Notes under the pieces: generated by a model | What the model was told of the DNA's origin: nothing | The model's database searches: none | What the model saw: the letters and a program-made list of their open reading frames with translations, nothing else | Position numbers and translations under genes: made by a program | Source: Candidatus Palauibacter rhopaloidicola | Lineage (GTDB): Bacteria > Gemmatimonadota > Gemmatimonadetes > Palauibacterales > Palauibacteraceae | Length of the DNA stretch: 64,000 nt | Assembly: GCA_026914155.1 (NCBI GenBank) | Contig: JAPPGH010000063.1 | Span: 34,283 to 98,282 of the forward strand | Reading direction: 5' to 3' | In this document: piece after piece, positions 1 through 64,000 of the stretch | Numbering within the stretch: position 1 is the stretch's first letter | How the letters are laid out: each line of letters opens with the position of its first letter

Positions 1-252
1 CTCGGCCTCCCCTCGCACGACGCGGGCGAGTTGGGGCTTCGTGCAGACGAAGAGCACGGACTTGCCCCCGACGATCGTCTGGCGCACGAGTTCGTGAGCC
101 CGTTCGAGCTCCCGCTGCGTCTTCTTGAGATTGATGAGGTAGATCCCGCCGCACTCGGCGAAGATGTATTTCCGCATCTTCGGGTTCCAGCGATGTGTCT
201 GGTGACCGAAGTGTACGCCCGCCTTCAAGAGGTCCTGCAGCTCGACGCCCAT
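1..252 (-). CDS. rpsB: 30S ribosomal protein S2, N-terminal part (gene runs off the left edge)
   Basis: My own minus-strand translation from ATG 252..250 gives MGVELQDLLKAGVHFGHQTHRWNPKMRKYIFAECGGIYLINLKKT..., the canonical S2 N-terminus. It is absent from the ORF track because it has no stop inside the window. Confidence 0.9.
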   Translation of the reverse strand, partial: MGVELQDLLKAGVHFGHQTHRWNPKMRKYIFAECGGIYLINLKKTQRELERAHELVRQTIVGGKSVLFVCTKPQLARVVRGEAE

Positions 253-274
253 GCGTTCGGCTATCCGCCTTCCG

Positions 275-670
275 CTATCGTTTGGAGAACTGGAAGCGCT
301 TGCGCGCCTTGGGACGACCCGGCTTCTTCCGCTCGACGATGCGGGCATCGCGGGTCAGCATGCCGTGAGACCGCAACGTCCGGCGTCGGTCTTCATCCAT
401 CGCGAGGAGGGCGCGCGCGATGCCCAGGCGCGTGGCCTCCGCCTGGCCGGTGATTCCTCCCCCGCGCACGCGGACGGCGATGTCGTACGACGCTCGCGCC
501 CCGGTGACGTCGAGGGGCGCCGCGACGAGCGAACGGTGTCGCGGGATCGTGAAATACTCTTCGAACGCCCGGCCGTTCACGTTCACGACGCCCACGCCAC
601 GCTTCATCGTGATGCGGGACACCGACTTCTTCCGGCGTCCGACCGACTGGACCTGTTCTGTTTCCGCCAA
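275..670 (-). CDS. rpsI: 30S ribosomal protein S9
   Basis: 131-aa ORF with the S9 signature GGGITGQAEATRLGIARAL and basic tail RKKPGRPKARKRFQFSKR. It sits directly downstream of rplM, as in the conserved rplM-rpsI operon. Confidence 0.95.
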   Translation of the reverse strand: MAETEQVQSVGRRKKSVSRITMKRGVGVVNVNGRAFEEYFTIPRHRSLVAAPLDVTGARASYDIAVRVRGGGITGQAEATRLGIARALLAMDEDRRRTLRSHGMLTRDARIVERKKPGRPKARKRFQFSKR

Positions 671-716
671 CTCTCTTCTCCCTGGCAGTCCCTGTACTCT
701 GTCGCTATTCCGGTCG

Positions 717-1154
717 CTATTCCGCGATCGTGTCGAAGGGGCGGGGGTGCTGAGGCGCGTGCGGATGCTCCGGCCCCGCGTACACTCTCAACTTTCCGAG
801 CATCTGCCGGCCGAGCGTGTTTTTCGGCAGCATGCCCTTCACGGCCAGCTTGATCACCCGGTCGGGATGCCGGTCGAGCAGGCGCCGGAAGGGGATGAAG
901 CGCTCTCCGCCCATGTAGCCCGAATGTCGGAAATATTCCTTCTGATCCGCCTTGTTCCCGGTCAGCCGCACGCGCTCCGCGTTCACCACGACGACGTAGT
1001 CGCCGGTGTCGAGGTGCGTGCTGTAGATCGGCTTGTGCTTTCCGCGAAGGACGGTCGCGATCCTCGTCGCGAGACGGCCGAGAACCTGATCCGCGGCGTC
1101 GACCACGTACCAGTCCCGTTCGATCTCCCCCGCCTTCACCGAGTACGTCTTCAT
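717..1154 (-). CDS. rplM: 50S ribosomal protein L13
   Basis: ORF 717..1172 contains [59 protein letters not shown], canonical L13. I chose the ATG at 1154 (GAGGTGG shortly upstream) rather than the longer 1172 start. Confidence 0.93.
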
Positions 1155-1170
1155 TCGTTCTGCCCACCTC

Positions 1171-1193
1171 AAAAAAACCGCCCGGCGGGACGG
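1171..1193 (-). terminator. possible weak intrinsic terminator after the sigma-factor gene (short GC stem plus U7)
   Basis: The minus strand reads CCGUCCCGCCGGGCGG followed by UUUUUUU (A7 on plus at 1171..1177). The stem is only about 4 bp with a 3-nt loop, so this is weak. The U7 run is conspicuous in GC-rich DNA. Confidence 0.3.
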
Positions 1194-1248
1194 ATGCCGA
1201 GCGCGTGAAAATGATAGCCCGTGAAGCTATTCAGAGCCTCGCATGAAG

Positions 1249-2034
1249 TCAATCGCGAATGGAGACCGCAAACGGAGACGCAGCTCCGCGAACGGGACGG
1301 CGGGGCGACCGGGCGCCGCGCGAGGCGCTTCCGGCCCCGGGCGCGCCGTCGTTGACGAAGCGCACGAGCCCGGTCCGTTCGGCGCCCGCGCGCAGCCGCG
1401 AAAGCCCTCGCTCCTTGAGTTGGCGGGTCCGCTCGCGCGACAGGTCGAGGGCCGCCGAGATCTCGGCCGGCGTCTGGGGCCTCTCGTAACCCACGCCGAA
1501 GTAGCGGCGCACGACCTCCGATTCGAGCGGCGGGAGGTCGGCCAGACTCGCCTCGATGGCGTCGCTGAGCCGCTCGCGAATGAGCCCGGCTCCGGGCTCG
1601 GGCGCCTGTTCGTCGGGCAGGAGTTCCTCGAAGGTGCAGGCGCCCCCCGGGGCCATCTCGTCGAGGGAAAAGCGGTGCGCGGCGGGTTCGCCCGGGAGCC
1701 GATGATCGCCGTGGTCGGCGATGGCCTGCGTCATGGCGCGCCGCACCCAGTAGTGTGCGTAGCTGATGAAACGGACGCCGCGCTCCGGATCGAAGCGATC
1801 CGCGGCGCGCACGAGCCCCACGTTCCCCTCGTTCACGAGGTCGACCAGGGGGACGCCACGGCCGCGGTAGCCGCGCGCGACGGATACGACGAAGCGGAGA
1901 TTCGCGCTGACGAGCCGCACGCGCGCCGCCTGGTCGCCAGCCCGACTCCGCCGCGCCAGTTCCGCTTCGGCTTCCGCGTCGAGCAGGCTCTCGCGACCGA
2001 TGTCCGCGAGGTAGCGTTCGAATATCCGGACCAT
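1249..2034 (-). CDS. RNA polymerase sigma factor, sigma-70 family (alternative, no region 1.1)
   Basis: 261 aa. Region 2 reads NLRFVVSVARGYRGRGVPLVDLVNEGNVGLVRAADRFDPERGVRFISYAHYWVRRAM. The region 4.2 HTH reads PAEISAALDLSRERTRQLKERGLSRLR. It is too short to be the primary sigma. Confidence 0.85.
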   Translation of the reverse strand: MVRIFERYLADIGRESLLDAEAEAELARRSRAGDQAARVRLVSANLRFVVSVARGYRGRGVPLVDLVNEGNVGLVRAADRFDPERGVRFISYAHYWVRRAMTQAIADHGDHRLPGEPAAHRFSLDEMAPGGACTFEELLPDEQAPEPGAGLIRERLSDAIEASLADLPPLESEVVRRYFGVGYERPQTPAEISAALDLSRERTRQLKERGLSRLRAGAERTGLVRFVNDGAPGAGSASRGARSPRRPVRGAASPFAVSIRD

Positions 2035-2046
2035 CCCGGGTCGACC

Positions 2047-2841
2047 TCAGTCGACGCCGCGCAGAATCCGGCCCCAGCGAATCTCGGTGAGCCAGGCCCA
2101 GGGGCCCTGCGGCTCGCGGGCGTACGAATAGTACACCAGAAAAGGTCTCCCCCGGATCGCATCCCGGGGCACGAAGCCCCAGTAGCGGGAATCCTCGGAG
2201 TTCGACCGGTTGTCGCCCATGACGAAGTAGCTGTCCCCCGGCACGACGAGCGGCCCCCAGTTGTTTCGCGTCGTCACCGTCCCGGAGCGGCGCGCGGCAT
2301 CGGTCAGGAACCGGCGCTGCCACGAGAACTTCGGGCTCGGCGCGTCGGGGAAGTTCGACGCGGCTTTCACGTAGGGTTCCTCGAACGGAACCCCGTTCAC
2401 GAAGAGCGTCGCGCGCCGCATGCGCAGCGTATCTCCCGGCATACCGACGATCCGCTTCACGTAGTTCGTGCGCGGGGGCTGTTCGGCGGACTCCGGAGGC
2501 TCGAACACGATGACGTCGCCGCGGGCCGGCTCGCCAAAGGCGGGCAGCTCGAGGTCCGTACCGGGGATTTCGGCCCCGTACACCATCTTGTTGACGAGCA
2601 GGAAGTCGCCGATCAGAAGCGTGTTCTCCATCGAGGCGGTCGGGATCTGGAAGGCCTCGACGACGAAGGTCCGGATGAAGAGAAACAGGACGAGGGCAAC
2701 GAAAATCGACTTCGTCCACTCCCACATCCACCGGCCGACGGACGCGTCGCGACCCCGTCGCGCCCTGACCGTGGGCGCGCGAAACCTGCGGACGGTTTTT
2801 TCAGTCGGTCGTTTCTCCATCCCACCCTCCCTGTTCCACAA
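2047..2841 (-). CDS. lepB: signal peptidase I
   Basis: One N-terminal TM, then the SPase I boxes IPTASMENTL, GDVIVF, YVKRIVGMPGD and GDNRSNSEDSRYWGFVP. An alternative start is the ATG at 2820 (MEKRPTEK). Confidence 0.9.
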   Translation of the reverse strand: MWNREGGMEKRPTEKTVRRFRAPTVRARRGRDASVGRWMWEWTKSIFVALVLFLFIRTFVVEAFQIPTASMENTLLIGDFLLVNKMVYGAEIPGTDLELPAFGEPARGDVIVFEPPESAEQPPRTNYVKRIVGMPGDTLRMRRATLFVNGVPFEEPYVKAASNFPDAPSPKFSWQRRFLTDAARRSGTVTTRNNWGPLVVPGDSYFVMGDNRSNSEDSRYWGFVPRDAIRGRPFLVYYSYAREPQGPWAWLTEIRWGRILRGVD

Positions 2842-2907
2842 GCCGGCGATTGGCCCTCACCACACCAAGATGCACGGCGGACCTCAACGGGGTCTCACCG
2901 TCCGGCT

Positions 2908-4398
2908 TCACCAGTCGACGTCGATCTGCGCGCGCTGCAGCGTGCCGCTGTAATCGACGTACGCCACCTTCGTTTCCGTGTAGAACTCGTAGACTTCCCA
3001 CCCCCCTTCACGGTGTCCGTTGCCCGTGTTTTTGACACCGCCGAAGGGAAGGTGCGCCTCCGCGCCGATGGTGGGCGCGTTCACGTAGGTGATCCCGTTG
3101 TCGAGTTCCTCCACGGCGCGGAAGGATGCGGTCACATCCCGCGTGTAGATCGACGACGAGAGCCCGTATGGAACTTCGTTGTTGATATCGAAGGCTTCCT
3201 CGATCGTGTCGAAGCGGATCACGGAGAGGACCGGCCCGAAAATCTCCTCGCGCGCGGCCCGGTGCGCCCGGTCGACACCCGCGAGGACCGTCGGCTCGAA
3301 GAACCAGCCATCGGCGAGGCCGCTCTCCGCCGGCCGTCCGCCTCCCGTCGCCACCGTCGCCCCCTCCTCGCGGGCGATCGCGATGTAGCGTTCGCACTTC
3401 TCGCGGGCGGTCTCGTGGATGAGCGGACCCACATCGACGCCGGCCTCCTGCCCGTCGCCGAGCCGGAGGGAGCGCGCTTCGTAGCAGAGCCTCTCCACGA
3501 ACTCGTCGTGGACCTCGCTCTGCACGAGGAGTCGGCTCGTCGCCGTGCAGCGCTGCCCCGTCGTGCCGAAGGCGCCCCACAGCACCCCCTCGAGGGCGAG
3601 GTCGAGGTCCGCGTCCGCCATGACGATCTGGGCGTTCTTGCCGCCCATCTCGAGGGAGAGACGCTTGTGCATCCGCCCCGCGACCTCGCCGATCCGGCTG
3701 CCCGTCTCGGTGGATCCGGTGAAGGAGAGGCCGGGGACGCCGGGGTGTTCGACGATGGCGCGCCCGATCGTCTCGCCGCGGCCGTGCAGCAACTGCACGC
3801 ACTCCGGCGGCAGGCCGGCCTCGAGCAGGATCTCCACGAACCGATGCGCGCTGTGGGGCACATCCTCCGAAGGCTTGTAGATGATGCTGTTCCCGCAGAG
3901 CAGCGCGGGGAAGATCTTCCAGCTCGGGACCGCAACCGGGAAGTTGAAGGGGGTGATGATCCCGAACACGCCGATGGGACGCCGGAACGACATCGCCCAC
4001 TTGCTGCGCAGCTCGGAGGGCGCCGTGCGTCCGAACAGGCGCCGGCCCTCCACCGCCGCGTAGTAGGCCGTGTCGATGGCCTCCTGGACATCGCCGCGCG
4101 TCTCGTCGAGCACCTTCCCCATCTCGCGCGTCGCCGTGCGCGCAAGGTCCTCCTTGTGCCGCGTGAGCAGGTCCCCCGCCGTCTTCAACACCAGGCCTCG
4201 CTCCGGGGCCGGCGTCCTGGACCAACGCTCGAAGCCGCGCTGGGCAGAGGCCACGGCCGCGTCCAGCTCCGACGCGCCCGTGTCCGGAAAGAGGCCGATG
4301 AGGTCCGTCGTGCGCGCCGGGTTCCGGTTCTCGATGTAGTCGCCGGTGGCAGGCGCGGTCCACTCGCCCGCGATGTAGTTGAGGAACTTCTCAGCCAT
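2908..4398 (-). CDS. aldehyde dehydrogenase family protein
   Basis: 496 aa with ALDH hallmarks: FNFPVAVPSWKIFPALLCGN, LSLEMGGKNAQIV, catalytic-Cys context FGTTGQRCTATSRLLV, and PFGGVKNTGNG. Substrate specificity cannot be called. Confidence 0.88.
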   Translation of the reverse strand: MAEKFLNYIAGEWTAPATGDYIENRNPARTTDLIGLFPDTGASELDAAVASAQRGFERWSRTPAPERGLVLKTAGDLLTRHKEDLARTATREMGKVLDETRGDVQEAIDTAYYAAVEGRRLFGRTAPSELRSKWAMSFRRPIGVFGIITPFNFPVAVPSWKIFPALLCGNSIIYKPSEDVPHSAHRFVEILLEAGLPPECVQLLHGRGETIGRAIVEHPGVPGLSFTGSTETGSRIGEVAGRMHKRLSLEMGGKNAQIVMADADLDLALEGVLWGAFGTTGQRCTATSRLLVQSEVHDEFVERLCYEARSLRLGDGQEAGVDVGPLIHETAREKCERYIAIAREEGATVATGGGRPAESGLADGWFFEPTVLAGVDRAHRAAREEIFGPVLSVIRFDTIEEAFDINNEVPYGLSSSIYTRDVTASFRAVEELDNGITYVNAPTIGAEAHLPFGGVKNTGNGHREGGWEVYEFYTETKVAYVDYSGTLQRAQIDVDW

Positions 4399-4422
4399 GG
4401 CCGGAGGAACTCCGTTCCTGGA

Positions 4423-5070
4423 TTAGCGATCCATGAGGAGGACGACCTCCTCGTTTTCCACCCGGACGTCCACGACGGTCTCGGGGATGTCGAAGAGCAC
4501 GGTTCGTCCGTCCGCACGCAACCCCATCTGCTGCGCGGCCATGCCGAACATCATCGGGGGCACCGGGAGGATGCCCGCCTGGAGACTCACGAGGTGGAGG
4601 CGTCCCTCGCCACTCTCCCCGACCTGCGGGAACACCTCGCCGGCAACCCGGGCGGAATCCCCGAGCGTCCTCGCCAGGCTCGCCGCCATGTCCGCGTCGA
4701 TCGGGAGTTGCGTGAAGTCGAGCACGATGGAAAAGGCAACGGTCGAGTCGCGCAGTTCGACGGCGGGCTCGCCGACGCCGGCCGGCAGTCGGGAGGCCAG
4801 CCGGTAGCGGACGTAGCTCTGGAGTTCCGTCTCGGTGAACCGCGTCTCGGCCGCCCCGCCGCCGGCCGCCAACTCCTGCAGAGCCGTTTCCACCTGCGCC
4901 GCCGCCTCGGGACCGAATTCGGGCGTGGATTCGACGACGACGATCTCGTCCGCGCCCACATTCGCGAGCCACGCTTCGATGTCTCCGCGGAAAATCCAGC
5001 CCACGATCAGCAGAATCAGAATGAAGATGAGAAAGCCCAGACCCTTGAAGAGCTTCCGGAAGATACCCAT
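4423..5070 (-). CDS. hypothetical membrane-anchored protein
   Basis: 215-aa ORF with an N-terminal hydrophobic helix (GFLIFILILLIVGWIF). Composition is protein-like and in the same orientation and spacing as its neighbours. I recognised no motif. Confidence 0.6.
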   Translation of the reverse strand: MGIFRKLFKGLGFLIFILILLIVGWIFRGDIEAWLANVGADEIVVVESTPEFGPEAAAQVETALQELAAGGGAAETRFTETELQSYVRYRLASRLPAGVGEPAVELRDSTVAFSIVLDFTQLPIDADMAASLARTLGDSARVAGEVFPQVGESGEGRLHLVSLQAGILPVPPMMFGMAAQQMGLRADGRTVLFDIPETVVDVRVENEEVVLLMDR

Positions 5071-5109
5071 GTCGACCGCCTCCGACCGGAATCGGGGAAA
5101 GAGGTAAAG

Positions 5110-5742
5110 CTAGTGCTGTGCCCGGCGGACGTCATCGGCGCCGCCCGCCAGCCGGCACGCTGCGACCTCCGTGTGCCGCGCGCCGCGGGGGAGAAGTTCG
5201 CTCCGCATCAGTGACACGCGCCGAACGTCCACCGTGGCCTCGAAGCGGACACGCGCGATGGCGCCCGCCAAACCTACGGGCGGCGGGGGGCGGCGGATTC
5301 GTCCCACCGTCACGTGCGGGCGGAAGCGGCGCGGGTCGGGGGCGACGCCGGCGCGGACCACCGCTTCCTCCACGGAGCGCTGCAGCGCGGCGAGGGCGGG
5401 CGTCTCCTCGACACCGACCCAGAGGACGCGCGCGCGCCGGTGGGAGGGAAAGACGCCGGCAGCGCGCAGCCGGACCGGGAAGCCCGGCAGCTCCGCGGTG
5501 GCGGCGGCAATCTCCCGCGCGAGCGGCGCCTCGAGGCCGCGGTCGACCTCCCCGATGAAGCGCAGCGTGAGGTGCAGTTGCTCCGCGCGCACCGGCCGCA
5601 CGCCCTCCAGCGCCCGCAGGGGCCCGGTCGCGCGCGTGAGATCCGCGCGGATCGCGGCGGGGAGCAGGACGGCCGCGAAGAGCCTCGACCGGACGTCCGG
5701 GGAGACATATCCTGCGCCTGCCATGATCCTCCTCATCGACAA
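5110..5742 (-). CDS. thpR: RNA 2',3'-cyclic phosphodiesterase (2H phosphoesterase, ThpR/LigT family)
   Basis: Two H-x-T-x motifs (HLTLRF and HVTVGR) at the spacing typical of 2H phosphoesterases. The start is uncertain: 5742, 5724 or further in, because the family core begins near RLFAAV. Confidence 0.75.
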   Translation of the reverse strand: MSMRRIMAGAGYVSPDVRSRLFAAVLLPAAIRADLTRATGPLRALEGVRPVRAEQLHLTLRFIGEVDRGLEAPLAREIAAATAELPGFPVRLRAAGVFPSHRRARVLWVGVEETPALAALQRSVEEAVVRAGVAPDPRRFRPHVTVGRIRRPPPPVGLAGAIARVRFEATVDVRRVSLMRSELLPRGARHTEVAACRLAGGADDVRRAQH

Positions 5743-6361
5743 CTACGATTCGTTCGCATTCAACCTCGCGCGGTACCTGGAGGAACTTGGGGAGACGGTG
5801 CGGGTGCGGCGCAACGATGACGTCGACCCGGGGAAGCTGAGGGACGAAGGCTTGTCCCACATCGTCATCTCGCCCGGTCCCTGTACCCCCGCCGAAGCCG
5901 GAGCTTCCGTCGAGACGATCCGGACGGTGGGCGCGGAGATCCCGATTCTGGGCGTCTGTCTCGGACACCAATGTATCGCGGCGGCGACCGGGGGACGCGT
6001 CGTCCGGGCCGCGCGTCCGATGCACGGCCGCCTGTCGGCGATCCGGCACGAGGGGCGCGGGCTGTTCGCGGGCCTGCCCTCGCCGCTCGAGGTCACGCGC
6101 TACCATTCGCTGGTCGTGGATCCCGGCGAACCGGGGGCCGGCCTCCGGGTCACGGCCCGCACGGACGAGGGCGAAGTCATGGCGCTCGAGCACGAGTCGT
6201 GGCCCCTGTGGGGCGTGCAGTTCCACCCGGAAGCCGTGCTCACGGCCGGGGGACGCCGCCTGCTCGGGAACTTCCTCGCGCTCGGAAGGGGGGACGTCCC
6301 CGCCGCCGAGCCCGTGGAAGCCGGCCGCTGCCCCGAACTCCCGGCCGACGCGCTGTCCTGA
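5723..6361 (+). CDS. anthranilate/aminodeoxychorismate synthase component II (class I glutamine amidotransferase)
   Basis: The last 212 aa of ORF 5171..6361 read MILLIDNYDSFAFNLARYL..., with the GVCLGHQ Cys nucleophile and QFHPE. ATG at 5723. The upstream part of the track ORF is antisense to thpR. Confidence 0.88.
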   Translation: MILLIDNYDSFAFNLARYLEELGETVRVRRNDDVDPGKLRDEGLSHIVISPGPCTPAEAGASVETIRTVGAEIPILGVCLGHQCIAAATGGRVVRAARPMHGRLSAIRHEGRGLFAGLPSPLEVTRYHSLVVDPGEPGAGLRVTARTDEGEVMALEHESWPLWGVQFHPEAVLTAGGRRLLGNFLALGRGDVPAAEPVEAGRCPELPADALS

Positions 6362-6393
6362 CCGGGTTGGCGGGGGGACCCGCTCCAGTGTGG

Positions 6394-7929
6394 CTAATGT
6401 GGGCTGCGGAAACGGATCGCTTCGGCGACGTGGTCGTCGGATACGGGGCCCCGTCCCTCGAGGTCCGCGATGGTCCGGGCGACGCGAAGCGCGCGGTGGT
6501 AGCCGCGGGCCGTGAGGCCGAGATGCGTCACGGCCTTCCTCAGGAGCGAGCGGCCGCCGCGGTCGATTCGGCACGCCTCCTCGAGACGGGCGGGCGGGAT
6601 CCGCGCATTCGTCGTGCCGTGGCGGCGGGCGGCGCCGGCGCGGGCGCTCGACACGCGGGCCCGCACCACCGCGCTCGTCTCGCCGGGCGCCGCGTCCGCG
6701 AGTTGCTCCCAGCGTACGGCGGGGACGTCGACGAGCATGTCGATCCGGTCGATGAGCGGTCCGCTGACCCGGCGGCGGTAGCGCAGCACGGTTTCCTCGG
6801 GACAGCGGCACCGGCCCGGCACGCCGAGGAAGCCGCACGGGCAGGGGTTCATCGCGGCCACGAGCGTGAACTCGGCGGGGAAGCAGGCGGACCCGGCCGC
6901 GCGGACGATCCGCACCTGCCCTTCCTCGATCGGCTGGCGCAGCGCCTCAAGCGTGCGGCGCCCGAACTCCGGGAGTTCGTCGAGGAAGAGCACGCCGTGA
7001 TGCGCGAGCGATGCCTCGCCCGGCCGCGGACGGCTCCCCCCGCCGATGAGCCCGGCCTCGCTGACGGAATGGTGCGGCGCGCGGAAGGGTCGGGCGCGCT
7101 TGAGTCCGGAACCATCGGCCATGAGGCCGGCGACGCTGTGGATCACCGTCACGTCCACCGCCTCCCTGACGTCGAGGACGGGGAGGAGACCGGGGAGGCA
7201 GCGCGCGAGACTCGTCTTGCCCGAACCCGGGCAGCCTGAAAGGAGGAGGTTGTGCCCGCCGGCGGCGGCGATCTCCAGCGCCCGCTTGGCGGCCGGCTGC
7301 CCCTTGACGGCGGACAGGTCGAACCCGTCGTCGTCCGGCCCGCGACCGTCCGTCGTGCCACCGGCGGGAGACACGAGAGCCATGGGTGCGCGCAACTGGA
7401 CCTTGCCCTTCAGGGCGGCGAGGATGTGGGTCAGCGACTCCGAACCGCCCACGGCGATCCCTTCCGCCGCCGACGCCTCCCGCAGATTCGCGGTGGGCAG
7501 GAGGAGGCGCGCGACCTGCGGGTGCGCGGCCGCGAAGAGGGCGATCGGAAGGGCGCCCCGGATGGAGCGCAGGGAGCCGTCGAGCCCGAGTTCGCCCACC
7601 GCCAGCGTCCCGTCGAGCGCATCCTGAGGGAGATCCCCCTTCGCGCACAGAATCCCGAGCATGATCGGCAGGTCGAGCGCGGCCCCGGTCTTGGGAAGGT
7701 CCGCCGGCGCCAGGTTCACCGTGATGCGCAGCCCGGGAACGTGAAGGCCCAGTTGCGCCGCGGCGGCCCGGATTCGCTCGCGGCCCTCGCGCACCGCGCT
7801 CTGCGCGAGACCGACGATCTGCATCATCGGCGTCCCGTAGATCAGCGACACCTCGACGCTCACCGGGCGCACGTCGATTCCCGTTACCGCCGCCGACATC
7901 ACCGAGGCCGACCCCATCCACTTCGGCAT
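6394..7929 (-). CDS. YifB/ComM family Mg-chelatase-like AAA ATPase
   Basis: 511 aa. It has an N-terminal Lon-protease-like fold region, Walker A GCPGSGKT, GVLFLDELPEF, the zinc-ribbon-like NPCPCGF...CRC and the C-terminal ARGYHRALRVARTIADLEG typical of ComM/YifB. Confidence 0.9.
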   Translation of the reverse strand: MPKWMGSASVMSAAVTGIDVRPVSVEVSLIYGTPMMQIVGLAQSAVREGRERIRAAAAQLGLHVPGLRITVNLAPADLPKTGAALDLPIMLGILCAKGDLPQDALDGTLAVGELGLDGSLRSIRGALPIALFAAAHPQVARLLLPTANLREASAAEGIAVGGSESLTHILAALKGKVQLRAPMALVSPAGGTTDGRGPDDDGFDLSAVKGQPAAKRALEIAAAGGHNLLLSGCPGSGKTSLARCLPGLLPVLDVREAVDVTVIHSVAGLMADGSGLKRARPFRAPHHSVSEAGLIGGGSRPRPGEASLAHHGVLFLDELPEFGRRTLEALRQPIEEGQVRIVRAAGSACFPAEFTLVAAMNPCPCGFLGVPGRCRCPEETVLRYRRRVSGPLIDRIDMLVDVPAVRWEQLADAAPGETSAVVRARVSSARAGAARRHGTTNARIPPARLEEACRIDRGGRSLLRKAVTHLGLTARGYHRALRVARTIADLEGRGPVSDDHVAEAIRFRSPH

Positions 7930-8015
7930 TCTTCGTCGCTCCCCTCCGCGCAGCCTTGTAACTTCACCCTGAGGTCATGATCGGCGCCGGTCTCAACCGG
8001 TTCTCAAACAGGCCG

Positions 8016-8051
8016 GGAACGAGCGCAGGAACGAGGGAAGGAACGAGGGAA
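8016..8051 (+). repeat. 3 x 12-bp tandem repeat GGAACGAG(C/G)G(C/A)A ending 2 nt before the GTG of the next ORF
   Basis: GGAACGAGCGCA (8016..8027), GGAACGAGGGAA (8028..8039) and GGAACGAGGGAA (8040..8051), read directly. Each copy carries a GAGG/AGGGA Shine-Dalgarno-like core. Confidence 0.9.
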
Positions 8052-8053
8052 GT

Positions 8054-8797
8054 GTGGCGAAGAGCGTGAGATTGTCGTGCGGCGGCGCCAGCCGTCCGTG
8101 GCAAGACCCGGCGTCACCGCCGAGAGCGGTGAGGCTGCTGGGAGTGCTGCTGCTGAGCCCGCTGCTCGCGGGCCTCCTGGCCTCCCAGCCGCTGAGCGCG
8201 CAGGAACTGGACTCCGGCCACCTCTACCTGCGCGAAGAGGGGCGCCGGGTTGGGACGGAACGCTTCCGGATCTGGCGGACCGGATCCACGGTGAACGCCG
8301 CCGCGAGCGTCGAGATGGTGCAGCGGACCGCCTGGCTGGTGCGGCTCCAGATGGATCCCGACCTGCTACCGATGAAATACGAGATTCGCGACGGGGTATC
8401 GGCTCTCGTGAGCGGAGAGCGCTTCCCCGACCGGGTCCGCTTCCACTTCGCGACGCCGGAGGGCGAGCGCTGGAAGCAGTACCCGGTCCAGGATGCGGCC
8501 GCGATCGTCGAGCCGGGGGTCGCCCATCACTATCTCGTGCTCGTGCGTGCGCTCAGGGAAGCGCCGGACGGACGGTTGAAGGCGATCCTGCCCCTCGACG
8601 GCCGGACCGTGACCGTCCGCCTCGCCGGGCGGACGGAGGAGAGCGTTTCGCTCGGCGAGGAGTCGGTGGACGCGACTCGCTACGACGTGGACATGGAAGG
8701 CGCCCTGCACCGGGTATGGCTAGACGCGGAAGACCGGCTGCTCCGCGTCCTGGACGCCGACGGCCGCGAGGCCCTGCGCGCCCCCGCCGGGGGCTGA
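8054..8797 (+). CDS. hypothetical secreted protein
   Basis: 247-aa ORF with a signal-peptide-like LLGVLLLSPLLAGLLASQPLSAQE, then a beta-rich-looking soluble domain. No recognised motif. Confidence 0.6.
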   Translation: MAKSVRLSCGGASRPWQDPASPPRAVRLLGVLLLSPLLAGLLASQPLSAQELDSGHLYLREEGRRVGTERFRIWRTGSTVNAAASVEMVQRTAWLVRLQMDPDLLPMKYEIRDGVSALVSGERFPDRVRFHFATPEGERWKQYPVQDAAAIVEPGVAHHYLVLVRALREAPDGRLKAILPLDGRTVTVRLAGRTEESVSLGEESVDATRYDVDMEGALHRVWLDAEDRLLRVLDADGREALRAPAGG

Positions 8798-8815
8798 GAC
8801 AGACTGGAGGAGAAG

Positions 8816-9553
8816 ATGGAACACCATCCGGAATCGTCCGAGGCATCGGTGGAGGAGCACGGGATCCCCTCCCTGCCCGTGCGCATCGTGCAGGTCTTTG
8901 TCTCGCCGGCGAAGCTGTTCGACGCCCTCCGCCAGCGGCCCGCGTGGATGGGCGCCGTTCTGGGGCTCATCGGCCTCAGCATCGCACTGCAGTTGCTGAT
9001 GCCGGTCGTCGTCCCCGAAGAGATTCGGCGGGCGGCCACGGAAGCCCAGTTCGAGAGATTCGTGCAGGATCCGGCGGCCTTGGAGCAGCAGGTCGACGCC
9101 GTCATGTCGCAGGGACCGGTCGGCGGCATCGTGACCGTGATCATTGCCACTCCCATCGTACTCTCGATCATAGCCGGACTCCTCCTCATCGCGTTCAACG
9201 TCATCCTGGGGGGCGAAGCCAGTTTCAAGCAGCTGCTAAGCGCCGCGGCGCACGCCATGTACATCGGCACGGTGGGAGGCATCGTCTCCATCGGCTTGAT
9301 GGCGGTCGGTGCCGAGATCGTGACCCTCACGCCCGGTCTCTTCCTGCCCGAGATGGAGGGGTTCATCGGCAGGTTCCTAAACGGAATCAACGTCTTCTCT
9401 GTTTGGACGTGCGGGGTGCTCGGGGTGGCGGTGAGCCGCTTCTATCCGGGCCGGTCCGTGGCGGCGGGCACGACGTACCTGCTTGTGCTCTACCTCATCT
9501 TCGTGGCGGCGATCGCGATGGTCGCAGGTCTTTTCGGCGGTTTGGCCGGCTAG
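8816..9553 (+). CDS. Yip1-domain-like multi-pass membrane protein
   Basis: 245 aa with a soluble N-terminus followed by about 5 hydrophobic helices. The layout and the F..P...F motif region resemble bacterial YIP1-family proteins. Assigned by architecture only. Confidence 0.5.
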   Translation: MEHHPESSEASVEEHGIPSLPVRIVQVFVSPAKLFDALRQRPAWMGAVLGLIGLSIALQLLMPVVVPEEIRRAATEAQFERFVQDPAALEQQVDAVMSQGPVGGIVTVIIATPIVLSIIAGLLLIAFNVILGGEASFKQLLSAAAHAMYIGTVGGIVSIGLMAVGAEIVTLTPGLFLPEMEGFIGRFLNGINVFSVWTCGVLGVAVSRFYPGRSVAAGTTYLLVLYLIFVAAIAMVAGLFGGLAG

Positions 9554-9674
9554 CGGTGAAACCGCGCGCGCGGCAGCGACGTACCCGTGACGTATCGATG
9601 ATGCACCCCCGGGCGCGGGCGATGCGGTTGCCCGGACCGCCCGCCGAGTCTCGAAATAAAGGTCGTTGTACAGG

Positions 9675-10988
9675 ATGAAGAAAGCGATCATCGCGGTCGT
9701 CGTCGTTGGACTTCTCGCGACCATGGGATTTCTCGCCACGCAGCGGCAAGGGCGTGGCGCCGTCGAAGTCCGCGTGGAGGCCGTCGGGTTGCGGGATCTG
9801 ATCGACGACGTCTCCGCGACGGGCCACATCGAGCCCAAGACGCAGGTTCAGATTACGACGGATGTCGCCGGGAGGATCATCGAACTCCCGGTGGAAGAGG
9901 GCCAGGACGTGGAGGAGGGGGCCCTCCTGCTCCAGATCGATCCGGCGCTGTTCCGGGCCGCCGTGCAGCGGGCCGAGGCCGCGCTGGCGCAGGCGCGCGC
10001 CAGCCAGGCTCAGCAGGATGCGGCCTACCAGCAGGCTCAGCGGGACGCGGACCGCATGACGGCGCTCCAGGCGCGCGGGACGGACTTCGTGACCGACGCC
10101 GAGGTTGAACAGGCGGTGACGAACGCCGATGTCCAGTCGCGCCTTCTCGAAGCCGCGGAGTACCAGGTCGAACAGGCCGAGGCGAATCTCGCGCAGGAGC
10201 GCGACCGGCTCGGGAAGACCACGATCCGGGCGCCGATGTCGGGCCGGATCACGCGGCTCAACGTCGAACGCGGCGAGACCGCGATCGTCGGGACGATGAA
10301 CAACCCGGGGACCGTGCTGCTGACGGTCGCGGACCTCTCTGTCATGGAGGCCGTGATCGAGGTGGACGAGACGGACGTGCCCGATATCTCCATCGGCGAT
10401 TCCGCCTACGTCGAGATCGACGCTTTTCCGAACCGGCGTTTCGTGGGGACCGTCACCGAGATCGGCAACAGCTCGATCGTCCCGTTGAATCCGGCCACGT
10501 CCGGCGGTTCGGCCCAGGCGATCGACTTCGAGGTCAAGATCGAACTGCGCGCGCCTCCCGAAGGGATCAGGCCGGACCTGTCGGCCACGGCCGACGTGAT
10601 CACGGCCACCCGCGACGGCGTAGCCAGCATCCCCATCACGGCGCTCACGCTGATGGATGCGGATGAGTACGAGGAGATCCCGAACGAGAATCTGCCCAGC
10701 GCGCCGAGCTCCGACGCGGCGCGGGACATCGAGGGCGTCTTCGTCGTGGAGGGCGACATGGTCCGCTTCCGGCCGGTGCAGATCGGTATCGCCGGCGAGA
10801 ACTACTTCGAGGTCGTGTCCGGGATCGAAGTCGGCACGACTGTCGTTTCCGGCTCGTTCCAGGCGATCCGCGAACTCAGCGACGGAAGCCGGATCCGGAT
10901 CGACGGGCCGGCCCCCGGGGCCGCCGCCAACCGCGAAGACGGTAGCGGAGGGAGCGACGCCGCGGTCAACGGGGAGAATGGACGATGA
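9675..10988 (+). CDS. efflux transporter periplasmic adaptor subunit (HlyD/MacA family)
   Basis: N-terminal anchor [14 protein letters not shown], lipoyl-like hairpin ([26 protein letters not shown] ... [18 protein letters not shown]) and a long coiled-coil between. The stop overlaps the ATPase start (ATGA). The track ORF starts at TTG 9666. Confidence 0.88.
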
Positions 10989-12004
10989 GCGGAAACGGAC
11001 ATATGGAGTCGATCATCGTCACCCGCGATCTCCGGAAGGAGTACGTGATGGGCACGGAGACGGTGCACGCGCTGGCGGGCGTGGACATCGAAATCCTCCG
11101 GAACCAGTACGTGTCGATCATGGGGCCTTCGGGCTCGGGCAAGTCGACGCTCATGAACATGATCGGCTGCCTCGACTCCCCGACGAGCGGGGAGTACGTC
11201 CTCAACGGGCAGGCGGTCCAGGATCTGAGCGACGACAACCTGGCCCGGATTCGAAACCGGGAGATCGGTTTCGTGTTCCAGACGTTCAACCTCCTGCCGA
11301 GGGCGACGGCGCTGCACAACGTGGAACTGCCGCTCATCTACGCGGGAGTGTCGAGCCGGGACCGGCAGCAGCGGGCGGCGCAGGCGCTCGAGATCGTTCA
11401 GCTGGCCGACCGGATGGACCACAAGCCGAACGAACTTTCCGGCGGTCAGCGCCAGCGCGTGGCCATTGCGAGGGCTCTCGTCAACGACCCCTCGATCCTC
11501 CTCGCGGACGAGCCGACGGGCAACCTCGACTCCTCGACCTCCGAGGAGATCATGGATGTCTTCGACACGCTCCACGAGAACGGGCAGACCATCATCATGG
11601 TCACGCACGAGTACGACATCGCGGCCCGCTCCCAGCGCGTGATCACGCTCGTCGACGGCAAGGTCGAGGCGCAGATGTCGGTGGACTACTACCTCGCGCG
11701 CGGCCTCAAGCAGCCCACGGCAGCTCCGGTCGCGGCGGACCCGCCCGCGAGCCCGCAGCCCGAGCCCGCACGCGCTCCCGAGCCGGCGCCCGCGCCCGAG
11801 CCGGAGACCGCGCCCGAGCCGACACCGCCCCGCGAGACCGCTCCTTCACCATCCCCGGAGATCGCTCCAACGGCGCCGCCTCCGACGGCCACCCCGGTGG
11901 ACCCTGCGCCAGCCGAGGCCACCCCTCCAGCTCCGGGAACTCCGCGTCCCATCTCGAACCCGTGGGCGCCCCCGACCACACCGCCCATGGATGGTGGCCG
12001 CTAG
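10985..12004 (+). CDS. ABC transporter ATP-binding protein (MacB/LolD type) with proline-rich C-terminal tail
   Basis: Walker [11 protein letters not shown]-loop, signature [15 protein letters not shown], Walker [13 protein letters not shown] and H-loop VTHE. The last ~100 aa are a P/A/E low-complexity tail ([21 protein letters not shown]...). Confidence 0.92.
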
Positions 12005-12025
12005 CGGCCGCGCGACTCCCCGCCG

Positions 12026-13270
12026 ATGAGATTCTGGGAGGGCATTCGCCTGTCGCTGCAGCAGGTCCGGGCGCAGAAACTGAAGTCGTTCTTCGCGCTC
12101 CTCGGCATCAGCATCGGAATCACCTTCCTCATCGCCGTGATCGCGATCGTCGAAGGCGTGAACAGCTACGTTCGGGACGACTTCGCGGGTTCCCTCTTCG
12201 GCGTGAACACGTTCTCCGTCGTGCGGCGGCCGCAGATTCAGACCGGGGAGATCGACGAAGCGGAGCGTCGGCGGTGGCGGAGCAATCCCGAACTGACCAT
12301 GCGCGACGTGGAGGTCGTGCAGGACGCGGCGCCGAACGCCCGTTACCTCGCGTACTACGCCAATTCGTTCGCCGGATCGGTGCGCTACGGTCAGTACGAG
12401 CGGCGCAACGTGCGCATCATCGGAGGCTCGCCGGAGTATGGGGCGGTCCAGGGGTGGAACGTGGAGGAGGGCCGCGGGCTCACCCCCATCGACGACAATC
12501 AGGCGCTCGCGGTCGCCGTCATCGGGTCCCAGATCGCCGAGCGGCTCTTTCCCACGACCTCGCCCATCGACAAGCGCATCCGGGCGGGAGGACATCGCTT
12601 CCGGGTCATCGGCGTCCTGGAGCGCCAGGGCGGTTTGGCCGGGAATTTCCGCGACGCCGCCATCCTCATCCCGTTCGAGACGTTTCAGCGCACGGTGACG
12701 AGCCGGCGGCTCGAGGTCGACGGCATCACCGTGAAGGTCAACTCGGCCGAGGAACTGGAACCGGCCATGGCCGAAGTCGAGGGGGCGATGCGCACCTCCC
12801 GCCGGCTGCGGCCGTCCCAGCCCAACAACTTCGGCATCGACACGTCGAGCGCCGTGCTCGACGTATGGGCGACCGTAAACCGGATCCTCATGACCGCCCT
12901 CCCCGGCCTGGTCGGGATCTCGCTCGTGGTCGGGGGGATCGTGATCATGAACATCATGCTGCTCTCGGTCACGGACCGGACGCGCGAGATCGGACTCCGC
13001 AAGTCCCTCGGGGCGCGGCGGCGGGACGTTCTGTTCCAGTTCCTGACCGAAGCCTCCACGCTCTCGATCGCGGGGGCGGCGCTCGGCATCGGGACCGGAT
13101 TCGGGCTGGCGTTCCTCGTCGAGAGGATCTGGTCGCTCCCGGCCGCGGTCTCGGTCCCGGCAATGATCGTTTCGCTCGTGCTCGGGCTGGGCGTCGGTAT
13201 CGCCTCTGGACTCTATCCCGCGTACCGGGCGGCGCGGCTGGACCCGATCGAAGCCCTGAGGTTCGAGTGA
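12026..13270 (+). CDS. ABC transporter permease (MacB-like periplasmic domain + FtsX fold), paralog 1
   Basis: 414 aa: TM1, a large periplasmic domain, then the FtsX-type C-terminal 3-TM bundle with SVTDRTREIGLRKSLGARRRDVLFQFLTEA and a GLYPAYRAARLDPIEALRFE end. Confidence 0.9.
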   Translation: MRFWEGIRLSLQQVRAQKLKSFFALLGISIGITFLIAVIAIVEGVNSYVRDDFAGSLFGVNTFSVVRRPQIQTGEIDEAERRRWRSNPELTMRDVEVVQDAAPNARYLAYYANSFAGSVRYGQYERRNVRIIGGSPEYGAVQGWNVEEGRGLTPIDDNQALAVAVIGSQIAERLFPTTSPIDKRIRAGGHRFRVIGVLERQGGLAGNFRDAAILIPFETFQRTVTSRRLEVDGITVKVNSAEELEPAMAEVEGAMRTSRRLRPSQPNNFGIDTSSAVLDVWATVNRILMTALPGLVGISLVVGGIVIMNIMLLSVTDRTREIGLRKSLGARRRDVLFQFLTEASTLSIAGAALGIGTGFGLAFLVERIWSLPAAVSVPAMIVSLVLGLGVGIASGLYPAYRAARLDPIEALRFE

Positions 13271-13292
13271 ACGACGCCGGGATGATACCGCG

Positions 13293-14585
13293 ATGAAGGC
13301 GTCGCGCCGGGGCGGCATGGGCTTCGTTACGACGGTCACGGAGGGGATCGCCGTCGCCTTCGACTCGCTCAGCGCGAACAAGGTGCGGAGCAGCCTCACG
13401 ATTCTCGGCGTGACGATCGGCGTGCTCGTGGTCATGGTGATGGCCGCGATGATCACGGGGATCAACCGGAGCTTCTCGGAGTTGGTCGCCCCGAACGGGA
13501 TGACGACGTTCAACATCGTGCATTTCGACTTCTCGACGATCGACTTCACCGCCGGTCCGCTCGACGATGCAGAGAACGATTTCTTCAGAAATCCGCCACT
13601 GCAAGCGGAGTGGGCGAAGGAAATCGCGCGGATTCCGGAGATCCGCAGCGCGGCGGCGGTCGTAGACCTCGCGGGGTCGGGCTACGAAGCGAGCGTGGGA
13701 TCCGAGCGCGTCGAGATTTCGCTCTATGGCGTCGACGCCGACTACCTGGAGATTTCGAGCGGCGACATCATCTCCGGCCGCTGGTTCACGCAGCTCGAGG
13801 CGGATCGGCGCGCCGCGGTCGTGGTCATCGACTCGGCCACGGCGGTGGGATTGTTCGGGAGCCGGGATCCGCTCGGTCGCGACATTCGGATCTCCCGGCG
13901 CAGCGAAGGATCCAGACTTCGGGTGATCGGCGTTTACCGCCCGCCGGCCAACCTCTTCGCGGGCCTGGCGACGCACTACGTGTGGCTCCCCTTCGCGACG
14001 GCGGACAAGGTGCTGCGGGTGTGGGACCGCCAGATCGCCCTCACGGTGCGACCGGAAGCCGAAGCAGATCTCGAGACGGCGCTGGATGCGACCCGCGCGC
14101 GCATGCGGCAACTGCGCGGATTGAAGCCGGGCGAGGAAGATGATTTCGCGTTCATGACCTCCGACCAGATCCTGAGTCTGTGGGGGCAGCTGACGGGCGT
14201 CCTGTTCGCGGCCATGGTGGGTCTGTCGAGCATCGGGCTGCTCGTCGGGGGCGTCGGCGTCATCGGGATCATGATGATCTCCGTTACGGAACGGACCCGC
14301 GAGATCGGGCTGCGGAAGGCGATGGGGAGCCGGCGGCGGGACATCATGTGGCAGTTCCTCGTCGAGGCCGCCACGCTCACCCTGCTCGGCGGCGCGACGG
14401 GGATGCTGATCGGCGGCCTGCTCGTGTGGGGCGTGAACCAGTGGACGCCCCTGCCCGCGGTCGTCCCGCTGTGGTCGGTGGCGGCCGCGTTGCTGGCGTC
14501 GATCCTCACGGGAGTGGGATTCGGGCTCTACCCGGCTTCGCGGGCCGCGTCGCTCGACCCGATCGAAGCGCTGCGTCACGAGTAG
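13293..14585 (+). CDS. ABC transporter permease (MacB-like/FtsX), paralog 2
   Basis: 430 aa with the same architecture (SVTERTREIGLRKAMGSRRRDIMWQFLVEAATLTLLGG ... LDPIEALRHE). It aligns end-to-end with the next ORF. Confidence 0.9.
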   Translation: MKASRRGGMGFVTTVTEGIAVAFDSLSANKVRSSLTILGVTIGVLVVMVMAAMITGINRSFSELVAPNGMTTFNIVHFDFSTIDFTAGPLDDAENDFFRNPPLQAEWAKEIARIPEIRSAAAVVDLAGSGYEASVGSERVEISLYGVDADYLEISSGDIISGRWFTQLEADRRAAVVVIDSATAVGLFGSRDPLGRDIRISRRSEGSRLRVIGVYRPPANLFAGLATHYVWLPFATADKVLRVWDRQIALTVRPEAEADLETALDATRARMRQLRGLKPGEEDDFAFMTSDQILSLWGQLTGVLFAAMVGLSSIGLLVGGVGVIGIMMISVTERTREIGLRKAMGSRRRDIMWQFLVEAATLTLLGGATGMLIGGLLVWGVNQWTPLPAVVPLWSVAAALLASILTGVGFGLYPASRAASLDPIEALRHE

Positions 14586-14588
14586 GAC

Positions 14589-15878
14589 ATGAGCACGCGC
14601 CCGGGCGGTGGAATGGGCTTCGTTTCGACGGTCGCCGAAGGGATCGCCGTCGCTTTCGATTCGATCGGGGCCAACAAGATCCGCAGCGGCCTGACAATTC
14701 TCGGCGTGACGATCGGGGTGCTCGTCGTGATGGTCATGGCGGCGGTCATCACCGGCATCAACGGCAGCTTCTCGGAACTCATGTCGCCGCGTGGGATCAC
14801 GACGTTCTGGGTAGCTCACTTCGACTTCACGTCCACAACCCTGTCGGGTCCGCTGGACGAAGATGAGCCCGACTTTCTCAAGAACGAACCGCTCGATCCG
14901 GATTGGGCCATGGAGCTCGGCCGCTTACCCGGGATCCAGAGCGCCGCCGCATTCGTGGACCTGAGTCAGGAGAGCTACGAGGCAAGTGTCAGGGGTGACC
15001 GGGTCGAGATCTCCCTGCTGGGCGCGGGCGCCGATTATCTGGAGATCGACGGCGGGGACATCATCGCCGGCCGCTGGTTCACGCAGGCGGAGGCCGAGCG
15101 GCGGGCGCAGGTGACGGTCATCGATTCGGCCACCGCGGTCGATCTCTTCGGGAACCGCAACCCGCTCGACCGGGAGGTTCGGATCGGGCGGGGCAACGAG
15201 GCCGCGGTCTTCCGGGTCATCGGCATCTACCGGGTGGCGCCCAACCTCTTCGCCGGTCTGGCGACGCACTGGGTGTGGGTGCCGTTCGCGACAGCCGACA
15301 AAGTGCTGCGCGTGTGGGATCGCATGATCAGCTTCGTGGTCCGGCCGGAGCCCGAGACGGAACTGCAGTTGGCGATCGATGCGACGCACGCGCGCATGCG
15401 CCAGCTCCGCAACCTGAAGCCGGGCGAGGAGGACGACTTCGCGATCATGACCGAAGACCAGATGCTCGAGTTGTGGGCACAGCTTACGGGGGTTCTGTTC
15501 GCCGCCATGGTCGGCCTCTCGAGCATCGGGCTCATGGTGGGGGGTGTCGGCGTGATCGGGATCATGATGATCTCCGTGACGGAAAGAACGCGGGAGATTG
15601 GGCTGCGGAAGGCGATGGGCGGGCGGCGGCGAGACATCATGTGGCAGTTTCTGGTCGAGGCGGCCACGCTCACGCTGCTCGGTGGAGCCACCGGGATGCT
15701 GATGGGCGGTGCGATCGTGTGGGCGGTGAACCAGTTGACGCCGCTGCCGGCGGTCGTGCCGCTGTGGTCGATCCTGGCCGCCCTTGCGGCGTCCGTGCTG
15801 ACGGGGATCGGTTTCGGGCTCTACCCGGCCTCCCGGGCCGCGGGGTTGGACCCCATCGACGCGCTGCGCTACGAGTAG
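14589..15878 (+). CDS. ABC transporter permease (MacB-like/FtsX), paralog 3
   Basis: 429 aa, collinear with and highly similar to 13293..14585 (for example GGMGFVSTVAEGIAVAFDSIGANKIRSGLTILGVTIGVLVVMVMAA). This looks like a tandem duplication. Confidence 0.9.
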   Translation: MSTRPGGGMGFVSTVAEGIAVAFDSIGANKIRSGLTILGVTIGVLVVMVMAAVITGINGSFSELMSPRGITTFWVAHFDFTSTTLSGPLDEDEPDFLKNEPLDPDWAMELGRLPGIQSAAAFVDLSQESYEASVRGDRVEISLLGAGADYLEIDGGDIIAGRWFTQAEAERRAQVTVIDSATAVDLFGNRNPLDREVRIGRGNEAAVFRVIGIYRVAPNLFAGLATHWVWVPFATADKVLRVWDRMISFVVRPEPETELQLAIDATHARMRQLRNLKPGEEDDFAIMTEDQMLELWAQLTGVLFAAMVGLSSIGLMVGGVGVIGIMMISVTERTREIGLRKAMGGRRRDIMWQFLVEAATLTLLGGATGMLMGGAIVWAVNQLTPLPAVVPLWSILAALAASVLTGIGFGLYPASRAAGLDPIDALRYE

Positions 15879-15907
15879 GCGGCTGAAAGCGAGCGATTGA
15901 CCGCCCG

Positions 15908-16633
15908 ATGACCGAAACACCGCTGGACATCCTCGCGGTAGCGGCACATCCCGACGACGCGGAACTCACCTGCGGCGGGACGCTGGCCCGCGCCGCGGAG
16001 CAGGGGTACCGGACGGGGATCCTCGACCTCACGCGCGGCGAGATGGCCTCGCGCGGCACCCCCGAGCGTCGGGCCGAGGAGGCGGCCCGGGCCGCGGCGG
16101 TGCTGGGGGTGGCGGTTCGGGTCAACGCCGGACTCCCGGACGCACGGCTCGAGAACTCGCTGGAGGCGCGGCGGGTCGTCGTCGGACACCTGCGGGACCT
16201 CGCCCCCGCGACCGTGATTCTGCCCTGGCCGCGCGGGCGCCATCCGGATCACCGGGTCGCCTCGGAACTCGCGCGCGACGCCTGCTTCCTCGCGGGACTG
16301 CGGGAGTATGAAGGCGGACCGGGGCGACGCCCGGAGAAGATCCTCTACGCGATGGCGTACCGGGAGGACGCGGTGAAGCCGACCTTCGTCGTCCCGCTCA
16401 CGGAAGCGCAGTTCCAGCGCAAGGTCGAGGCGGCGCGGTGCTACGCTTCACAGTTCGAGGGCGCGACGGCGGCGGGCGAGATCTTCCCCACGGGGCAGTC
16501 GCTCGTCGAACGCATCGAGACGGCTTCGCGGCACTACGGCTCGCTGATCCGGGCGCCGCACGGGGAACCGTTCCGTACCGATGAGACGATGCGCGTGAGC
16601 GATGTCACGCGCCTCGGGGTCCGCTCGTTGTAG
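15908..16633 (+). CDS. bshB1: PIG-L/LmbE family deacetylase, BshB1-like (bacillithiol biosynthesis)
   Basis: 241 aa with LAVAAHPDDAELTCGGTLA (AHPDD zinc motif), HPDH, and the length and layout typical of BshB1. The exact substrate is inferred from family resemblance only. Confidence 0.7.
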   Translation: MTETPLDILAVAAHPDDAELTCGGTLARAAEQGYRTGILDLTRGEMASRGTPERRAEEAARAAAVLGVAVRVNAGLPDARLENSLEARRVVVGHLRDLAPATVILPWPRGRHPDHRVASELARDACFLAGLREYEGGPGRRPEKILYAMAYREDAVKPTFVVPLTEAQFQRKVEAARCYASQFEGATAAGEIFPTGQSLVERIETASRHYGSLIRAPHGEPFRTDETMRVSDVTRLGVRSL

Positions 16634-16640
16634 GTAGCGG

Positions 16641-17075
16641 TCAGCCGCAGCGAACCTCGACGAGGAGGCGCTTCCAACTCGGGACCGACTCGGCCCCCAC
16701 CTTGATCACCTGCACCCGCGCCGCGCCGCCTCGCCGCATCCACGGGGCGAGCCAGGCGCCGATCTCCCGGGGAAGGTGGCCGACGGGGTCACCCCCGCGG
16801 ATATGGACCCACACATCGTCGGGGTCGCCTCCGGGCGGGTCGGGGATCAGGAGGAGTTCCTCCTTCGGGCCTACGGCGTCGAGGTGGCGGGCGCGGTCTT
16901 CGAAGGCGAGTCCGTGGACGGTGGTGCGGAACACCGGGGCCCCGAGCGGTGGTATGTTCTGCTCGTCGGACGTGGGCCCTGTGGGGCTTGGCGCCGGGGG
17001 GGTGGGCCCCGGCGCGGAACGTGGTGGTTCCATGTACTCCATCCCGAGTTGCGGCGTCGTTTGAAGCTTCGACAC
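16641..17075 (-). CDS. HIRAN-domain-like protein with proline-rich N-terminus
   Basis: 144 aa. The C-terminal ~95 aa (TTVHGLAFEDRARHLDAVGPKEELLLIPDPPGGDPDDVWVHIRGGDPVGHLPREIGAWLAPWMRRGG..RVQVIKV) follow the HIRAN pattern as I remember it (V.G..y.....l..g..l.L.rep.N..D.nAi.V....g..iGylpre.a..l). Confidence 0.45.
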   Translation of the reverse strand: MSKLQTTPQLGMEYMEPPRSAPGPTPPAPSPTGPTSDEQNIPPLGAPVFRTTVHGLAFEDRARHLDAVGPKEELLLIPDPPGGDPDDVWVHIRGGDPVGHLPREIGAWLAPWMRRGGAARVQVIKVGAESVPSWKRLLVEVRCG

Positions 17076-17122
17076 AATAGACCCTCCTTGCGCGGCGGGC
17101 GAATCCGAACCGAAATGCGACG

Positions 17123-18295
17123 ATGATACAGCCGGAACAGGAGCGGCTTTACCTCGATTACGCGGCGACCTGGCCGATGCGGCCGGAGGTGTGGGATGCC
17201 ATGGGAGCGGAGCTGCGTCACGGCTTCAATCCCGCGAGCGCACACGCCCCTGGGCGCCGGGCTCATCGCTGTCTCGAGGTCGCGCGCGGGCGGATCGCGG
17301 ATCTGCTCGGGTGCCCGCGCTCATCCATCTACTTCACGGGTGGCGGCACGCAGTCGGACAACCTCGCGATCCTTGGCTTCATCCGGTCGAATCCGAGGCG
17401 CAGCCCGCGCGTGTTCGTGTCCGCGATCGAGCACAAGGCGTGCCTCGAGGCGGCGGACCGCGGCGTTGTGGAGGGGGCCCGCGCGGCGCGGATTCCCGTG
17501 GACCGCTCGGGCACGATCGATCTCGCGTGGTTGCGGCGGGAACTCGCGGCGGACCCGGACGCGCCGACGCTGATCTCGGTGATGTGGGCGAACAACGAGA
17601 TCGGTACGGTGCAGGCGATGGCGGACATCGTGGAACTGGGCCACGAATACGGGGCGCTCGTGCACACGGACGCCGTGCAGGCTCTGGGGAAGGTGGACTG
17701 CGACCTGGAGCGGACGCCGGTCGACCTCCTGTCGGCGACGGCGCACAAGCTCGGCGGTCCGGTGGGGATCGGCCTCCTCTACCAGCGGCCGGGGGTGACG
17801 CTGGAGCCGCTGAGCTACGGCGGCGGACAGGAACGGTCCATGTGGCCGGGCACGCAGAACCCGATCGGCGCGACGGGCTTCGCGGCGGCGCTCGCGCTCG
17901 CGCTCGAGGACCGCGAGGCGGCGGTTGCGCGCTGGACCGGCCTGCGCGACCACCTCGAGGCGCGCATCCGGGCGGAGATTCCCGACGCCCGGATCCATGC
18001 CGGCGACGCGCCGCTGCGGATGCCGAACCTCGTCAGCGCGGGGATTCCGGGGTGTGACAGCGGAGCCGTGCTCGTGTCCCTCGACTTCGAGGGGATCGCC
18101 GTCTCGGGCGGATCGGCCTGCGGCTCTGACTCGAGCGTCGGCTCCGACGTGCTGGACGCCATCGGGATCACGAGCGATGGCCCGTACGCCGCCGTGCGCT
18201 TCAGCTTCGGCCACGACACGTCCCGGGTGGAGATCGATTCGGCGGCCGACGCCCTGGCGCGGGTGGCGGCGCGGGTCGTCGCCATCACAGCCTGA
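17123..18295 (+). CDS. cysteine desulfurase (NifS/IscS class V aminotransferase)
   Basis: 390 aa: LYLDYAAT, FTGGGTQSDN, SATAHKLGGPVGIGLL (PLP-lysine context) and the active-site loop GGSACGS. It sits immediately upstream of mnmA, a common pairing. Confidence 0.88.
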   Translation: MIQPEQERLYLDYAATWPMRPEVWDAMGAELRHGFNPASAHAPGRRAHRCLEVARGRIADLLGCPRSSIYFTGGGTQSDNLAILGFIRSNPRRSPRVFVSAIEHKACLEAADRGVVEGARAARIPVDRSGTIDLAWLRRELAADPDAPTLISVMWANNEIGTVQAMADIVELGHEYGALVHTDAVQALGKVDCDLERTPVDLLSATAHKLGGPVGIGLLYQRPGVTLEPLSYGGGQERSMWPGTQNPIGATGFAAALALALEDREAAVARWTGLRDHLEARIRAEIPDARIHAGDAPLRMPNLVSAGIPGCDSGAVLVSLDFEGIAVSGGSACGSDSSVGSDVLDAIGITSDGPYAAVRFSFGHDTSRVEIDSAADALARVAARVVAITA

Positions 18296-18307
18296 GATCG
18301 CGCGCCC

Positions 18308-19405
18308 ATGATCGCCCCCGGCCGCCTCGCGAACTCCGTGCTCGTCGCCATGTCGGGCGGGGTGGACTCGTCGCTTACCGCCGCGCTGCTCGCGCGCGAG
18401 GGCCGCCCGATCATCGGCGTGACGATGAAGACCTTCTGCTACACCGGCAGCGAGGGCCCGACGCGCACCTGCTGCGGCCTCGACGGGATCGCGGACGCCA
18501 AGTCCGTCGCGGCCCAGCTCGACATGCCGCACCACGTGTTCGACGTGGAGGAGGAGTTCACGCGCGACGTGATCGACGACTTCGTGTCGGAGTACGCGGC
18601 CGGCCGCACGCCGATCCCGTGCGTCCGCTGCAACAGCTTCACGAAGTTTCGGGACCTGCTCGTGCGGGCGGACGCGCTGGACTGCCGCTGGCTGGCTACG
18701 GGGCACTATGCGCGCGTGGTCCGGCCCCACTCCGGCCCGCCGGCACTCCACCTCGGCGCGGACGACCACAAGGACCAGACGTACTTCCTGTGGGGGATGC
18801 CCCGCGAGGCGCTCGACCGCCTTCTGCTGCCGGTGGGCGAACTCACGAAGCCGCAGGTAAGGGCGGAGGCGCGGCGGCTCGGCCTCGACACGGCGGACAA
18901 GCCGGAGTCGTTCGAGATCTGCTTCGTCCCCGACAACGACTACGCCGGGGTCCTGCGCCGATACCTGCCGGAAGACCACCCTGCCCTCTCGCCCGGCGTC
19001 ATCCGCTTCGAGGACGGCTCCGACGCGGGCGAGCACCCGGGCTACGCGCACTACACGGTGGGACAGCGCAAGGGACTCCCGGGCGGATTCCCCGAGCCCA
19101 TGTTCGTGCTCGAGATCCGGCCGGATTCGCGCGACGTCATCATCGGGCCGCGGGCCTCACTGGCGCGCTCACGCATCGGCGCCCGGGGCGTGAACTGGCT
19201 GGCCGAGCCCCCCGCCGCCGGCGAGCGCATCGGCGTACGGATTCGGCACGGGGCGGCGATCGTCGAGGCCGAGGTCATCGAGGCGACGCCGACCGGCTTC
19301 TCGCTGGAGCTCCCCATCCCGCAGTCGGCCATCACGCCCGGACAGAGCGCCGTGCTCTACCGGGACGATCTCGTCCTCGGCGGCGGCATTATCGTCTCGA
19401 ACTGA
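18308..19405 (+). CDS. mnmA: tRNA 2-thiouridine(34) synthase
   Basis: 365 aa with the PP-loop VAMSGGVDSS, IPCVRCN, GHYAR and KDQTYFL, all MnmA hallmarks. Confidence 0.93.
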   Translation: MIAPGRLANSVLVAMSGGVDSSLTAALLAREGRPIIGVTMKTFCYTGSEGPTRTCCGLDGIADAKSVAAQLDMPHHVFDVEEEFTRDVIDDFVSEYAAGRTPIPCVRCNSFTKFRDLLVRADALDCRWLATGHYARVVRPHSGPPALHLGADDHKDQTYFLWGMPREALDRLLLPVGELTKPQVRAEARRLGLDTADKPESFEICFVPDNDYAGVLRRYLPEDHPALSPGVIRFEDGSDAGEHPGYAHYTVGQRKGLPGGFPEPMFVLEIRPDSRDVIIGPRASLARSRIGARGVNWLAEPPAAGERIGVRIRHGAAIVEAEVIEATPTGFSLELPIPQSAITPGQSAVLYRDDLVLGGGIIVSN

Positions 19406-19472
19406 CGGCCGGCGCGAAGGCGGCCCCGCCGGCGGGCGCCGGGTCGGCCCCGCGAGCGGCCGGCGCCGCGGG

Positions 19473-20573
19473 TCAGTAGGAGAGGCCCTCCTGTTGCGCG
19501 AGGTCCTTCACCTTCTTCAGGCCCTCGCCGGAGAGGTCGGGGGTCTCCACGACCACCTTGACGAGCTGGTCGCCGCGGTTCTCGCCGCGCCGGATGCCCT
19601 GGCCGCGGATTCGGAACGTGGTGCCGCTCTGAGTACCCGGCGGGATCCTGAGCACGACCTTGTTCCCGCCGATCGTCCTCACCTTGACCTTTGAGCCGAG
19701 AATTGCCTGCGCGACGTTGATCGGCACCTCGCAGGCGAGGTCGAGCCCGTCCCGCGTGAAGAAGCGGTCGGGGTCGACCTGGAACTTGATGACGAGATCT
19801 CCCGGGGGGCCGCCGCCCGGACCGCGCTCGCCCTTGCCGGAGATGCGGACGCGCGAACCGTTCTCGACTCCCGCGGGCACCTTGACGCTGAGCTTGCGCC
19901 GCGTGTTCACCCGGCCGCGCCCGGAGCAACTCGAGCACGGCGTCTCCGGCACCATCCCGCGGCCCACGCACACGGGGCACGGGCGACTGACGGAGAACCC
20001 GCCCTGCCCGAACGTGACTTCGCCCCGGCCCTCGCACTCGGGGCAGCGTTTCAGCGACGTGCCGGGCGCGGCGCCGTCCCCGTCGCACGTCGCGCACTCC
20101 TCGGTGATGTCCACCGCGACCGAGACCCGGCCGCCGCGCGCCGCCGTGCGGAGTGGAACCGTGCGGAGGTATTCGACGTTGCGGCCCCGCTTCGGCCCCT
20201 CCTTCTCCGGCTTCGCCTTCTTCCCGAAATCGAAGATCGAAGAGAAGATGCCGCCGATGCCGCCCAGGTCGGACAGGTCCTCGAACTTGAAGTTGCCCGC
20301 CCCCCCGGGGGCTCCGCCCGGCTGGCCGGGCCCGAACGCTCCGAGGCCTCCGTACTTCCGCACGCGGTCGTACTTCTTGCGCTTGTCGGGATCGGAGAGG
20401 ACGCCGTGCGCCTCCGACACCTCCTTGAACTTCTCCGTCGACTTCGGATCGCCCGCGTTCGCGTCCGGGTGGTGCTCCTTCGCGAGCTTGCGGTAGGCCT
20501 TCCGGATCTCGTCCGCGCTCGCGTTCTCGGCGACCCCGAGAATCTTGTAGTAGTCCTTCGCCTGCGTCGCCAT
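19473..20573 (-). CDS. dnaJ: molecular chaperone DnaJ
   Basis: J-domain DYYKILGV...HPD, a G/F-rich linker, four CxxCxGxG zinc-finger repeats ([32 protein letters not shown]) and the C-terminal domains. Confidence 0.95.
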
Positions 20574-20577
20574 CGGA

Positions 20578-21225
20578 TCAGGAGGCGTCGGCTTCGTGGC
20601 GGTAGACCGTGACGCGCGCGGGTCGGAGCAGCCGGTCGCCGAGCCGGTATCCGATGAGGACGACGTGCGATACGAGTTCGTCCTGCTCCGGGTCGTGGGT
20701 CGGGGTCATCATGAGCGCGTCGTGGAGGTTGGGGTCGAAGCGCTCGTTCACGGGGTTCACGGGCTCCACTCCGGTGTCGGAGAGCAGCTTCGCGAACTTC
20801 CGGGCCACCAGCCCGATCCCCTCGTGCAGCGCCTCCGTCGTCGTGCCCTCGAGCGGCGTCTCGGCCACGCGCTGCAGGTCGTCCATCAGCTCGAGCAGTT
20901 GGCCGGCGAGGTCCGCACGCGCCCGCTCTCCCGCATCGCCCAACTCGCGCCTGGTCCGGCGCCGGAAGTTGTCGAACTCCGCCGCGAGCCGGAGGTGGCG
21001 GTCCTGCAGCGCCGCGAGTTCACCCGCCCGCCCGGGGTCCTCGCCGGACTCGGGCGGGCGGACCTCGTCTACGTGCCCGGGCGTGTCCAGGGCCTCCTCG
21101 GGCGCGTGCCGTTCGGCGGCGTCCCCGGAGGCCTCCGATGCGGCAGCCTCCGGAGCGGTATCTTCCGGAGCGGCATCCGCCGGCGCCGCGCCCTCCATCT
21201 CCTGCTCCAGGTCCTTCGTTCCCAT
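20578..21225 (-). CDS. grpE: nucleotide exchange factor GrpE
   Basis: Within ORF 20578..21504. From ATG 21225: acidic N-terminus, [16 protein letters not shown], and [10 protein letters not shown]...V.GY.L.DRLLRPA.V.V, the GrpE signature. The upstream part of the track ORF overlaps pncC and is not coding. Confidence 0.92.
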
Positions 21226-21247
21226 CGAATATCCTCGAGTCTGCTCG

Positions 21248-21733
21248 TCAGAGCCGTGAATCCAGCCAGCGCATCGCTTCGAGCGCGGCCGCTTCCCGGA
21301 TCTCGTCCCGGCTCCCCCCGAAGCGGTGGCGCCGCGCGTCGCGTGTGAGTCCGTCGTGGGCGATCCAGACCGTGCCCACGGGTTTGTCGGCGGATCCGCC
21401 CGTGGGCCCGGCGATCCCCGTGACCGCGATGGACCAGGTGCTCTCCGCCACGCGCCGCGCCCCGGCGGCCATCTCCTCCGCCACGGCCCGCGAGACGGCG
21501 CCATGCCGGCGGAGCGACGCTTCCGACACGTTCAGCAGCGCCCGCTTGGCGGCGTCATCGTAGCTTATCAGCCCACCCCACAAAACCTCCGAAGCGCCGG
21601 GAACGGCGGTGAGGGCGGCGCCGATCAGGCCGCCCGTGCAACTCTCGGCGAGCGCCAGCGTGTGATCCCTCTCCCGCAGGCCCTCGATGAGCGCCGCGGC
21701 CGCCTCGAACAGCGACGGGTGGCGCTTACGAAT
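21248..21733 (-). CDS. pncC: nicotinamide-nucleotide amidohydrolase (CinA C-terminal domain, PncC)
   Basis: The track ORF (TTG 21583) begins mid-domain. My in-frame translation upstream gives IRKRHPSLFEAAAALIEGLRERDHTLALAESCTGGLIGAALTAVPGASEVLWGG..., the conserved CinA-C N-terminus, with no ATG/GTG/TTG before the stop at 21775..21773. The 5' end is drawn at ATT 21733. Confidence 0.75.
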   Translation of the reverse strand: MRKRHPSLFEAAAALIEGLRERDHTLALAESCTGGLIGAALTAVPGASEVLWGGLISYDDAAKRALLNVSEASLRRHGAVSRAVAEEMAAGARRVAESTWSIAVTGIAGPTGGSADKPVGTVWIAHDGLTRDARRHRFGGSRDEIREAAALEAMRWLDSRL

Positions 21734-22460
21734 GGCGCCCCGCCATGACGCGCGAGAACATGCCCAGGTAGGTCACGGCGGAGGCCAGGGTAAGGAGCAC
21801 GGCGAGGGTGAGAAACGTCGTCGTGAACCAGCCGTGGAACGCCGAGAACGCCTGCCACGCCCAGCCGCCGGGGGCCACGAAGCCGGGGGTCAGGAACGCC
21901 ACCCAGAGAATGGCGGAGCCGATGAAGATGTTCTGCGCGAGCGCCTTCCTCTTGCCCAGGATCTGCGCCGCGACGATCCGGCCGCGACGCGCGGCGAGGG
22001 ACCGGAGCAGCGTGATGAGCGCTTCGCGCCCCAGGAAGATGACGATGGCCCAGAGCGGGATGACGCGGAACAAGGGGAGAGAGGGCGTTCCCGCCTGCCC
22101 GAGATTGATGGTGTAGATGGGGATGAGGGCGGCGACGAGCAGCAGCTTGTCGGCCAGCGGGTCGATCATCTTGCCGAAGGACGTGACCTCGCCGCGGGCC
22201 CGGGCCAGGTGTCCGTCCCACAGGTCCGAGAGCGCGGCGACGACGAACACGACGAACGCGATCATGCGGGGCGCCGGCCGGGGCTGCAGGAGCAGCGCCG
22301 TCACAACGGGGGCCGCGAGGATCCTGCCCGTGGTAATCGCGTTCGGGAGATTCAGTGTGGGTCTCCGCCCTCTAGTCTGGTTTCGTCGCTCGCGAGCACG
22401 CTCTCGAGACTCTCCAGGACCGCCGCGGCGCGCTTGCGGAGGAGCGGCCGCTCCTCCCAT
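21726..22460 (-). CDS. pgsA: CDP-diacylglycerol--glycerol-3-phosphate 3-phosphatidyltransferase
   Basis: CDP-alcohol phosphatidyltransferase motif DLWDGHLARARGEVTSFGKMIDPLADK. The family N-terminus NLPNAITTGRIL begins at codon 37. The ATG 22460 start overlaps the upstream gene by 109 nt (see finding). pgsA-cinA adjacency is a conserved pairing. Confidence 0.88.
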   Translation of the reverse strand: MGGAAAPPQARRGGPGESRERARERRNQTRGRRPTLNLPNAITTGRILAAPVVTALLLQPRPAPRMIAFVVFVVAALSDLWDGHLARARGEVTSFGKMIDPLADKLLLVAALIPIYTINLGQAGTPSLPLFRVIPLWAIVIFLGREALITLLRSLAARRGRIVAAQILGKRKALAQNIFIGSAILWVAFLTPGFVAPGGWAWQAFSAFHGWFTTTFLTLAVLLTLASAVTYLGMFSRVMAGRHS

Positions 22461-22705
22461 GCCAGATAGTCTCTCAGCAGCGGCAGATCGTCCACCGACG
22501 GGTGCGATCTCAGATATCCGAGCGCCGCCAGGCGTCGGAGCGGGTGCGGACTGAACAGTTCGCGCCGGTGGCGCCGCATCTGGTCTCGCGCGAGATAGAT
22601 CCCGAGGCCGACGGCCGCGGCGGCGCCGAGCAGGGCCGCGGCCGCGATCTTCCAGCCCGTCGCGGAACGGCGGTCCGCGTCCTCGTATTCGATTCGAGTC
22701 GTCAT
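22352..22705 (-). CDS. hypothetical single-pass membrane protein with HEAT-like repeat
   Basis: 117 aa with a TM (WKIAAAALLGAAAAVGLGIYL), then LRRLAALGYLRSHPSVDDLPLLRDYLAWEERPLLRKRAAAVLESL, which resembles a HEAT/PBS-lyase-type helical repeat. Confidence 0.55.
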   Translation of the reverse strand: MTTRIEYEDADRRSATGWKIAAAALLGAAAAVGLGIYLARDQMRRHRRELFSPHPLRRLAALGYLRSHPSVDDLPLLRDYLAWEERPLLRKRAAAVLESLESVLASDETRLEGGDPH

Positions 22706-22712
22706 CGGTTCG

Positions 22713-23300
22713 CTACATCTCCCGTCGGCCGGCGAAGGCTTCGGCGATCGTCACCCCATCGGCGTACTCCAGGTCCCCCCCCACCGGCAGCCCGCGGGCG
22801 AGCCGCGTGACCGTGACGTCGGCGGCCGAGGCGAGCAGGCGCTGCAGGTACGTCGCCGTCGCCTCTCCCTCGACGCTCGCGTTCGTCGCGATGATCACCT
22901 CCCGCACCGGCGTGTCGAGACGCCGAAGCAGGGCCCGGATGTTCAGGTCTTCGGGTCCTACCCCATCGAGGGGGGACAACCGTCCGCCAAGTACATGATA
23001 CAGACCTCCGAAGTTCCCCGAGTTCTCGATCGCCGGAATGTCCGACGCTTCCTCCACGACGCACAACTGCCCGGGGTCGCGCCTCGGGCTGCGGCAGTAT
23101 TCGCACGGCTCCATGTCGCTGAGGTTGCCGCAGGCGCCGCACACGCGGACCTCCGCCGCGACCCGTTCTATGGCCCGCGCCAGCCGCCGGGAATCATCCT
23201 TCGAGCTCTTGAGGAGGTGATAGGTGAGCCTCCGCGCGGTCTTGCGGCCGATCCCGGGGAGCCGGGCGAGTTCGCCCACGAGCGCTTCGATCGCGTTCAC
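22713..23300 (-). CDS. recR: recombination mediator RecR
   Basis: 195 aa with the HhH LPGIGRKTARRLTYHL, Cys4 zinc finger C..CGNLSD..PCEYC and Toprim domain (VVEEASDIPAIE..., ATNASVEGEATA). Confidence 0.95.
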   Translation of the reverse strand: MNAIEALVGELARLPGIGRKTARRLTYHLLKSSKDDSRRLARAIERVAAEVRVCGACGNLSDMEPCEYCRSPRRDPGQLCVVEEASDIPAIENSGNFGGLYHVLGGRLSPLDGVGPEDLNIRALLRRLDTPVREVIIATNASVEGEATATYLQRLLASAADVTVTRLARGLPVGGDLEYADGVTIAEAFAGRREM

Positions 23301-23632
23301 GGACGGCCGAGGAAATTGCCCAGACCCGGCAGCGGCAGGCCGCCCGCCGCCTGGCGCATCTCGCTTTCCATTCGGTCCTTCGCCCGCCGCTGCGCCGCGG
23401 AGGCCGCGGCGACGATGAGGTCCTCGAGCATCTCGACCTCTTCCGGGTCGACCGCGGCGGGGTCGATGGAGACCCCCTTGATGTTGCCCTGGCCATCCAC
23501 CGTCACCTCGACCATCCCGCCGCCCGAAGCCGCCGTCATCGTCTCGCGCTCGAGCTTCTCCTGCATCTCGCTCATGCGCGACTGCATCTGCTGACTAAGT
23601 TGAATCAACCGCTGGATGTCTACTCCGTCCAC
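23297..23632 (-). CDS. YbaB/EbfC family nucleoid-associated protein
   Basis: 111 aa: QQMQSRMSEMQEKLE...ASGGGMVEVTVDGQGNIKGVSIDP..VDPE..EMLEDLIVAA. Classic position between dnaX and recR. Confidence 0.92.
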   Translation of the reverse strand: MDGVDIQRLIQLSQQMQSRMSEMQEKLERETMTAASGGGMVEVTVDGQGNIKGVSIDPAAVDPEEVEMLEDLIVAAASAAQRRAKDRMESEMRQAAGGLPLPGLGNFLGRP

Positions 23633-23642
23633 TCCGATTCTC

Positions 23643-25382
23643 CTACTCCTTCAGGGTGAGGTCGAGTTCCTTCACGGCTTCCTGGAGCTGCGGGTTTCCG
23701 TCGAGCATCCGCTCGACCCGCGACCGGGCCGCCTCCCCGGCCGTCATGCGGCCGCCGTTGTGGTCGACGATCGCGAACTTCACGGCCGGCAACCCAAGGC
23801 GTTCCGCGAGATTCGCGCGCAGGGGGCCGGAACGCGACTCGTCCTTGAACAGTTTCTCGAGTTCCTCCCGCAGTCCGGCCTGGACGCGGAGCCGGACTTC
23901 GTCATCCACGAGACCGTCAACCTCCGTGCCGTGCAGGGCCAGGCCGGACATTCCACCCAGCCCCGTCACCTCGGCGACCGCCGCGGTCCATGCGTCGCGG
24001 ACCCGGGCCGCCGCCCCGCCGGAACGGTCCGCCGGCGCCCTGCCGGAGGGCTCCGTCGGAGGCCCCCCAGGGGGAGGGCCGTCCTTGCCGGCCGCGGGCG
24101 GCGGAGGCTCCGGGGGCCTCGACGGGTTCGCGGGAACGGCCGGGGGCGGCGAAGGACGCCGCTCGCGCTGGCGACGGGGCGGCTCCGGCTCCCGCGTGCG
24201 CGACGCGGGCTCGCCAGCGGGGGCGCCCAGGGCGGCCAGGAGTTCCTCGAGTCCGACGGTCGATTCCATGCGGACGAGACGGAGCAGCAGAACCTCGAGC
24301 TGGATGCGCGGCTGCGAGGACCGGTGGAGCATGCCGGAGGCCTCGAACTCGCTGAGCGCCGCCAGCATCCTGAGCAGATCCGCGGGAACCAGGGCTCCGG
24401 CGGCGGCGAGGAAACGCTCGCGTGACTCGGGCAGGAGTTCGACCGCCTCGGCCTCCGGATCGAGCCTCAACACGAGGAGGGTTCGCAGCGCGTCGCCGAG
24501 TCCGCGCAGAAACTCCGCGGGGTCGTGCCCATCGTCGAGGAGGTCCTGGACGAAGGCGAACACCCCGGCCCGATCTCCGTTCGCCGCGATCTCGAAGAAG
24601 GCGAGATACCGATCTTCGTCGACGAGGCCGAGCATGCGGCGGACGTCCGCGAGTTCGACCGCGTCTCCCCGGAAGGAGAGCACCTGGTCGAGGGAGGAGA
24701 GCGCGTCGCGGACGCCGCCTTCGGCCCGGCGCGCGATCGCCCGCAGCGCCCCCGGTTCGGCCGGGATTCCCTCGGCCTCGAGCACCGTTTCCATGCGGCT
24801 CGCGATGTCCTGCACGGAGACCCGCCGGAAGTCGAATCGCTGGCACCGGGACATGACGGGAGCCGCGCCGCGCTCGATCTTCTGCGGCTCGGTGGTGGCG
24901 AAGGCGAAGATCACGCGGGGCGGCGGCTCCTCGAGGATCTTCAGGAGCGCGTTCCACGCGTCGCGCGTGAGCATGTGCGCTTCGTCGAGGATGTAGATCT
25001 TGTAGCGCTCCTCGCTCGTGGGCGCGTACGCGGCCCGGCGGCGGAGGTCCCGCGCATCCTCGACGCCCCGGTGGCTCGCCGCGTCGATTTCCACGACGTC
25101 GAGCGAGGCTCCCCCGGACCAGATCCGCTCGCACGAGGGGCAGGTGCCGCACGGTTCGCCGTCGGAGCGTTCGGGGCAATTCAGGGCCATCGCGAGGATG
25201 CGCGCGGTCGTCGTCTTCCCGACCCCGCGCGGGCCGCAGAAGAGATACGCGTGGCCGACCCGCCCGGACTCGATCGCGGCCTTCAGCGTGGGCGCGATGT
25301 GGTCCTGTCCGATCAGCTCCGAGAACCCTCGGGGCCGGTAGGTTCTGGCCAGCGCGGTGCGATACAGCGGCTCGTGAGCCAT
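23643..25382 (-). CDS. dnaX: DNA polymerase III subunit gamma/tau
   Basis: LYRTALARTYRPRGFSELIGQDHI, Walker A GPRGVGKTT, zinc module CPE...CGTCPSC and DEAHML. I prefer ATG 25382 (MAHEPLYR...), which matches the family N-terminus and clears the SRP RNA. The track ORF extends to 25472. Confidence 0.92.
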   Translation of the reverse strand: MAHEPLYRTALARTYRPRGFSELIGQDHIAPTLKAAIESGRVGHAYLFCGPRGVGKTTTARILAMALNCPERSDGEPCGTCPSCERIWSGGASLDVVEIDAASHRGVEDARDLRRRAAYAPTSEERYKIYILDEAHMLTRDAWNALLKILEEPPPRVIFAFATTEPQKIERGAAPVMSRCQRFDFRRVSVQDIASRMETVLEAEGIPAEPGALRAIARRAEGGVRDALSSLDQVLSFRGDAVELADVRRMLGLVDEDRYLAFFEIAANGDRAGVFAFVQDLLDDGHDPAEFLRGLGDALRTLLVLRLDPEAEAVELLPESRERFLAAAGALVPADLLRMLAALSEFEASGMLHRSSQPRIQLEVLLLRLVRMESTVGLEELLAALGAPAGEPASRTREPEPPRRQRERRPSPPPAVPANPSRPPEPPPPAAGKDGPPPGGPPTEPSGRAPADRSGGAAARVRDAWTAAVAEVTGLGGMSGLALHGTEVDGLVDDEVRLRVQAGLREELEKLFKDESRSGPLRANLAERLGLPAVKFAIVDHNGGRMTAGEAARSRVERMLDGNPQLQEAVKELDLTLKE

Positions 25383-25480
25383 CTGGGTCGGCCGGGTCAC
25401 GGCCCCGGCCGGCTTCGACTCCTTCGGGTCTGAGGGCGCCTGCGCCCCGCGACGCGGGGACGCCGCCGACATCGGGCGAA

Positions 25481-25580
25481 CGACCCCAGGCGGGCCGTGG
25501 CGACCGTCACACGCTTACCGCTGCTACCTTCACGGTCCTGACGGGATTTGCGCGCTCCGGCCCCACGGGCCTGGGGCACC
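25481..25580 (-). ncRNA. ffs: signal recognition particle RNA (small/4.5S type)
   Basis: The minus strand reads GGUGCCCCAGGCCCGUGG...CCCGUCAGGACC-GUGA-AGGUAGCAGCGG...CCACGGCCCGCCUGGGGUCG. This has the conserved domain IV motif (GUCAGG.CC-GNRA-AGG.AGCAGC) and 5'/3' ends that pair. The location upstream of dnaX is a widely conserved synteny. Confidence 0.85.
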
Positions 25581-25622
25581 GTTATCTTATCGGCCGACCG
25601 GGGCAGCGGCCAGAAAAAACCG

Positions 25623-25964
25623 TCATGCATCCTCGCCGTAGAAGGCTTCCGGGATGTGCCGGACGCGGCACCCTCCGCGGCGATCGACCTCCACCGCCAC
25701 GATGTCGAAGCGGGCCTCCGCGGCGGCGCCGGGATGCCGGCTGAGCCACGCTCCGGCCGCTCGACGGATTCTTCCGCGCTGGGCCCGGGAGAGGGCCTCC
25801 TCGGGCGCCTGCACGCCGGGGCGGCGGGTCTTCACCTCCACGAAGGCCACCGTGTCTCCGGTTCGGACGACCAGGTCGATCTCCAGCCGTCCCACACGCC
25901 AGTTGCGGTCGAGGATCTCGTACCCCTCATCCGCCAGATGACGCGCGGCGATGCGCTCTCCCAG
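25623..25964 (-). CDS. YraN family (UPF0102) endonuclease-like protein
   Basis: The track ORF starts at GTG 25895 (GRLEIDLVV..FVEVKTR..., the PD-(D/E)xK core). In-frame upstream is LGERIAARHLADEGYEILDRNWR, the conserved YraN N-terminus, with no canonical start. The 5' end is drawn at CTG 25964 and is uncertain. Confidence 0.75.
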   Translation of the reverse strand: MGERIAARHLADEGYEILDRNWRVGRLEIDLVVRTGDTVAFVEVKTRRPGVQAPEEALSRAQRGRIRRAAGAWLSRHPGAAAEARFDIVAVEVDRRGGCRVRHIPEAFYGEDA

Positions 25965-26010
25965 GCCGCCGAGGCCTCTCTTCGCCCCGGCCCGGACGCG
26001 CCGGGTCCGG

Positions 26011-27054
26011 TCAGCCGTGGGCGGGGACGCGGGCGCGCGCGATCCGGCGGCCGATGGCGTTCGCGATGGGGTGAAGCTCGACCATCAGCGCATCGAACTG
26101 CTCGAACGTGAGAGACTGCTGGCCATCCGACGCCGCCGTCGGGGGATCGGGGTGGACCTCCAGGATGAGCGCGTCCGCGCCCGCCGCGACCGCGGCCCGC
26201 GCCATCGGTCCGACTTTCGATCGCGCCCCCGTCCCGTGGCTGGGGTCCGCGACGACCGGAAGGTGCGACAGCTCGTGGATCGTCACGATGGCGGTGAGGT
26301 CGAACAGGTTCCGCGCGTGCGTGTCGAAGTTGCGGACGCCGCGCTCGCACAGCATCACCCGCGATTCACCCTCGGCGACGATGTACTCCGCGGCGAGCAG
26401 CAACTCCTTGATCGTCGCGGAGAGCCCCCGCTTGAGCAGAACCGGTTTGCCGGCGCGGCCCGCCGCCCGCAGCAGGGAGTAGTTCTGCATGTTCCGCGCG
26501 CCGATCTGGACGACATCGGTGTATTCCGCGACGAGGCCCATGCTCTCCGTGTCCAGCGCCTCGGTGACGATCGCGAGGCCCGTCTCCTCCCGCGCGCGTG
26601 CGAGCAACTGCAGCCCCTCTTCCCCCAGCCCCTGGAAGGAGTAGGGCGAGGTCCGCGGCTTGAAGGCTCCGCCGCGCAGCACGGTCGCCCCGGCTTCCGC
26701 GACCCGGTGCGCGGTCTCCAGAATCTGTTCGCGCGATTCCACGGAACACGGGCCGGCCATGACAACGATATCCTTCTCCCCGATCCGGACGCCGTTGGAC
26801 AGCTCGATGATCGTGTCCTCGGGCCACCATTCCCGGCTCACCTGCTTGTAGGGCGGCGACACGTGAATGACGCGGAGCACGCCCTCGATCCCCACGAGCC
26901 GGCTCTCTTCGACGCGTCCATCGTTGCCGACCAGGCCCACGGTCGTGCGCTGGGCGCCCGGCATGGGCCGGGCCCGGTATCCCATATCCTCGATCGCGCG
27001 GACCACGTCCCGGACCTGCCCGTCCGTGGCGCCGTGCTTCATGACCACCAGCAT
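26011..27054 (-). CDS. aroF: 3-deoxy-7-phosphoheptulonate (DAHP) synthase, type I-beta with N-terminal ferredoxin-like regulatory domain
   Basis: 347 aa: a short N-terminal ACT/FL-like domain ([26 protein letters not shown]), then [36 protein letters not shown] and DPSHG, the KDO8P/DAHP I-beta hallmarks. Confidence 0.9.
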
Positions 27055-27165
27055 CGTTCCCCCTGTGGGTGACGTTCGCCCGTCGTGCGCGCGTCCGGCG
27101 CGGCAGGGCCGTGACCTCCGGACCGCTCCGCGCGGTGCCGGCAGGAGCAGGATACTCCACTGGTG

Positions 27166-27966
27166 TCACCTGTTCGTCAACGAGACCCGGAGCCCCTCCC
27201 TCGCGATGCACGCAGCCCCGGCGTATCCGGCCTCGGCCACGAGACGGGCGACATCGTGGCCCGTTCGGAAGTGCGGGTAGATGTGCGTCAGCACGAGAAG
27301 ACGCGGGCGCGCGGCGGCCGCCAGCTCGGCGACGCGGGCGGGCGACAGGTGGTTGTCCGCCGCCTGCGAATCGTGGAGCGAGCACTCGCAGACGAGGGCG
27401 CTCACGCCGCGCATGAACGAGCCCAGTTCCCTGGATGGCCCGGAGTCGCCCGTGTATCCGAAGCTGAACGCCCCGCCCTCGAGCCGCCACGCGACGCTCT
27501 CCTCGGTGTGCGGCGTCTTGTGGGCTTCGAGGCTGGGTCCTCCGCTCAGGCTGCGCGGCTCACCCGGCGCGAGTTCCTCGATGAGGACAGGGAAACCGGG
27601 ATCCAGGACGAAGTCCCCGTAGGCGCCCGCAAGCTTCTCGAGGAACTCGCGCGTGCCCGCGGGACCCCACACCGTGAGCGGCCGGACGCGGGGTCGGGCG
27701 AGGCCGTGTTTCAGCGCGAAGAAGAGTCCCGGGAGCGCGCCGACGTGATCCGCGTGAAAGTGGGTGATCGCGAGGTCGCTGATCTCCCCCCAGGGCAGGC
27801 CGAGGCGGGCGAGCGCCTGCACGGCTCCGGGACCGCAGTCGAAGAGGACGCGCGTATGAGCCGCGGATTCCGTGCCCGGGGACGACACCCAGTAGGAGGA
27901 GGCGGCCCGGTCCGCTTCCGGGACGACGGTACCGCACCCGACAACGATCAGTTCGGTTTCCCTCAC
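27166..27966 (-). CDS. MBL-fold metallo-hydrolase (RNase Z/BN-like)
   Basis: 266 aa with the HFHADH zinc motif, an upstream D.G.G pattern and a later H/D ligand pattern. It overlaps the smc stop by 4 nt. Confidence 0.8.
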   Translation of the reverse strand: MRETELIVVGCGTVVPEADRAASSYWVSSPGTESAAHTRVLFDCGPGAVQALARLGLPWGEISDLAITHFHADHVGALPGLFFALKHGLARPRVRPLTVWGPAGTREFLEKLAGAYGDFVLDPGFPVLIEELAPGEPRSLSGGPSLEAHKTPHTEESVAWRLEGGAFSFGYTGDSGPSRELGSFMRGVSALVCECSLHDSQAADNHLSPARVAELAAAARPRLLVLTHIYPHFRTGHDVARLVAEAGYAGAACIAREGLRVSLTNR

Positions 27967-30900
27967 GCCACCTGCGTGGCGGAGTTCTGCGTGCCGGAGT
28001 TGAGCTCCACGCCGACGATCGAGGAGACGCCCGCCTCCTGCATCGTCACGCCGTAGATCCAGTCGGCGTTCTCGATCGTTCGCGGATTGTGGGTGATGAC
28101 GATGAACTGCGTCTCTTCCTTGAATTCCTTCAGCATGCGGACGAACCGCAGGATGTTCGTCTCGTCCAGCGGCGCGTCCACCTCGTCCAGCAGACAGAAC
28201 GGGCTCGGCTTCGCGAGGTAGATCGCGAACAGCAGGGCGAGCGCGGTCAGGGCCCGTTCACCGCCCGATAGCAGGTGGATCCGTTGCGTCTTCTTGCCGC
28301 GGGGGCTGGCCGAGATCTCGATCGGGGAGTCCAGGGCGTCGTCGGGATTCTCGAACCGGAGATCACACTGCCCGCCCTCGAAGAGGGTGTCGAAGGTTCG
28401 GTGGAAGTTGGTCCTCACCTGCTCGAACGTCTCAAGGAGCGTGGAGGTCGCCTGCCGGTTGATGCGGCGGATCGAGGTGCGGAGGTCGTCGCGCGCGCGG
28501 GTCAGGTCGTCGCGCTGTCCGGTCAGGAACTCGAGACGCTTCTGCTCTTCCTCGTATTCCCGCTGCGCGAGGAGGTTGACCGGGCCGATGCGGGCGATCG
28601 AGCGCCGCACGCGCTCCAGCTCCGGTTCCCATTCGGCGGGCTCCGCATCGTCGACGGGGTCGACGCGTTCCCGGAGTTCCGCGAGCGGGGCATCCCACTC
28701 CGCTTCCACGCGGCCCCGAATCCCGGACTCCCCCGCCTCCAGTTGCGTGATCTCGAGTTCGAGCCGATGCCGGGCGTCCACGCGCTCGCGCTCGAGCCGG
28801 CGCACCTCGCCGAGTTCCGACTCGAGCGTGTCCAGTCGTCCGCGGCGTTCGGCGATTCGCCCCTCCAGCTCCGCCAGATCCGCTTCACGACGCGTCCTGG
28901 TCTCGAGCGCGGCGCCGATGGACGCCTCCAGTTCCTCCGCCTGCGCCTCACTGTCCGCGATCAGGGCCTGGAGCCCGTCCACTTCCCGCGCCAGCGCCCG
29001 CGACCGTTCCTCGGCGTCGTCCGCGGCTTCGGCGAGGCGGCTCTCCACGCCGCGTCGATTCTCGACCTCGGCCTCCCGGCGCGCCTGCGCCAGCTCCTCG
29101 CGGTGGAGTTCGGCCTTCCCCGCTTCGGCGGCGGCGCGGGCGTCGTCGGCCTTCTGTCCCGCCTCCTCGTATGTGGAGGACCTGTCGGAGACGCTTCGGT
29201 CGAGTTCGCCGGCGCGGGCGTCGTCGTCCGCCGCGAGCGACACGTCATCCTCGCTGAACGCTTCGAGTTGTTCGATGCGGCCGGCGAGTGCGCTGCGCTC
29301 CCGGTCCAGCCGGACGAGCCGCGCCTCCGCCGACGTCCGGTCGGCTTCGGCCTCACGGCGGGCCGACGCCGCGTCGGACACCGCACGCTCCAGCGCGTTC
29401 GCCCCCGCGAGCGCCTCCGAGGCGGCGGCCCCCAGCTCCTTCACCGCCTCCCGCGAGCGCGAGCGCTCCTCTTCCAGCGCCGCCGCTTCCTGGCGCAGGG
29501 CTCGGAGTTCGGCCCGCCGGCTCAGGAGTCCCTCCGAGGCGCCGCCTCCCACGTAAATGCCGCCCCACCGGTCCTGGCGCCGCCCCTGGGGATCCACCCA
29601 GGCGTGCGGGCGCGGCGCCAGTTCGCCGCCGGACGGGACCTCGACGCCCGCGAGCAGCGCCTCCACCCACACGGCGCCTGCGCCCTTCGCCTCGACGTGC
29701 CGCATGAGCGGCGCGTCCGCCTCCGGCGGTCCCGGGAGCGGGCCCGGATCGAGCGGGAGCACGAGGACGCCCTCCTCTCCGCCGCGCCGTTCGAGCCATG
29801 CCTCGACGGCCCGGACCGCAGACCAGTCGCGCACGACGACTCCGTGCAGGTACGGGCCGAGTTGAGACTCGACCGCGGACGCCCAGGGAGCGGGAACTTC
29901 CATGAACTCCGACAGCGCGCCGTCGAGTCCCGGGACCGCGCGCCGGTCCTTCAGCAGTTCGGCGACGGCTTCGGGGAGCAGCGCGCTCGACCCCACCAGC
30001 GATCCGAGACTCGAGGCGCGGGCCCGCGCGGCGGCGAGACGGCCCTCGAGGTCGGCCGCTGCCTCGCGGGCACGACGCAGCGCCGTGTCGGCGGAGGACG
30101 CGGCCTCGCGCGCCGCCCGCAGCCGGTCGCGCGCCCCCTCCAGCGTCCGGCCCGCCCGCACCTCGCGTTCCGACGCGCTCTCCGCCTCCATCCGGAGCCC
30201 GCGCTCCTGGGCGGCGAGCGCATCGAGGGCCGGCCGCCGCCGCTCGAGTTCCTCGCTGCGGTCGCGGGCCCGATCCTCCCTCACGCCGAGTTCGAGCGTC
30301 CACCGTTCCAGCTCGCGGTGCGCTTCGCCGAGCGCCTCCCGGGCGGCGGCACGCTCGCGCGCGGCTGTGCGGGCCGTCGCGGCCAGGCCCTCCGCCCGAC
30401 GCTCGAGTTGAGCCGTCGCAGCGGCGCCCTCGGCGGCGAGCGACTGCCCCTCCTTCAGGGCGGATCGCGCTTCCGCCAGGCGGTCCCGGAGATCCCCGCG
30501 CCGACGCTCGTTCCGGCGCACCTCCTCTTCGAGGGTCCCCAGCCGGTCGCGCGCGCCCGACCCTCTCGCCCCGGCGAGGAGTCGCGCTCGCTCCTGCTTC
30601 TCCAGGGCGCGCCGGGCCTCCTCCAGGCTCCGGGCGAGACCGGCCCGCTCCCGCTCCATGCCGGTGTACTCCAGGCGAAGCGTCTCCGCCCGGGTCTCCG
30701 CCGTGCTCAGATCCACATGGTCCGGGCCCGCGTCCGGCTCGAGGCGCTCGAATTCGGCCCGTGCTTCGGCCAGCCGCCGGGTCGTCTCCTCGAGCTGGGC
30801 GTCCGCGACGGCGATCTCGAGCTGCAGGAGCCGGGCTCGCAGCTTCGCGTGGCGCTCGGCCCGTCCCCGCTGTTGCGCGAGCGAGCGGACCTTGGACGCC

Positions 30901-31493
30901 ACTTCGACGAGCACATCGTCGAGCCGCTGCAGATCGCCGTCCGCCTGCTCGAGCCGGCGGGTCGCGATCCGGCGACGGTCCTTGTAGCGCCCGATCCCGG
31001 CCGCTTCCTCGAACAGCGTCCGGCGCTCTTCGGCCCGGTCCGAGAGGATCGCGTCCACCATGCGCCCCTCGATCATCGCGTAGGCGTTCGAGCCCAGCCC
31101 GGTGTCCCGGCACAGATCCAGGATGTCCTTGAGCCGGCAAGCCGTTCCGTTGAGCGTGTACTCGCTCTCGCCTCCGCGGTAGACCGTGCGGCCGATCGCG
31201 ACGTCGGCGTAGGGCACGGGCAGCACGCCGTCCTCATTCGAGAGTTCGAGCAGGACCTCGGCCCGGTGGATGGGCTGCCGCGCCTCGGTCCCCCCGAAGA
31301 TCGCCTCTTCCATGCGGGATCCGCGGATCGCTGTGGGGCGTTGTTCCCCCAGGACCCAGCGCAGCGCGTCGGAGAGGTTCGATTTTCCGCAGCCGTTCGG
31401 GCCGACGACGGCCGTGATGCCCTCGTGCAGTTCGATCCGCGTCCGGTCGGCGAACGACTTGAATCCGCGCAGGGTCAGGGCCTTGATCTTCAA
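27963..31493 (-). CDS. smc: chromosome segregation protein SMC
   Basis: 1176 aa with N-terminal Walker A GPNGCGKSN, very long Ala/Arg/Glu-rich coiled coils, a central hinge, C-terminal signature LSGGERALTALALLFA and Walker B FCLLDEVDAPLD. Confidence 0.95.
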   Translation of the reverse strand: MKIKALTLRGFKSFADRTRIELHEGITAVVGPNGCGKSNLSDALRWVLGEQRPTAIRGSRMEEAIFGGTEARQPIHRAEVLLELSNEDGVLPVPYADVAIGRTVYRGGESEYTLNGTACRLKDILDLCRDTGLGSNAYAMIEGRMVDAILSDRAEERRTLFEEAAGIGRYKDRRRIATRRLEQADGDLQRLDDVLVEVASKVRSLAQQRGRAERHAKLRARLLQLEIAVADAQLEETTRRLAEARAEFERLEPDAGPDHVDLSTAETRAETLRLEYTGMERERAGLARSLEEARRALEKQERARLLAGARGSGARDRLGTLEEEVRRNERRRGDLRDRLAEARSALKEGQSLAAEGAAATAQLERRAEGLAATARTAARERAAAREALGEAHRELERWTLELGVREDRARDRSEELERRRPALDALAAQERGLRMEAESASEREVRAGRTLEGARDRLRAAREAASSADTALRRAREAAADLEGRLAAARARASSLGSLVGSSALLPEAVAELLKDRRAVPGLDGALSEFMEVPAPWASAVESQLGPYLHGVVVRDWSAVRAVEAWLERRGGEEGVLVLPLDPGPLPGPPEADAPLMRHVEAKGAGAVWVEALLAGVEVPSGGELAPRPHAWVDPQGRRQDRWGGIYVGGGASEGLLSRRAELRALRQEAAALEEERSRSREAVKELGAAASEALAGANALERAVSDAASARREAEADRTSAEARLVRLDRERSALAGRIEQLEAFSEDDVSLAADDDARAGELDRSVSDRSSTYEEAGQKADDARAAAEAGKAELHREELAQARREAEVENRRGVESRLAEAADDAEERSRALAREVDGLQALIADSEAQAEELEASIGAALETRTRREADLAELEGRIAERRGRLDTLESELGEVRRLERERVDARHRLELEITQLEAGESGIRGRVEAEWDAPLAELRERVDPVDDAEPAEWEPELERVRRSIARIGPVNLLAQREYEEEQKRLEFLTGQRDDLTRARDDLRTSIRRINRQATSTLLETFEQVRTNFHRTFDTLFEGGQCDLRFENPDDALDSPIEISASPRGKKTQRIHLLSGGERALTALALLFAIYLAKPSPFCLLDEVDAPLDETNILRFVRMLKEFKEETQFIVITHNPRTIENADWIYGVTMQEAGVSSIVGVELNSGTQNSATQVA

Positions 31494-31499
31494 GCGCGC

Positions 31500-33077
31500 T
31501 CAGGGGGTTGAAGGAGCGCCGCCGCCGCGCCTCGCGATGAGGGTCGCGGTTTCGCCGGCCGCATCCAGGAGGTCGCGCATGGGGGCGGCAGCCTCCTCGT
31601 TTTCGTACGCCCCCCCGTACACCCGGAAGACCGGCATGCCATCGAGCACCGTCGCGAGGCTGTACGCGGGGATGCCGAGCGACGCGAGTTCGGCGATCCG
31701 CGCCTCCATCTCGGGGCGCTCCGCGAACACGCCGAGATCGTACGCGAATCTCACGGGACGGAGGAGCCATGCGCTCGCCTCCCGGGCCACGCCGGCCGCC
31801 GCGAGTTCCTCCATGAGGGCGGCAGCCTCCGCCTCGCTCGCCACGGCCCCGGCGAGGATCCTCAGATACCGGACCCCGCGAATCGTCGTGGGGGCCATGA
31901 CGTACAGCACTTCTCCCTGCAGCGCGCGGATTTCCGCCACGCGCTCCGCCGCCTCGGCCGGATCCGTGAAGCTCCCGAGGAGCACGGAGTACGGCCGCTC
32001 GGCGACTGACTCGAACGCCGCGGCGACGGCGGAATCATCGGGCGCCTGCGGCATGTCCTCCGATGAGGTGTCGTCCAGGGGGATGTCCTCCGGCGGAGTG
32101 TCCTCCGGCGGAGTGTCCTCCGGGGAGATGTCGTCCGGCGTGGCCGCAGCCTGGGCGGCCGGGTCATCGTCCGTGGGCGTCACGGGCGTCGCCGGCGCCT
32201 CCTGCCGGGCCGCGATCAGCGATCCGACGCGGGCGATCGCGCGGTCGAACCAGCCGTTCCTGTACGCCCACAAGTTCCCGACCGCCAATGCCACGATCAC
32301 CAGCGCCGCGACGAGCGGACGGCGCGGGCGGCGGCCCCGTGCCCTTCCGGACGCCGGCTGCGAGTCCGCCGGAGCCGCCTCCGGCTCGGGGTCGGGGGTC
32401 GGCTCGGGCGGGGGATCCGGTTCCGCCGGGGGCTCGGGCTCCGCCGGGGGCTCGGGCTCGGGTTCCGGGGAGGGCTCGGCCACGTCTTCCACGGGCTCCG
32501 CCTCGGGCGCCACGCTCAACGCCTCCGCGTCGCTCGACTCGCTCGACTCGAAGGGCACCTGGCCGTAGCACCGGATGCCGTGGTCCTCGGGGGGGACCCT
32601 TCCCACGGCGATGTACCCGTCGAGGAGACCGAGCAGACCGGGGGAGGGGCGCCCGCGATCGGAGATCGCGATGAAGAGCGTCTCGCCCCGCTCCTTCACG
32701 CGGGAGACGAAGCGCTCGAGCGCGGCGGATTCCAGCAGCCCGACCACGCCTTCGGGCACCTTTCCCGCCGGCAGATATACGTAAGGACAGTCCGCGCGCC
32801 GCACGGCGATCCCGGCAAGTCCGGACTCGCCGCCGAGGAACGCCGCCATGCCGCCGGAGTCGGCCCGTTCGGACGCCCCGGCCAGTTCGTCGAGCGGCGA
32901 GGGCCCGGATTCGGAGTTGAGGACGAGCGTCGGTCCCCGCCGGCGGGCGATGGAGGTGGCGATCGCGTCTACCGCCGTCGCGCTCCTCTCGGCCTCCGAA
33001 CGCTGGAACACGAGCGCCACGATCCGCGCCTCGGCGGGCAGATCCCACGCGAACGGAGCCGGGACGGCGGCGCTCAT
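31500..33077 (-). CDS. bitopic protein: P-loop-less ParA/MinD-like N-domain, acidic Pro-rich linkers, TM, two C-terminal SPOR-like domains
   Basis: 525 aa with a TM at LVAALVIVALAVGNLW. The C-terminal halves YSVLLGSF...A......L.......V..........YRILAG and FAYDLGVFAE....EARIAEL...GIPAY......DG..VFRVYGGAY.N fit the SPOR pattern. The N-domain call is by architecture only. Confidence 0.7.
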   Translation of the reverse strand: MSAAVPAPFAWDLPAEARIVALVFQRSEAERSATAVDAIATSIARRRGPTLVLNSESGPSPLDELAGASERADSGGMAAFLGGESGLAGIAVRRADCPYVYLPAGKVPEGVVGLLESAALERFVSRVKERGETLFIAISDRGRPSPGLLGLLDGYIAVGRVPPEDHGIRCYGQVPFESSESSDAEALSVAPEAEPVEDVAEPSPEPEPEPPAEPEPPAEPDPPPEPTPDPEPEAAPADSQPASGRARGRRPRRPLVAALVIVALAVGNLWAYRNGWFDRAIARVGSLIAARQEAPATPVTPTDDDPAAQAAATPDDISPEDTPPEDTPPEDIPLDDTSSEDMPQAPDDSAVAAAFESVAERPYSVLLGSFTDPAEAAERVAEIRALQGEVLYVMAPTTIRGVRYLRILAGAVASEAEAAALMEELAAAGVAREASAWLLRPVRFAYDLGVFAERPEMEARIAELASLGIPAYSLATVLDGMPVFRVYGGAYENEEAAAPMRDLLDAAGETATLIARRGGGAPSTP

Positions 33078-34621
33078 GGGTCTCTCCTCGTCACCGGATC
33101 TTCCTCCTCATGAATCCACGCATCGATCCCCCTCTCCCGCTGCAACTCGAGCGCCGCTCCCGCCGCATCGGGGCGCGTCTCATACGGGCCCACGAGGAGC
33201 CGATACCAGATGTCGCTGGCCTCGTCCATCCGACGCAACACGTGCGTCGAATAGCCCGAGCGGTCGAGGAGCTGGCGCACCTGTTCGAGCGCGTCCAACT
33301 GCCGCGAGGATTGAGCGACGGCATAGAAACCGGCGGGAAGCTCAGGCAGCGAGTCCCCCGGTACGGGATCGCCGAGGGTTTGCGCGCGCCGGTTCGACGT
33401 CCTCCCCACCGTCAGCAGCCCGATGCGGCCGGGCGGAACGCTGTCGGCGAGTTCATCGAGGGCCTCCTCGGCATCTTCCAGCGTGTCCTCCGGCACGACG
33501 GCGGCGGAGGCGACGGGCAGGCGCCGCCCCCATCGGAACGGGAGCCACCAGGCGTCGGCGGGCCCCTCCACGGCGGCGACTCCGCCATCCGGGCGGAGGA
33601 GGCCCAGGCCGCTCTCCGTGGACACCAGCACGGCTCCGCCCGGCAGCGCGAGCGGCAGGTCCGCGCGCCACTCTCCGGGCACCGCGTCCAGACCGGCGTC
33701 TCCCGCCATCGCGGACCACGCGTTCGCGCCATCCCAGGCCACGAGGCGGTCGCCCGTCATGCCGGGCCGCAACGTCTCGAGGGGCGCCTCAAGCCGCGAG
33801 GATCCGACCTCGCGCCAGTCGTAGCGGTCGATGACCGTGAAACGCGGCCGGTCGATCGACGCCGCAAACACGCGGTGCTGCGAGGGAGAGATGGCCAGGG
33901 CCGACGGCGCGCCGCCGATCTCCGTCCCCTCCGCCGGTTCGAGTTCGGGAACCGACCACTCCGTGAGACCCCTTCCATCCTCGGACGCCGTCACGACCGT
34001 TCGACCCCAGCCCGCGAGCGCGACGGGGCCGCTCGTATCGACGGTCCGCGTCACCGCGGGCTGCGATTCCCCGGCTTCCCATACCGCGAGTTCGGGTCCG
34101 TCCGCGCCTTCGACGAGGGCAACGACGCGGTCTCCGGCGGCGGGAGCCGCCCAGTGCACGGCGCCACCGGCACTCACCTCCGCGGTGCGGGTGGGGGTGA
34201 TGGCGAGAATTCGCTCCCCCGACACGAAGGCGCCCCCGGCGGGCGAGGCGATCCAGCGGCCGTCGGCGGGCGCATCGGGAAGGGGCGTCTCGGCCTCCAC
34301 CGGCGACGTCGTGTAGAGGCGAAGCTGTCGCCCCCGTTGCAGCACGGCCGCCGAACCGAGCGAATGGGCCGCCGTGACGCTTCCAAGCGACAGGCGTCCG
34401 GTCCAGCGCACGGTGGACGGACTCTCGATCGAACGGAACTGCGCGACGCCGCCGTCGCGCGGAATGACGAGGAGCCCGTACCGCTCGAGCGACGACCCGG
34501 AGACGAGCGCCGCGCCTTCGATGGGGTCCGGCTGATCTTCCGGGGGGCTTCCGCAGGCGCCGGCAACACCCCCGATCCCCGGCAGGAGAAGGAGCGCAGC
34601 CGGCAATGTCGCACGGTTCAT
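33074..34621 (-). CDS. lipoprotein with beta-propeller-like body and C-terminal SPOR domain
   Basis: From ATG 34621: MNRATLPAALLLLPGIGGVAGAC, a lipobox with Cys. The C-terminus GFYAVAQSSRQLDALEQVRQLLDRSGYSTHVLRRMDEASDIWYRLLVGPYETRPDA is SPOR-like. There is a 4-nt overlap with the next gene. The track ORF starts at 34708. Confidence 0.7.
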   Translation of the reverse strand: MNRATLPAALLLLPGIGGVAGACGSPPEDQPDPIEGAALVSGSSLERYGLLVIPRDGGVAQFRSIESPSTVRWTGRLSLGSVTAAHSLGSAAVLQRGRQLRLYTTSPVEAETPLPDAPADGRWIASPAGGAFVSGERILAITPTRTAEVSAGGAVHWAAPAAGDRVVALVEGADGPELAVWEAGESQPAVTRTVDTSGPVALAGWGRTVVTASEDGRGLTEWSVPELEPAEGTEIGGAPSALAISPSQHRVFAASIDRPRFTVIDRYDWREVGSSRLEAPLETLRPGMTGDRLVAWDGANAWSAMAGDAGLDAVPGEWRADLPLALPGGAVLVSTESGLGLLRPDGGVAAVEGPADAWWLPFRWGRRLPVASAAVVPEDTLEDAEEALDELADSVPPGRIGLLTVGRTSNRRAQTLGDPVPGDSLPELPAGFYAVAQSSRQLDALEQVRQLLDRSGYSTHVLRRMDEASDIWYRLLVGPYETRPDAAGAALELQRERGIDAWIHEEEDPVTRRDP

Positions 34622-34674
34622 GGCCCTCCAAGCTAGCGGCGCGCCTCCGGTCGCGGAACGGCCCCGGTGCCGTT

Positions 34675-35070
34675 TCACTCCAGCTCGAAGAGGGGGGCGT
34701 CGCCCCACAGCCGCTCAAGCCGATAGAACTCCCTGACATCGCCCAGGAAGACGTGCACGATGAGGCCCACATAGTCCATCAGCACCCAGCGACCCTGGTT
34801 CAGCCCCTCCACGCCGACCGGCCGGAACCCGTCCTCGCGCGTTCGATCGAGGATGTTCTCGCTGATCGCGCGGGCGTGCGTGTCGGAGTCGCCCGTGGCG
34901 ATGAGGAAGAAGTCGGTGACATCCGACAGCCCCCGCAGATCGAGGATCGTCGGGAAGCGCGCGTTTCGCTCGAGCGCGGCCTCCGCCACGCTGCGGAGTT
35001 CGGGGGACGGGGCTCCCCGTTCCGAAAGCCGGCGCCACACTTCCTCGAGCGGGAGCGGATCGTGCGTCAT
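34675..35070 (-). CDS. rsfS: ribosome silencing factor RsfS
   Basis: 131 aa: ILDLRGLSDVTDFFLIATGDSDTHARAISENI...EG...GRWVLMDYVGLIVHVF....REFYRLERLW, the RsfS/IojAP signature. Confidence 0.9.
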   Translation of the reverse strand: MTHDPLPLEEVWRRLSERGAPSPELRSVAEAALERNARFPTILDLRGLSDVTDFFLIATGDSDTHARAISENILDRTREDGFRPVGVEGLNQGRWVLMDYVGLIVHVFLGDVREFYRLERLWGDAPLFELE

Positions 35071-35083
35071 CGGTCGCGTACCG

Positions 35084-35533
35084 CTATTCCTCGGCGACCA
35101 CGGACACCTTGAGATTGGGCTCGACGTCCACGTGGACTCTCACCGGGACTTCGTGTTCGCCGAGGTCCTTGATCGGATCGTCCAGCCGGATCGTGCGGCG
35201 GTCCACGGCGACGCCCTCCTTCTGCAGTTCGTCCGCGATGTCCGCGGCCGTGACCGAACCGAACAGGCGTCCGCCCTCGCTCGCCCTGCGGACGAAGCTC
35301 ACGGCTCTGCCCTCCAGTTCGCCCGCCAGTTGCTGGGCCGCTTCGCGATCCCGCTCGGCGGACTGTTCGATCTGGCGCCGCTCCTCCTCGAACCGTCTCC
35401 GGTTCCCCTCGGTCGCCACGAGCGCGATCCCCTGCGGAACCAGGTAGTTGCGCGCATACCCCGGCCGCACGTTCACCATCTCGCCCGCCAGGCCGAGATC
35501 GGCGACGTCCTTTCTCAGAATCACTTCCACCAT
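35084..35533 (-). CDS. rplI: 50S ribosomal protein L9
   Basis: MVEVILRKDVADLGLAGEMVNVRPGYARNYLVPQGIALVAT, a long connecting helix and the C-terminal domain. Canonical L9. Confidence 0.95.
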   Translation of the reverse strand: MVEVILRKDVADLGLAGEMVNVRPGYARNYLVPQGIALVATEGNRRRFEEERRQIEQSAERDREAAQQLAGELEGRAVSFVRRASEGGRLFGSVTAADIADELQKEGVAVDRRTIRLDDPIKDLGEHEVPVRVHVDVEPNLKVSVVAEE

Positions 35534-35558
35534 CGATCCCTCCAGTTATCATCCACGA

Positions 35559-36494
35559 TCAGCCACCGTCCGTTTTCACCCCCGGACGCGACCGCAGGTC
35601 CAGCCACGTATCGCTGATTCCCATGACGAGGGCCGCACCCGCCGTCACCGGGTAGAGGACCAGCGCCGCGAGTACCCACACCGCGATCACCCAGCCCGAG
35701 CTTAGCACCGAAGCCCCCAGCCACACGAGCACCGCAAGACCCCGGAGCAGATAGAGGCCGCCCATCACCGTCACCATGTTGCCGCCCGCGCGCTCCGCCC
35801 ATGCTCCCGCGGGGATGACCAGCAGCGCGAGGCCCAGCACGAGCACCCAGGCCAGGTGGTCGCCGAAGCGGAACTCCCGCAGCGGCGGGAGCGGTCTCCG
35901 TTCTCCCCGGACTCGTCCGAGTATGTAGCCGGCGACGCCGAGGGCCGAGATCGAAGCGAGCGCGAGCATGGCGGGGTAGACGGCCTCCCACACGCTCACG
36001 ATGCCGCGCACCGTCGCTTCCACCGACCGGCCGCCCCACGCGTTGAAGTCATGCGCGGCCAGCGCCTGGCTGAACTGCGCCGTGATCCGCCAGTCGAGGT
36101 CCGCCGGAAGCTCGGGTCGCAGCACGGCGAGGACCGCGACCGTGGCTCCCGCGGTCGCGACCGCCCACAGCGACCGGTCGAAGACCCCCCGGCCCGGCGC
36201 CAGCGCCGTGCTGAGAACGAACCCGCCGGCCAGAAGCAGCGCCCAGCCGCGCTCCATGAACCACAGCGGCCCGGCCTCCTGAAACCCGAGCCCTGCTCCG
36301 GCCAACAGCAACAGCGCCAGGAAGGCCGAGCCGGACTGGGGCGGCTCGAAGGTCAGAATCGCCACGGCCGCGGGTACGCCGACGATCGCCATGAGCCCGA
36401 GCGGCGACGAACTCAGCGGCGACAGCAGCATGACCAGCAGGAGGAGACCCGCGGCTGGCCAGAGACCGCTCCAGCGTTCCCTCAGCGGCCCCAC
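35559..36494 (-). CDS. polytopic membrane protein (DUF2232/YybS-like by position)
   Basis: 311 aa with 8 or more hydrophobic helices. It lies between rpsR and rplI, the position held by yybS (DUF2232) in Firmicutes-type operons. The family call rests on synteny and topology only. Confidence 0.55.
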   Translation of the reverse strand: MGPLRERWSGLWPAAGLLLLVMLLSPLSSSPLGLMAIVGVPAAVAILTFEPPQSGSAFLALLLLAGAGLGFQEAGPLWFMERGWALLLAGGFVLSTALAPGRGVFDRSLWAVATAGATVAVLAVLRPELPADLDWRITAQFSQALAAHDFNAWGGRSVEATVRGIVSVWEAVYPAMLALASISALGVAGYILGRVRGERRPLPPLREFRFGDHLAWVLVLGLALLVIPAGAWAERAGGNMVTVMGGLYLLRGLAVLVWLGASVLSSGWVIAVWVLAALVLYPVTAGAALVMGISDTWLDLRSRPGVKTDGG

Positions 36495-36506
36495 GCCGGG
36501 GCCACG

Positions 36507-36731
36507 CTAGTCGTGGTAGCCGCGGATGTACGGCAGGATCGCGAGATACCGCGCCCGCTTGATGGCTGCCGTCACCGCCCGCTGGTGCCGCGCACACGAC
36601 CCCGTGGCTCGCCGCGGCAGGATCTTGCCGCGATCCGAGATGTAGCGGTCCAGCGCACGTTCATCCTTGTAGTCCACGCCGGGCTTCCGGCCCCCGGCCA
36701 CGCAGCACCGGCACGCCTTTCGAAATGCCAT
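36507..36731 (-). CDS. rpsR: 30S ribosomal protein S18
   Basis: 74 aa: [47 protein letters not shown]. Its ATG directly abuts the rpsF stop (TAAATG). Confidence 0.95.
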
Positions 36732-37472
36732 TTATTCCTCCTTCGCCTCGGCGGGCTCTTCCGCCTCAGCGTCGTCCGTCGGCGCCTCCGCTTCGGCTTC
36801 GGCGTCGGCTTCGGCTTCGGCTTCGGTTTCGGCGTCGGCTTCGGTTTCGGCGTCGGCTTCGGTTTCGGCGTCGGCTTCGGCTTCGGAGGGAGCCTCGTCG
36901 GCCGCTTCTTCGGCGCCGTCCGTCTCCCCGGCCTCTTCGCTTTCCTCCGCCTCCCCGGTCTCCTCCGCCTCCCCGGTCTCCTCCGCCTCGGAGGCCCCGT
37001 CGGTCTCGGACCCTGCCTCGGCGTCGGGGGCATCTGCGGCGGTTTCCTCCGCCTCGGGTTCGGCTTCCTCGGCTTCGGCTTCCTCGGCCTTGGCTTCCTC
37101 TGCCTTGGCTTCCTCCGCGGGTTCTTCCGCCTTGGCTTCCTCCGCGGCGGGCGTCTCCGGCGCCGGGTCGGGAAGCGGGAGCGGATGTTCCGCGATCACG
37201 ATCAGGTACCGGAGGATGTCATCCTCGAGCTTCAGCAAGCGCTCCAGCTCCCTGAGCGGATCGGGCGCCGAAGTGAACTGGGCGACGACGTAGTAGCCGT
37301 TCGGCTGCTTCTTGATGGGGTAGGCGAGTTGACGTTTGCCCCAGTGCACCGAGGCGGTGATTTCGCCCGAACCGTCCGCCGTGATTGCGGCGTGGTAGCG
37401 TTCGAGCTTCGCCTCGATCTCCTCGGAGGTCAGGCTCGAACGGAAGATGTACACGATCTCGTAATCGCGCAT
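36732..37472 (-). CDS. rpsF: 30S ribosomal protein S6 with ~140-aa acidic C-terminal extension
   Basis: The N-terminal ~100 aa are MRDYEIVYIFRSSL...WGKRQLAYPIKKQPNGYYVV.QF, canonical S6. This is followed by an E/A/D/T-rich tail containing (EADAET)n. Confidence 0.92.
   Translation of the reverse strand: MRDYEIVYIFRSSLTSEEIEAKLERYHAAITADGSGEITASVHWGKRQLAYPIKKQPNGYYVVAQFTSAPDPLRELERLLKLEDDILRYLIVIAEHPLPLPDPAPETPAAEEAKAEEPAEEAKAEEAKAEEAEAEEAEPEAEETAADAPDAEAGSETDGASEAEETGEAEETGEAEESEEAGETDGAEEAADEAPSEAEADAETEADAETEADAETEAEAEADAEAEAEAPTDDAEAEEPAEAKEE
36789..36886. repeat. hexamer-periodic tract with three perfect 18-bp copies (GGCTTCGGTTTCGGCGTC) inside rpsF
   Basis: Perfect copies at 36819..36836, 36837..36854 and 36855..36872, flanked by GGCTTC/GGCGTC hexamers. 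On the minus strand this encodes the EADAETEADAET... part of the S6 tail. Confidence 0.9.
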
Positions 37473-37576
37473 GAAGAACTCCCTCGGTCTCGTCGGCCCC
37501 GACCCGCGCGGTCGGAGCAGGAGTCTGGATTGTCGGCCCGCCGGAGGGCGGCGAACCGGTATGTGAAAGCGGCATT

Positions 37577-37604
37577 ACACTAGGTCATGCGGTCACGCTG
37601 TCAA
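37577..37604 (-). promoter_or_regulatory. candidate sigma70-type promoter of the rpsF operon
   Basis: Minus strand: TTGACA (37604..37599), a 16-nt spacer, then TAGTGT (37582..37577). It lies about 105 nt upstream of the rpsF ATG. Confidence 0.45.
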
Positions 37605-37670
37605 GTTGCGGCCCTCGGCCCGACACCCGCGACCCGAGACGCGCGACCCGCGACCCGCGGCACACTATAG

Positions 37671-39818
37671 CTAGAACAAGCCCAGAGCCTGCAGCACCGC
37701 GCCGACGGCGGCGAGGGCCGTCTCCACGGCTTCCGGCGCCGCGGCGGCCATCCCGTGCACATCGACGAACCAGGGCGCGAGGACGAGCGAGACGACGCTC
37801 ATCAGCTTCACGACGATGTTCATCGACGGCCCGGACGTGTCCTTGAAGGGATCGCCCACCGTGTCGCCGACCACGGCCGCCTTGTGCGGGTCGGACCCCT
37901 TCCCCCCGTGGGCTCCGGTCTCGATGTACTTCTTGGCGTTGTCCCACGCGCCCCCGGAGTTCGCCATGAAGAGCGCGAGCAGCACGCCGCTCACGGTCGC
38001 GCCGGCCAGCGCGCCGCCGAGCGCCGCCACGCCGAGGAAGCGGCCGACCATGATGGGGACGATGATCGCCACCAGCCCCGGCACGATCATCTCCCGGAGC
38101 GCCGCCCTCGTGGAGATGTCCACGCAGCGCGCCGAGTCCGGCTTCGCCGTCCCCTCCATGATGCCGGGGATCTCGCGGAACTGGCGACGGACTTCCGCCA
38201 CCATGCCCGCCGCCGCGCGGCCCACCGCCGTCATCGTGAGCGCGGCGATGAAGAAGGGCGTCACGCCGCCGATGAAGAGCCCCATCACGACGAGCGGATC
38301 GATGAGGTTGATCCCGGTCTCGCGCAGACCCACCGCGTTCGCGTAGGCAGAGAAGAGGGCGAGCGCCGTGAGCGCGGCGGAGCCGACCGCGAATCCCTTC
38401 CCGATCGCCGCCGTCGTGTTGCCGAGCGAGTCGAGCGAGTCGGTCACCGAGCGGACCTCCGGCCCCAGTTCCGCCATCTCCGAGATGCCGCCGGCGTTGT
38501 CCGCCACCGGGCCGTACGCGTCGACCGACATCGTCACCCCGACCGTGGCCAGCATCCCCACGGCGGCGATCCCGATCCCGTACAGGCCGGCGAAGTTGAA
38601 GGCGAGGAAGATGGCGGCGGAAATCAGGAGCATGGGAATCAACGTGGATTCCATCCCGACCGCGAGTCCCGTGATGATGTTCGTCGCGGAGCCGGTCTCG
38701 GAGGCCTCGGCGATGCGCCGGATCGGCTTCTCGGCCGTGTAGTACTCCGTCACGAGGCCGATGGCGATGCCCACGAGCGAACCGAACAGCATGGCCCAGA
38801 AGGGGCCGGCGTTCGGGTGGATGAAGACCCACTTGCCCTGCGCCGCCGCGTCAAAGATTTGGAGGTTCACCGTGATCGCGTACGCTGCGATCCAGAAGAT
38901 CACGGCCCCGATGATCGGCGCCCAGCGCAGGGCCGCCGCCGGACTCATGCGCTCAAGGACGCGGATGGCGAGTACGCCGACCGCGCTCGCGAGGAAGCCG
39001 GCCATGATGTAGAGGACCGGCAGCGCCACGGCCTGGAGCCGCGCCCCGTCGAGGATCATCGCGCTCGTCACGCCGATGACGATCGTGGCGATGACCGAAC
39101 CCACGTACGACTCGAAGATGTCCGCCCCCATCCCCGCCACGTCGCCCACGTTGTCGCCCACGTTGTCGGCGATCGTCGCCGGGTTGCGCGGATCGTCCTC
39201 CGGAATCCCGGCCTCGACCTTGCCCACGAGGTCCGCGCCGACGTCGGCCGCCTTCGTGTAGATGCCGCCGCCCACGCGCGCGAAGAGCGCGATCGAGGAA
39301 GCGCCCATCGCGAAGCCCGAGATGATCTCGCCGAAGGGCCGGAAGCCGGTCCCCTGGGGATCGTAGATCACGATCACGGCGCCGATCCCGAGCAGGCCGA
39401 GCGCCGCCACCGCGATGCCCATCACGGCTCCCCCGGAGAAGGCGACCCGGAGCGCCTTGGCCTGGCCCTCCGCGCGCGCCGCCTCGGAGGTCCGGACGTT
39501 GGCCGCCGTCGCCGCCTTCATCCCGAAGAACCCCGCCAGGATCGAGCACGCGGCGCCCAGCGCGTATGCCACCGCCGTGTGCGGCCCCACGAGCCAGAAC
39601 AGAAGGGCCGCCACGACGACGATGAACGGCAGCAGCACCGTGTACTCGCGCCGCAGAAACGCCATCGCGCCCGAGTGGATCGCCTCCGACAGCTCGGCCA
39701 TCTTCTCGTTTCCGACGGGCTGCGCCTTCACGTACATGAAGAGCGCGAAGGAGAAGAAGAGCCCGATCACGCCGAGCCAGACCGCAAAATCGATGTTTCC
39801 GACGATGTTTCCGCCCAC
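37671..39818 (-). CDS. hppA: membrane-bound (H+/Na+)-translocating pyrophosphatase
   Basis: 715 aa, about 16 TM helices, with the signatures [40 protein letters not shown] and [12 protein letters not shown]. Confidence 0.95.
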
Positions 39819-39867
39819 GTTTTCCTGCTCCCTCTGCTATCCCTCGATTAGCCCGATCAGCGGGGGG

Positions 39868-40437
39868 TCACCCCGGACGGTTGAAGCGGTTCATTGCCGC
39901 TTCCGAGCCATGGTCCAGCCAGTACTCCACCGCTTCGGCGGCACGGGGGAAGGCGCCGAGCGCCGCCTCCTCCTCCGCCCGCGGCATCCGTGACAACACC
40001 CAGGCCGCCAGGTCGATGCGCTCGTCCGGCGGCCGCCCGACGCCGAGCCTGAGGCGGCCGTAGTCGTCGGAGCCGAGACTCGCCGATATCGAAGCGAGCC
40101 CGTTGTGCCCGCCCGGCGACCCCTTCGCCCGCAGGCGGAAGCGACCCGCCGGCAGCGCGACATCGTCGACGAGGACGAGCATGTCCGCCGCCGGGTCGAA
40201 GCGCCGGCGGTCCAGCAGCGCCGCCAGCGCTTCGCCGCTCAGATTCATGTACGTCCGCGGCTTGTGGATCTCGACGCCGGGGCGCGCGGCCCCGACCGTC
40301 CACGCGGTGGGGCCTTCCGCGCGAAAGGGGTCCCCGCCCCAGCGGCGCGCCAGGCGGTCGGCGAGCCACCAGCCGATGTTGTGCCGCGTGTCCCGGTACT
40401 TCGCGCCGGGATTCCCCAGAGCCAGCAGCAGCCGCAC
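39868..40437 (-). CDS. pth: peptidyl-tRNA hydrolase
   Basis: LLALGNPGAKYRDTRHNIGW, GHNGL and RLRLGVGRP, the canonical Pth motifs. Confidence 0.93.
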   Translation of the reverse strand: MRLLLALGNPGAKYRDTRHNIGWWLADRLARRWGGDPFRAEGPTAWTVGAARPGVEIHKPRTYMNLSGEALAALLDRRRFDPAADMLVLVDDVALPAGRFRLRAKGSPGGHNGLASISASLGSDDYGRLRLGVGRPPDERIDLAAWVLSRMPRAEEEAALGAFPRAAEAVEYWLDHGSEAAMNRFNRPG

Positions 40438-40470
40438 GGTCCCCCGCGGATCGGTCGCTGGCCGTTCGGC

Positions 40471-41127
40471 TCAGCCCTCCTCTGCCTCGGCCTCCGTGGC
40501 CTCGGCCGCAGCCTCGCCTTCGACCTCTTCCACTTCCTCGAGCTCTTCCTCCTCCTCGACCTCCTCAACGGCAGGCGGCACGACGGTGCAGATCGTCAAC
40601 CCGTCGTCGTCGAGGACCTCGACCCCGCCCGTATCCACGTCCGAGACGTTCAGCGAATCGCCGATCTCAAGCTCCGACACGTCGATGGTGAACGCGGACG
40701 GAATCTCGTTCGGCAGACACTCGACTTCGATTTCGTGCCGGAGGTGCTGGAGTATCCCGCCCACCTCCACGCCGGCGGGAGTCTCGAGCAGGTGGAGCGG
40801 AACCGATACCCGGATCTTCACGTCCGCGCGGATCTCGAAGAAGTCCACGTGCAGAAGCTGAGGTCGATACGGGTGGCGCTGTATCTCGCGGATCAGCACC
40901 GGGCGCGGCTCGCCGCCGTCGACCTCGAGGTCGATCACCGTCGTGGCCGCGTGGATCCGGCTCAGCAGCCGCGAAAGCTCGTGCGTGTCCAGCGCCAGCG
41001 ACTCGGCCTCGTCCCGGCGGCCGTACACGACGGCGGGCAACTGGCCGCTCCGGCGGAGCTGTCTCGCCGCGCCCTTGCCGGAGGCGGTCCTCGCCCGCGC
41101 CGTCAGTCTGGCGGATTCGTTCGTCAT
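40471..41127 (-). CDS. rplY: 50S ribosomal protein L25/general stress protein Ctc
   Basis: 218 aa: R...GKGAARQLRRSGQLPAVVYG......L......, RHPYRPQLLHVDF, plus an acidic C-terminal tail. It sits between prs and pth as in many genomes. Confidence 0.9.
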   Translation of the reverse strand: MTNESARLTARARTASGKGAARQLRRSGQLPAVVYGRRDEAESLALDTHELSRLLSRIHAATTVIDLEVDGGEPRPVLIREIQRHPYRPQLLHVDFFEIRADVKIRVSVPLHLLETPAGVEVGGILQHLRHEIEVECLPNEIPSAFTIDVSELEIGDSLNVSDVDTGGVEVLDDDGLTICTVVPPAVEEVEEEEELEEVEEVEGEAAAEATEAEAEEG

Positions 41128-41139
41128 TCTATTCGCCTC

Positions 41140-42105
41140 TTACTTGAACAGTTTGCTTACGGAGGTGTTCTCGTGCGTGCTCTCTATGGCCTGCGCGAGG
41201 AGGCTCGCCACCGACAGCACCGTCAGCTTCGGCAGCGCTTCCTGCACGCCCGGAGCGAGCGGCACGGTGTCCGTGACCGTGATCTCCTTCACGTCGGCCG
41301 ACGCGAGGCGCTCCACCGCCGGCCCCGAGATGAGCGGGTGCGTGGCGAGAACGTAGATGTCCAGGGCGCCGCGCTCCTTCAGCACCTGGATGGCCGACAC
41401 CATGGTCCCGGCCGTGTCAATCATGTCGTCGGGCACGATGCAGTGCTTCCCCTCGACGTCGCCCACGATGTTCGAGACCTCGGCCTCGTTCGGCGCCGGA
41501 CGCCGCTTGTCGATGATCGCGAGGTCCCCCCCGAGACGCCGGGCGTAGCCGCGCGCCATCTTCGCCGCGCTCACGTCCGTCGCGACGACGACGAGGTTGT
41601 CCAGCTTCTTCATCTCGTAGTAGCGCCGGAAGACGGGGGCCGCGTACAGGTGGTCCACCGGGATGTCGAAGAAGCCCTGGATCTGGTGCTGGTGGAAGTC
41701 AATCGAGAGGACGCGGTCGGCGCCGGCGGCCGTCATCAGGTTCGCCAGCAGCTTCGCCGCGATCGACACGCGCGGCTGATCCTTCCGGTCGGAGCGCCCG
41801 TACCCGTAGTAGGGCACGACCGCCGTGACCCTCGCCGCCGAGGCGCGCTTCGCCGCGTCGATCAGGATCAGGAGTTCGAGCACGTTCTCCGCCGGCGGGT
41901 TCGTGGGCTGGATGAGGAAGACGTCGCGCCCGCGCACGTTCTCGTCGATGCGCACGAAGATCTCGCCGTCGGCGAACCGCTTGATCGTAACGTCGCCGAG
42001 CCGCTCTCCGAGCACGTCGGCGATCCCCTGCGCGAGGGCGGGATTCGCCGTACCCGAAAGCAGCATGATCGGACTCGTATGGAACGAGAAGTCCGTGGTG
42101 TCCAT
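41140..42105 (-). CDS. prs: ribose-phosphate pyrophosphokinase
   Basis: LLSGTANPALAQGIADVLG, FADGEIFVRI.ENVRG.DVF, YYGYGRSDRK and the PRPP loop CIVPDDMIDTAGT. Start placed at ATG 42105 (or 42066). The longer track ORF (42216) adds a non-homologous N-terminus. Confidence 0.92.
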   Translation of the reverse strand: MDTTDFSFHTSPIMLLSGTANPALAQGIADVLGERLGDVTIKRFADGEIFVRIDENVRGRDVFLIQPTNPPAENVLELLILIDAAKRASAARVTAVVPYYGYGRSDRKDQPRVSIAAKLLANLMTAAGADRVLSIDFHQHQIQGFFDIPVDHLYAAPVFRRYYEMKKLDNLVVVATDVSAAKMARGYARRLGGDLAIIDKRRPAPNEAEVSNIVGDVEGKHCIVPDDMIDTAGTMVSAIQVLKERGALDIYVLATHPLISGPAVERLASADVKEITVTDTVPLAPGVQEALPKLTVLSVASLLAQAIESTHENTSVSKLFK

Positions 42106-42278
42106 GCGTGTCGACTGGCTCGCTGGTCTGGTTCCGGCGCTCGTCGCTCCGCGCCCGTGACGCGCGCGGGGGGCCGTGCCGGAATGGAAGAGAAACTGTG
42201 TGGGTCCCGAACCCATGCGCCGCGGGGCCGAACCCCGGAGCGACAGCCGCCCAGACTATCGATTCACGCTGGTTTTTG

Positions 42279-43346
42279 TCAACGAGCATCCGCCGTCGAG
42301 CGCCCCGGAATCGTGTAAATGACCTGTGTCGGGTACGCGAACTCGACGCCGTGCCGGTCGAACCGTTCGTGGATCGCGAGCAGCATCGCCTGCTTCGCAT
42401 CCATGAAACGGGCGTACTCGGGGACGGTCATGTAGAAGACGGTGTCGAACTCGATCGCGGAGTCCGCGAAGCCCGACAGGTGGCAGCGGTCGAAGCGGGT
42501 CTCCTCCTGCGCCTCCACGATCTCCTCGATCCAGGCGGGGATCTGCGCCAGGAGGTCGCGCGGCGTGTCGTAGGTCACGCCGACCTTCAGCGCCCCGCGC
42601 CGGTCCGCCATGCGCCCGAGGTTCCGGATCCGGGTGTTGATCACGTCGCTGTTTCCGAGGATGAGTTGCTCGCCCCCCAGGCTCCGCAGCCGGGTCGTCT
42701 TGAGGCCGATGTGCTCCACCGACCCCTGGAACTCGCCGATGACGAGGAAGTCGCCGATGACGAAGGGCTTGTCGAGGATGATGGAGAGCGATGCGAGCAG
42801 GTCTCCGAGGACGTTCTGCGCCGCGAGGGCGACGGCGATGCCGCCGATCCCGAGGCCCGCGAGCAGGGCCGCGACCTCGACCCCGAGGTTGTCGAGGATG
42901 AGGAGGAGGACGACGGACCACACGGCGAGCCGGCCCACGAAGGAGAGCGCGCCGACCATGGTCACGGCCTCCGCATCCTCGCCCGCGGTCGCATCCACGA
43001 ACCGGCGCACCCAGAAGGCGATCGCGGCGCTGGCCCAGATGCCGCCCTGGACGACGATGGCGATGACCGCGGCGCGGCGAATCACGAGCGCCACGACGGG
43101 ATCGAGTTCGAGCACGAGCGACGCGGCGAAGAGCCCCACGAAGAGGATGAGGGCGAACTTCGTCTCGCCGAGCACGTCCGCGACGAGATCGTCGATCGAG
43201 GTCCGGGTCTGGCTCGCGAAGCGCGCGAACGCCCGCAGCGCGTAGCGTTCGAGCAGCCACAGCGCGAGGGTCGTGAGGGCGTAGATGCCGGCGGCGAGCA
43301 GCCAGGTCGAAAGCGTGTTTCCGTAGATCGTCTGGTCCAGGCCCAT
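42279..43346 (-). CDS. mechanosensitive ion channel family protein (MscS-like)
   Basis: 355 aa with several N-terminal TMs, then the MscS pore/beta-domain region LAGLGIGGIAVALAAQNVLGDLLASLSIILDKPFVIGDFLVIGEFQGSVEHIGLKTTRLRSLGGEQLILGNS. Confidence 0.9.
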   Translation of the reverse strand: MGLDQTIYGNTLSTWLLAAGIYALTTLALWLLERYALRAFARFASQTRTSIDDLVADVLGETKFALILFVGLFAASLVLELDPVVALVIRRAAVIAIVVQGGIWASAAIAFWVRRFVDATAGEDAEAVTMVGALSFVGRLAVWSVVLLLILDNLGVEVAALLAGLGIGGIAVALAAQNVLGDLLASLSIILDKPFVIGDFLVIGEFQGSVEHIGLKTTRLRSLGGEQLILGNSDVINTRIRNLGRMADRRGALKVGVTYDTPRDLLAQIPAWIEEIVEAQEETRFDRCHLSGFADSAIEFDTVFYMTVPEYARFMDAKQAMLLAIHERFDRHGVEFAYPTQVIYTIPGRSTADAR

Positions 43347-43359
43347 GCCTCGAACTCCA

Positions 43360-43443
43360 GTGTCGGTCGTGTAGAGTGTCGGTCGTGTAGAGTGTCGGTC
43401 GTGTGGAAGTGTCGGTCGTGTGGAGACGTCTGTCGTCGGGAGA
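43360..43443. repeat. five tandem copies of a 16-18-bp unit (GTGTCGGTCGTGTAGA) filling the yyaL-mscS intergenic spacer
   Basis: Two identical copies lie at 43360..43375 and 43376..43391. GTGTCGGTCGTGTGGAA is at 43392..43408 and GTGTCGGTCGTGTGGAGA at 43409..43426. A degenerate CGTCTGTCGTCGGGAGA is at 43427..43443. All read directly. Confidence 0.95.
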
Positions 43444-45591
43444 TCAGGCGAGCTGTTCCATCATCTCCCGGATGTCGGTCGTTGGACGCCGGCACGCGAA
43501 GCCGGTGCAAACGTATGCCGTCGCCTCCCCGTCCAGGAGGTCGTGCGGCGCGGTGAAAGGCGCGATCTCCGCGAGCCGGTCCGCCGCGGGCGCGCCGGGC
43601 GCTTCGGCCGCGTCGGTGGGGCGGCCCGCCGGCTTGAAGAGGACGGCCGTGCGGGGCGCGTAGCGGCCGGCGAGCGCGGCCAGCATGCGCCGCGTGGCGG
43701 GCTCGTCGGGATCGCCGGCCACGACGACTTCCTGCGCCGGGCCCAGGGCGAGATCGAGCGCGACGAGCGACATCGTGTGCGCGGAGGGGGCGCCGCCGAC
43801 GGGGCCGGCGAGCGCCCCGCGCAGCGCTTCCGCCCGGTCCAGGAGTTCGACGTCGCCCGTGAGCCGGCCGAGCCGGAGGAGCACGTACCACGTCGTCGCG
43901 TTGGCCGAGGGCGTGGCCCCGTCGTACAGCTCCTTCTGCCGGACCGGCACGTCGCTCTGCGCCTCGTCCACGTTGAACACGCCGAGCCGCTCGGGGTCCC
44001 AGAAGCGCTCGAGGAGCGGATCGAGCAACTCGCGCGCCGCGCCGAGCCAGCGCGGGTCGAAGGTCGCCCCGTACAGCTCGATCAACCCCCAGATGAGGCA
44101 GGCGTGGTCCGCCGCGCCCGCGGGGATCGCGGCGTCGCCGTCCCGGTAGCGGTGGAGCAGCCCTCCCTCACCGTCGCGCAGCCGCCCGAGGATGAAGTCG
44201 GCCGCCCGCGCCGCCGCTTTGACGAGCGACTCGTCGCCGAAGGCGAGGCCGCTCCGCGCCAGCGCCGCGATCATGAGCCCGTTCCAGTCCGTCAGGATCT
44301 TGTCGTCGAGCAGCGGGCGTTCCCGCAGCGCCCGCTTCTCGAACAGAACGCGGCGCGCTTCCTCCAGCCGTGCCTCGACGCCGTCGGCGTCCTCCCCCAG
44401 CGCCGCCGCGATTTCGGCGGGCGTTTCTTTCGCGTGCAGGATGTTCTCGCCGGTCCGGAGCCCCGACGCCTCGTCGGCGAAGTTGCCGCGCGCCTCGACC
44501 CGGAAGGCGTGTCGCGCGAGCGCGGCCGCGTCCTCCCCCAGAGCCTTCGCCAACACCTCGTCGAACTCGTCCCGCGTCCACACGTAGAACGCCCCTTCGC
44601 GTCCCTCGCTGTCCGCGTCCTCCGCCGAATAGAAGCCGCCCTCCGCGTCCGTGAGGTCGCGCGCGACGTACTCGTAGATCTCCAGGGCCACACTCCGGTG
44701 CGCGTCGTCGCCCGTCACCTGCCACAACTCCGTGTACGCCATGGCGAGCAGCGCCTGGTCGTACAGCATCTTCTCGAAGTGCGGGACGAGCCAGCGGGCG
44801 TCCGTCGAGTAGCGGTGGAAGCCGTACCCGACGTGGTCGAAGACGCCTCCCCGCCGCATGGAGACGAGCGTCTTCTCCACCATCTCCACGCCGCGCCCGT
44901 CGCCCGTGCGGTCGCTCCAGCGCAGGAGGAAGAGGAGTTGGTGCGGCGCCGGAAACTTCGGAGCGCGGGAGAACCCTCCCTGGTGCGGGTCGAAGCGGGC
45001 CCGCAGGTCGCTGAAGCCGCGGCGGAGCGTCTCCTCGTCGAGCGCGCCCTCGCCGGCACCCAGCCCGCGCACCTCGACCTCCCGGATGGCCGCGAGCGCC
45101 GAGGCCCCGGCCGCCTCCACATCCGCCCGCCGCTCGCGCCACAGAGACGCGAGCCGCGGCAGCAGGTCCAGCATCCCCGCCCGCCCGGCCACGCTCTCGC
45201 GCGGGAAGTAGGTCCCGGCGAAGAAGGGCTGCTTGTCCGGCGTCATCACGATCGTGAGCGGCCATCCCCCCTGCCCCGTCATGAGCTGGCACGCCGTCAT
45301 GTAGACGCCGTCGATGTCCGGCCGTTCCTCGCGGTCCACCTTGATCGACACGAAGTCCCGGTTGAGGAGCGCGGCCACGTCCTCGTCCTCGAAGGATTCG
45401 CGCTCCATCACGTGGCACCAGTGGCAGGTCGCGTACCCGATGGAGAGGAAAATCGGACGATCCTCGGCCCGGGCGCGCGCGAAGGCCTCCTCCCCCCACG
45501 GAACCCAGTCCACGGGATTGAAGGCGTGCTGGAGAAGGTAGGGACTCTTCTCCCGCGCGAGTCGGTTGGGGCGGGTGCCGGAATCAGACAT
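43444..45591 (-). CDS. thioredoxin-domain protein (YyaL/DUF255 + six-hairpin glycosidase-like domain)
   Basis: 715 aa: [79 protein letters not shown], the family signature. Confidence 0.9.
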
Positions 45592-45608
45592 GGGAATCAG
45601 GCATGGGA

Positions 45609-45679
45609 TTGGCCCCCCAGGGGTCGAACCTGGATCATCGGCTCCAAAGGCCGGTGTCTTGCCATTAGACGAGGGGCCA
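45609..45679 (-). tRNA. tRNA-Gln (anticodon UUG)
   Basis: Hand-folded on the minus strand. Acceptor UGGCCCC/GGGGCCA, D-arm GUCU-AAUGGCA-AGAC, anticodon arm CCGGC-CUUUGGA-GCCGA (one C.A mismatch), variable loop UGAU, T-arm CCAGG-UUCGACC-CCUGG, discriminator A. No encoded CCA. The U1-A72 pair is typical of bacterial tRNA-Gln. Confidence 0.9.
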
Positions 45680-45833
45680 GAGGGGCCGAAGATGGCGTCG
45701 CGCGGCCAACGGCGTCAAACCGCGCGGCGACGCGTCAACCGGGCTCCACATGTCGGGCTTGCCGATGAGAATCAGGTAGCAACGGAACGATATCTCGTGT
45801 AATCACGGACGGGTGTCGGTGCCTCTGCATCCG

Positions 45834-45872
45834 CTTAAGACGATTGAAAATCCAATTTTGAATTGTCTTAAG
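45834..45872. repeat. 39-bp AT-rich imperfect palindrome between ispE and tRNA-Gln
   Basis: CTTAAGACGATTGAAAAT-CCA-ATTTTGAATTGTCTTAAG. The 18-bp arms match at 16 of 18 positions. Read directly. Confidence 0.9.
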
Positions 45873-45952
45873 GCTTCACAGAGACTTCCAAACAACCACC
45901 TCCGGCAGGAATCTCCGGTCGGACGCGGGTATCGCCGGGGTATGGATCCGCC

Positions 45953-46852
45953 TCAGACGGGGAGTGAGACGTCCAGGACTCGGAGACCTTCGGCGCCTTC
46001 AAGGGCGGCGAACGTTCCGCGGGCTCGGGCGCGCTCCGCCTTGTCGCGGAAGATCGCGAACAGCGTCGAGCCCGATCCCGTCATCGCGGCCAGCGCCGGA
46101 TCGCACTCCCGCAGCCGGTCGAGGAGTACCGACAGTTCTTGGTGCCGGGCGAGGACGGGCGCCTCGAGGTCGTTTCGGGACAGGCGCTCGAGGGAGTCCC
46201 ACTCCGCCAGCCGCGTCGCGCCCGGGAGCACGGAGGCGGCGCCGGCGTCCTGGGCCGTCCGCCCGAGCCAGTCGTACGCCTCGGGCGTGGAAACGTGGAT
46301 CCCGGGGCAGACGAGCAGCGCGGGACGGGGGCGCGGCGGGCGGAGCGGCAGAAGCCGGCGGCCGCGCTCCCAGCCCAGCGCCATCGGCACGCCGAGGAGC
46401 GCGAAGGGCACGTCGCTGCCGATCTCGCCGGCGAGTTCGACGAGTTCGCTTTCGTCCAGGCGGGGCCAGCGGTCGGCGAGCAGGCGCAGCGTCGCGCCCG
46501 CGTCCGCGCTGCCGCCGCCGAGCCCGCTCCCCATGGGGATCCGTTTCGTCAGGCGGATGTGCACCGCGCGGCGCCCCCGATGCCCGAACGCGCGGGCCAG
46601 GAAACGCTCCGCCGCCTGCCAGCACAGGTTTTCGGGACCATCCGGGACGCCATCGGCGAGCGGCCCATCGACGGAGAGGGTGATGCCCGCCTCGGGCCCG
46701 GATGCGGAGAGGGTCACCGTGTCGGACAGGCTCGTGCGGGCGAGCAGGGTCTCGACGCCGTGAAATCCCGTTTCGTCCCGGGCGAACACGCGCAGGCGCA
46801 GGTTAACCTTCGCGTGCGCTTCGGCCGTCCGGATCTCGGCGGAGGGCGTCAC
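45953..46852 (-). CDS. ispE: 4-(cytidine 5'-diphospho)-2-C-methyl-D-erythritol kinase
   Basis: This is the C-terminal 299 aa of track ORF 45953..47692: AHAKVNLRLRV, the GHMP-kinase loop KRIPMGSGLGGGSADAG and GSDVPF. The GTG start at 46852 overlaps the upstream stop (GTGA). Confidence 0.9.
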   Translation of the reverse strand: MTPSAEIRTAEAHAKVNLRLRVFARDETGFHGVETLLARTSLSDTVTLSASGPEAGITLSVDGPLADGVPDGPENLCWQAAERFLARAFGHRGRRAVHIRLTKRIPMGSGLGGGSADAGATLRLLADRWPRLDESELVELAGEIGSDVPFALLGVPMALGWERGRRLLPLRPPRPRPALLVCPGIHVSTPEAYDWLGRTAQDAGAASVLPGATRLAEWDSLERLSRNDLEAPVLARHQELSVLLDRLRECDPALAAMTGSGSTLFAIFRDKAERARARGTFAALEGAEGLRVLDVSLPV

Positions 46853-47868
46853 GCCGAGGACTCCGGCTCCGCGGCCTCGCTCCGTCCGAAGTCGCGGCGG
46901 CTGATCCCGAGGCGCCGCATGTACCAGATCCCCAGCACGGTGATGGGCAGGAAGGTGAGGATGTGGTAGCCCGCGGCGAAGCTGATGATTCTCGCGGGCT
47001 CGATCTGGTGAAGTTCGAGCGCGACGCGGGCGGCCGCCTCGAACGGTCCGAAGAACCCCGGCGTGGACGGGATCGCGACGGCGAAGCTGATCGTCGTCTG
47101 GAGGACGAGCGCGCCGAGGAACCCGGGCCCGACAATGCCGAAGGCGAGAAACCCGAGGTAGAACGAGACGGCGTTCCAGGCCCAGACGGCGAACGACCAC
47201 AGCATCGCGCGGGCGAAGACGTGCGCGTGGCGCAACGCCCCGAGGCCGTCCACGAACGCGGAGAGCACGTCCATGACGCGGTCCGCGACGCGGTCCGGCG
47301 CGACCCGGCGGGACCACCTGGCCGCCAGCCGGAGGAAGCGGTCCGGCGAGCGGACGAGGAGGGCGAGCGCGAGCAGACTCGCGGAGACGAGGACGACCCC
47401 CAGGGTGAACAGATCCCGCAGCGTCCCGGAGGCGGCTTCGTCGACCCCGACGATGAAGAAGGCGGGGACGAGGAACACCATGAGGACGATCGCGTCGAGC
47501 AGGCGCTCCACGACGAGCGAGGCGAGGGCGGCGCTCAGGGGCACCGGCGTGATCCGCGACAGCGAGTAGGCGCGGACGAACTCTCCGAGCCGGCCGGGCA
47601 GCACGTTGTTCGCCATGAAGCCGATGGACACGGCCGCGTAGCGCGAACCGAACGGCAGACTTCCGTTCGAGGCGCGGAGGAGAATCTCCCACCGTATCGC
47701 GCGGAGGTTGAAGGTGAGCGTGGCCACGACCGTCGCGGCGATCAGCAGCCAGACGTTCGCCTCGCCCAGGTGTCTCAGGAGTTCGGCGGCCGAGACGCCC
47801 CGCAGCGCCCAGACAAGGAGCGCGACGGAGACGAGTACGCCGATGAGGACTGTGAGACGGCCTCTCAC
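46849..47868 (-). CDS. flippase-like / lysylphosphatidylglycerol-synthase TM-domain family membrane protein (UPF0104)
   Basis: Polytopic. [27 protein letters not shown] and later helices match the TIGR00374-type family as I remember it. GTG 47868 overlaps the pdxJ stop (GTGA). The track start at 47973 would overlap pdxJ by about 100 nt. Confidence 0.75.
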
Positions 47869-48620
47869 GCGCGCGCCTCGCGCACGAGTTCCGACATCTC
47901 GAGCACCGCGCGCTCGATCCCCACGAGCACGGAGCGGCTCACGATCGAGTGGCCGATGTTGAGTTCCTCGCACTCCGGGATCGCCGCCACCGGCTGCACG
48001 TTCTCGTAGGTGAGCCCGTGGCCGGCGTGCACCGCGAGGCCGGCGGCATCGGCTCGGATCGCCGCACCCTCCAGCCGCTCGAGTTCGCGGTCGGCGCTCG
48101 CCTGATCGGGCGCGTTGGCGTATTCGCCGGTGTGGAGTTCGATCGCCGCCGCCCCGGCCTCGGCCGAGGCGTCGACGGAGGCGGGATCGGGGTCAATGAA
48201 GAGCGACGTGCGGATCCCGGCGTCCTGGAGCCTCGCCACGGCGGCGGCGATGCGGGCCGGATCGGCGGACAGGTCCAGCCCGCCTTCCGTCGTCAGTTCC
48301 TCCCTCTTCTCGGGGACGAGCGTGGCCTGAGCCGGGCGCCAGCGTTCGGCGAGGGCGAGCACCGCCTCCTCGGCCGCGAGTTCGAGGTTGACGAAGGTGC
48401 GGACGGTCGCAAGCAGGAGTTCCACGTCGCGGTCCTGGATGTGCCGGCGGTCCTCGCGGAGGTGCACCGTGATTCCGTTCGCGCCCCCGAGTTCGGCGAG
48501 GACGGCGGCCCGCACCGGGTCGGGTTCGTCCGTGCCGCGCGCCTGACGGACGGTCGCCACGTGATCGATGTTCACGCAGAGCCGGCACTCGACCAGGTGC
48601 GAGAAGCTGCTGTTCGCCAT
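47865..48620 (-). CDS. pdxJ: pyridoxine 5'-phosphate synthase
   Basis: [16 protein letters not shown]...[49 protein letters not shown] and HAGHGL.Y.NV are PdxJ signatures. Confidence 0.93.
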
Positions 48621-48671
48621 GATGTGCTCCGTTTTCGGTTCGACGGTTCGACGGTTCGACGATCCGCCGCC

Positions 48672-49958
48672 TCAGGCGGCGTCGGCCCGCTCCACGGCCA
48701 GGCCGCTCTCGCGCCAGCGGCCGGCCACCCCGGCGGGCACGCGGGCCACGATGACCACGCACCCGGCTTCGTACGCCCGCTCCAGCACCTCGCCCTCCCG
48801 GTACGCCTCGGCGAGCCGCGCGCCGTCCCCGGCGGGCAGGCTCACGCGCACCGTCTCGAGGCGGGCCCGCATCGCGGCCTGAAGGGCTTCGCGCAACGGC
48901 TCCAGCCCGCCCCGCTCCACGACGGAGGTCAGCACGTGCGGCCGTCCGTCCGCCGCGGCGCGCTCGCGCAGGGCCCGCTCCTCCTCGTGCGTGAGCCGGT
49001 CGATCTTGTTGAAGACCTCGATCACGGGGCGTTCCGCCACGCCGGCCTCCGCCAGCACTTCCTCCACGGCTTCGCGCTGCTCGTCCCGGCTCGGCGACGA
49101 TGCGTCGATCACGTGCAGCAGGAGGTCCGCCTCGGCGAGTTCCTCCATCGTCGCCCGGAAGGACGCCACGAGATGGTGCGGGAGCTTCCGGATGAACCCG
49201 ACCGTGTCGGTGAGGAGGATCGGGCCCGGACCTTCGAGATCGCAAACCCGGGTCGCGGAGTCCACCGTCGCGAACAGCCGGTCCTCCACGAAGACGTCGG
49301 AGCCCGAGAGCGCGCGCAGGACGGAGGATTTGCCCGCGTTCGTATAGCCCGTGAGCGCCACGGTGAACTGCTCGCTCCTGGCTCGGCGCTGCGTGACCCG
49401 CGCCCGCGCAATGTGGTCGAGCTTGCGCCGCAGCCGGGCCAGGCGACGGTCGATGAGCCGGCGGTCGGTCTCGATCTGCTGCTCACCGGGCCCGCGCGCG
49501 CCGATGCCTCCGCCCTCGCGCGAGAGGTGGGTCCACATCCGCTTCAGCCGCGTCCGCATGTACTGAAGCTGGGCGAGTTCGACCTGGAGCTTCGCTTCCG
49601 ACGTCCGGGCCCGGAGCGCGAAGATGTCGAGGATGAGTTCGGTGCGGTCGAGAGCGCGCACGCCGAGCGCCGCTTCCAGGTTCGCCCCCTGGGCCGGTGT
49701 GAGTTCCTCGTCGAAGATGGCGAGCGTCGCGTCGTGCTCCCGGAGCGCCCGCCCCAGGCGGTCGACCTTCCCCTTGCCGATGAAGGTCGAGGCGTTCGGC
49801 CTGCGCAGCCGCTGGACGACCGCGCCCCGGACGTCGGCGCCCGCCGTCCCGGCGAGGCGGGCGAGTTCCTCGAGGTGTTCGTCCACCGTCTCCTGGGGCA
49901 TGTCGGGCGGTGGCGCGCCCACGAGCACCGCGCGCTCCGCCACCCGATCCGACGTCAC
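48672..49958 (-). CDS. hflX: GTPase HflX
   Basis: HflX N-domain (ELLEL..TAG......V.Q......P.TFIGKGK), a coiled linker (QVELAQLQY), then G1 GYTNAGKSS, G3 DTVGF and G4 NKID. Confidence 0.92.
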   Translation of the reverse strand: MTSDRVAERAVLVGAPPPDMPQETVDEHLEELARLAGTAGADVRGAVVQRLRRPNASTFIGKGKVDRLGRALREHDATLAIFDEELTPAQGANLEAALGVRALDRTELILDIFALRARTSEAKLQVELAQLQYMRTRLKRMWTHLSREGGGIGARGPGEQQIETDRRLIDRRLARLRRKLDHIARARVTQRRARSEQFTVALTGYTNAGKSSVLRALSGSDVFVEDRLFATVDSATRVCDLEGPGPILLTDTVGFIRKLPHHLVASFRATMEELAEADLLLHVIDASSPSRDEQREAVEEVLAEAGVAERPVIEVFNKIDRLTHEEERALRERAAADGRPHVLTSVVERGGLEPLREALQAAMRARLETVRVSLPAGDGARLAEAYREGEVLERAYEAGCVVIVARVPAGVAGRWRESGLAVERADAA

Positions 49959-51466
49959 TCTGTCGATCGCTTCTCCTCCATGGTCTCGGCGCCGGTCTCG
50001 GCGCCGGTCTCGGCGCCCGCCTCGGCCCCCGACTCTTCCGCGGGGTCCGCTTCCGTCGCTGCCCGCGCCCGGCTGTCGCGAATCACTTCGAGCCGGCGCC
50101 TCGCCTCCGCTTCCCAGCCGCGCTCCACCGGATCGTACCAGCGGCTTCCGCGCAGCGACTCCGGAAGGTAGGACTGGGCCGCCACGCCGTCTTCCTCATC
50201 GTGATCGTATCGATACCCCGATCCGTACCCCAGTTCCTTCATGAGCCGCGTGGGCGAGTTCCGGATATGGAACGGGACGGGCTCGGCGGGCGTTTCGCGC
50301 GCGGCGCGGGCGGCGCCGCCGAACGCCCGGTAGACCGCGTTCGATTTCGGGGCGATGGCGAGGTAGGTCACCGCCTGGGCCAGGGCCAGGTCTCCCTCGG
50401 GGCTGCCGAGAAAGTGGTACGCGTCCCGCGCCGCGATCGTGACCGCGAGCGCGCCGGGATCCGCGAGTCCGACATCCTCGGCGGCCATGCGCACGATGCG
50501 CCGGGCCAGGTACATGGGGTCCTCGCCGCCGTCCAGCATCCGCGCGAGCCAGTAGAGCGCGGCATCGGCGTCCGAACCGCGCACGGCCTTGTGCAGGGCG
50601 GAGATGAGGTTGAAGTGCTCCTCGCCCGACTTGTCGTAGCGCGCGAACCGTTTCTGCAGCGCCGCCGCCACGTGATCCACGGAGATCGCGGGGACGCCGT
50701 CCACGCCGGCCAGGTCCGCCGCCGTCTCGAGCGCGTTGAGGGCGCGGCGGGCATCCCCGTCCGACTCGGTCCCGAGCCGGGCCAGGGCGTCCTCGTCGAT
50801 GGCGAGGCCGGTGGCTCCGAGTCCGCGCTCCCCGTCCCGCAGCGCGCGGGCGCAGATCTCCGCGACATCTTCCGGCGCCAGCGGCTCGAGGACGAAGACG
50901 CGGGTGCGCGAAAGGAGCGGGCCGATGACCTCGAAGCTGGGGTTCTCCGTCGTGGCCCCGATGAGGGTGACGGCGCCGCGCTCGACGTGCGGAAGGAGGG
51001 CGTCCTGCTGCGCCCGGTTGAAGCGGTGGATCTCATCGACGAAGAGGACGGTGCCGCGGCGCGTGGCCGCGCGGCGCGCCTTCGCCTCTTCCAGGATGCG
51101 GCGGACGCGGGGGATCCCGTCGGTCACGGCGGAGAAGGGGACGAACGCGGCTTCCATCCGGCCGGCCAGCATCCCGGCGAGGGTGGTCTTACCCGTTCCC
51201 GGCGGACCCCAGAAGATGAGGCTCGGGACGCGGCCGCTCTCGATGAGCTGGCGCAGCGGCCGGTTCTCGCCGACGAGCTTCGGCTGGCCGACGAACTCCT
51301 CGAGCGTCCGCGGCCGCATGCGGGCGGCGAGCGGCGCGTCGGCCAGGCCGGCATCCCGGGCCCCGTCGGCTCCCGGCCCGCCGGCGTCCGGGGGCTCGGC
51401 GCGCGTGCCGGCGCGCGGTTCGGCGCGCGGTTCCATGCCGGCGAACAGGCTCGGCTCGTCAGTCAT
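49955..51466 (-). CDS. rarA: replication-associated recombination protein A (RarA/MgsA AAA+ ATPase)
   Basis: PLAARMRPRTLEEFVGQ, Walker A GPPGTGKTT, Walker B LFVDEIHRFN, GATTENPSFE, and the C-terminal MgsA domain (HFNLISALHKAVRGSD.DAALYWLARML). The tail carries a (GAET)3 repeat, 3 x 12 bp GGTCTCGGCGCC at 49982..50017. Confidence 0.92.
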   Translation of the reverse strand: MTDEPSLFAGMEPRAEPRAGTRAEPPDAGGPGADGARDAGLADAPLAARMRPRTLEEFVGQPKLVGENRPLRQLIESGRVPSLIFWGPPGTGKTTLAGMLAGRMEAAFVPFSAVTDGIPRVRRILEEAKARRAATRRGTVLFVDEIHRFNRAQQDALLPHVERGAVTLIGATTENPSFEVIGPLLSRTRVFVLEPLAPEDVAEICARALRDGERGLGATGLAIDEDALARLGTESDGDARRALNALETAADLAGVDGVPAISVDHVAAALQKRFARYDKSGEEHFNLISALHKAVRGSDADAALYWLARMLDGGEDPMYLARRIVRMAAEDVGLADPGALAVTIAARDAYHFLGSPEGDLALAQAVTYLAIAPKSNAVYRAFGGAARAARETPAEPVPFHIRNSPTRLMKELGYGSGYRYDHDEEDGVAAQSYLPESLRGSRWYDPVERGWEAEARRRLEVIRDSRARAATEADPAEESGAEAGAETGAETGAETMEEKRSTE

Positions 51467-52842
51467 CGGCAGTCATCGGCGCCGGGCAGCCCGTTGCCGG
51501 CGGCGGGCGTGTCGCGCGGGCGCGAGGCATCGGCGAGCGAGCCGATCTCGATCAGCCGGCGCGCCTCTTCGAGCAGGGGCGCGCGCTCGTTGCGGCCGGG
51601 GTCCTCGATGACCTGTTCGAGCAACTCCTCCAGCAGCAGCCGCACGAGCGGACCCGGCGACATGCCGAGCGCAAGGAGGTCGTCTCCCTTGACCGCGAGA
51701 CCCGCCAGGTCGAGCGCCGGGTCTCCCGCGCGCTCTTCCCGCACGCGCTCCCGGGTCGCCTCCAGGTAGCGCTCCGCCCGCGTCTCTCCGGCGGCGCGGG
51801 CGACGGCGAAGTGCAACTCGAACAGGTCCTCCCACGCGTCGCCGACCGCCGCGAGCCAGCGCCGGTGCTCCGCCGCCGAGTCCAGCGCCCCGACGAAGGG
51901 GAGGTACAGCCGCGCGAGCCGCGCGACGTAGCGCCGGTCCGCGTTGGAGAACTTCAGCCGCGAGAGCAGCGACTCGGCGGCTTCGGCCCGCCCCTCCGGC
52001 GTTTCGGACCCGCACACGAGCAGGCTCGCAAGTCGCACGTTCGCGGCCTGCGCCGGGGCCGCATCGACGGCGCCGAGCGCGGCCCGCCACGCGTCGCCGT
52101 CCGCCGCGAGCCCGAGCAACTCCGGGTACCAGTGGCCCAGCGCCGCGCAGTCCGCGTACAGCTCCAGCGCGGCCGAGGGCTTCGGGTTCGCCATGACCTT
52201 GAGCAGCTCCTCCCGCACGCGCTCGGCCGACAGCCCGGACAGGCCGCCCACCGCCTCCCGCATCGCTTCGTCGGTGCGCGCCTCCACCGCCCACTCGAAG
52301 CGTCCCGCGAACCGGAAGCCGCGCAGGACGCGCAGGTAATCCTCGCGGAAGCGCGCCTCGGGCTCTCCCACGGCGCGCAGGATCCCGTCTTCGATGTCCT
52401 CCGCGCCGCCCCACGAGTCGCGCACCTCGCCGGAGGCGGGCCGCCAGGCGATCGCGTTCGCCGTGAAGTCCCGGCGGCTCAGGTCCTCCTCGATGGAATC
52501 GGCGAAGGCCACCCGCGCGTGGCGCCCGTCCGTCTCGACGTCGCGCCGGAAGGTCGTCACCTCGTACCCGTCGTCCCCGTCGAGAACCTTCACGGTCCCG
52601 TGCGACACGCCGACCGGGACGGTGCGCGGAAAGAGGCGCATGACGTCATCGGGCCGCGCGTCCGTCGTCAGGTCCTCCCAATCCGGCTGGGGCAGGTCGG
52701 GCGTGCCCCCGATCTGGGCGACGTAGGCATCGCGGATCGCGCCGCCCACGGCCCAGGCCTCGAAACCCGCGGCCTCGAGCCGGTCCGCGGTGCGGGAGAA
52801 CCCGGGCGGCGGGGAGAATCGGCCCGGATCGATCGCGCTCAC
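51463..52842 (-). CDS. CCA-adding enzyme / poly(A) polymerase family tRNA nucleotidyltransferase
   Basis: 459 aa: AVGGAIRD, HGTVKV, TTFRRD...DGRH, DLSRRDFTANAIA and an HD-less helical body. CCA-adding versus A-adding or poly(A) specificity cannot be read from sequence by eye. Confidence 0.8.
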   Translation of the reverse strand: MSAIDPGRFSPPPGFSRTADRLEAAGFEAWAVGGAIRDAYVAQIGGTPDLPQPDWEDLTTDARPDDVMRLFPRTVPVGVSHGTVKVLDGDDGYEVTTFRRDVETDGRHARVAFADSIEEDLSRRDFTANAIAWRPASGEVRDSWGGAEDIEDGILRAVGEPEARFREDYLRVLRGFRFAGRFEWAVEARTDEAMREAVGGLSGLSAERVREELLKVMANPKPSAALELYADCAALGHWYPELLGLAADGDAWRAALGAVDAAPAQAANVRLASLLVCGSETPEGRAEAAESLLSRLKFSNADRRYVARLARLYLPFVGALDSAAEHRRWLAAVGDAWEDLFELHFAVARAAGETRAERYLEATRERVREERAGDPALDLAGLAVKGDDLLALGMSPGPLVRLLLEELLEQVIEDPGRNERAPLLEEARRLIEIGSLADASRPRDTPAAGNGLPGADDCR

Positions 52843-52849
52843 GGCATTC

Positions 52850-53632
52850 TCAGCCGCACAGCACGCTGCCGCCGTTCACGTTGAGGATCTCGCCCGTGAT
52901 GTGGCGGGCCGCGTCGGAGAGGAGGAAGCAGATGGGCCCGGCGATGTCTTCGGCTGTGGCGACGCGCCCGAGCGGGATCAAGGTCAGCGCGGCGCGCCCG
53001 GCCTCTCCCTGAAGCGCGGGCGAGGACATGTCCGTGTCGACCCAGCCGGGGGCGACGGCGTTCACGTTGATCGACCTCGGGCCGAGTTCGGTCGCGACCG
53101 ACTTGCAGAACGCGTTGATCGCCCCCTTCGACGCGGCGTAGTGGCTGTGCTCCGCCTCGCCCCGCTGGGACGCCGTGGAGGAGACGAGGACGATTTTCCC
53201 GTCCGCGCGCATGCGAAGCGCCGCCTCGCGCGTGCTCGTGTAGATCGACGTGAGGTTCGTCTCGATCATGTGTCGCCACTCGTCCGCCTCGAGCGACTCG
53301 ATGGGCCGCGCGTCCACGTTCCAGATGCCGGCGTTGCCCACGAACCCGTCCAGTCCACCGAACTCGGCGTCCGCGCGCTCGAACAGCGCCCGGCACTCGG
53401 CGGGCTCGGCCAGATCCGCGCCGGCGCACCAGTGGCGCCCGTCCGGCGCGAGCGCGTACGCCTCATCGACCGCCCGCAGCGCCTCGGCCTCCGCCCGGTG
53501 GTAGGCGACGCCGACGGACGCGCCCGACGCGGCGAGGCCCTGCACGGTGGCGCGCCCGATCCCGCGTGAACCTCCGGTGACGAGCACGCGCTTGCCCGCG
53601 AGACCGGGCAACCCCGGCGCCGTCGATATCAT
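52850..53632 (-). CDS. SDR family oxidoreductase (FabG-like)
   Basis: 260 aa with the cofactor motif VTGGSRGIGRA, NAG, the catalytic S...YAASK and PGWVDTDM. Confidence 0.88.
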   Translation of the reverse strand: MISTAPGLPGLAGKRVLVTGGSRGIGRATVQGLAASGASVGVAYHRAEAEALRAVDEAYALAPDGRHWCAGADLAEPAECRALFERADAEFGGLDGFVGNAGIWNVDARPIESLEADEWRHMIETNLTSIYTSTREAALRMRADGKIVLVSSTASQRGEAEHSHYAASKGAINAFCKSVATELGPRSINVNAVAPGWVDTDMSSPALQGEAGRAALTLIPLGRVATAEDIAGPICFLLSDAARHITGEILNVNGGSVLCG

Positions 53633-53636
53633 TGCG

Positions 53637-54005
53637 TCATCTCCTCCTCGTTGAATCGTTGTTGAATCGTTCGCCGATCAGCCCGTCCGGACCCGCCCGC
53701 TCGGCGAGCCGGCATGCCCTCGCGGCGCTTCCCCCCAGGGCCGGATCCGCGGCCGCCTCGAGCGCGTAGGTGAGGATCGCGTCCGCGGCGAGCAGGGTCA
53801 CCGCCCCGGCGCGGGCCTCCTCGCCTTCCGCCGCGTCCGCCAGTGCATCGAGCGCCGCATGGACGAGTCCCTCCTCGCCCTCCGCCAGACGCCCCCGAAC
53901 CAGCGGCCACACCGCTTCCGCCAGCTCCGGCGGCGCGCTCTCGAGGCGTCCCGCGAGCCAGGTCTCGAGCGTGAGGGGGCCGGGTTCGGCCGGCACGTCA
54001 GCCAC
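53637..54005 (-). CDS. hypothetical Ala/Glu-rich helical protein
   Basis: 122-aa ORF whose start overlaps the alaS stop by 8 nt. The composition is consistent with helical coding sequence. No recognised motif. Confidence 0.5.
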   Translation of the reverse strand: MADVPAEPGPLTLETWLAGRLESAPPELAEAVWPLVRGRLAEGEEGLVHAALDALADAAEGEEARAGAVTLLAADAILTYALEAAADPALGGSAARACRLAERAGPDGLIGERFNNDSTRRR

Positions 54006-56688
54006 CGGAGAGGGCGGGCACCCGCTCGACAGCCCAGGCCCGGGCCGCGCCGAGCCCGTCTTCCGTTCGCGACGGGTCGCCCACGCCCCCCTGTGCGAAG
54101 CGCGCGCCGCCGCCGCCGCCGGAACCCGTGGCCCGGCTCGACACGCGGACGAGGTCTCCCGCCTTCACGCCGAGCCGGATGAGGTCGTCCGACACGACGG
54201 AGATGAACGCGTGGCGGTCCTCGTCCGGGAACACGACGTGGACGACGGCGGCGCCCGACCCCATCCCGCCGCGCAGGCGGTCGCCGAGCGCGCCGAGGTC
54301 CGTGCCGGCGGGCACCTCCAGGCGCCCCGACACGAAGCGGGCCCCGTTCGCGTCCCCCGCACCCGCCGCGCTCGCGCCGGCGAGCAGCGTCTCCAACTGT
54401 CGCTCCGCCGCATCTCCCCGCTGACCCCGAACCTCCTCGGCAAGCGCATCGCGTTCCTCGAGGAGCCGATCCATGCGGGCCGTCAGGTCCGCCGGCGGGC
54501 AGCGCAACCGCGCGGCGAGTTCGGCGAGGAGCCGCTCTCGCTCCAGTTCGCGCCGGTAGGCCCCCTGCCCCGTCACCGCTTCGATGCGCCGGATCCCCGC
54601 CGCGACCCCCGTCTCGGAAACGATCCGGAACGTCCCGACCTGACCCGTCGTACGGACGTGCGTGCCGCCGCACAGCTCCAGGCTGAGGCCCGGAACCTCG
54701 ATCACGCGCACGATGTCCCCGTACTTCTCTCCGAACAGGGCCATGGCCCCGGCCGCGATCGCCTCGTCGTAGTCCCGCTGCGACGCGTCGACGTCGTGGT
54801 TGCCGAGGATCGCCTCCGTCACCTCCGCCTCGATGTCCGCCCGCTCCGCCGGCGTCAGCGGACCCCGGTGGCTGAAGTCGAAGCGCAGCCGGTCCGGGGC
54901 CACGAGCGAGCCGGCCTGCTGCACGTGCTCGCCCAGCCGGTTCCGGAGCGCCGCGTGCAGCAGGTGCGTCGCCGTGTGATTCCGCTCCGTCTCGCGACGC
55001 GACGGATCCACCTGTGCGAGCACATAGTCCTCGACCCCCTCGGCTTCAGACAGGGAGCCCTCCGCGAGCGCACCCGCGACGAGGGTCTGGCCGCCGTCGT
55101 CCCAGACCTCCGAGATGTCGACCGCCCAACCGTCACCCGCGACGCGCCCGGTATCGGACACCTGCCCGCCGCTCTCCAGGTAGAACGGATTCCGCTCGAG
55201 CAGGAACGCGTGGCGCCCGTCCGACGCCCAGCGGCGGCAGTCCGTTTCGATTTCGAGATCTCCGTATCCCACGAATTCCTGCGGGCGGGACCCGAGGGAG
55301 GCGGTCGCGGCGATCTTGCCGCCCAACCCGGCCGTAAGGGTCGCCCTCGCGTCGACAGACGTCGCTTGGCCACCCTCGCGCGAACGGGCGCGCTGGGCTT
55401 CGAGCGCCTCGTTGAAGCCGGGCCAGTCCACGCCGTAGCCGCGTTCGCGGGCGATGAGGCCGGTGAGGTCCTCGGGGATGCCGTACGTGTCCTTCAGCTT
55501 GAACGCGACGTCGCCCGCCACCGTGCCCGAGCCTCCCTCCGGCATCGCGCGGTCGATCTCGCGCATGCCGCCCTCGATGGTCGAGAGGAAGAGTTCCTCC
55601 TCCGCCCGCGTCGTGGAGAGGAGGTGCTCCCGCCGCGCCTCAAGCTCCGGGAAGGTGGCCGACATGCGGTCCGCCACGACGCCCACGAGGTCGTGCAGGA
55701 GCGGGTCGCGCCGGCCCAGCAGCCAGTAGTGCCGGACCGCCCGGCGCAGGATCCGGCGCAGCACGTATCCCCGCTTCTCGTTCGAGGGGAAGACGCCGTC
55801 GGCGAGCAGGAACGCCACGGCCCGGGCGTGATCCGCCAGGACGCGGAAGGCGACGCCGTCCTCCCAGTCCTCGGGCGCCCGTGAGTACTCGATCCCGAGC
55901 CCCTGCTCCGCCGCCTCGATGATCGGGAGGAAGAGGTCCGTGTGGTAGTTCGTTCCCACGCCCTGCAGCAGCGCCGCGATCCGCTCGAGTCCGGCGCCCG
56001 TGTCGATCGAGGGCGCGGGGAGCGGCGTGTCCGTCCCGTCCGGCGCGCGGTCGAACTGCATGAAGACGAGGTTCCAGAACTCGATGATCCGATCCGCCTC
56101 GCCCGCCGCCTCGAACTGCGCGTCGGTGATGCGGTCGTCGCGCTCCGTCCGCAGGTCGTAGTGCAGTTCCGAGCAGGGGCCGCACGGGCCCGTGTCGCCC
56201 ATCTGCCAGAAGTTGTCCTTGTCCCCCATGCGCCGGATCCGCGACTCCGGGATCGAGGTCCGCTTCAGCCAGAGGTCGAAGGCGTCATCGTCGTCGTGGT
56301 GGACCGTGGCCCACAGGCGGCCGGGCTCCAGCCCGAGATCCCCCGTCACCCACTCCCAGGCAAAGTCGATCGCGTCGCGCTTGAAGTAGTCGCCGAAGGA
56401 GAAATTCCCGAGCATCTCGAAGAAGGTGTGGTGGCGCGCGGTGCGCCCCACTTCCTCGAGGTCGTTGTGCTTGCCGCTCACGCGGAGGCACTTCTGGGAC
56501 GTGACGGCGCGGGGGGGACTCGGGCGCTCCGTCTCTCCCGTGAAGATGCCCTTGAACTGCACCATCCCGGCGTTCGTGAACATGAGGGTCGGGTCATCCG
56601 CAGGGACGAGCGGGCCGCTGGGCCGATGCTCGTGCCCCTGCCGCTCGAAGTAGGAGATGAAACTCCGCCGGAGTTCGTCGGCCTTCAT
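53998..56688 (-). CDS. alaS: alanine--tRNA ligase
   Basis: 896 aa: FISYFERQGHEH.PS..LVP.DDPTL.FTNAGM.QFK, FFEMLGNFSFGDYFK, the editing-domain HxxxH (NHTATHLLHAALR), CGGTHV and the C-terminal DHHA1-like domain. Confidence 0.96.
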   Translation of the reverse strand: MKADELRRSFISYFERQGHEHRPSGPLVPADDPTLMFTNAGMVQFKGIFTGETERPSPPRAVTSQKCLRVSGKHNDLEEVGRTARHHTFFEMLGNFSFGDYFKRDAIDFAWEWVTGDLGLEPGRLWATVHHDDDDAFDLWLKRTSIPESRIRRMGDKDNFWQMGDTGPCGPCSELHYDLRTERDDRITDAQFEAAGEADRIIEFWNLVFMQFDRAPDGTDTPLPAPSIDTGAGLERIAALLQGVGTNYHTDLFLPIIEAAEQGLGIEYSRAPEDWEDGVAFRVLADHARAVAFLLADGVFPSNEKRGYVLRRILRRAVRHYWLLGRRDPLLHDLVGVVADRMSATFPELEARREHLLSTTRAEEELFLSTIEGGMREIDRAMPEGGSGTVAGDVAFKLKDTYGIPEDLTGLIARERGYGVDWPGFNEALEAQRARSREGGQATSVDARATLTAGLGGKIAATASLGSRPQEFVGYGDLEIETDCRRWASDGRHAFLLERNPFYLESGGQVSDTGRVAGDGWAVDISEVWDDGGQTLVAGALAEGSLSEAEGVEDYVLAQVDPSRRETERNHTATHLLHAALRNRLGEHVQQAGSLVAPDRLRFDFSHRGPLTPAERADIEAEVTEAILGNHDVDASQRDYDEAIAAGAMALFGEKYGDIVRVIEVPGLSLELCGGTHVRTTGQVGTFRIVSETGVAAGIRRIEAVTGQGAYRRELERERLLAELAARLRCPPADLTARMDRLLEERDALAEEVRGQRGDAAERQLETLLAGASAAGAGDANGARFVSGRLEVPAGTDLGALGDRLRGGMGSGAAVVHVVFPDEDRHAFISVVSDDLIRLGVKAGDLVRVSSRATGSGGGGGARFAQGGVGDPSRTEDGLGAARAWAVERVPALSGG

Positions 56689-57275
56689 CGTGTATCCGCC
56701 TCAGCCTGCCAGTTGACCTCGATCCAGGCGCGAATGCGACTCGCGTCGAACCCGCGCCGGGCCAGGTAGTCGAACAGCCGCCGACGCGCCTTCGACGGGT
56801 CCGCCCCCGTCAGCCTCCGCGCCCGGGCCGTCGCAACGCGCTGCAGCAGCGCCTCTTCCGTCGCGCCCTCCTCCGCCATCGCTTCGCGGATGCCGCGATC
56901 CGCATCCTCCCGCGACACGCCCCGGGCGAGAAGGTCGGACTGCATGCGACGGGTTCCACAGGGCCGGAGCCGGATGCGATCCCGCGCGAAGCTGGCAGCG
57001 AACTGCGCGTCGTCGAGATACCCCAGCGCCGCGAGACGTTCCAGTGCGTGCTGAATCGCCGCCGGGTCGATCCGGTCCCGCCGCAGCCGGCGCTCCGTTT
57101 CCCGGCGACTCCTCGGGCGCACGGAAAGGTAGCGCAGCCCGACGAACATCGCTTCGGCGCGCCCGCCCGCGGCCTGAACGGCTTCGAGTTCCGCGGATTC
57201 GAGCCGGAGCCCGACCTCGAGCCGCAGTCGGGACGCGTCTTCGTCCGGAAGTCGACAGAGGAAAGCGCCGTCCAA
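56685..57275 (-). CDS. recX: recombination regulator RecX
   Basis: 196 aa with three helical repeats (ALRYLSVRPRSRRE...L......A....L..L...GYLDD..FA..F). It lies between recA and alaS, the conserved recA-recX-alaS order. Confidence 0.85.
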   Translation of the reverse strand: MDGAFLCRLPDEDASRLRLEVGLRLESAELEAVQAAGGRAEAMFVGLRYLSVRPRSRRETERRLRRDRIDPAAIQHALERLAALGYLDDAQFAASFARDRIRLRPCGTRRMQSDLLARGVSREDADRGIREAMAEEGATEEALLQRVATARARRLTGADPSKARRRLFDYLARRGFDASRIRAWIEVNWQAEADTR

Positions 57276-57358
57276 CTGGACCTCGGTCCAGCCGGAGCGG
57301 CGCTTGACCGGGACGAGGTCGGTGATCTCCCCGGTTGTGTGGCGGTCGTCGCCGGAAT

Positions 57359-58459
57359 TCAGCGCCCGGTGGCCTGCTTCGAGGACGGCCGGGAGTTCTT
57401 CGCCTCCGCCGCGCCCGCTCCCGCCGCGGCCTCGGCCGCGTCAGGGTCCGGGATCGTCATCCCGAGTTCTTCGCGGATCCGGGCCTCGATCTCCTCCGCG
57501 ATGTCCGGGTTCTCCCGCAGGAAGGTCTTCGAGTTCTCGCGCCCCTGCCCGAGCCGGACATCGCCGCCGTACGAGTACCAGGCGCCCGCCCGGTTCACGA
57601 TGCCGATGCTCTCGCCCATGTCCACGAGCAGACCCTCCCGGCTCACGCCCTGGTTGAACATGATGTCGAACTCGGCCTGCTTGAACGGCGGCGCGCACTT
57701 GTTCTTGACGACCTTCACGCGGGTCCGGCTCCCGACGAGGTTGTTCCCCTCCTTGATGGAGGCGATCCGGCGGATGTCGAGTCGGAGCGAGGAGTAGAAC
57801 TTCAGCGCCCGGCCGCCCGTCGTGGTCTCGGGATTCCCGTACATGACGCCGATCTTTTCGCGAATCTGGTTCGTGAAGATCACGGCGGTGTTCGAGCGCC
57901 CGATCGCGCCCGTCAGCTTGCGGAGGGCCTGCGACATCAGCCGCGCCTGAAGGCCGACGTGCGAATCCCCCATCTCGCCTTCGATCTCGGCCCGCGGCAC
58001 GAGCGCGGCCACCGAGTCCACCACGATAACGTCGAGCGCGCCGGACCGGACGAGCACCTCGGCGATCTCGAGCGCCTGTTCGCCCGTATCGGGCTGCGAC
58101 ACGAGCAGGTTCTCGATGTCGACGCCCAGTCTCTGCGCGTATCCGACGTCGAGCGCGTGCTCGGCATCGATGAACGCCGCGACGCCGCCGTCCTTCTGCG
58201 CGTTCGCGATGACGTGGAGGGTGAGAGTGGTCTTACCCGACGATTCGGGACCGAAGATCTCGGTCACGCGCGACCTCGGAATGCCGCCGATCCCGGTGCT
58301 GTGGTCCAGGTTGATCGCCCCCGTTGAAATGGCGGGGATCCGCACCCGCGCCCCTTCGGTTCCGAGCCGCATGATGGCTCCCTTGCCGTGGGCCCGTTCG
58401 ATCTGGTTGAGGGCCACGGACAACGCCTTCTTCTGTTCCCGATCCATCTCCACACCCAT
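57359..58459 (-). CDS. recA: recombinase RecA
   Basis: From ATG 58459 (GGGAGAG upstream): [23 protein letters not shown], Walker [28 protein letters not shown] and [15 protein letters not shown]. The longer track ORF (58591) adds a non-homologous leader. Confidence 0.96.
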
Positions 58460-58534
58460 TTCACGCTCTCCCGATTTCCGAGGGGCCCGCCGGGCCGATG
58501 ACGGGGATTCGATCACCCGCCGCGGCGGAGGTTG

Positions 58535-58563
58535 ACAATACCACGCCGGACGACCTTTCGCAA
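58535..58563 (-). promoter_or_regulatory. candidate sigma70-type promoter of recA
   Basis: Minus strand: TTGCGA (58563..58558), a 17-nt spacer, then TATTGT (58540..58535). It lies about 75 nt upstream of the recA ATG. Confidence 0.45.
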
Positions 58564-58644
58564 TTTCTTCGGTTTTGCTCCGATCGTGCAATCCGGCCGT
58601 CCAAAATCAGGATGGAGCCACGTCTCAACGGGCGATCAACTTGG

Positions 58645-58672
58645 GGGGCCGTACGCTTGGTTTGACGGCCCC
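58645..58672 (-). terminator. 8-bp GC hairpin (GGGGCCGU-N12-ACGGCCCC) between the low-GC module and the recA promoter
   Basis: Perfect inverted repeat at 58645..58652 and 58665..58672. No U-run follows on the minus strand and only UUUC on the plus strand. This is a possible insulator or terminator. Confidence 0.3.
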
Positions 58673-58681
58673 TTTCACCCT

Positions 58682-58744
58682 GGAGGTGGAGGAGGAGGAG
58701 GCGGGGGAGGAGGAGGCGGCGGCGGCGTCGGAGGTGGCGGCGGA
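58682..58744. repeat. (GGN)21 triplet tract in an intergenic region (20 GGN + 1 GTC)
   Basis: GGA GGT GGA GGA GGA GGA GGC GGG GGA GGA GGA GGC GGC GGC GGC GTC GGA GGT GGC GGC GGA, read directly. It lies between the stop of ORF 58778..59323 and the recA promoter. Confidence 0.95.
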
Positions 58745-58777
58745 CTGGTCGGCCTGGGGATGTTCGATTTCTCTTCG

Positions 58778-59323
58778 CTACGCACGCGCAGTCGCCTCTT
58801 CTCTACGGGAAGTCGGTCCACCGTACTTATCGTCCAAGATGTAGTACGCTTGTTTGGCGCAGGACTTGTTCAACCATTTGCTCGTCGTAAAGCCCATAAC
58901 TGCAGATCTCGCATCCAGCTTCTGCATCCCGGCTTCCAACTCGGTCAACGAGGATCGAACCTCATCATCGCTAATGGAATAGCTTTCGATGTCATCCCAG
59001 AGCTGGGTTAGCCTTCCCTCCAACTGCCCGTACTCCTCGACCAGCAACCCCACACGTACCCGCTTGGTCGAATAGTCCCTTGCCATGTCAAGGACGGTTG
59101 CCAGAAGGACAATGGTGGCAACCACGAGCTTGATAACCTCATGTCCTGTCGGCAGGAAGTTTATCAACTCCAAACCGACTCCCGTTGCTCCCGCCAGAAT
59201 GATGACGCGTATGGACACACGCATCCTCTCGTAACGGGTTCGTAATCTGTCGTAGTATCTCACGAGCCGGGTAACGTCGAGAACGTGTTCCCATACCATT
59301 GCTCGCCGGTGAGGGTTCACCAT
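58778..59323 (-). CDS. two-TM protein, SLATT/DUF4231-like (putative membrane effector)
   Basis: 181 aa with its own AAGGAG SD 8 nt before the ATG and visibly lower GC and third-position GC than its neighbours. Layout: Y/R-rich helix (LVRYYDRLRTRYERMR), TM1 (VSIRVIILAGATGVGLELINFL), short loop PTGHE, TM2 (VIKLVVATIVLLATVLDMA), then a helical tail. The family call is by architecture from memory. Confidence 0.6.
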   Translation of the reverse strand: MVNPHRRAMVWEHVLDVTRLVRYYDRLRTRYERMRVSIRVIILAGATGVGLELINFLPTGHEVIKLVVATIVLLATVLDMARDYSTKRVRVGLLVEEYGQLEGRLTQLWDDIESYSISDDEVRSSLTELEAGMQKLDARSAVMGFTTSKWLNKSCAKQAYYILDDKYGGPTSRREEATARA

Positions 59324-59910
59324 GATGCTCTCTCCTTCGATGGAAGGCCCCGATCTCTTGCCCCTTCAAGCTTTAGGCTGTGTTCAGAACCTAGGATTAC
59401 CCGAGAAGAACACACAACCTTACCTACGTTTCCAACCGTCGTCCGGTTCCCCGAAGCCACATGAGAAAGCTCCCCACCAACGGCCCTCAGGGTCGCCGCC
59501 GGGGCCGCTTCAACGCGCCGCCGAAAACGGCCCGCCGACAGCTGCTGGCCCAGGCCCTTCTCCGCGGTCGTGTCTGGACTGGTGGAGAGGATTTCTATGA
59601 TGCGGTCCAGGCGATTCTCGACACGGGTCAACCGCCTGTCGAGGCGAGCCCCGGTCTCCCTGATATCGGCACTCAGGCGGGATTCGACGGCGGCAAGCTC
59701 CTCCGTCAAGCGGACATCCAGCCCGGTAGTCCCGTCCTCCGGGCGGACCCCAAGGCGGACGCCCAGCCCAGCGATTCTGTCCCCCAGACGGACCTCCATG
59801 GAGACGATGTCTCCCTCGAGATCCTCCCTGATGCCATCGAGCATCAGCCAGGTCAAGGTGAAGCACGCGATCATTACGCTGATCGTGGGCGTATTCGGGT
59901 TCCGCAGCAT
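59317..59910 (-). CDS. N-terminally anchored protein with 11-residue (x-R-L-x7-8) repeats; 3' third of the ORF is of doubtful coding quality
   Basis: 197 aa with a TM (ISVMIACFTLTWLML), then VRLGDRIAGLG / VRLGVRPED.. / VRLTEELAAVE / SRLSADIRETG / ARLDRRLTRVE / NRLDRIIEILS. After about codon 125 the sequence turns low-GC and non-protein-like. The stop overlaps the next ATG (ATGGTGA). Confidence 0.5.
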   Translation of the reverse strand: MLRNPNTPTISVMIACFTLTWLMLDGIREDLEGDIVSMEVRLGDRIAGLGVRLGVRPEDGTTGLDVRLTEELAAVESRLSADIRETGARLDRRLTRVENRLDRIIEILSTSPDTTAEKGLGQQLSAGRFRRRVEAAPAATLRAVGGELSHVASGNRTTVGNVGKVVCSSRVILGSEHSLKLEGARDRGLPSKERASW

Positions 59911-59927
59911 CCGTGTGCGCTCGTGAG

Positions 59928-60101
59928 CTAGGAGCGGTCGCCGGTCGTTTTCGGCGGCGGGTTGAGCCAGCCCGCGATGATCCCCTCGACCTTGGCCAGC
60001 CGTTCCCCGAGTTGCGCCAAGCTGCGCGAAATCCCGACGTAAGCCCCGCCGACCGCAAGGGCGACGGTGAGAATCACGGCAACCGTATCTACGCTGATCA
60101 C
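59928..60101 (-). CDS. small single-TM protein (57 aa), not in the ORF track
   Basis: My own translation: AGGAGGG-TGTC-GTG, then MISVDTVAVILTVALAVGGAYVGISRSLAQLGERLAKVEGIIAGWLNPPPKTTGDRS, stop TAG at 59930..59928. It ends 17 nt before the next ATG. The ERLAKVEGII segment echoes the repeats of the next protein. Confidence 0.55.
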   Translation of the reverse strand: MISVDTVAVILTVALAVGGAYVGISRSLAQLGERLAKVEGIIAGWLNPPPKTTGDRS

Positions 60102-60296
60102 GACACCCTCCTGATTCGGAACTGCTCGTTGTTCATCCCGAGGTGTACGTCCGTGATGATCCGGGACAAGATCATCGCGGTCTCATCTGCGGCCCCGCGC
60201 GTTACGGGACCGACGGCTCCGAGGAAGCGCCAAGTGGCGGACGCTACGTAATATAGGTGGTGGTGGGCGGGCTCGCTTCAAGCTGTGGGGGGCGGG

Positions 60297-60683
60297 TCAG
60301 GCGCGGGGGGCGAGGTCGATTCCGCAGGTGGGACAGAAGGCTTCGCCGCCGACCAACACTTCGGGGCATGCGGGGCATTTCCGGGGGGATGCCGCCGGCT
60401 CCCGGGGCTCCGGGGCGGAAGCCTCCGCGGGTCCCTGGGCGGCGGCGTCCCGGGCATCGAGGGCCGCGCGCTCCAGGCGGGCCCGCGTGGCTCGGTATTC
60501 CTCTTCCTGGACCTTGCCCGTCCGGTACTCCAGCTCGAGGTCCCGCAGCGCCTCGATGGCGGCGTCGCGGCGCTCCGCGGCGCCCAGTGCGGCGCCCGTG
60601 TCTTCGCCGGACCGGATCGCGGCCCAGATGATCGTGGCCAGCAGCACCGCGAGGATGACCCCGAAGAGGATGAATCCCGTCAC
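60297..60683 (-). CDS. single-TM protein with helical L-x-x-L-E-x-x-x-x-T-G-K-x-x-E-E-Y segment and C-terminal zinc ribbon
   Basis: 128 aa from GTG 60683 (GTGA overlap with the upstream stop). It has a TM (FILFGVILAVLLATIIWAAI), then IEALRDLELEYRTGKVQEEEYRATRARLE, and ends in CPACP...CPTCG. Confidence 0.65.
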   Translation of the reverse strand: MTGFILFGVILAVLLATIIWAAIRSGEDTGAALGAAERRDAAIEALRDLELEYRTGKVQEEEYRATRARLERAALDARDAAAQGPAEASAPEPREPAASPRKCPACPEVLVGGEAFCPTCGIDLAPRA

Positions 60684-61201
60684 TCGTCCACCTCCCGTGG
60701 CGGACGCCGCTCCCGTCGCGGACTTCCCTCCCGTCGCGCCGCCGCGAGTTCCAGGGCCCGCGCCGCCGCCTCCGCCGCGTCCTCGGCCGTCTCGTCGACC
60801 ACATCCTCCGGCAGCGATGCCGCGAGCCCGATCACGGGCACGCCGAACTTCCGGCAGAAGGCCGCCTCGCTGAGCGTGCCCCACTCGCCGGCGATCGCGA
60901 CCACGGCCTCGGAGGCCCGCGCCACGATGACGTTCCGCGCCTCTCCGAGTCCGGTCGGGACCGGGATCGTGACCCCGTCCGCCGCCGCGCCCGGATCTCC
61001 GCCGGGCAGGATCCCCACCACGGTCCCCCCTTCCGAGGAAGCTCCGTCGGCGGCCGCCCGCATGACGCCGCCCATGCCGCCGCACACCACGATGGCCCCG
61101 GCGCGGGCGAGGGCCGCCCCGACCGCGTGGGCCAAGCCCGCTTCCGCCGGCGCCGCCGTTCCCGAGCCGATGACCCCGATCCGCAGCGGCCGCACCGTCA
61201 C
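60680..61201 (-). CDS. TIGR00725-family protein (LOG/SLOG Rossmann-like superfamily)
   Basis: 173 aa from GTG 61201 (GTGA overlap with the dtd stop): IGVIGSG......A..VG.ALARAGAIVVCGGMGGVMRAAADGA...GGTVVGILPG, TGLGEARNVIVA.ASEAVVAI.GEWGTLSE. This matches the TIGR00725/LOG-like pattern from memory. Confidence 0.75.
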   Translation of the reverse strand: MTVRPLRIGVIGSGTAAPAEAGLAHAVGAALARAGAIVVCGGMGGVMRAAADGASSEGGTVVGILPGGDPGAAADGVTIPVPTGLGEARNVIVARASEAVVAIAGEWGTLSEAAFCRKFGVPVIGLAASLPEDVVDETAEDAAEAAARALELAAARREGSPRRERRPPREVDE

Positions 61202-61632
61202 CGCTCCAGTTGCAGGGTCACGGGGCCGTCGTTGACCAGTTCCACCTCCATCATCGCGCCGAACTCCCCTTCCGCCACCTCGCCGCCCTTCCGGCACAGC
61301 TCCACGAAACGGTCGTAGAGCGCCCGGGCCTCGTCCGGCCGCGCCGCTCCCGTAAAGGACGGACGCCGGCCCCTCCTCGCATCCCCGTACAGCGTGAACT
61401 GGGACACGATGAGGAGCGCCCCCCCGACGTCCCGGGCGGAGCGGTTCATGCGGCCCTCGGCGTCCGCGAACAGGCGCAGGCCCCACAGCTTGTCCGCCAT
61501 CCAGGCCATCGTCGCCTCGGAGTCATCCGGCGCGAAACCCGCGAGAACGACGAGCCCGGGGCCGATCGCCCCGACGACCTCGCCTCCGACCCGGACGCGG
61601 GCCTGGCTGACTCGTTGAATCACGACTCGCAA
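61198..61632 (-). CDS. dtd: D-aminoacyl-tRNA deacylase
   Basis: From TTG 61632: (M)RVVIQRVSQARV.V.GEVVG.IG.GLVVL.G....D, SQFTLYGD...G.RPSF and NDGPVT, the canonical Dtd motifs. The track ORF begins at GTG 61689. Confidence 0.9.
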   Translation of the reverse strand: MRVVIQRVSQARVRVGGEVVGAIGPGLVVLAGFAPDDSEATMAWMADKLWGLRLFADAEGRMNRSARDVGGALLIVSQFTLYGDARRGRRPSFTGAARPDEARALYDRFVELCRKGGEVAEGEFGAMMEVELVNDGPVTLQLER

Positions 61633-61787
61633 TTGCGCCGTCCCGTTGCCGACCCCGGCCGTTCGTGGCAAGCCGGTTTTCCACAGCACATCAAAAGCGG
61701 TGAACGACGAAAAGATGCGACAGCGCTCGATCCCGGGCGACTCCGCTGGCGGCCGAGCGGGCGCCCGATTTCAAAATCCACGTTATT

Positions 61788-61815
61788 TGGACAAGATATG
61801 GACAGTTTTTGGACA
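61788..61815 (-). promoter_or_regulatory. three direct TGTCCA repeats phased at exactly 11 bp
   Basis: TGGACA on the plus strand at 61788..61793, 61799..61804 and 61810..61815. The minus strand reads ATGTCCAAAAA CTGTCCATATC TTGTCCAAATA. The array is about 155-185 nt upstream of dtd and just downstream of the U-run terminator. Confidence 0.5.
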
Positions 61816-61827
61816 TCATTTTTTTTG

Positions 61828-61860
61828 AAAAAAATGAGAAGCGCCATCCAAGGATCGCGC
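61828..61860 (-). terminator. intrinsic-terminator-like hairpin plus U7
   Basis: Minus-strand RNA: GCGCGAUC-CUUG-GAUGGCGC (61860..61841, 8 bp with one G.G mismatch), then UUCUCA, then UUUUUUU (61834..61828). Confidence 0.55.
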
Positions 61861-62060
61861 AGCTCCCCGGCCGGCATCTTCCCCGGGCCGGGAGTCCGGT
61901 CGGACGAAGCGGCTGAAGGGAGGGGCCGGCCCACGGTAAGCGGTCGTGATCGTTGGGTGTCCAGCGACGACCCGGTTCGGGTCCGACAACGAACCGCAAT
62001 CCCGGCAGGAGGGCGCCCGCCCGGGCACCGTGGAGATCGCGAACAAGTAGAGGTAGATGT

Positions 62061-62099
62061 ACTCAGCCCCTGGCCACCCGAAGGTGTCAGGGGCTGAGC
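62061..62099 (-). other. long hairpin: 12-bp outer stem enclosing a UUCG-capped inner stem
   Basis: Minus-strand RNA: GCUCAGCCCCUG-A-CACC-UUCG-GGUG-GC-CAGGGGCUGAGU. The 11 Watson-Crick pairs at 62062..62072 / 62088..62098 were read directly, plus a terminal G.U. Confidence 0.8.
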
Positions 62100-62373
62100 A
62101 AGGAAGCTTGTTTACGGCCAACTACCGCCCGGTCCTGGTAGCTTGCGCGGTCTTCCAGAACCTCGCCGCGAGCCTGGTACCGTCTGTCCGACCAGCTGTG
62201 CTCGATCCCTCTTCCCTCGATCGCCTCGTTCCGTCGCCGGAACTCCGCTCCCTCAGGCCCGGGACTCGCGCCCCGGTTTCGCGATCTCGCGTCGGGCAAC
62301 TCGCGGTGCGGTCATCGGCCTCGACCTCCGGTCGGTCGGTGCCGCCTCCCTTAGCACGCCCTGATTCTAAAAA

Positions 62374-62402
62374 GATTTTTTTGGGCCGTCAACCTCGAAC
62401 CG
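62374..62402 (-). promoter_or_regulatory. near-consensus sigma70-type promoter (TTGACG-N17-TAGAAT)
   Basis: Minus strand: TTGACG (62402..62397), the 17-nt A/T-rich spacer GCCCAAAAAAATCTTTT, then TAGAAT (62379..62374). It stands in an AT-rich patch within GC-rich DNA. Confidence 0.6.
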
Positions 62403-62480
62403 CCACGAGTCGCATTTTTTTCAAAAACTCATCGACCGAATCGCCATCCTCCGCAGCAATCCGCAGGAGAAAACCAGATT

Positions 62481-62783
62481 TTAGCGAGATCCCCACTCCC
62501 GCACCCACCCGATCCCCTCGTAGTGAGTCGGCATCTCGCGAGGCGGAGGCTCGGGGAGTTGATACTCCTCACCCTCGAAGGTGAACATGACCCGCACCGA
62601 TCCCGTGGGCGGGTCGTCCGTCCATACTTCCGTCCGCTGATTCCGAATCTCGCGAGGCACGAATTCGGTGAATGGATCCTCCTGGTCCTCGAGGGGGAAC
62701 GTCACTCGCATCGACACCGGCGTGCCTTCGGCGTCCGTCAATATCTCCGTCTTGGCTCCCGCCCGTTCGGTGGTCCCGGTCAT
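62481..62783 (-). CDS. hypothetical small acidic protein with internal duplication
   Basis: 100 aa with GGGAGGAACAC before the ATG. The two halves resemble each other: VSMRVTFPLEDQED...PREI...W versus VRVMFTFEGEEYQ...PREM...W. It lies directly downstream of the SF1 helicase gene. Confidence 0.6.
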   Translation of the reverse strand: MTGTTERAGAKTEILTDAEGTPVSMRVTFPLEDQEDPFTEFVPREIRNQRTEVWTDDPPTGSVRVMFTFEGEEYQLPEPPPREMPTHYEGIGWVREWGSR

Positions 62784-62890
62784 GTGTTCCTCCCTCGCTC
62801 CTCCTGCGGATGAACCTCCGTACTGGCTCTAACGTCGCGCGGCGGGACAACGGTCGAAAGGCTCGTCGGAACGCCTCTGATCGGGTTCGA

Positions 62891-64000
62891 TCAGGTGCCG
62901 CTCCAGAGGTCGGTGGGGGTGGCGTCGATGCGGGAGCCGGTTCGTTGGACGTGGGTGAGGAGGCGGTTGAGGAGGGCTTCCGGTGGTAGCGTTCGTCGGA
63001 GGCCGGTGACGGTCGCGACGATGACGAGGCGCTCGCGGGCGCGGGAGAGGGCGACGTTGAGGAGGCGGGGGAAGTCCCGGTTCCGGCGCTCGTCGAGGAA
63101 CCAGCTGCGGCCGGGGGGTGCGTCCACCGTGTCGATGACGACGAGGCGCTTCTCCCTCCCCTGGAAACGATGGATCGTGCTCACCTCCAGGTCGGCGGGC
63201 GCGGCGCGGCCGAGCCGGCGGCGGATGAGATCGTTCAGGTGGCGGGTCTGGGCGCGGTAAGGGGAGACCACCGCGATGTCCCGGACTCCGTCGCGGGCCG
63301 CGGCGCCGAGGAAGTCCGCCACGGCCTCGGCGTGGACGCGGTTCCGACGCGACCCGTCCACGCGTTCGACGCGCGGATCGAGGCCGCTCGTGTCGAGCAC
63401 GGTGAGGGCGGCCCGCTCCGCAGCGCTCCCCGCCGCACGGCCCGTCGCCTGCACCGCCCCGCGCTCGGCGACCTCCGGCGCATCCCGGAGCCGTCCGCCG
63501 TAGAAGAACTCGCTCACCAGTTCGCGGATGTCAGGCGCCATCCGGTACTGGAGATCTAGCATCGCGCATAGCCCGTCGTTCGGGGAGGGCAGCGCGTGGC
63601 CGGCCCCTGCCCCGCCCCAGGCGCCCGACCCGCCCGCGGCGCCCGGCCCGCCCGCGGCCTCCGCAGGGTCGCCGGCCCCTGCCCGGTCCACGACGCCCGC
63701 CTCCCGGAACAGGTCCGTCCGCAGCCAGCGCGCGGCCGTCGGGGCCGTGCTCGACACGACCGGGGGGAGCTGCTGGAAGTCGCCCACGGCGATCGCGGGG
63801 CCCGCGACCCTCGAGGCGGCGAACGCCACGTAGGGGAGCGGCGCCGTGCTCGCCTCGTCGATGAGCAACGACTCGAACCTCAGCTCGCGGAGTTCCTCCC
63901 GGATCGAGAGCCGGGCGAAGGTCGTGAGGACGATGTCCGCCTCCTCCAGCACCCGTTCCGCCTGGCGGGCGATCTCGAGCATGACGCGGCCCAGGTTGCG
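62891..64000 (-). CDS. SF1 helicase, Upf1/DNA2-like (AAA_11/AAA_12-type), C-terminal part; the gene continues beyond the right edge
   Basis: LLIDEASTA (motif II region), VGDFQQLPPV (III), LDLQYRMAPDI (IV), VVSPYRAQ, STIHRFQGREKRLVVIDTV (V) and LLNVALSRARERLVIV (VI). The frame stays open through position 64000. A Gly/Ala-rich insert lies between motifs III and IV. Confidence 0.85.
   Translation of the reverse strand, partial: RNLGRVMLEIARQAERVLEEADIVLTTFARLSIREELRELRFESLLIDEASTAPLPYVAFAASRVAGPAIAVGDFQQLPPVVSSTAPTAARWLRTDLFREAGVVDRAGAGDPAEAAGGPGAAGGSGAWGGAGAGHALPSPNDGLCAMLDLQYRMAPDIRELVSEFFYGGRLRDAPEVAERGAVQATGRAAGSAAERAALTVLDTSGLDPRVERVDGSRRNRVHAEAVADFLGAAARDGVRDIAVVSPYRAQTRHLNDLIRRRLGRAAPADLEVSTIHRFQGREKRLVVIDTVDAPPGRSWFLDERRNRDFPRLLNVALSRARERLVIVATVTGLRRTLPPEALLNRLLTHVQRTGSRIDATPTDLWSGT

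Follow-up and report, generated by a model that had tools for sequence, protein, structure and literature searches.

The window, the whole 64,000-nucleotide stretch of DNA that was analysed, carries on its minus strand, beside recA, three open reading frames (ORFs) of 57 aa (60101..59928), 197 aa (59910..59317) and 181 aa (59323..58778). A gap of 17 nt separates the first two, the last two share a 7-nt overlap, ATGGTGA, and hydropathy counts one transmembrane (TM) segment each in the 57-aa and 197-aa proteins and two, at residues 36-58 and 63-81, in the 181-aa protein. GC content drops to 0.53-0.54 at 58800-59400, against about 0.70-0.78 in the genes on either side, and an AAGGAG site lies at 59335..59330, 6 nt 5' of the ATG of the 181-aa gene. 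The same-strand arrangement with its gap and overlap, the AT-rich last gene, the AT-rich DNA just upstream of it and that gene's own AAGGAG had been described in an initial annotation, which read the three ORFs as one tight membrane module. We find that the spacing and overlap are real but that the ORFs are not one module: two of the genes are native and one is foreign, and a fourth coding element, a proline-rich micro-ORF lying on the 3' end of the 181-aa gene, had been overlooked. The features at the locus are as follows.

59928..60101, minus strand: native gene for a 57-aa single-pass TM/coiled-coil protein, a paralogue of the family of the 197-aa ORF (from homologues and GC3)
59588..59910, minus strand: native part (codons 1-108) of the 197-aa ORF, single-pass TM with hendecad x-R-L repeats
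59317..59587, minus strand: read-through part (codons 109-197) of the 197-aa ORF, in foreign DNA
58640..59587, minus strand: genome-specific foreign segment of 948 bp, holding the SLATT-like gene, its upstream region, the micro-ORF and a hairpin (from BLASTN against relatives)
59324..59436, minus strand: conserved upstream region, presumed promoter and 5' UTR, with the AAGGAG as Shine–Dalgarno (SD) sequence (from homology to locus L001)
58778..59323, minus strand: gene for a 181-aa stand-alone two-TM protein, predicted to belong to the SLATT superfamily (from profiles, model and hydropathy)
58675..58821, minus strand: +1-frame micro-ORF for a Pro-rich peptide ending in SNIPRPTSPPPPPTPPPPPPPPPPPPPPPG before its stop, overlapping the 3' end of the 181-aa gene (from ORF translation)
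58645..58672, minus strand: GC-rich hairpin GGGGCCGT-N12-ACGGCCCC, 3 nt past the micro-ORF stop (from RNA folding)

Judged by remote homology and predicted fold, the 181-aa protein belongs, as a divergent and stand-alone representative, to the two-TM membrane proteins of the SLATT superfamily (SMODS- and SLOG-associating 2TM). The NCBIfam profile SLATT_4 aligns with it at E = 3.8e-5, residues 19-141 falling on profile positions 13-136 of 154, but its score of 23.6 bits lies below the cut-off of 55, as does that of SLATT_1 (17 bits against 41; E = 4.4e-3), and Pfam returns no SLATT match at E ≤ 1. Beyond these sub-threshold profiles, scanning the three products against Pfam, PHROGs and PADLOC turned up a weak phrog_11791 match and nothing else of use. 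The expected similarity to curated profiles consequently fails at every threshold for the protein itself and stands by transitive homology through its relatives. We collected 281 full-length relatives (E ≤ 0.001); among 91 that were aligned, NCBIfam SLATT_4 matches 50 (best 6.7e-11) and SLATT_1 matches 44, Pfam matches SLATT_4 in eight, SLATT_1 in six, DUF4231 in two and SLATT_6 in one, and phrog_11791 has weak matches in 12. The family-invariant residues W11, R19, R22, Y23, L108, W109 and N152 are all kept in the 181-aa protein. A degenerate DNA pattern for the K-L-N-x-K-C-A motif yielded nine family loci.

The structural model points the same way. The alignment-based AlphaFold2 model, used in place of a single-sequence model with a pLDDT of 49, reaches a pLDDT of 93.4 and places helices at 4-46, 49-55, 62-82, 84-113, 119-143 and 149-167, and thus reproduces the layout proposed by the initial annotation, with an N-terminal helix, adjacent TM helices and a helical C-terminal part. 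The best Foldseek matches in BFVD are virus proteins annotated as SLATT (probability 1.0, TM-score 0.52-0.60), whereas a search of the PDB returned generic helical bundles only and no solved structure like the model. At the level of remote homology and fold, the SLATT/DUF4231-like assignment therefore holds.

This gene reached the locus on a segment of foreign DNA. BLASTN against the closest relative (G021, locus L035) aligns the flanks, at 97.6% over 58639..58300 and 77% over 59913..59588, with nothing matched between them, and comparison with G007 gives the same borders. Apart from low-complexity matches to its CCN tract, the 948-bp segment has no second copy in 41 related genomes, and the SLATT-like gene is missing from the slot beside recA in seven relatives with common flanking synteny, so that within the dtd-recA interval it occurs at this site only in the present genome. 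Its GC3 is 0.66, against 0.81-0.92 in native genes, and its sole close homologue (L001, 77% protein identity) sits in a different genomic context. The family as a whole is patchy, with one copy per genome in 17 of the 401 genomes of the phylum and 4 of its 147 genera; at all 16 of 16 loci the family gene has a lower GC3 than its neighbours, and within this genus it occupies different sites in different genomes, including, in G020, an island with Schlafen/AlbA_2 and Csm6-HEPN genes. The suspicion of horizontal acquisition is thus borne out by absence from seven syntenic relatives, defined borders, low GC3 and patchy distribution, and the insertion is recent. Around the segment, target-site duplications and terminal inverted repeats amount to chance-level short repeats, and no integrase that would explain the insertion was found; a tRNA-linked integration site occurs in one genus only among the family loci, beside tRNA-Ser, and tblastn of plasmid and phage collections gave no match to the 181-aa protein.

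The segment landed in a slot for small membrane genes, where it took the place of the 3' part of a native gene about 110-140 aa long, and the 197-aa ORF is, as a result, a chimera of a native gene start and read-through into foreign, non-coding-like DNA. Its codons 1-108 have a host-like GC3 of 0.81; from there GC3 runs at 0.76 without clear periodicity (codons 109-158) and then falls to 0.38 (codons 159-197). Codons 109-197 have no homologue in any relative and probably do not form a functional protein segment, and the last 113 nt of the ORF are homologous to DNA upstream of the SLATT-like homologue in L001.

The acquired unit is self-contained, comprising an upstream region with a strong SD, the SLATT-like gene, the +1 polyproline micro-ORF (36-48 aa) and the hairpin. 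DNA homology with L001 begins near 59436 and extends to the stop codon. Between 59324 and 59436, GC3 in the frame of the 197-aa ORF is 0.38, the RNA fold is not significant (z = +1.28) and Rfam has no match; a sigma-70-type scan called no promoter there, a consensus scan of this kind being uninformative for this lineage, and the promoter is presumed. At the other end, the fold of 58640-58700 reaches -21.2 kcal/mol (z = -2.6). The hairpin at 58645..58672, which has no U-tail and was not called by a consensus terminator scan, is a possible terminator of the cassette.

The micro-ORF encodes 48 aa when started at GTG 58821 and 36 aa when started at GTG 58785, a codon preceded by a GAGG-type SD. 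Within it lies the tract (GGN)21 at 58682-58744, which had elsewhere been read as non-coding and instead forms part of a conserved overlapping coding sequence; GGN or CCN tracts that look non-coding beside small membrane genes can thus be unannotated coding sequence. A Pro-rich ORF follows the SLATT-like gene at 27 of the 30 family loci, in a clean +1 frame at 23, and the pair recurs in Gemmatimonadota, Alpha- and Gammaproteobacteria, Nitrospinota and Chloroflexota. At least nine prolines within a 15-aa window near the stop were found for 16 of 16 family genes, compared with 2 of 169 other ORFs taken as a control. Substitutions in the Pro frame number 23, 13 and 68 at codon positions 1, 2 and 3, and this third-position excess, together with the start codons that the micro-ORFs have of their own, indicates that the frame is coding and under selection at the protein level. 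From the 45%-GC locus L048 to Gemmatimonadota, the peptides have a common core, G-x-[WI]-P-x-R-P, followed by polyproline and a charged end. Conservation extends beyond the proline run, which suggests that the peptide is itself active. Two loci, L091 and that of the closest homologue, L001, have an intact SLATT-like gene without a Pro-rich ORF.

Published SLATT proteins have RT/ncRNA, TIR or NAP partners and are proposed to be pore-forming effectors, and how they are switched on is an open question, termed central in the DRT10 preprint. Like the known SLATT effectors (Pfam SLATT_1 to SLATT_6, NCBIfam NF033632/NF033634; DRT10/UG17, DRT3, TIR-SLATT and NAP-linked), the 181-aa protein combines an N-terminal helix rich in Trp, Arg and Tyr, two close TM helices and a helical cytoplasmic C-terminal part, and the profile similarity spans the whole domain, if remotely. 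It differs in its company: no RT, ncRNA, TIR, SMODS, SLOG or NAP partner is conserved beside the family, whose conserved partner is the overlapping polyproline micro-ORF, a pairing of which we found no description in the literature searched. SLATT proteins are generally taken to be executioners that form pores, and a branch with an overlapping polyproline micro-gene as its sole conserved partner is a minimal system of two parts in which genetics could dissect activation.

Two other kinds of system bear comparison. Two-gene toxin-antitoxin and abortive-infection modules resemble the pair, which is compact, mobile and patchy in distribution, has overlapping and probably translationally coupled frames, and joins a putative membrane toxin to a very small product; it occurs at 27 of 30 loci, 17 of 401 genomes of the phylum carry the family, and the insertion here is recent. 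Compared with small labile antidotes, however, the small product is an extreme polyproline peptide with neither a DNA-binding nor another known antitoxin fold, its ORF follows that of the putative toxin, and the membrane gene stands alone at two loci. Polyproline and arrest-peptide sensors (EF-P-dependent PPP motifs; SecM, MifM and ApdA-type), resemble the micro-ORF as a short reading frame in which ribosomes have to get through long runs of proline, in genetic coupling with the gene of a membrane protein. Known arrest peptides are encoded in leaders ahead of the gene that they control, whereas the micro-ORF comes after the putative effector gene and overlaps its 3' end.

We favour, with modest confidence, the reading that a divergent SLATT protein, acquired on the 948-bp segment and paired with a +1 polyproline micro-ORF, acts as a peptide-controlled membrane effector. 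The SLATT-like protein would perturb membranes, as has been proposed for SLATT domains, and its activity or level would be set by the proline-rich peptide in place of a nucleotide signal. Synthesis of the peptide may be coupled to translation of the SLATT gene; as ribosomes would have to get through as many as about 20 prolines in a row, this synthesis would be expected to depend on EF-P and on ongoing translation. The pair could then work as a toxin and antidote or as an abortive-infection module, set off by disturbed translation, although the loci that keep the SLATT-like gene without a Pro-rich ORF argue against an indispensable antidote. A broader conjecture, which we put forward tentatively and regard as doubtful, is that stand-alone SLATT-type pores form a widespread, as yet undescribed class of self-contained conflict modules whose sensor is a translation-coupled polyproline micro-protein and not a nucleotide-synthesising enzyme: its EF-P-dependent, continuously required synthesis would report translational health, and loss of the short-lived peptide when translation is hijacked or stalled would open the pore.

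The strongest alternative, which we nonetheless consider unlikely, is that the pair serves an ordinary cellular function, for example in the envelope or in stress, as a membrane protein with a downstream ORF that regulates it; its low GC would reflect selection for low expression, and it would have no part in a conflict or toxin module. At many family loci the surrounding genes are housekeeping genes and synteny is kept within a genus, so a non-defence cellular role fits these equally well. In two genera of another family, the gene has a fixed position (purH/purN in one case, an oxidase and TonB receptors in the other), which suggests long vertical residence, and GC3 is depressed even at such loci; the single copy per genome and the lack of a PADLOC match agree with this view. 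Set against it are the very patchy distribution across the phylum, the differing sites within the genus, with the G020 copy in its island, the recent insertion in the present genome and the existence of truncated copies (L080, L088). Moreover, the SLATT relatives studied so far are all immune effectors.

A second alternative concerns the micro-ORF and is, in our estimate, quite improbable: that, in place of a separate peptide, programmed +1 ribosomal frameshifting close to the stop codon extends some of the SLATT protein molecules by a Pro-rich C-terminal tail. Among 27 loci, 23 indeed have the Pro frame at +1 relative to the SLATT frame, which in the first set amounts to about 11 of 12 independent lineages. 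At all 23 the +1 frame reads open through the SLATT stop, and the tail is in frame in none of 150 family representatives, a result that obligatory recoding would give. The codon before the stop, however, varies (GCG, ACG, GAA, GGG, GTC, ATC, GCC, ACC, ACT) with no common slippery motif seen, and at every one of the 21 cleanly +1 loci tabulated the Pro run is preceded by an ATG or GTG in its own frame, in several cases behind an AGGAGG- or GAGG-type SD (AGGAGG-N9-GTG in three loci). The family loci thus show neither of the two hallmarks of prfB-type shifting, a conserved shift-prone codon and the want of an independent start. Since the micro-ORF start is often made by an 'xAT Gxx' codon pair near the SLATT C-terminus, the constancy of the +1 frame can be put down to descent and to this embedded start codon, and on the sequence evidence we rank a separate micro-ORF above frameshifting.

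The module of the initial annotation, in which a SLATT effector would act with two small TM/coiled-coil proteins and the nearby SLOG (TIGR00725) gene might be the sensor, fares worse still, and we hold it to be very unlikely. It draws on the common strand, the 17-nt gap and the 7-nt overlap of the three genes, on a SLOG cluster-4 gene two genes upstream, SLATT being named for its association with SLOG, and on a G-W-L-x-P-P-P-K-like tail of the native small proteins, which is loosely similar to the G-G-W-P-P-P-K core that peptides linked to SLATT genes have in other Gemmatimonadota. The 57-aa gene (GC3 0.83) has homologues, 64-91% identical, at the same position in five genomes (G023, G015, G007, G010 and G016), none with a SLATT gene there. 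Homologues of the 197-aa ORF, found in Gemmatimonadota only, are 108-157 aa long and 56-61% identical, and align with it only over residues 1 to about 118. The 57-aa gene and the first 108-118 residues of the 197-aa ORF are hence native to the genus and occur in relatives without the SLATT-like gene. The ATGGTGA overlap is most simply a by-product of insertion, because the 197-aa ORF crosses the left border of the foreign segment and runs into inserted DNA of non-coding-like composition. The SLOG cluster-4 gene, 1.4 kb upstream, was considered as a partner and rejected: like the small genes, it keeps its place in seven relatives without a SLATT gene here. At the 28 other family loci there is no homologue of the SLOG4, 57-aa, 197-aa or Zn-ribbon gene, and we infer that the 57-aa and 197-aa genes are bystanders to the SLATT-like gene.

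Nor, the micro-ORF apart, does the family have a constant companion. Its neighbours vary by lineage and are mostly housekeeping genes (purH/purN, FeoB, ComEC, TonB receptors), with no SMODS, SLOG, TIR or RT partner conserved beside it, and the 57-aa, 197-aa and 181-aa products gave no match in PADLOC-DB 2.0 at E ≤ 1; the earlier remark that no enzymatic partner is to be seen is supported by this survey and by the 28-locus homologue search. A decayed phage lysis cassette, with a holin-like 57-aa, a spanin-like coiled-coil 197-aa and a 2-TM holin product, has in its favour the small TM products, one with a coiled-coil, and is most improbable, as neither Pfam nor PHROGs yields a holin, spanin or endolysin match, no phage genes lie nearby, housekeeping synteny is kept across the genus, tblastn of the phage collection found nothing and the 2-TM protein groups with the SLATT superfamily.

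Seven same-genus genomes keep the order helicase-dtd-SLOG-Zn-ribbon-variable slot-recA-recX-alaS, and across the genus the slot is filled by a changing set of small TM/coiled-coil genes that are paralogues. The 57-aa gene and residues 1-108 of the 197-aa ORF are part of this set; the tail of the 57-aa protein, for instance, is also that of a 140-aa slot gene in G021. The locus is also a record of a hypervariable cargo slot immediately upstream of recA in an uncultured lineage of Gemmatimonadota.

Three minus-strand ORFs lie between the dtd operon and recA, where the initial annotation had read them as one membrane module, with transmembrane (TM) segments predicted here from hydropathy:

60101..59928, minus strand, 57-aa ORF, one TM segment
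59910..59317, minus strand, 197-aa ORF, one TM segment
59323..58778, minus strand, 181-aa ORF, two TM segments (36-58 and 63-81)

The described spacing, a 17-nt gap between the first two ORFs followed by an ATGGTGA overlap between the second and third, agrees with these coordinates, and so do the AT-rich composition of the last gene (GC of 0.53-0.54 across 58800-59400, against about 0.70-0.78 in the surroundings) and its own strong Shine-Dalgarno (SD) site, AAGGAG, 6 nt 5' of the ATG. The grouping into a three-gene module, however, is not supported: seven of seven relatives lack the 181-aa SLATT-like gene in the slot that separates the Zn-ribbon gene from recA, and no homologue of the 57-aa, 197-aa, Zn-ribbon and SLOG genes occurs at any of 28 other loci with relatives of the 181-aa gene. 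As judged from sequence, the real unit is instead a putative two-gene cassette, comprising a SLATT-like 2-TM protein and an overlapping polyproline micro-protein.

The relatives were compared by mapping the window proteins with tblastn onto seven genomes of the same genus, which gave the presence/absence test that the initial annotation had called for. The backbone helicase-dtd-SLOG cluster 4 (TIGR00725)-Zn-ribbon membrane protein-slot-recA-recX-alaS is kept in all seven, and the slot itself is hypervariable within the genus:

G023, G015 and G010: 57-aa homologue alone
G007: 63-aa, 112-aa and 54-aa genes
G016: 57-aa homologue and a match of about 118 aa
G021, the closest relative: single 140-aa gene
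G005: fragment

The slot proteins are paralogues built alike, from a TM helix at the N-terminus, hendecad repeats of the x-R-L type and a short tail resembling G-W-L-x-P-P-P-K, and the slot contains one to three such small genes (window 59928-60101 and 59588-59910; locus L033, 7355-8153; G021 locus L035, 9481-9911). In G021 the long slot gene ends in the tail that the 57-aa gene carries in the window, and this joining of a 57-aa-type tail onto a long paralogue suggests recombination among slot paralogues. The 57-aa/54-aa family also has a 74-aa paralogue (LRERMARVEGILEG) elsewhere in the same genome (locus L097, 2990-3214, on G000:C14), flanked, by eye from translations, by a transposase-like Cys-rich ORF and putative DNA methyltransferase ORFs. 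Upstream, dtd, the SLOG cluster-4/TIGR00725 gene (Pfam LDcluster4, E = 1.3e-39) and the TM/zinc-ribbon gene are chained at 60680-61689; this chain, kept in all seven relatives, is native and without link to the SLATT-like gene. The window edge truncates an SF1 helicase (62891-64000) that matches the MkoA (Mokosh) models of PADLOC at E = 5e-43. Since all seven relatives have it in this place, it seems to belong to the core genome and not to mobile defence.

The DNA specific to the window amounts to 948 bp, with borders at 59587 and 58640 by BLASTN against G021 (recA 96% identical), whose sequence matches the flanks at 77% and 97.6%; comparison with G007 gives identical borders. This genome-specific segment, the GC3 of 0.66 in the 181-aa gene and the relatives' slots without it support the suggested horizontal acquisition. 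No integrase, target duplication or terminal repeats were found at the segment. The 197-aa protein has homologues of 108-157 aa, with similarity confined to its first ~120 residues, and GC3 along the ORF is 0.81 over codons 1-108 (host-like; native genes 0.81-0.92), 0.76 without periodicity over codons 109-158, and 0.38 over codons 159-197. Together, the segment borders, the short homologues and the GC3 break indicate that the 197-aa ORF is a native gene that exchanged its original 3' end for inserted DNA, which it now reads through. Since its stop, reached by that read-through, falls inside the start of the 181-aa gene, the tight ATGGTGA overlap is most simply an accident of insertion. On the other side, recA has kept the conserved sequence upstream of it, from 58639 onward, and the location upstream of recA seems incidental.

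The 181-aa protein has no Pfam or PADLOC match of its own. NCBIfam SLATT_4 aligns with residues 19-141 (E = 3.8e-5; 13-136 of the 154 profile positions), and SLATT_1 gives E = 4.4e-3; neither comes near its curated cut-off. A word-indexed search returned one close relative only (locus L001), 77% identical, on a 1.4-kb contig where its neighbour is an unrelated convergent gene; DNA similarity between the two runs from about 113 bp 5' of the ATG (near 59436) to the stop codon. Scanning all 1.84 billion representatives with HMMER recovered 281 proteins at E <= 0.001, almost all of 160-185 aa and aligning end to end at 22-34% identity. Among 91 aligned family members, 50 match NCBIfam SLATT_4 (best 6.7e-11) and 44 SLATT_1, fewer match Pfam SLATT_4, SLATT_1, SLATT_6 or DUF4231, and 12 weakly match the phage family phrog_11791. 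With the family alignment, AlphaFold2 gave a confident, all-helical model (pLDDT 93.4, pTM 0.83), for which Foldseek found no counterpart in the PDB; in a viral structure library the best matches were giant-virus proteins annotated as SLATT (probability 1.0, TM-score 0.52-0.60). These profile and structure searches, which the initial annotation had proposed, support its SLATT/DUF4231-like fold assignment. The family-invariant residues W11, R19, R22, Y23, L108, W109 and N152 are all kept, and we conclude that the protein is an intact member of an uncurated, stand-alone SLATT branch, a placement based on remote homology and not on a curated cut-off.

Within the phylum, the family is carried by 17 of 401 genomes and 4 of 147 genera, always in single copy, and within the genus studied here its members occupy different sites. 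In 16 of 16 loci, GC3 of the family gene is lower than that of its neighbours, by 0.03 to 0.34.

Directly 3' of the SLATT gene lies a 63-bp "(GGN)21" tract. On the coding strand it is a (CCN)n repeat, read +1 to the SLATT frame, and a hairpin comes after it:

GTG 58821 to TGA 58677..58675, minus strand, micro-ORF, long form, 48 aa
GTG 58785 to TGA 58677..58675, minus strand, micro-ORF, short form, 36 aa, GAGG-type SD
58672..58645, minus strand, GC-rich hairpin 3' of the micro-ORF

Almost all family genes with available DNA show the same pattern in the 220 nt inspected downstream: the open proline frame overlaps the final 27-170 nt of the SLATT gene, spans its stop and closes 76-145 nt later. 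The window peptide ends in ...SNIPRPTSPPPPPTPPPPPPPPPPPPPPPG, and those at other loci in ...GGWPPPKNPPPPPPPRKD, ...APIPRPPQPAPPPPPPPPPKK and ...GQPPRPPNPPPPPPPPPPPQPKPSR. A degenerate DNA pattern for the family K-L-N-x-K-C-A motif fetched nine additional loci (Arenicellales, Alphaproteobacteria, Chromatiales, Nitrospinota and Dehalococcoidia), six with a clean +1 Pro-rich ORF, and three more Gemmatimonadota loci also have the ORF. Overall it is present in 27 of 30 family loci, cleanly +1 in 23, interrupted or indel-shifted in three (L077, L079 and L093) and in the +2 frame throughout in L046; two intact SLATT genes lack it (L001 and L091), and at two loci (L080 and L088) it stands beside a truncated SLATT gene. 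As a control, a frame containing 9 or more prolines per 15 residues near the stop codon occurs at 16/16 family genes against 2/169 other ORFs of the same loci. Substitutions at codon positions 1/2/3 of the non-overlapping frame in related loci number 23/13/68, a third-position excess that places the Pro frame under protein-level selection.

The tail could be made as a separate product or by programmed +1 frameshifting at the SLATT stop. Every tabulated cleanly +1 locus has an ATG or GTG in the Pro frame 5' of the proline run, often arising from two adjacent SLATT codons, 'xAT Gxx', within the conserved R-Y-A region near the C-terminus, and several starts have a good SD, such as AGGAGG-N9-GTG in three loci. 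The codon before the SLATT stop varies widely, with no shared slippery site evident, and none of 150 family representatives has a Pro tail in the SLATT frame. On these grounds, a micro-protein of 30-63 aa that is made separately, with its translation coupled to that of SLATT, is more probable than frameshifting. At L079 (G177) and L093 the proline frame switches inside the tract, in L079 at a C10 homopolymer run, which may reflect misassembly, decay of the micro-ORF or its phase variation through slippage.

The neighbours of the pair differ among lineages and are mostly housekeeping genes. One genus has purH/purN with tRNA-Ser, a second has an Fe-S oxidase with TonB receptors, and further lineages have FeoB, SurE, ComEC, SbcCD or T2SS genes. 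Some contexts look like defence islands. In one group an AAA_21/AAA_15 ATPase lies two genes away, AAA_13 and Uma2 occur at L048, and a G020 paralogue adjoins Schlafen/AlbA_2 and Csm6-HEPN genes. That paralogue (L040, G020:C1:2066000-2084000), 34% identical and with its own Pro-rich +1 ORF, sits in an island with two tandem 339-aa genes (function not assigned), a Schlafen/AlbA_2-HATPase_c_4 gene and a Csm6-HEPN (Cas_Cas02710) gene. At L046 (6250-9435) the pair has a 145-aa fragment of an outer-membrane efflux (OEP) gene on one side and a full copy (436 aa) on the other, as if an insertion had duplicated or split that gene.

Across the neighbourhoods examined, the family has no conserved SMODS, SLOG, TIR or RT gene beside it, in line with the earlier remark that an enzymatic partner is missing. 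In the literature searched, SLATT proteins always come with partners, namely RT and ncRNA (DRT10), TIR ("Shaseng") or NAP-GRel operons, and their activation is called a central open question; here, in contrast, the conserved partner is the polyproline micro-ORF. The pairing is widespread; the literature searched gives no account of it, and searches for SLATT together with proline returned nothing relevant.

The unit looks self-contained: a conserved upstream region with its strong SD precedes the SLATT-like gene, which the micro-ORF overlaps, and the hairpin comes last. Judged from the rest of the SLATT superfamily, the 2-TM protein would act as an effector that perturbs the membrane. The sole conserved candidate for its regulator is the proline-rich peptide, which would be produced in a coupled manner with the effector. 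Polyproline stretches stall translation and need EF-P. With runs of up to ~20 prolines, the peptide would depend strongly on EF-P and uninterrupted translation, and the pore would be released once the peptide, if short-lived, was lost. Toxin/antidote or abortive-infection logic would be the most economical reading, although the two intact SLATT genes without a peptide ORF speak against it, as does the position of the pair among housekeeping genes with apparently vertical inheritance in two genera.

Finally, the G-W-L-x-P-P-P-K tail of the 57-aa protein (EGIIAGWLNPPPKTTGDRS; window 59928-59990), a shape common to the native small proteins, resembles the G-G-W-P-P-[PR]-K-N-PPP core of SLATT-linked peptides in other Gemmatimonadota (micro-ORFs of L070-L078); the motif is very short, and the likeness may reflect chance or a shared binding motif.

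Follow-up and report, generated by a model that had tools for sequence, protein, structure and literature searches.

A candidate clade-restricted gene for a highly structured noncoding RNA upstream of dtd in Palauibacterales (Gemmatimonadota)

Bacterial RNAs longer than 200 nt that combine many covarying helices with invariant junctions are uncommon, and the solved cases have usually been ribozymes, ribonucleoprotein scaffolds, or self-assembling particles. Other well-described structured RNAs include 6S RNA, a rod of ~180 to 200 nt with paired ends, a large two-sided bubble at its center, and a stem-loop at its tip, which binds the RNA polymerase holoenzyme and templates product RNA (pRNA); Ms1 RNA, which is ~300 nt long; and the T-box leader, which has a Stem I with a specifier loop and an antiterminator that carries a UGGNACC bulge and competes with a terminator just ahead of the regulated gene. 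OLE, ROOL, and GOLLD form homo-oligomers built via symmetric kissing loops, and in OLE L9.3 and GOLLD L21a a switch between palindromes points to intermolecular pairing (PMC12286853). Here, we describe a locus from “Candidatus Palauibacter rhopaloidicola,” a member of the Palauibacterales (formerly PAUC43f), an uncultured and cosmopolitan marine order of sponge- and coral-associated Gemmatimonadota (PMC10469786). The window that we analyzed, a contiguous stretch of 64,000 nt, probably contains an autonomous gene for a clade-restricted, highly structured noncoding RNA that matches no catalogued family, a reading to which we assign a probability of roughly 60%. To our knowledge, no lineage-specific RNA biology has been described for this order.

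To compare the locus with known families, we searched it with the 4,227 models of Rfam 15, counting as a match any covariance-model score that reached or approached the family gathering threshold. At the gathering threshold, only tRNA and SRP RNA were recovered from the whole window, both located elsewhere. At an E value of ≤10, positions 61600 to 62600 returned only a spurious SmY match on the opposite strand, in an AT-rich block, and nothing was found over the RNA in five homologous loci. Neither 6S RNA (RF00013) nor the T-box (RF00230) was matched in this interval at E ≤ 10 or in the five homologous loci, and covariance models for OLE, ROOL, GOLLD, and raiA had no match in the window or in those loci. 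RNase P RNA of bacterial type A or B, whose models include the P4 pseudoknot and conserved regions CR-I to CR-V, gave no match at E ≤ 10, and the helices that we derived include no P4-like pseudoknot. For tmRNA, which combines a tRNA-like acceptor/T-arm domain with a reading frame for a tag peptide, ARAGORN detected only tRNA-Gln in the window, and there were no Rfam matches to the tmRNA clan. The original prediction, made from the sequence alone, had seen no signature motifs of SRP RNA, tmRNA, RNase P RNA, or 6S RNA and had proposed an Rfam search, which returned no relevant match even at the permissive cutoff.

We assembled 26 distinct homologues from Palauibacter and related Gemmatimonadota, all of them single-copy and syntenic, with bit scores of 212 to 339 under model R1. 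They share the order helicase, RNA, dtd-recA-recX-alaS. The RNA occurs once per genome in 17 GTDB species, every one of them Gemmatimonadota and most of them “Ca. Palauibacter.” Our searches recovered it solely from a single group of uncultured Gemmatimonadota of marine and soil origin, which makes up part of one order. In a metagenome pattern scan, 8/12 matches amounted to chance, and the scan patterns missed real divergent homologues that were later found by synteny, so the distribution based on the scan is a lower bound. Three related lineages lack the RNA at the same locus, and there the helicase gene overlaps or abuts dtd. Searches for a phage, plasmid, or mobile-element origin of the RNA module returned no matches.

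Alignment of the homologues revealed a conserved core (Table 1). Its 5′ end is predicted at the start of an invariant GUGC, and at the 3′ end conservation stops after GURCAUC; dtd starts ~425 nt downstream. The core is conserved as much as, or more than, the neighboring dtd gene (identity of 0.74 to 0.99 versus 0.73 to 0.83 for the dtd coding sequence). Below, position n of the RNA corresponds to window coordinate 62360 − n.

Table 1. Features of the RNA locus and its flanks, in window coordinates
Feature	Coordinates	Strand	Remarks
A/T palindrome T5-G-A6(7), upstream of promoter	62416..62427	(-)	Motif scan
Sigma-70-type promoter	62364..62392	(-)	10/12 matches; 0.1 such sites expected
-35 TTGACG	62392..62387	(-)	
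-10 TAGAAT	62369..62364	(-)	
RNA core	62054..62357	(-)	~304-306 nt (~305); sharp conservation boundaries among homologues
P1 5′ strand GGGAGGC	62344..62350	(-)	Pairs with 62101..62107
P1 3′ strand GCUUCCU	62101..62107	(-)	Directly adjoins P8
P2 hairpin GGC..CGACC / GGUCG..GCC	62317..62343	(-)	99.5% paired
Long rod, continuous 5′ strand	62283..62311	(-)	P3 + P3b + P4 + P4b
P3 5′ strand	62311..62308	(-)	
P3 3′ strand	62125..62128	(-)	
P3b 5′ strand	62306..62298	(-)	
P3b 3′ strand GGCUCGCGG	62166..62174	(-)	
P4 5′ strand	62297..62292	(-)	
P4 3′ strand UCGGAC	62186..62191	(-)	
P4b 5′ strand	62290..62283	(-)	
P4b 3′ strand	62200..62207	(-)	
P5 hairpin CCGGGGC-GCGA-GUCCCGG, GNRA-type loop	62259..62276	(-)	98% paired
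P6 hairpin, internal loop + GNRA loop	62223..62248	(-)	GUUCCG-GCGA-CGGAAC of the original prediction
P7 hairpin, apical loop with invariant CCGCGCAA	62131..62162	(-)	98% paired
P8 terminal hairpin, 13+4 bp, UUCG loop	62060..62100	(-)	98.6% paired
CAGCUG palindrome, unpaired	62193..62198	(-)	Bulge between P4b and P4 3′ strands
GGUACC palindrome, unpaired	62176..62181	(-)	Bulge between P4 and P3b 3′ strands
CCGCGCAA, invariant, P7 apical loop	62150..62143	(-)	
Nonconserved GC-rich spacer	61838..62053	(-)	~220 nt; last ~48 nt = terminator stem
Terminator-like end of unit	61816..61883	(-)	Hairpin + U7 + A/T palindrome
Imperfect terminator hairpin	~61883..61836	(-)	Ends 1 nt before U7
Second A/T palindrome	61816..61837	(-)	
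Three direct repeats TGTCCAnA, 11-bp period	61786..61815	(-)	Between terminator and dtd

Judged from its sequence, a strong and conserved sigma-70-type promoter is predicted to start transcription of the minus strand at ~62357. The promoter had been recognized in the original prediction, and the two hexamers and their 17-bp spacer are real, but the coordinates given for them (62402 and 62379 onward) were 10 too high. The spacer is composed of A7-TC-T5. A promoter scan found one such site in 2 kb, compared with 0.1 ± 0.4 in shuffled sequences. TTGAC and the -10 element are kept in all homologues and lineages, whereas the upstream flank is variable. Within that flank, the A/T palindrome starts 68 nt before core position 1 (67 to 69 nt in a few) in 21 of the 24 homologues scored; in the remaining three, the simple palindrome pattern gave no match. 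The only other place in the whole window with the T5-G-A6(7) motif is the 3′ end of the unit, with 0 occurrences expected by chance.

In our structural model, helix P1 closes the core; P2 comes next as a hairpin, and then a rod (P3-P3b-P4-P4b), long and bent, from which hairpin P7 branches. Two large bulges, both one-sided, interrupt the rod, and at its end the GNRA-capped hairpins P5 and P6 meet it in a three-way junction. P8, a very stable terminal hairpin, is predicted to stack next to P1. Ten helices are supported by the 26 homologues. In a structure-blind MAFFT alignment, 93.5% of cells were paired and 19 pairs changed on both sides, as opposed to 8.6 ± 1.9 pairs in shuffled controls (0/500 reached 19) and 5 to 10 pairs when partners were slid. 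An alignment fitted to the model had 94% of cells paired and 22 pairs that changed on both sides. Covariation analysis had been put forward with the original prediction as a check on the fold, which stood above shuffled and slid controls in both alignments. Helices contained far more G·U than A·C cells (189 versus 29), which identifies the minus strand as the one transcribed. Folding energy was lower than in shuffled sequences for the 306-nt core (z = −3.10) and for the whole 530-nt interval (z = −2.37). Because the homologues come from a single order and represent no more than about five or six lineages, there are few covariation events, with none in P1 or P2.

The evidence differed among helices. 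In P1, 95% of cells were paired, with changes only from G-C to G-U, and P2 lacks covariation because it is nearly invariant. Covarying pairs of P3 alternate among C-G, G-C, and G-U. P3b has compensatory changes in the divergent lineages (L042, L045, L047, and L050), and its matched duplexes were better than cross-lineage duplexes (permutation test, 986/20000). At pair 66:187 of P4, 16 sequences have C-G, 6 have U-A, and 2 have U-G, and a tandem G·A in P4b is replaced by Watson-Crick pairs in L050 and, in part, in L005. Both sides changed in 4/7 pairs of P5, in 4/8 pairs of P6 (helices 8 and 9), and in five pairs of P8, including Y260-R300; P7 covaries as G-C/A-U and as G-C/C-G/U-A. Two stems singled out in the original prediction, GUUCCG-GCGA-CGGAAC (62228..62243) and a 12-bp stem with a UUCG loop (62061..62099), had the right coordinates and are supported by compensatory changes.

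Several alternative pairings were set aside. The first RNAalifold consensus, obtained from Palauibacter-only sequences, paired CCGACC (RNA positions 25 to 30) with GGUCGG and GGCACC with GGUACC; we dropped it in favor of P2 and P4 because of the C-G/U-A covariation at 66:187 in divergent homologues. The GGCACC/GGUACC pairing may still form, either within a pseudoknot or in a different fold. A local CUGGU/ACCAG hairpin in the single-sequence minimum-free-energy fold was rejected because a G-to-A change in its 5′ arm is uncompensated, and a GCGGU/GCCGU hairpin that competes with P3 was rejected because it is broken in L011 and L050. An all-against-all covariation scan for tertiary pairs was dominated by phylogenetic signal from about six lineages. 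We also considered a CsrB/RsmZ-type protein sponge, which would present many conserved GGA motifs in hairpin loops and accompany csrA in the genome, but L047 has lost the GGA of the P2 loop and the other GGAs lie in stems or variable linkers; csrA was not found after alaS within the window.

The unpaired positions of the rod and P7 include some of the most constant sequences of the RNA. GGUACC is invariant in 26/26 sequences while its flanking bases vary, and CAGCUG is near-invariant (25/26 sequences, with CAGCUA in L047). The invariant CCGCGCAA loop of P7 contains CGCG, and GCCGUAAA is counted among the invariant single-stranded elements.

Conservation does not extend over the whole transcription unit. 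Among homologues, the spacer is 136 to 240 nt long, evolves fast with many indels, has no significant fold, and is only 48 to 72% identical even to relatives with a 99%-identical core. Of the ~0.5-kb structured unit originally proposed, the 5′ ~305 nt held up, whereas the 3′ part is nonconserved spacer. A 7-bp helix closing three hairpins (61931..62033) had also been proposed; it can be drawn, yet it falls in this variable, indel-rich spacer, and the folding energy of the three-hairpin junction was not better than that of shuffled sequences (z = −1.32; 19/200). The U7 tract had been placed correctly at 61834..61828. About half of the homologues have a hairpin directly next to the T-run, and the sequences of these stems are unrelated; a simple terminator scan did not pick up the hairpin and U7 in the window. 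Downstream of P8 there is a conserved CAUC with no U-tract. P8 was considered as a repeated terminator or REP-like element, but it is not repeated within the 64-kb window. The TGTCCAnA repeats are absent from relatives without the RNA, and this block, outside the RNA, is probably a regulated promoter region of the dtd operon. A replication origin at the TGTGGA/TGTCCA repeats was rejected, as the GC skew does not switch and the flanking genes all point the same way.

These features suggest how the gene may work. A module of ~800 bp would have been inserted into a former helicase-dtd operon, where A/T palindromes on both sides may insulate it and a separate, repeat-bearing promoter would restore dtd expression. 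Transcription would run through the disposable 136- to 240-nt spacer to the hairpin and U-tract terminator, after which the tail may be trimmed back to P8. By analogy with large structured RNAs of other bacteria, the product could act in trans as a stable particle that binds protein or self-assembles. CAGCUG, GGUACC, the CCGCGCAA loop, and GCCGUAAA would then be the sites at which it touches a protein partner or further copies of itself.

The main rival is a cis-acting leader, similar to a riboswitch or attenuator, of the dtd-SLOG-Zn-ribbon-recA-recX-alaS operon, in which the core would sense a ligand, tRNA, or protein and thereby control read-through, at P8 or at the downstream U-tract terminator, into dtd. 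We regard it as fairly unlikely, although in every homologue the RNA directly precedes dtd and shares its strand, and insertion of the module would have separated dtd from the helicase promoter. P1 directly adjoins the strong P8, as an aptamer would adjoin an expression platform, but P8 has no U-tract and the nonconserved spacer intervenes between the core and the terminator. Direct repeats with 11-bp phasing, typical of a regulated promoter, lie between that terminator and dtd. Genes related to tRNA are nearby (dtd, alaS, and the CCA-adding enzyme), and the bulged GGUACC is similar to a portion of the T-box UGGNACC. However, any of the four bases (C, U, G, or A) can precede GGUACC, so the U that pairs with A76 is not conserved, and no T-box or other cis-regulatory Rfam family was matched. 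One locus per genome in a narrow clade is also unlike known riboswitch classes.

A more specific form of the trans-acting RNA gene is a self-assembling “ornate” RNA, in which GGUACC, CAGCUG, and CCGCGCAA, all unpaired and self-complementary, would make symmetric intermolecular kissing contacts through which ~305-nt monomers yield a homodimer or a higher-order, RNA-only particle, as in OLE, ROOL, and GOLLD. The prerequisite for oligomerization was seen, namely, the invariant unpaired palindrome GGUACC together with the near-invariant CAGCUG and the CGCG-containing loop. We consider this version quite improbable.

We judged it highly improbable that the RNA is 6S-like or Ms1-like, binding RNA polymerase and modulating global transcription. 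Such a role would fit a stand-alone, single-copy, highly conserved gene with a near-consensus promoter and a length near that of Ms1, and the 64-kb window holds no 6S RNA, which says nothing about the whole genome. On the other hand, the fold supported by covariation is branched with one-sided bulges rather than a rod with a two-sided bubble, and the search at E ≤ 10 gave no 6S match.

Scarcely credible is the proposal that conservation reflects a small protein (a 20-, 70-, or 101-codon open reading frame [ORF]) or a DNA-level element, since compensatory changes and the excess of G·U over A·C are strand-specific signals at the RNA level. The 20-codon ORF (62253..62315), with GGAGG 9 nt upstream of its ATG, and the 70-codon ORF starting with TTG (62087..62299) are present as first described, along with the verdict that neither is convincing: starts are lost, frames shifted, or stops gained in relatives. 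The ATG at 62315 is lost in seven homologues (L005, L011, L012, L022, L045, L047, and L050), and ORF lengths in relatives are not multiples of 3, with in-frame stops present. Substitutions showed no 3-nt periodicity, being spread evenly over codon positions (P = 0.38; chi-square range, 0.38 to 0.83). A Pfam search gave no match, and in none of the 13 homologous loci supplied with gene calls had a gene been placed over the core. Some GC3-like periodicity at 61945 to 62080 hinted at coding, but it falls in the nonconserved spacer, and the ORFs break in relatives.

Taken as an autonomous gene for a structured RNA, which is the core of the original prediction and the reading that the evidence supports, the locus stands out as a clean case, present in single copy and with well-marked gene boundaries. 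It could be curated as a new Rfam-type family, lends itself to structure determination, and could mark the activity of Palauibacterales in metatranscriptomes. The putative insertion would also illustrate how an RNA gene can be insulated within a co-directional gene array, through flanking A/T-palindrome insulators and a replacement dtd promoter. Self-assembly, if true, would occur in a phylum and at a size for which we know of no comparable RNA.

We compared the RNA with several known systems. Like a T-box, it precedes a tRNA-related operon (dtd ... alaS) and has GGUACC in a bulge; however, that bulge belongs to the rod's 3′ strand instead of an antiterminator hairpin, no Stem I or specifier was recognized, and between it and dtd lie a terminator and >400 nt. 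RNase P RNA and tmRNA are of similar length (300 to 400 nt), with long-range helices, GNRA loops, and conservation above that of neighboring genes, and here too the primary transcript probably has a 3′ trailer and a terminator. In contrast to them, the Palauibacterales RNA has neither a tRNA-like end nor a P4-type consensus and is found only in part of one order. With 6S and Ms1 it shares a promoter-driven, single-copy gene that looks abundantly expressed, as judged from sequence alone, and a size near that of Ms1; unlike 6S, its 305 nt form a branched structure with side hairpins P2, P5, P6, and P7 and one-sided bulges, and the arrangement of closing stem, central bubble, and terminal stem is missing. 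OLE, ROOL, and GOLLD are longer (about 580 to 800 nt versus ~305 nt), and, with raiA, they differ in host phylum, here Gemmatimonadota (order Palauibacterales), and in that the Palauibacterales RNA has no phage or mobile-element context. Yet it resembles these four in being a stand-alone gene of restricted taxonomic range with a multihelix fold supported by covariation, in its GNRA-capped hairpins, and in loops and junctions that are invariant while helices covary; with OLE, ROOL, and GOLLD, it further shares conserved self-complementary sequences in its loops and bulges.

The gene downstream of the RNA is dtd, whose closest homologues come from Gemmatimonadota, and homologous contigs were fetched via homologues of Dtd. 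In many of these relatives, a gene-free gap of approximately 700 to 800 bp separates the SF1 helicase gene from dtd. Alignment of the gaps splits the originally predicted unit in two: a promoter and the following ~305 nt (the core), which are highly conserved among homologues, and then a variable remainder. The edges of the core are sharp, with an invariant GUGC at the predicted start (~62357) and conservation that stops past GURCAUC (~62054). The remainder between the core and the T-run (the spacer) is 136 to 240 nt long in homologues and riddled with indels, and its identity is only 68 to 72% in comparisons with relatives that match the core at 99%. In the same genomes, identity to the window is 0.74 to 0.99 for the core versus 0.73 to 0.83 for the dtd coding sequence.

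The promoter had been read correctly (TTGACG, a 17-bp spacer, TAGAAT) but placed 10 bases too high. Its true position is 62392..62364 on the minus strand, where it is the sole sigma-70-like site in 61000-63000 (shuffles, 0.1 ± 0.4). The U7 run does lie at 61834..61828, and an imperfect hairpin ends 1 nt ahead of it. A hairpin precedes the T-run within 2 nt in about half of the homologues, and the hairpin sequences are unrelated, which at the sequence level is the hallmark of intrinsic termination. Judged by comparison of homologues, the unit is a conserved promoter-driven gene.

The prediction that this gene is noncoding held up. Both short ORFs that had been reported are present, yet the minimum numbers of substitutions by position modulo 3, counted over 26 distinct homologues, were 94, 78, and 94 (p = 0.38), with no periodicity inside either candidate ORF (p = 0.74 to 0.83). 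At least 10 homologues have ACG, GCA, or AAG in place of the ATG that starts the 20-codon ORF, and among homologues the candidate ORFs acquire in-frame stops and differ in length by non-multiples of three. A Pfam search of ORFs in the unit matched no family, and no gene was called over the core in any of the 13 homologous loci supplied with gene calls.

We derived helices P1 to P8 (see the table) from RNAalifold on 26 sequences with manual inspection. In a structure-blind MAFFT alignment, standard pairs filled 93.5% of 2154 cells, and both sides had changed in 19 pairs, compared with 8.6 ± 1.9 in shuffles (0/500) and 5 to 10 when partners were shifted by 1 to 3 columns. An alignment fitted to the covariance model of the core (R1) gave 94.0% paired cells and 22 such pairs, including 52:248 in P3 (C-G, G-C, or G-U). 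Further changes fall in P4 (66:187; C-G, n = 16; U-A, n = 6; U-G, n = 2), P5 (four double-change pairs), P6 (128:139, U-A or C-G; 129:138, C-G or U-A), P7 (213:242, G-C, n = 12, or A-U, n = 11; 219:236, G-C, C-G, or U-A), and P8 (260:300, Y-R; 275:284, A-U or G-C; 264:296, C-G or U-A). A tandem G·A/A·G in P4b of the window is replaced by G-C/A-U in the relative L050 and by G-C in the L005 group. Because P1 and P2 are almost invariant, covariation is silent on both. P3b was misaligned by MAFFT and was checked instead by strand-by-strand duplex folding; the helix is present in all lineages, its two strands compensating for each other's changes (window, CCGCGAGUU/GGCUCGCGG; L045, CCACGGA/UUCGUGG; L047, CACGAGCC/GGCUCGUG; L050, CCGUGAGU/ACUCGCGG), matched strands modestly outperforming cross-lineage combinations (986/20000 permutations). 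The minus strand is the one indicated as transcribed: there were 189 G·U cells versus 29 A·C cells, and the opposite strand would pair just 86.6% of cells. Together with a folding energy of z = -3.10 for the core alone, these data show that the fold is under selective constraint. The predicted GCGA-capped hairpin (62228..62243) and 12-bp UUCG-capped stem (62061..62099) were both recovered, while the three-hairpin junction (61931..62033) was not: the nearest relatives do not preserve its stems, and the spacer that holds it folds at z = -1.32, with 19/200 shuffles as good.

Features of the RNA and its surroundings (RNA position n = window coordinate 62360-n)
Feature	Position	Strand	Remark
P1	RNA 10-16 / 253-259		closing helix
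P2	RNA 17-43		hairpin
P3	RNA 49-52 / 232-235		long-range
P3b	RNA 54-62 / 186-194		long-range
P4	RNA 63-68 / 169-174		long-range
P4b	RNA 70-77 / 153-160		long-range
P5	RNA 84-101		GNRA-type loop
P6	RNA 112-137		internal loop and GNRA loop
P7	RNA 198-229		apical loop RCCGCGCAAN
P8	RNA 260-300		UUCG loop
T5-N-A6 palindrome, upstream	62416..62427
T5-N-A6 palindrome, downstream	61816..61837		includes U7
Direct repeats TGTCCAnA	61786..61815		11-bp period; between RNA terminator and dtd
Conserved CGCATCTTT	61700-61760	-	~90 nt ahead of dtd
100-aa ORF	62481-62783	-	between helicase gene and RNA promoter; GC3 coding-like
Two ORFs, 181 and 197 aa	58778-59910 and 59000-59450		no Pfam match; between Zn-ribbon-type gene and recA
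Small SRP RNA, bacterial	25481-25576	-	Rfam, 47.4 bits
tRNA-Gln(UUG)	45609-45679	-	Rfam/ARAGORN

Among 185,579 species-representative genomes, a pattern scan picked out 17 loci with one match each, all in Gemmatimonadota and mostly in "Candidatus Palauibacter". JGI metagenomes yielded four true and eight chance matches; viral contigs, plasmids, and phages yielded none. These scans give a lower bound: synteny look-ups added divergent homologues that the patterns missed (L011, L042, L045, L050, and L047/L048), so the true range is wider. The set comes from one order and roughly six lineages, and R1 yields only approximate E-values. Three related lineages have no copy of the RNA within ±4 to 5 kb; there, the helicase gene either adjoins or overlaps dtd, or a different gene occupies the interval. 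This pattern makes the entire ~800-bp module look like an insertion into a more ancient helicase-dtd arrangement.

The minus-strand gene order is SF1 helicase (AAA_11/AAA_12), 100-aa ORF, RNA, dtd, SLOG/LDcluster4 gene, Zn-ribbon-type gene, two Pfam-less ORFs, recA, recX, alaS, SDR gene, CCA-adding enzyme, and MgsA. The 100-aa ORF has a subthreshold ThuA match (16.9 bits; cutoff, 33.4) and seems specific to the source genome or its closest relatives, since the gene calls for L001 to L005 leave the corresponding position empty. GC content is 0.51 to 0.56 across the two Pfam-less ORFs versus ~0.70 elsewhere, and this region might have been inserted recently; in L001, the same position is taken up by several small unannotated genes. 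In three Palauibacterales loci without the RNA (L007, L008, and L009), recA carries an intein (8085-10447; Intein_splicing and LAGLIDADG_3 domains), and an aminotransferase gene also interrupts the operon.

The T5-N-A6 palindrome occurs just twice in the 64-kb window (0 expected by chance), and its two copies bracket the unit. In 21 of the 24 homologues scored, the upstream copy starts 68 nt (67 to 69 in a few) ahead of core position 1. A third A/T palindrome forms the promoter spacer (A7-TC-T5, or AAAAAGATCTTTTT in relatives). Such palindromes might serve as insulating terminators that work in both directions, or be bound by a protein that bends DNA or regulates transcription. Ahead of dtd stand three or four direct repeats that recur every 11 bp, of the TGTGGAnAAcG type in L042 (2542-2575), L045, L047, and L050, and absent in relatives without the RNA. 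They have the look of a dtd promoter that depends on a regulator, and they are similar to operator arrays of the Pho-box or OmpR-family kind. The DnaA-box TGTGGATAA is matched by some copies; a replication origin was dropped because GC skew has no switch near the repeats. Most RNA-carrying lineages also keep a short motif upstream of dtd, GYCGCATCTTT or GGCCATCTTT; this motif could belong to the promoter or 5' UTR of dtd.

The main rival reading makes the RNA a leader that acts in cis on the dtd operon. It is made less likely by the variable spacer, the terminator after the RNA, the separate repeat block ahead of dtd, and the confinement to one locus in one clade. We favor a gene for a trans-acting RNA. 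The primary transcript would run through to the U-tract terminator and then be trimmed back to the P8 hairpin; P8 itself has no U-tract. By analogy, the mature ~305-nt RNA may act as a stable particle, in which invariant bulges and a loop would contact protein or further RNA copies. These elements are CAGCU(G), within an 8-nt bulge that separates P4b from P4; GGUACC, within an 11-nt bulge that separates P4 from P3b; and the unpaired CCGCGCAA in the P7 loop. The P3-P1 joining strand contains GUAA, within GCCGUAAA in most sequences.

No Rfam family matches the RNA, as the original prediction expected, either at gathering thresholds across the window or at E ≤ 10 in 61600-62600; ARAGORN found no tmRNA, and the two tools together matched only the small SRP RNA and tRNA-Gln(UUG) in the whole window. 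The RNA did not qualify for Rfam as a whole or as tmRNA, RNase P RNA, 6S RNA, a T-box leader, a CsrB-type sponge, or an ornate large RNA, and we found no literature on noncoding RNAs of Gemmatimonadota or Palauibacterales. Because all of these membership tests and the literature were negative, we treat it as a new family. Novelty here is the lack of detectable relation to any described family, not a demonstrated new mechanism. The RNA resembles the class of large structured RNAs of unknown function while belonging to no known member. Homo-oligomers of OLE, ROOL, and GOLLD are built by symmetric kissing loops with palindromic cores (PMC12286853). Both bulge motifs (CAGCUG and GGUACC) are perfect palindromes, and CGCG lies inside the P7 loop; self-association through these elements, as in OLE, ROOL, and GOLLD, is an attractive possibility.
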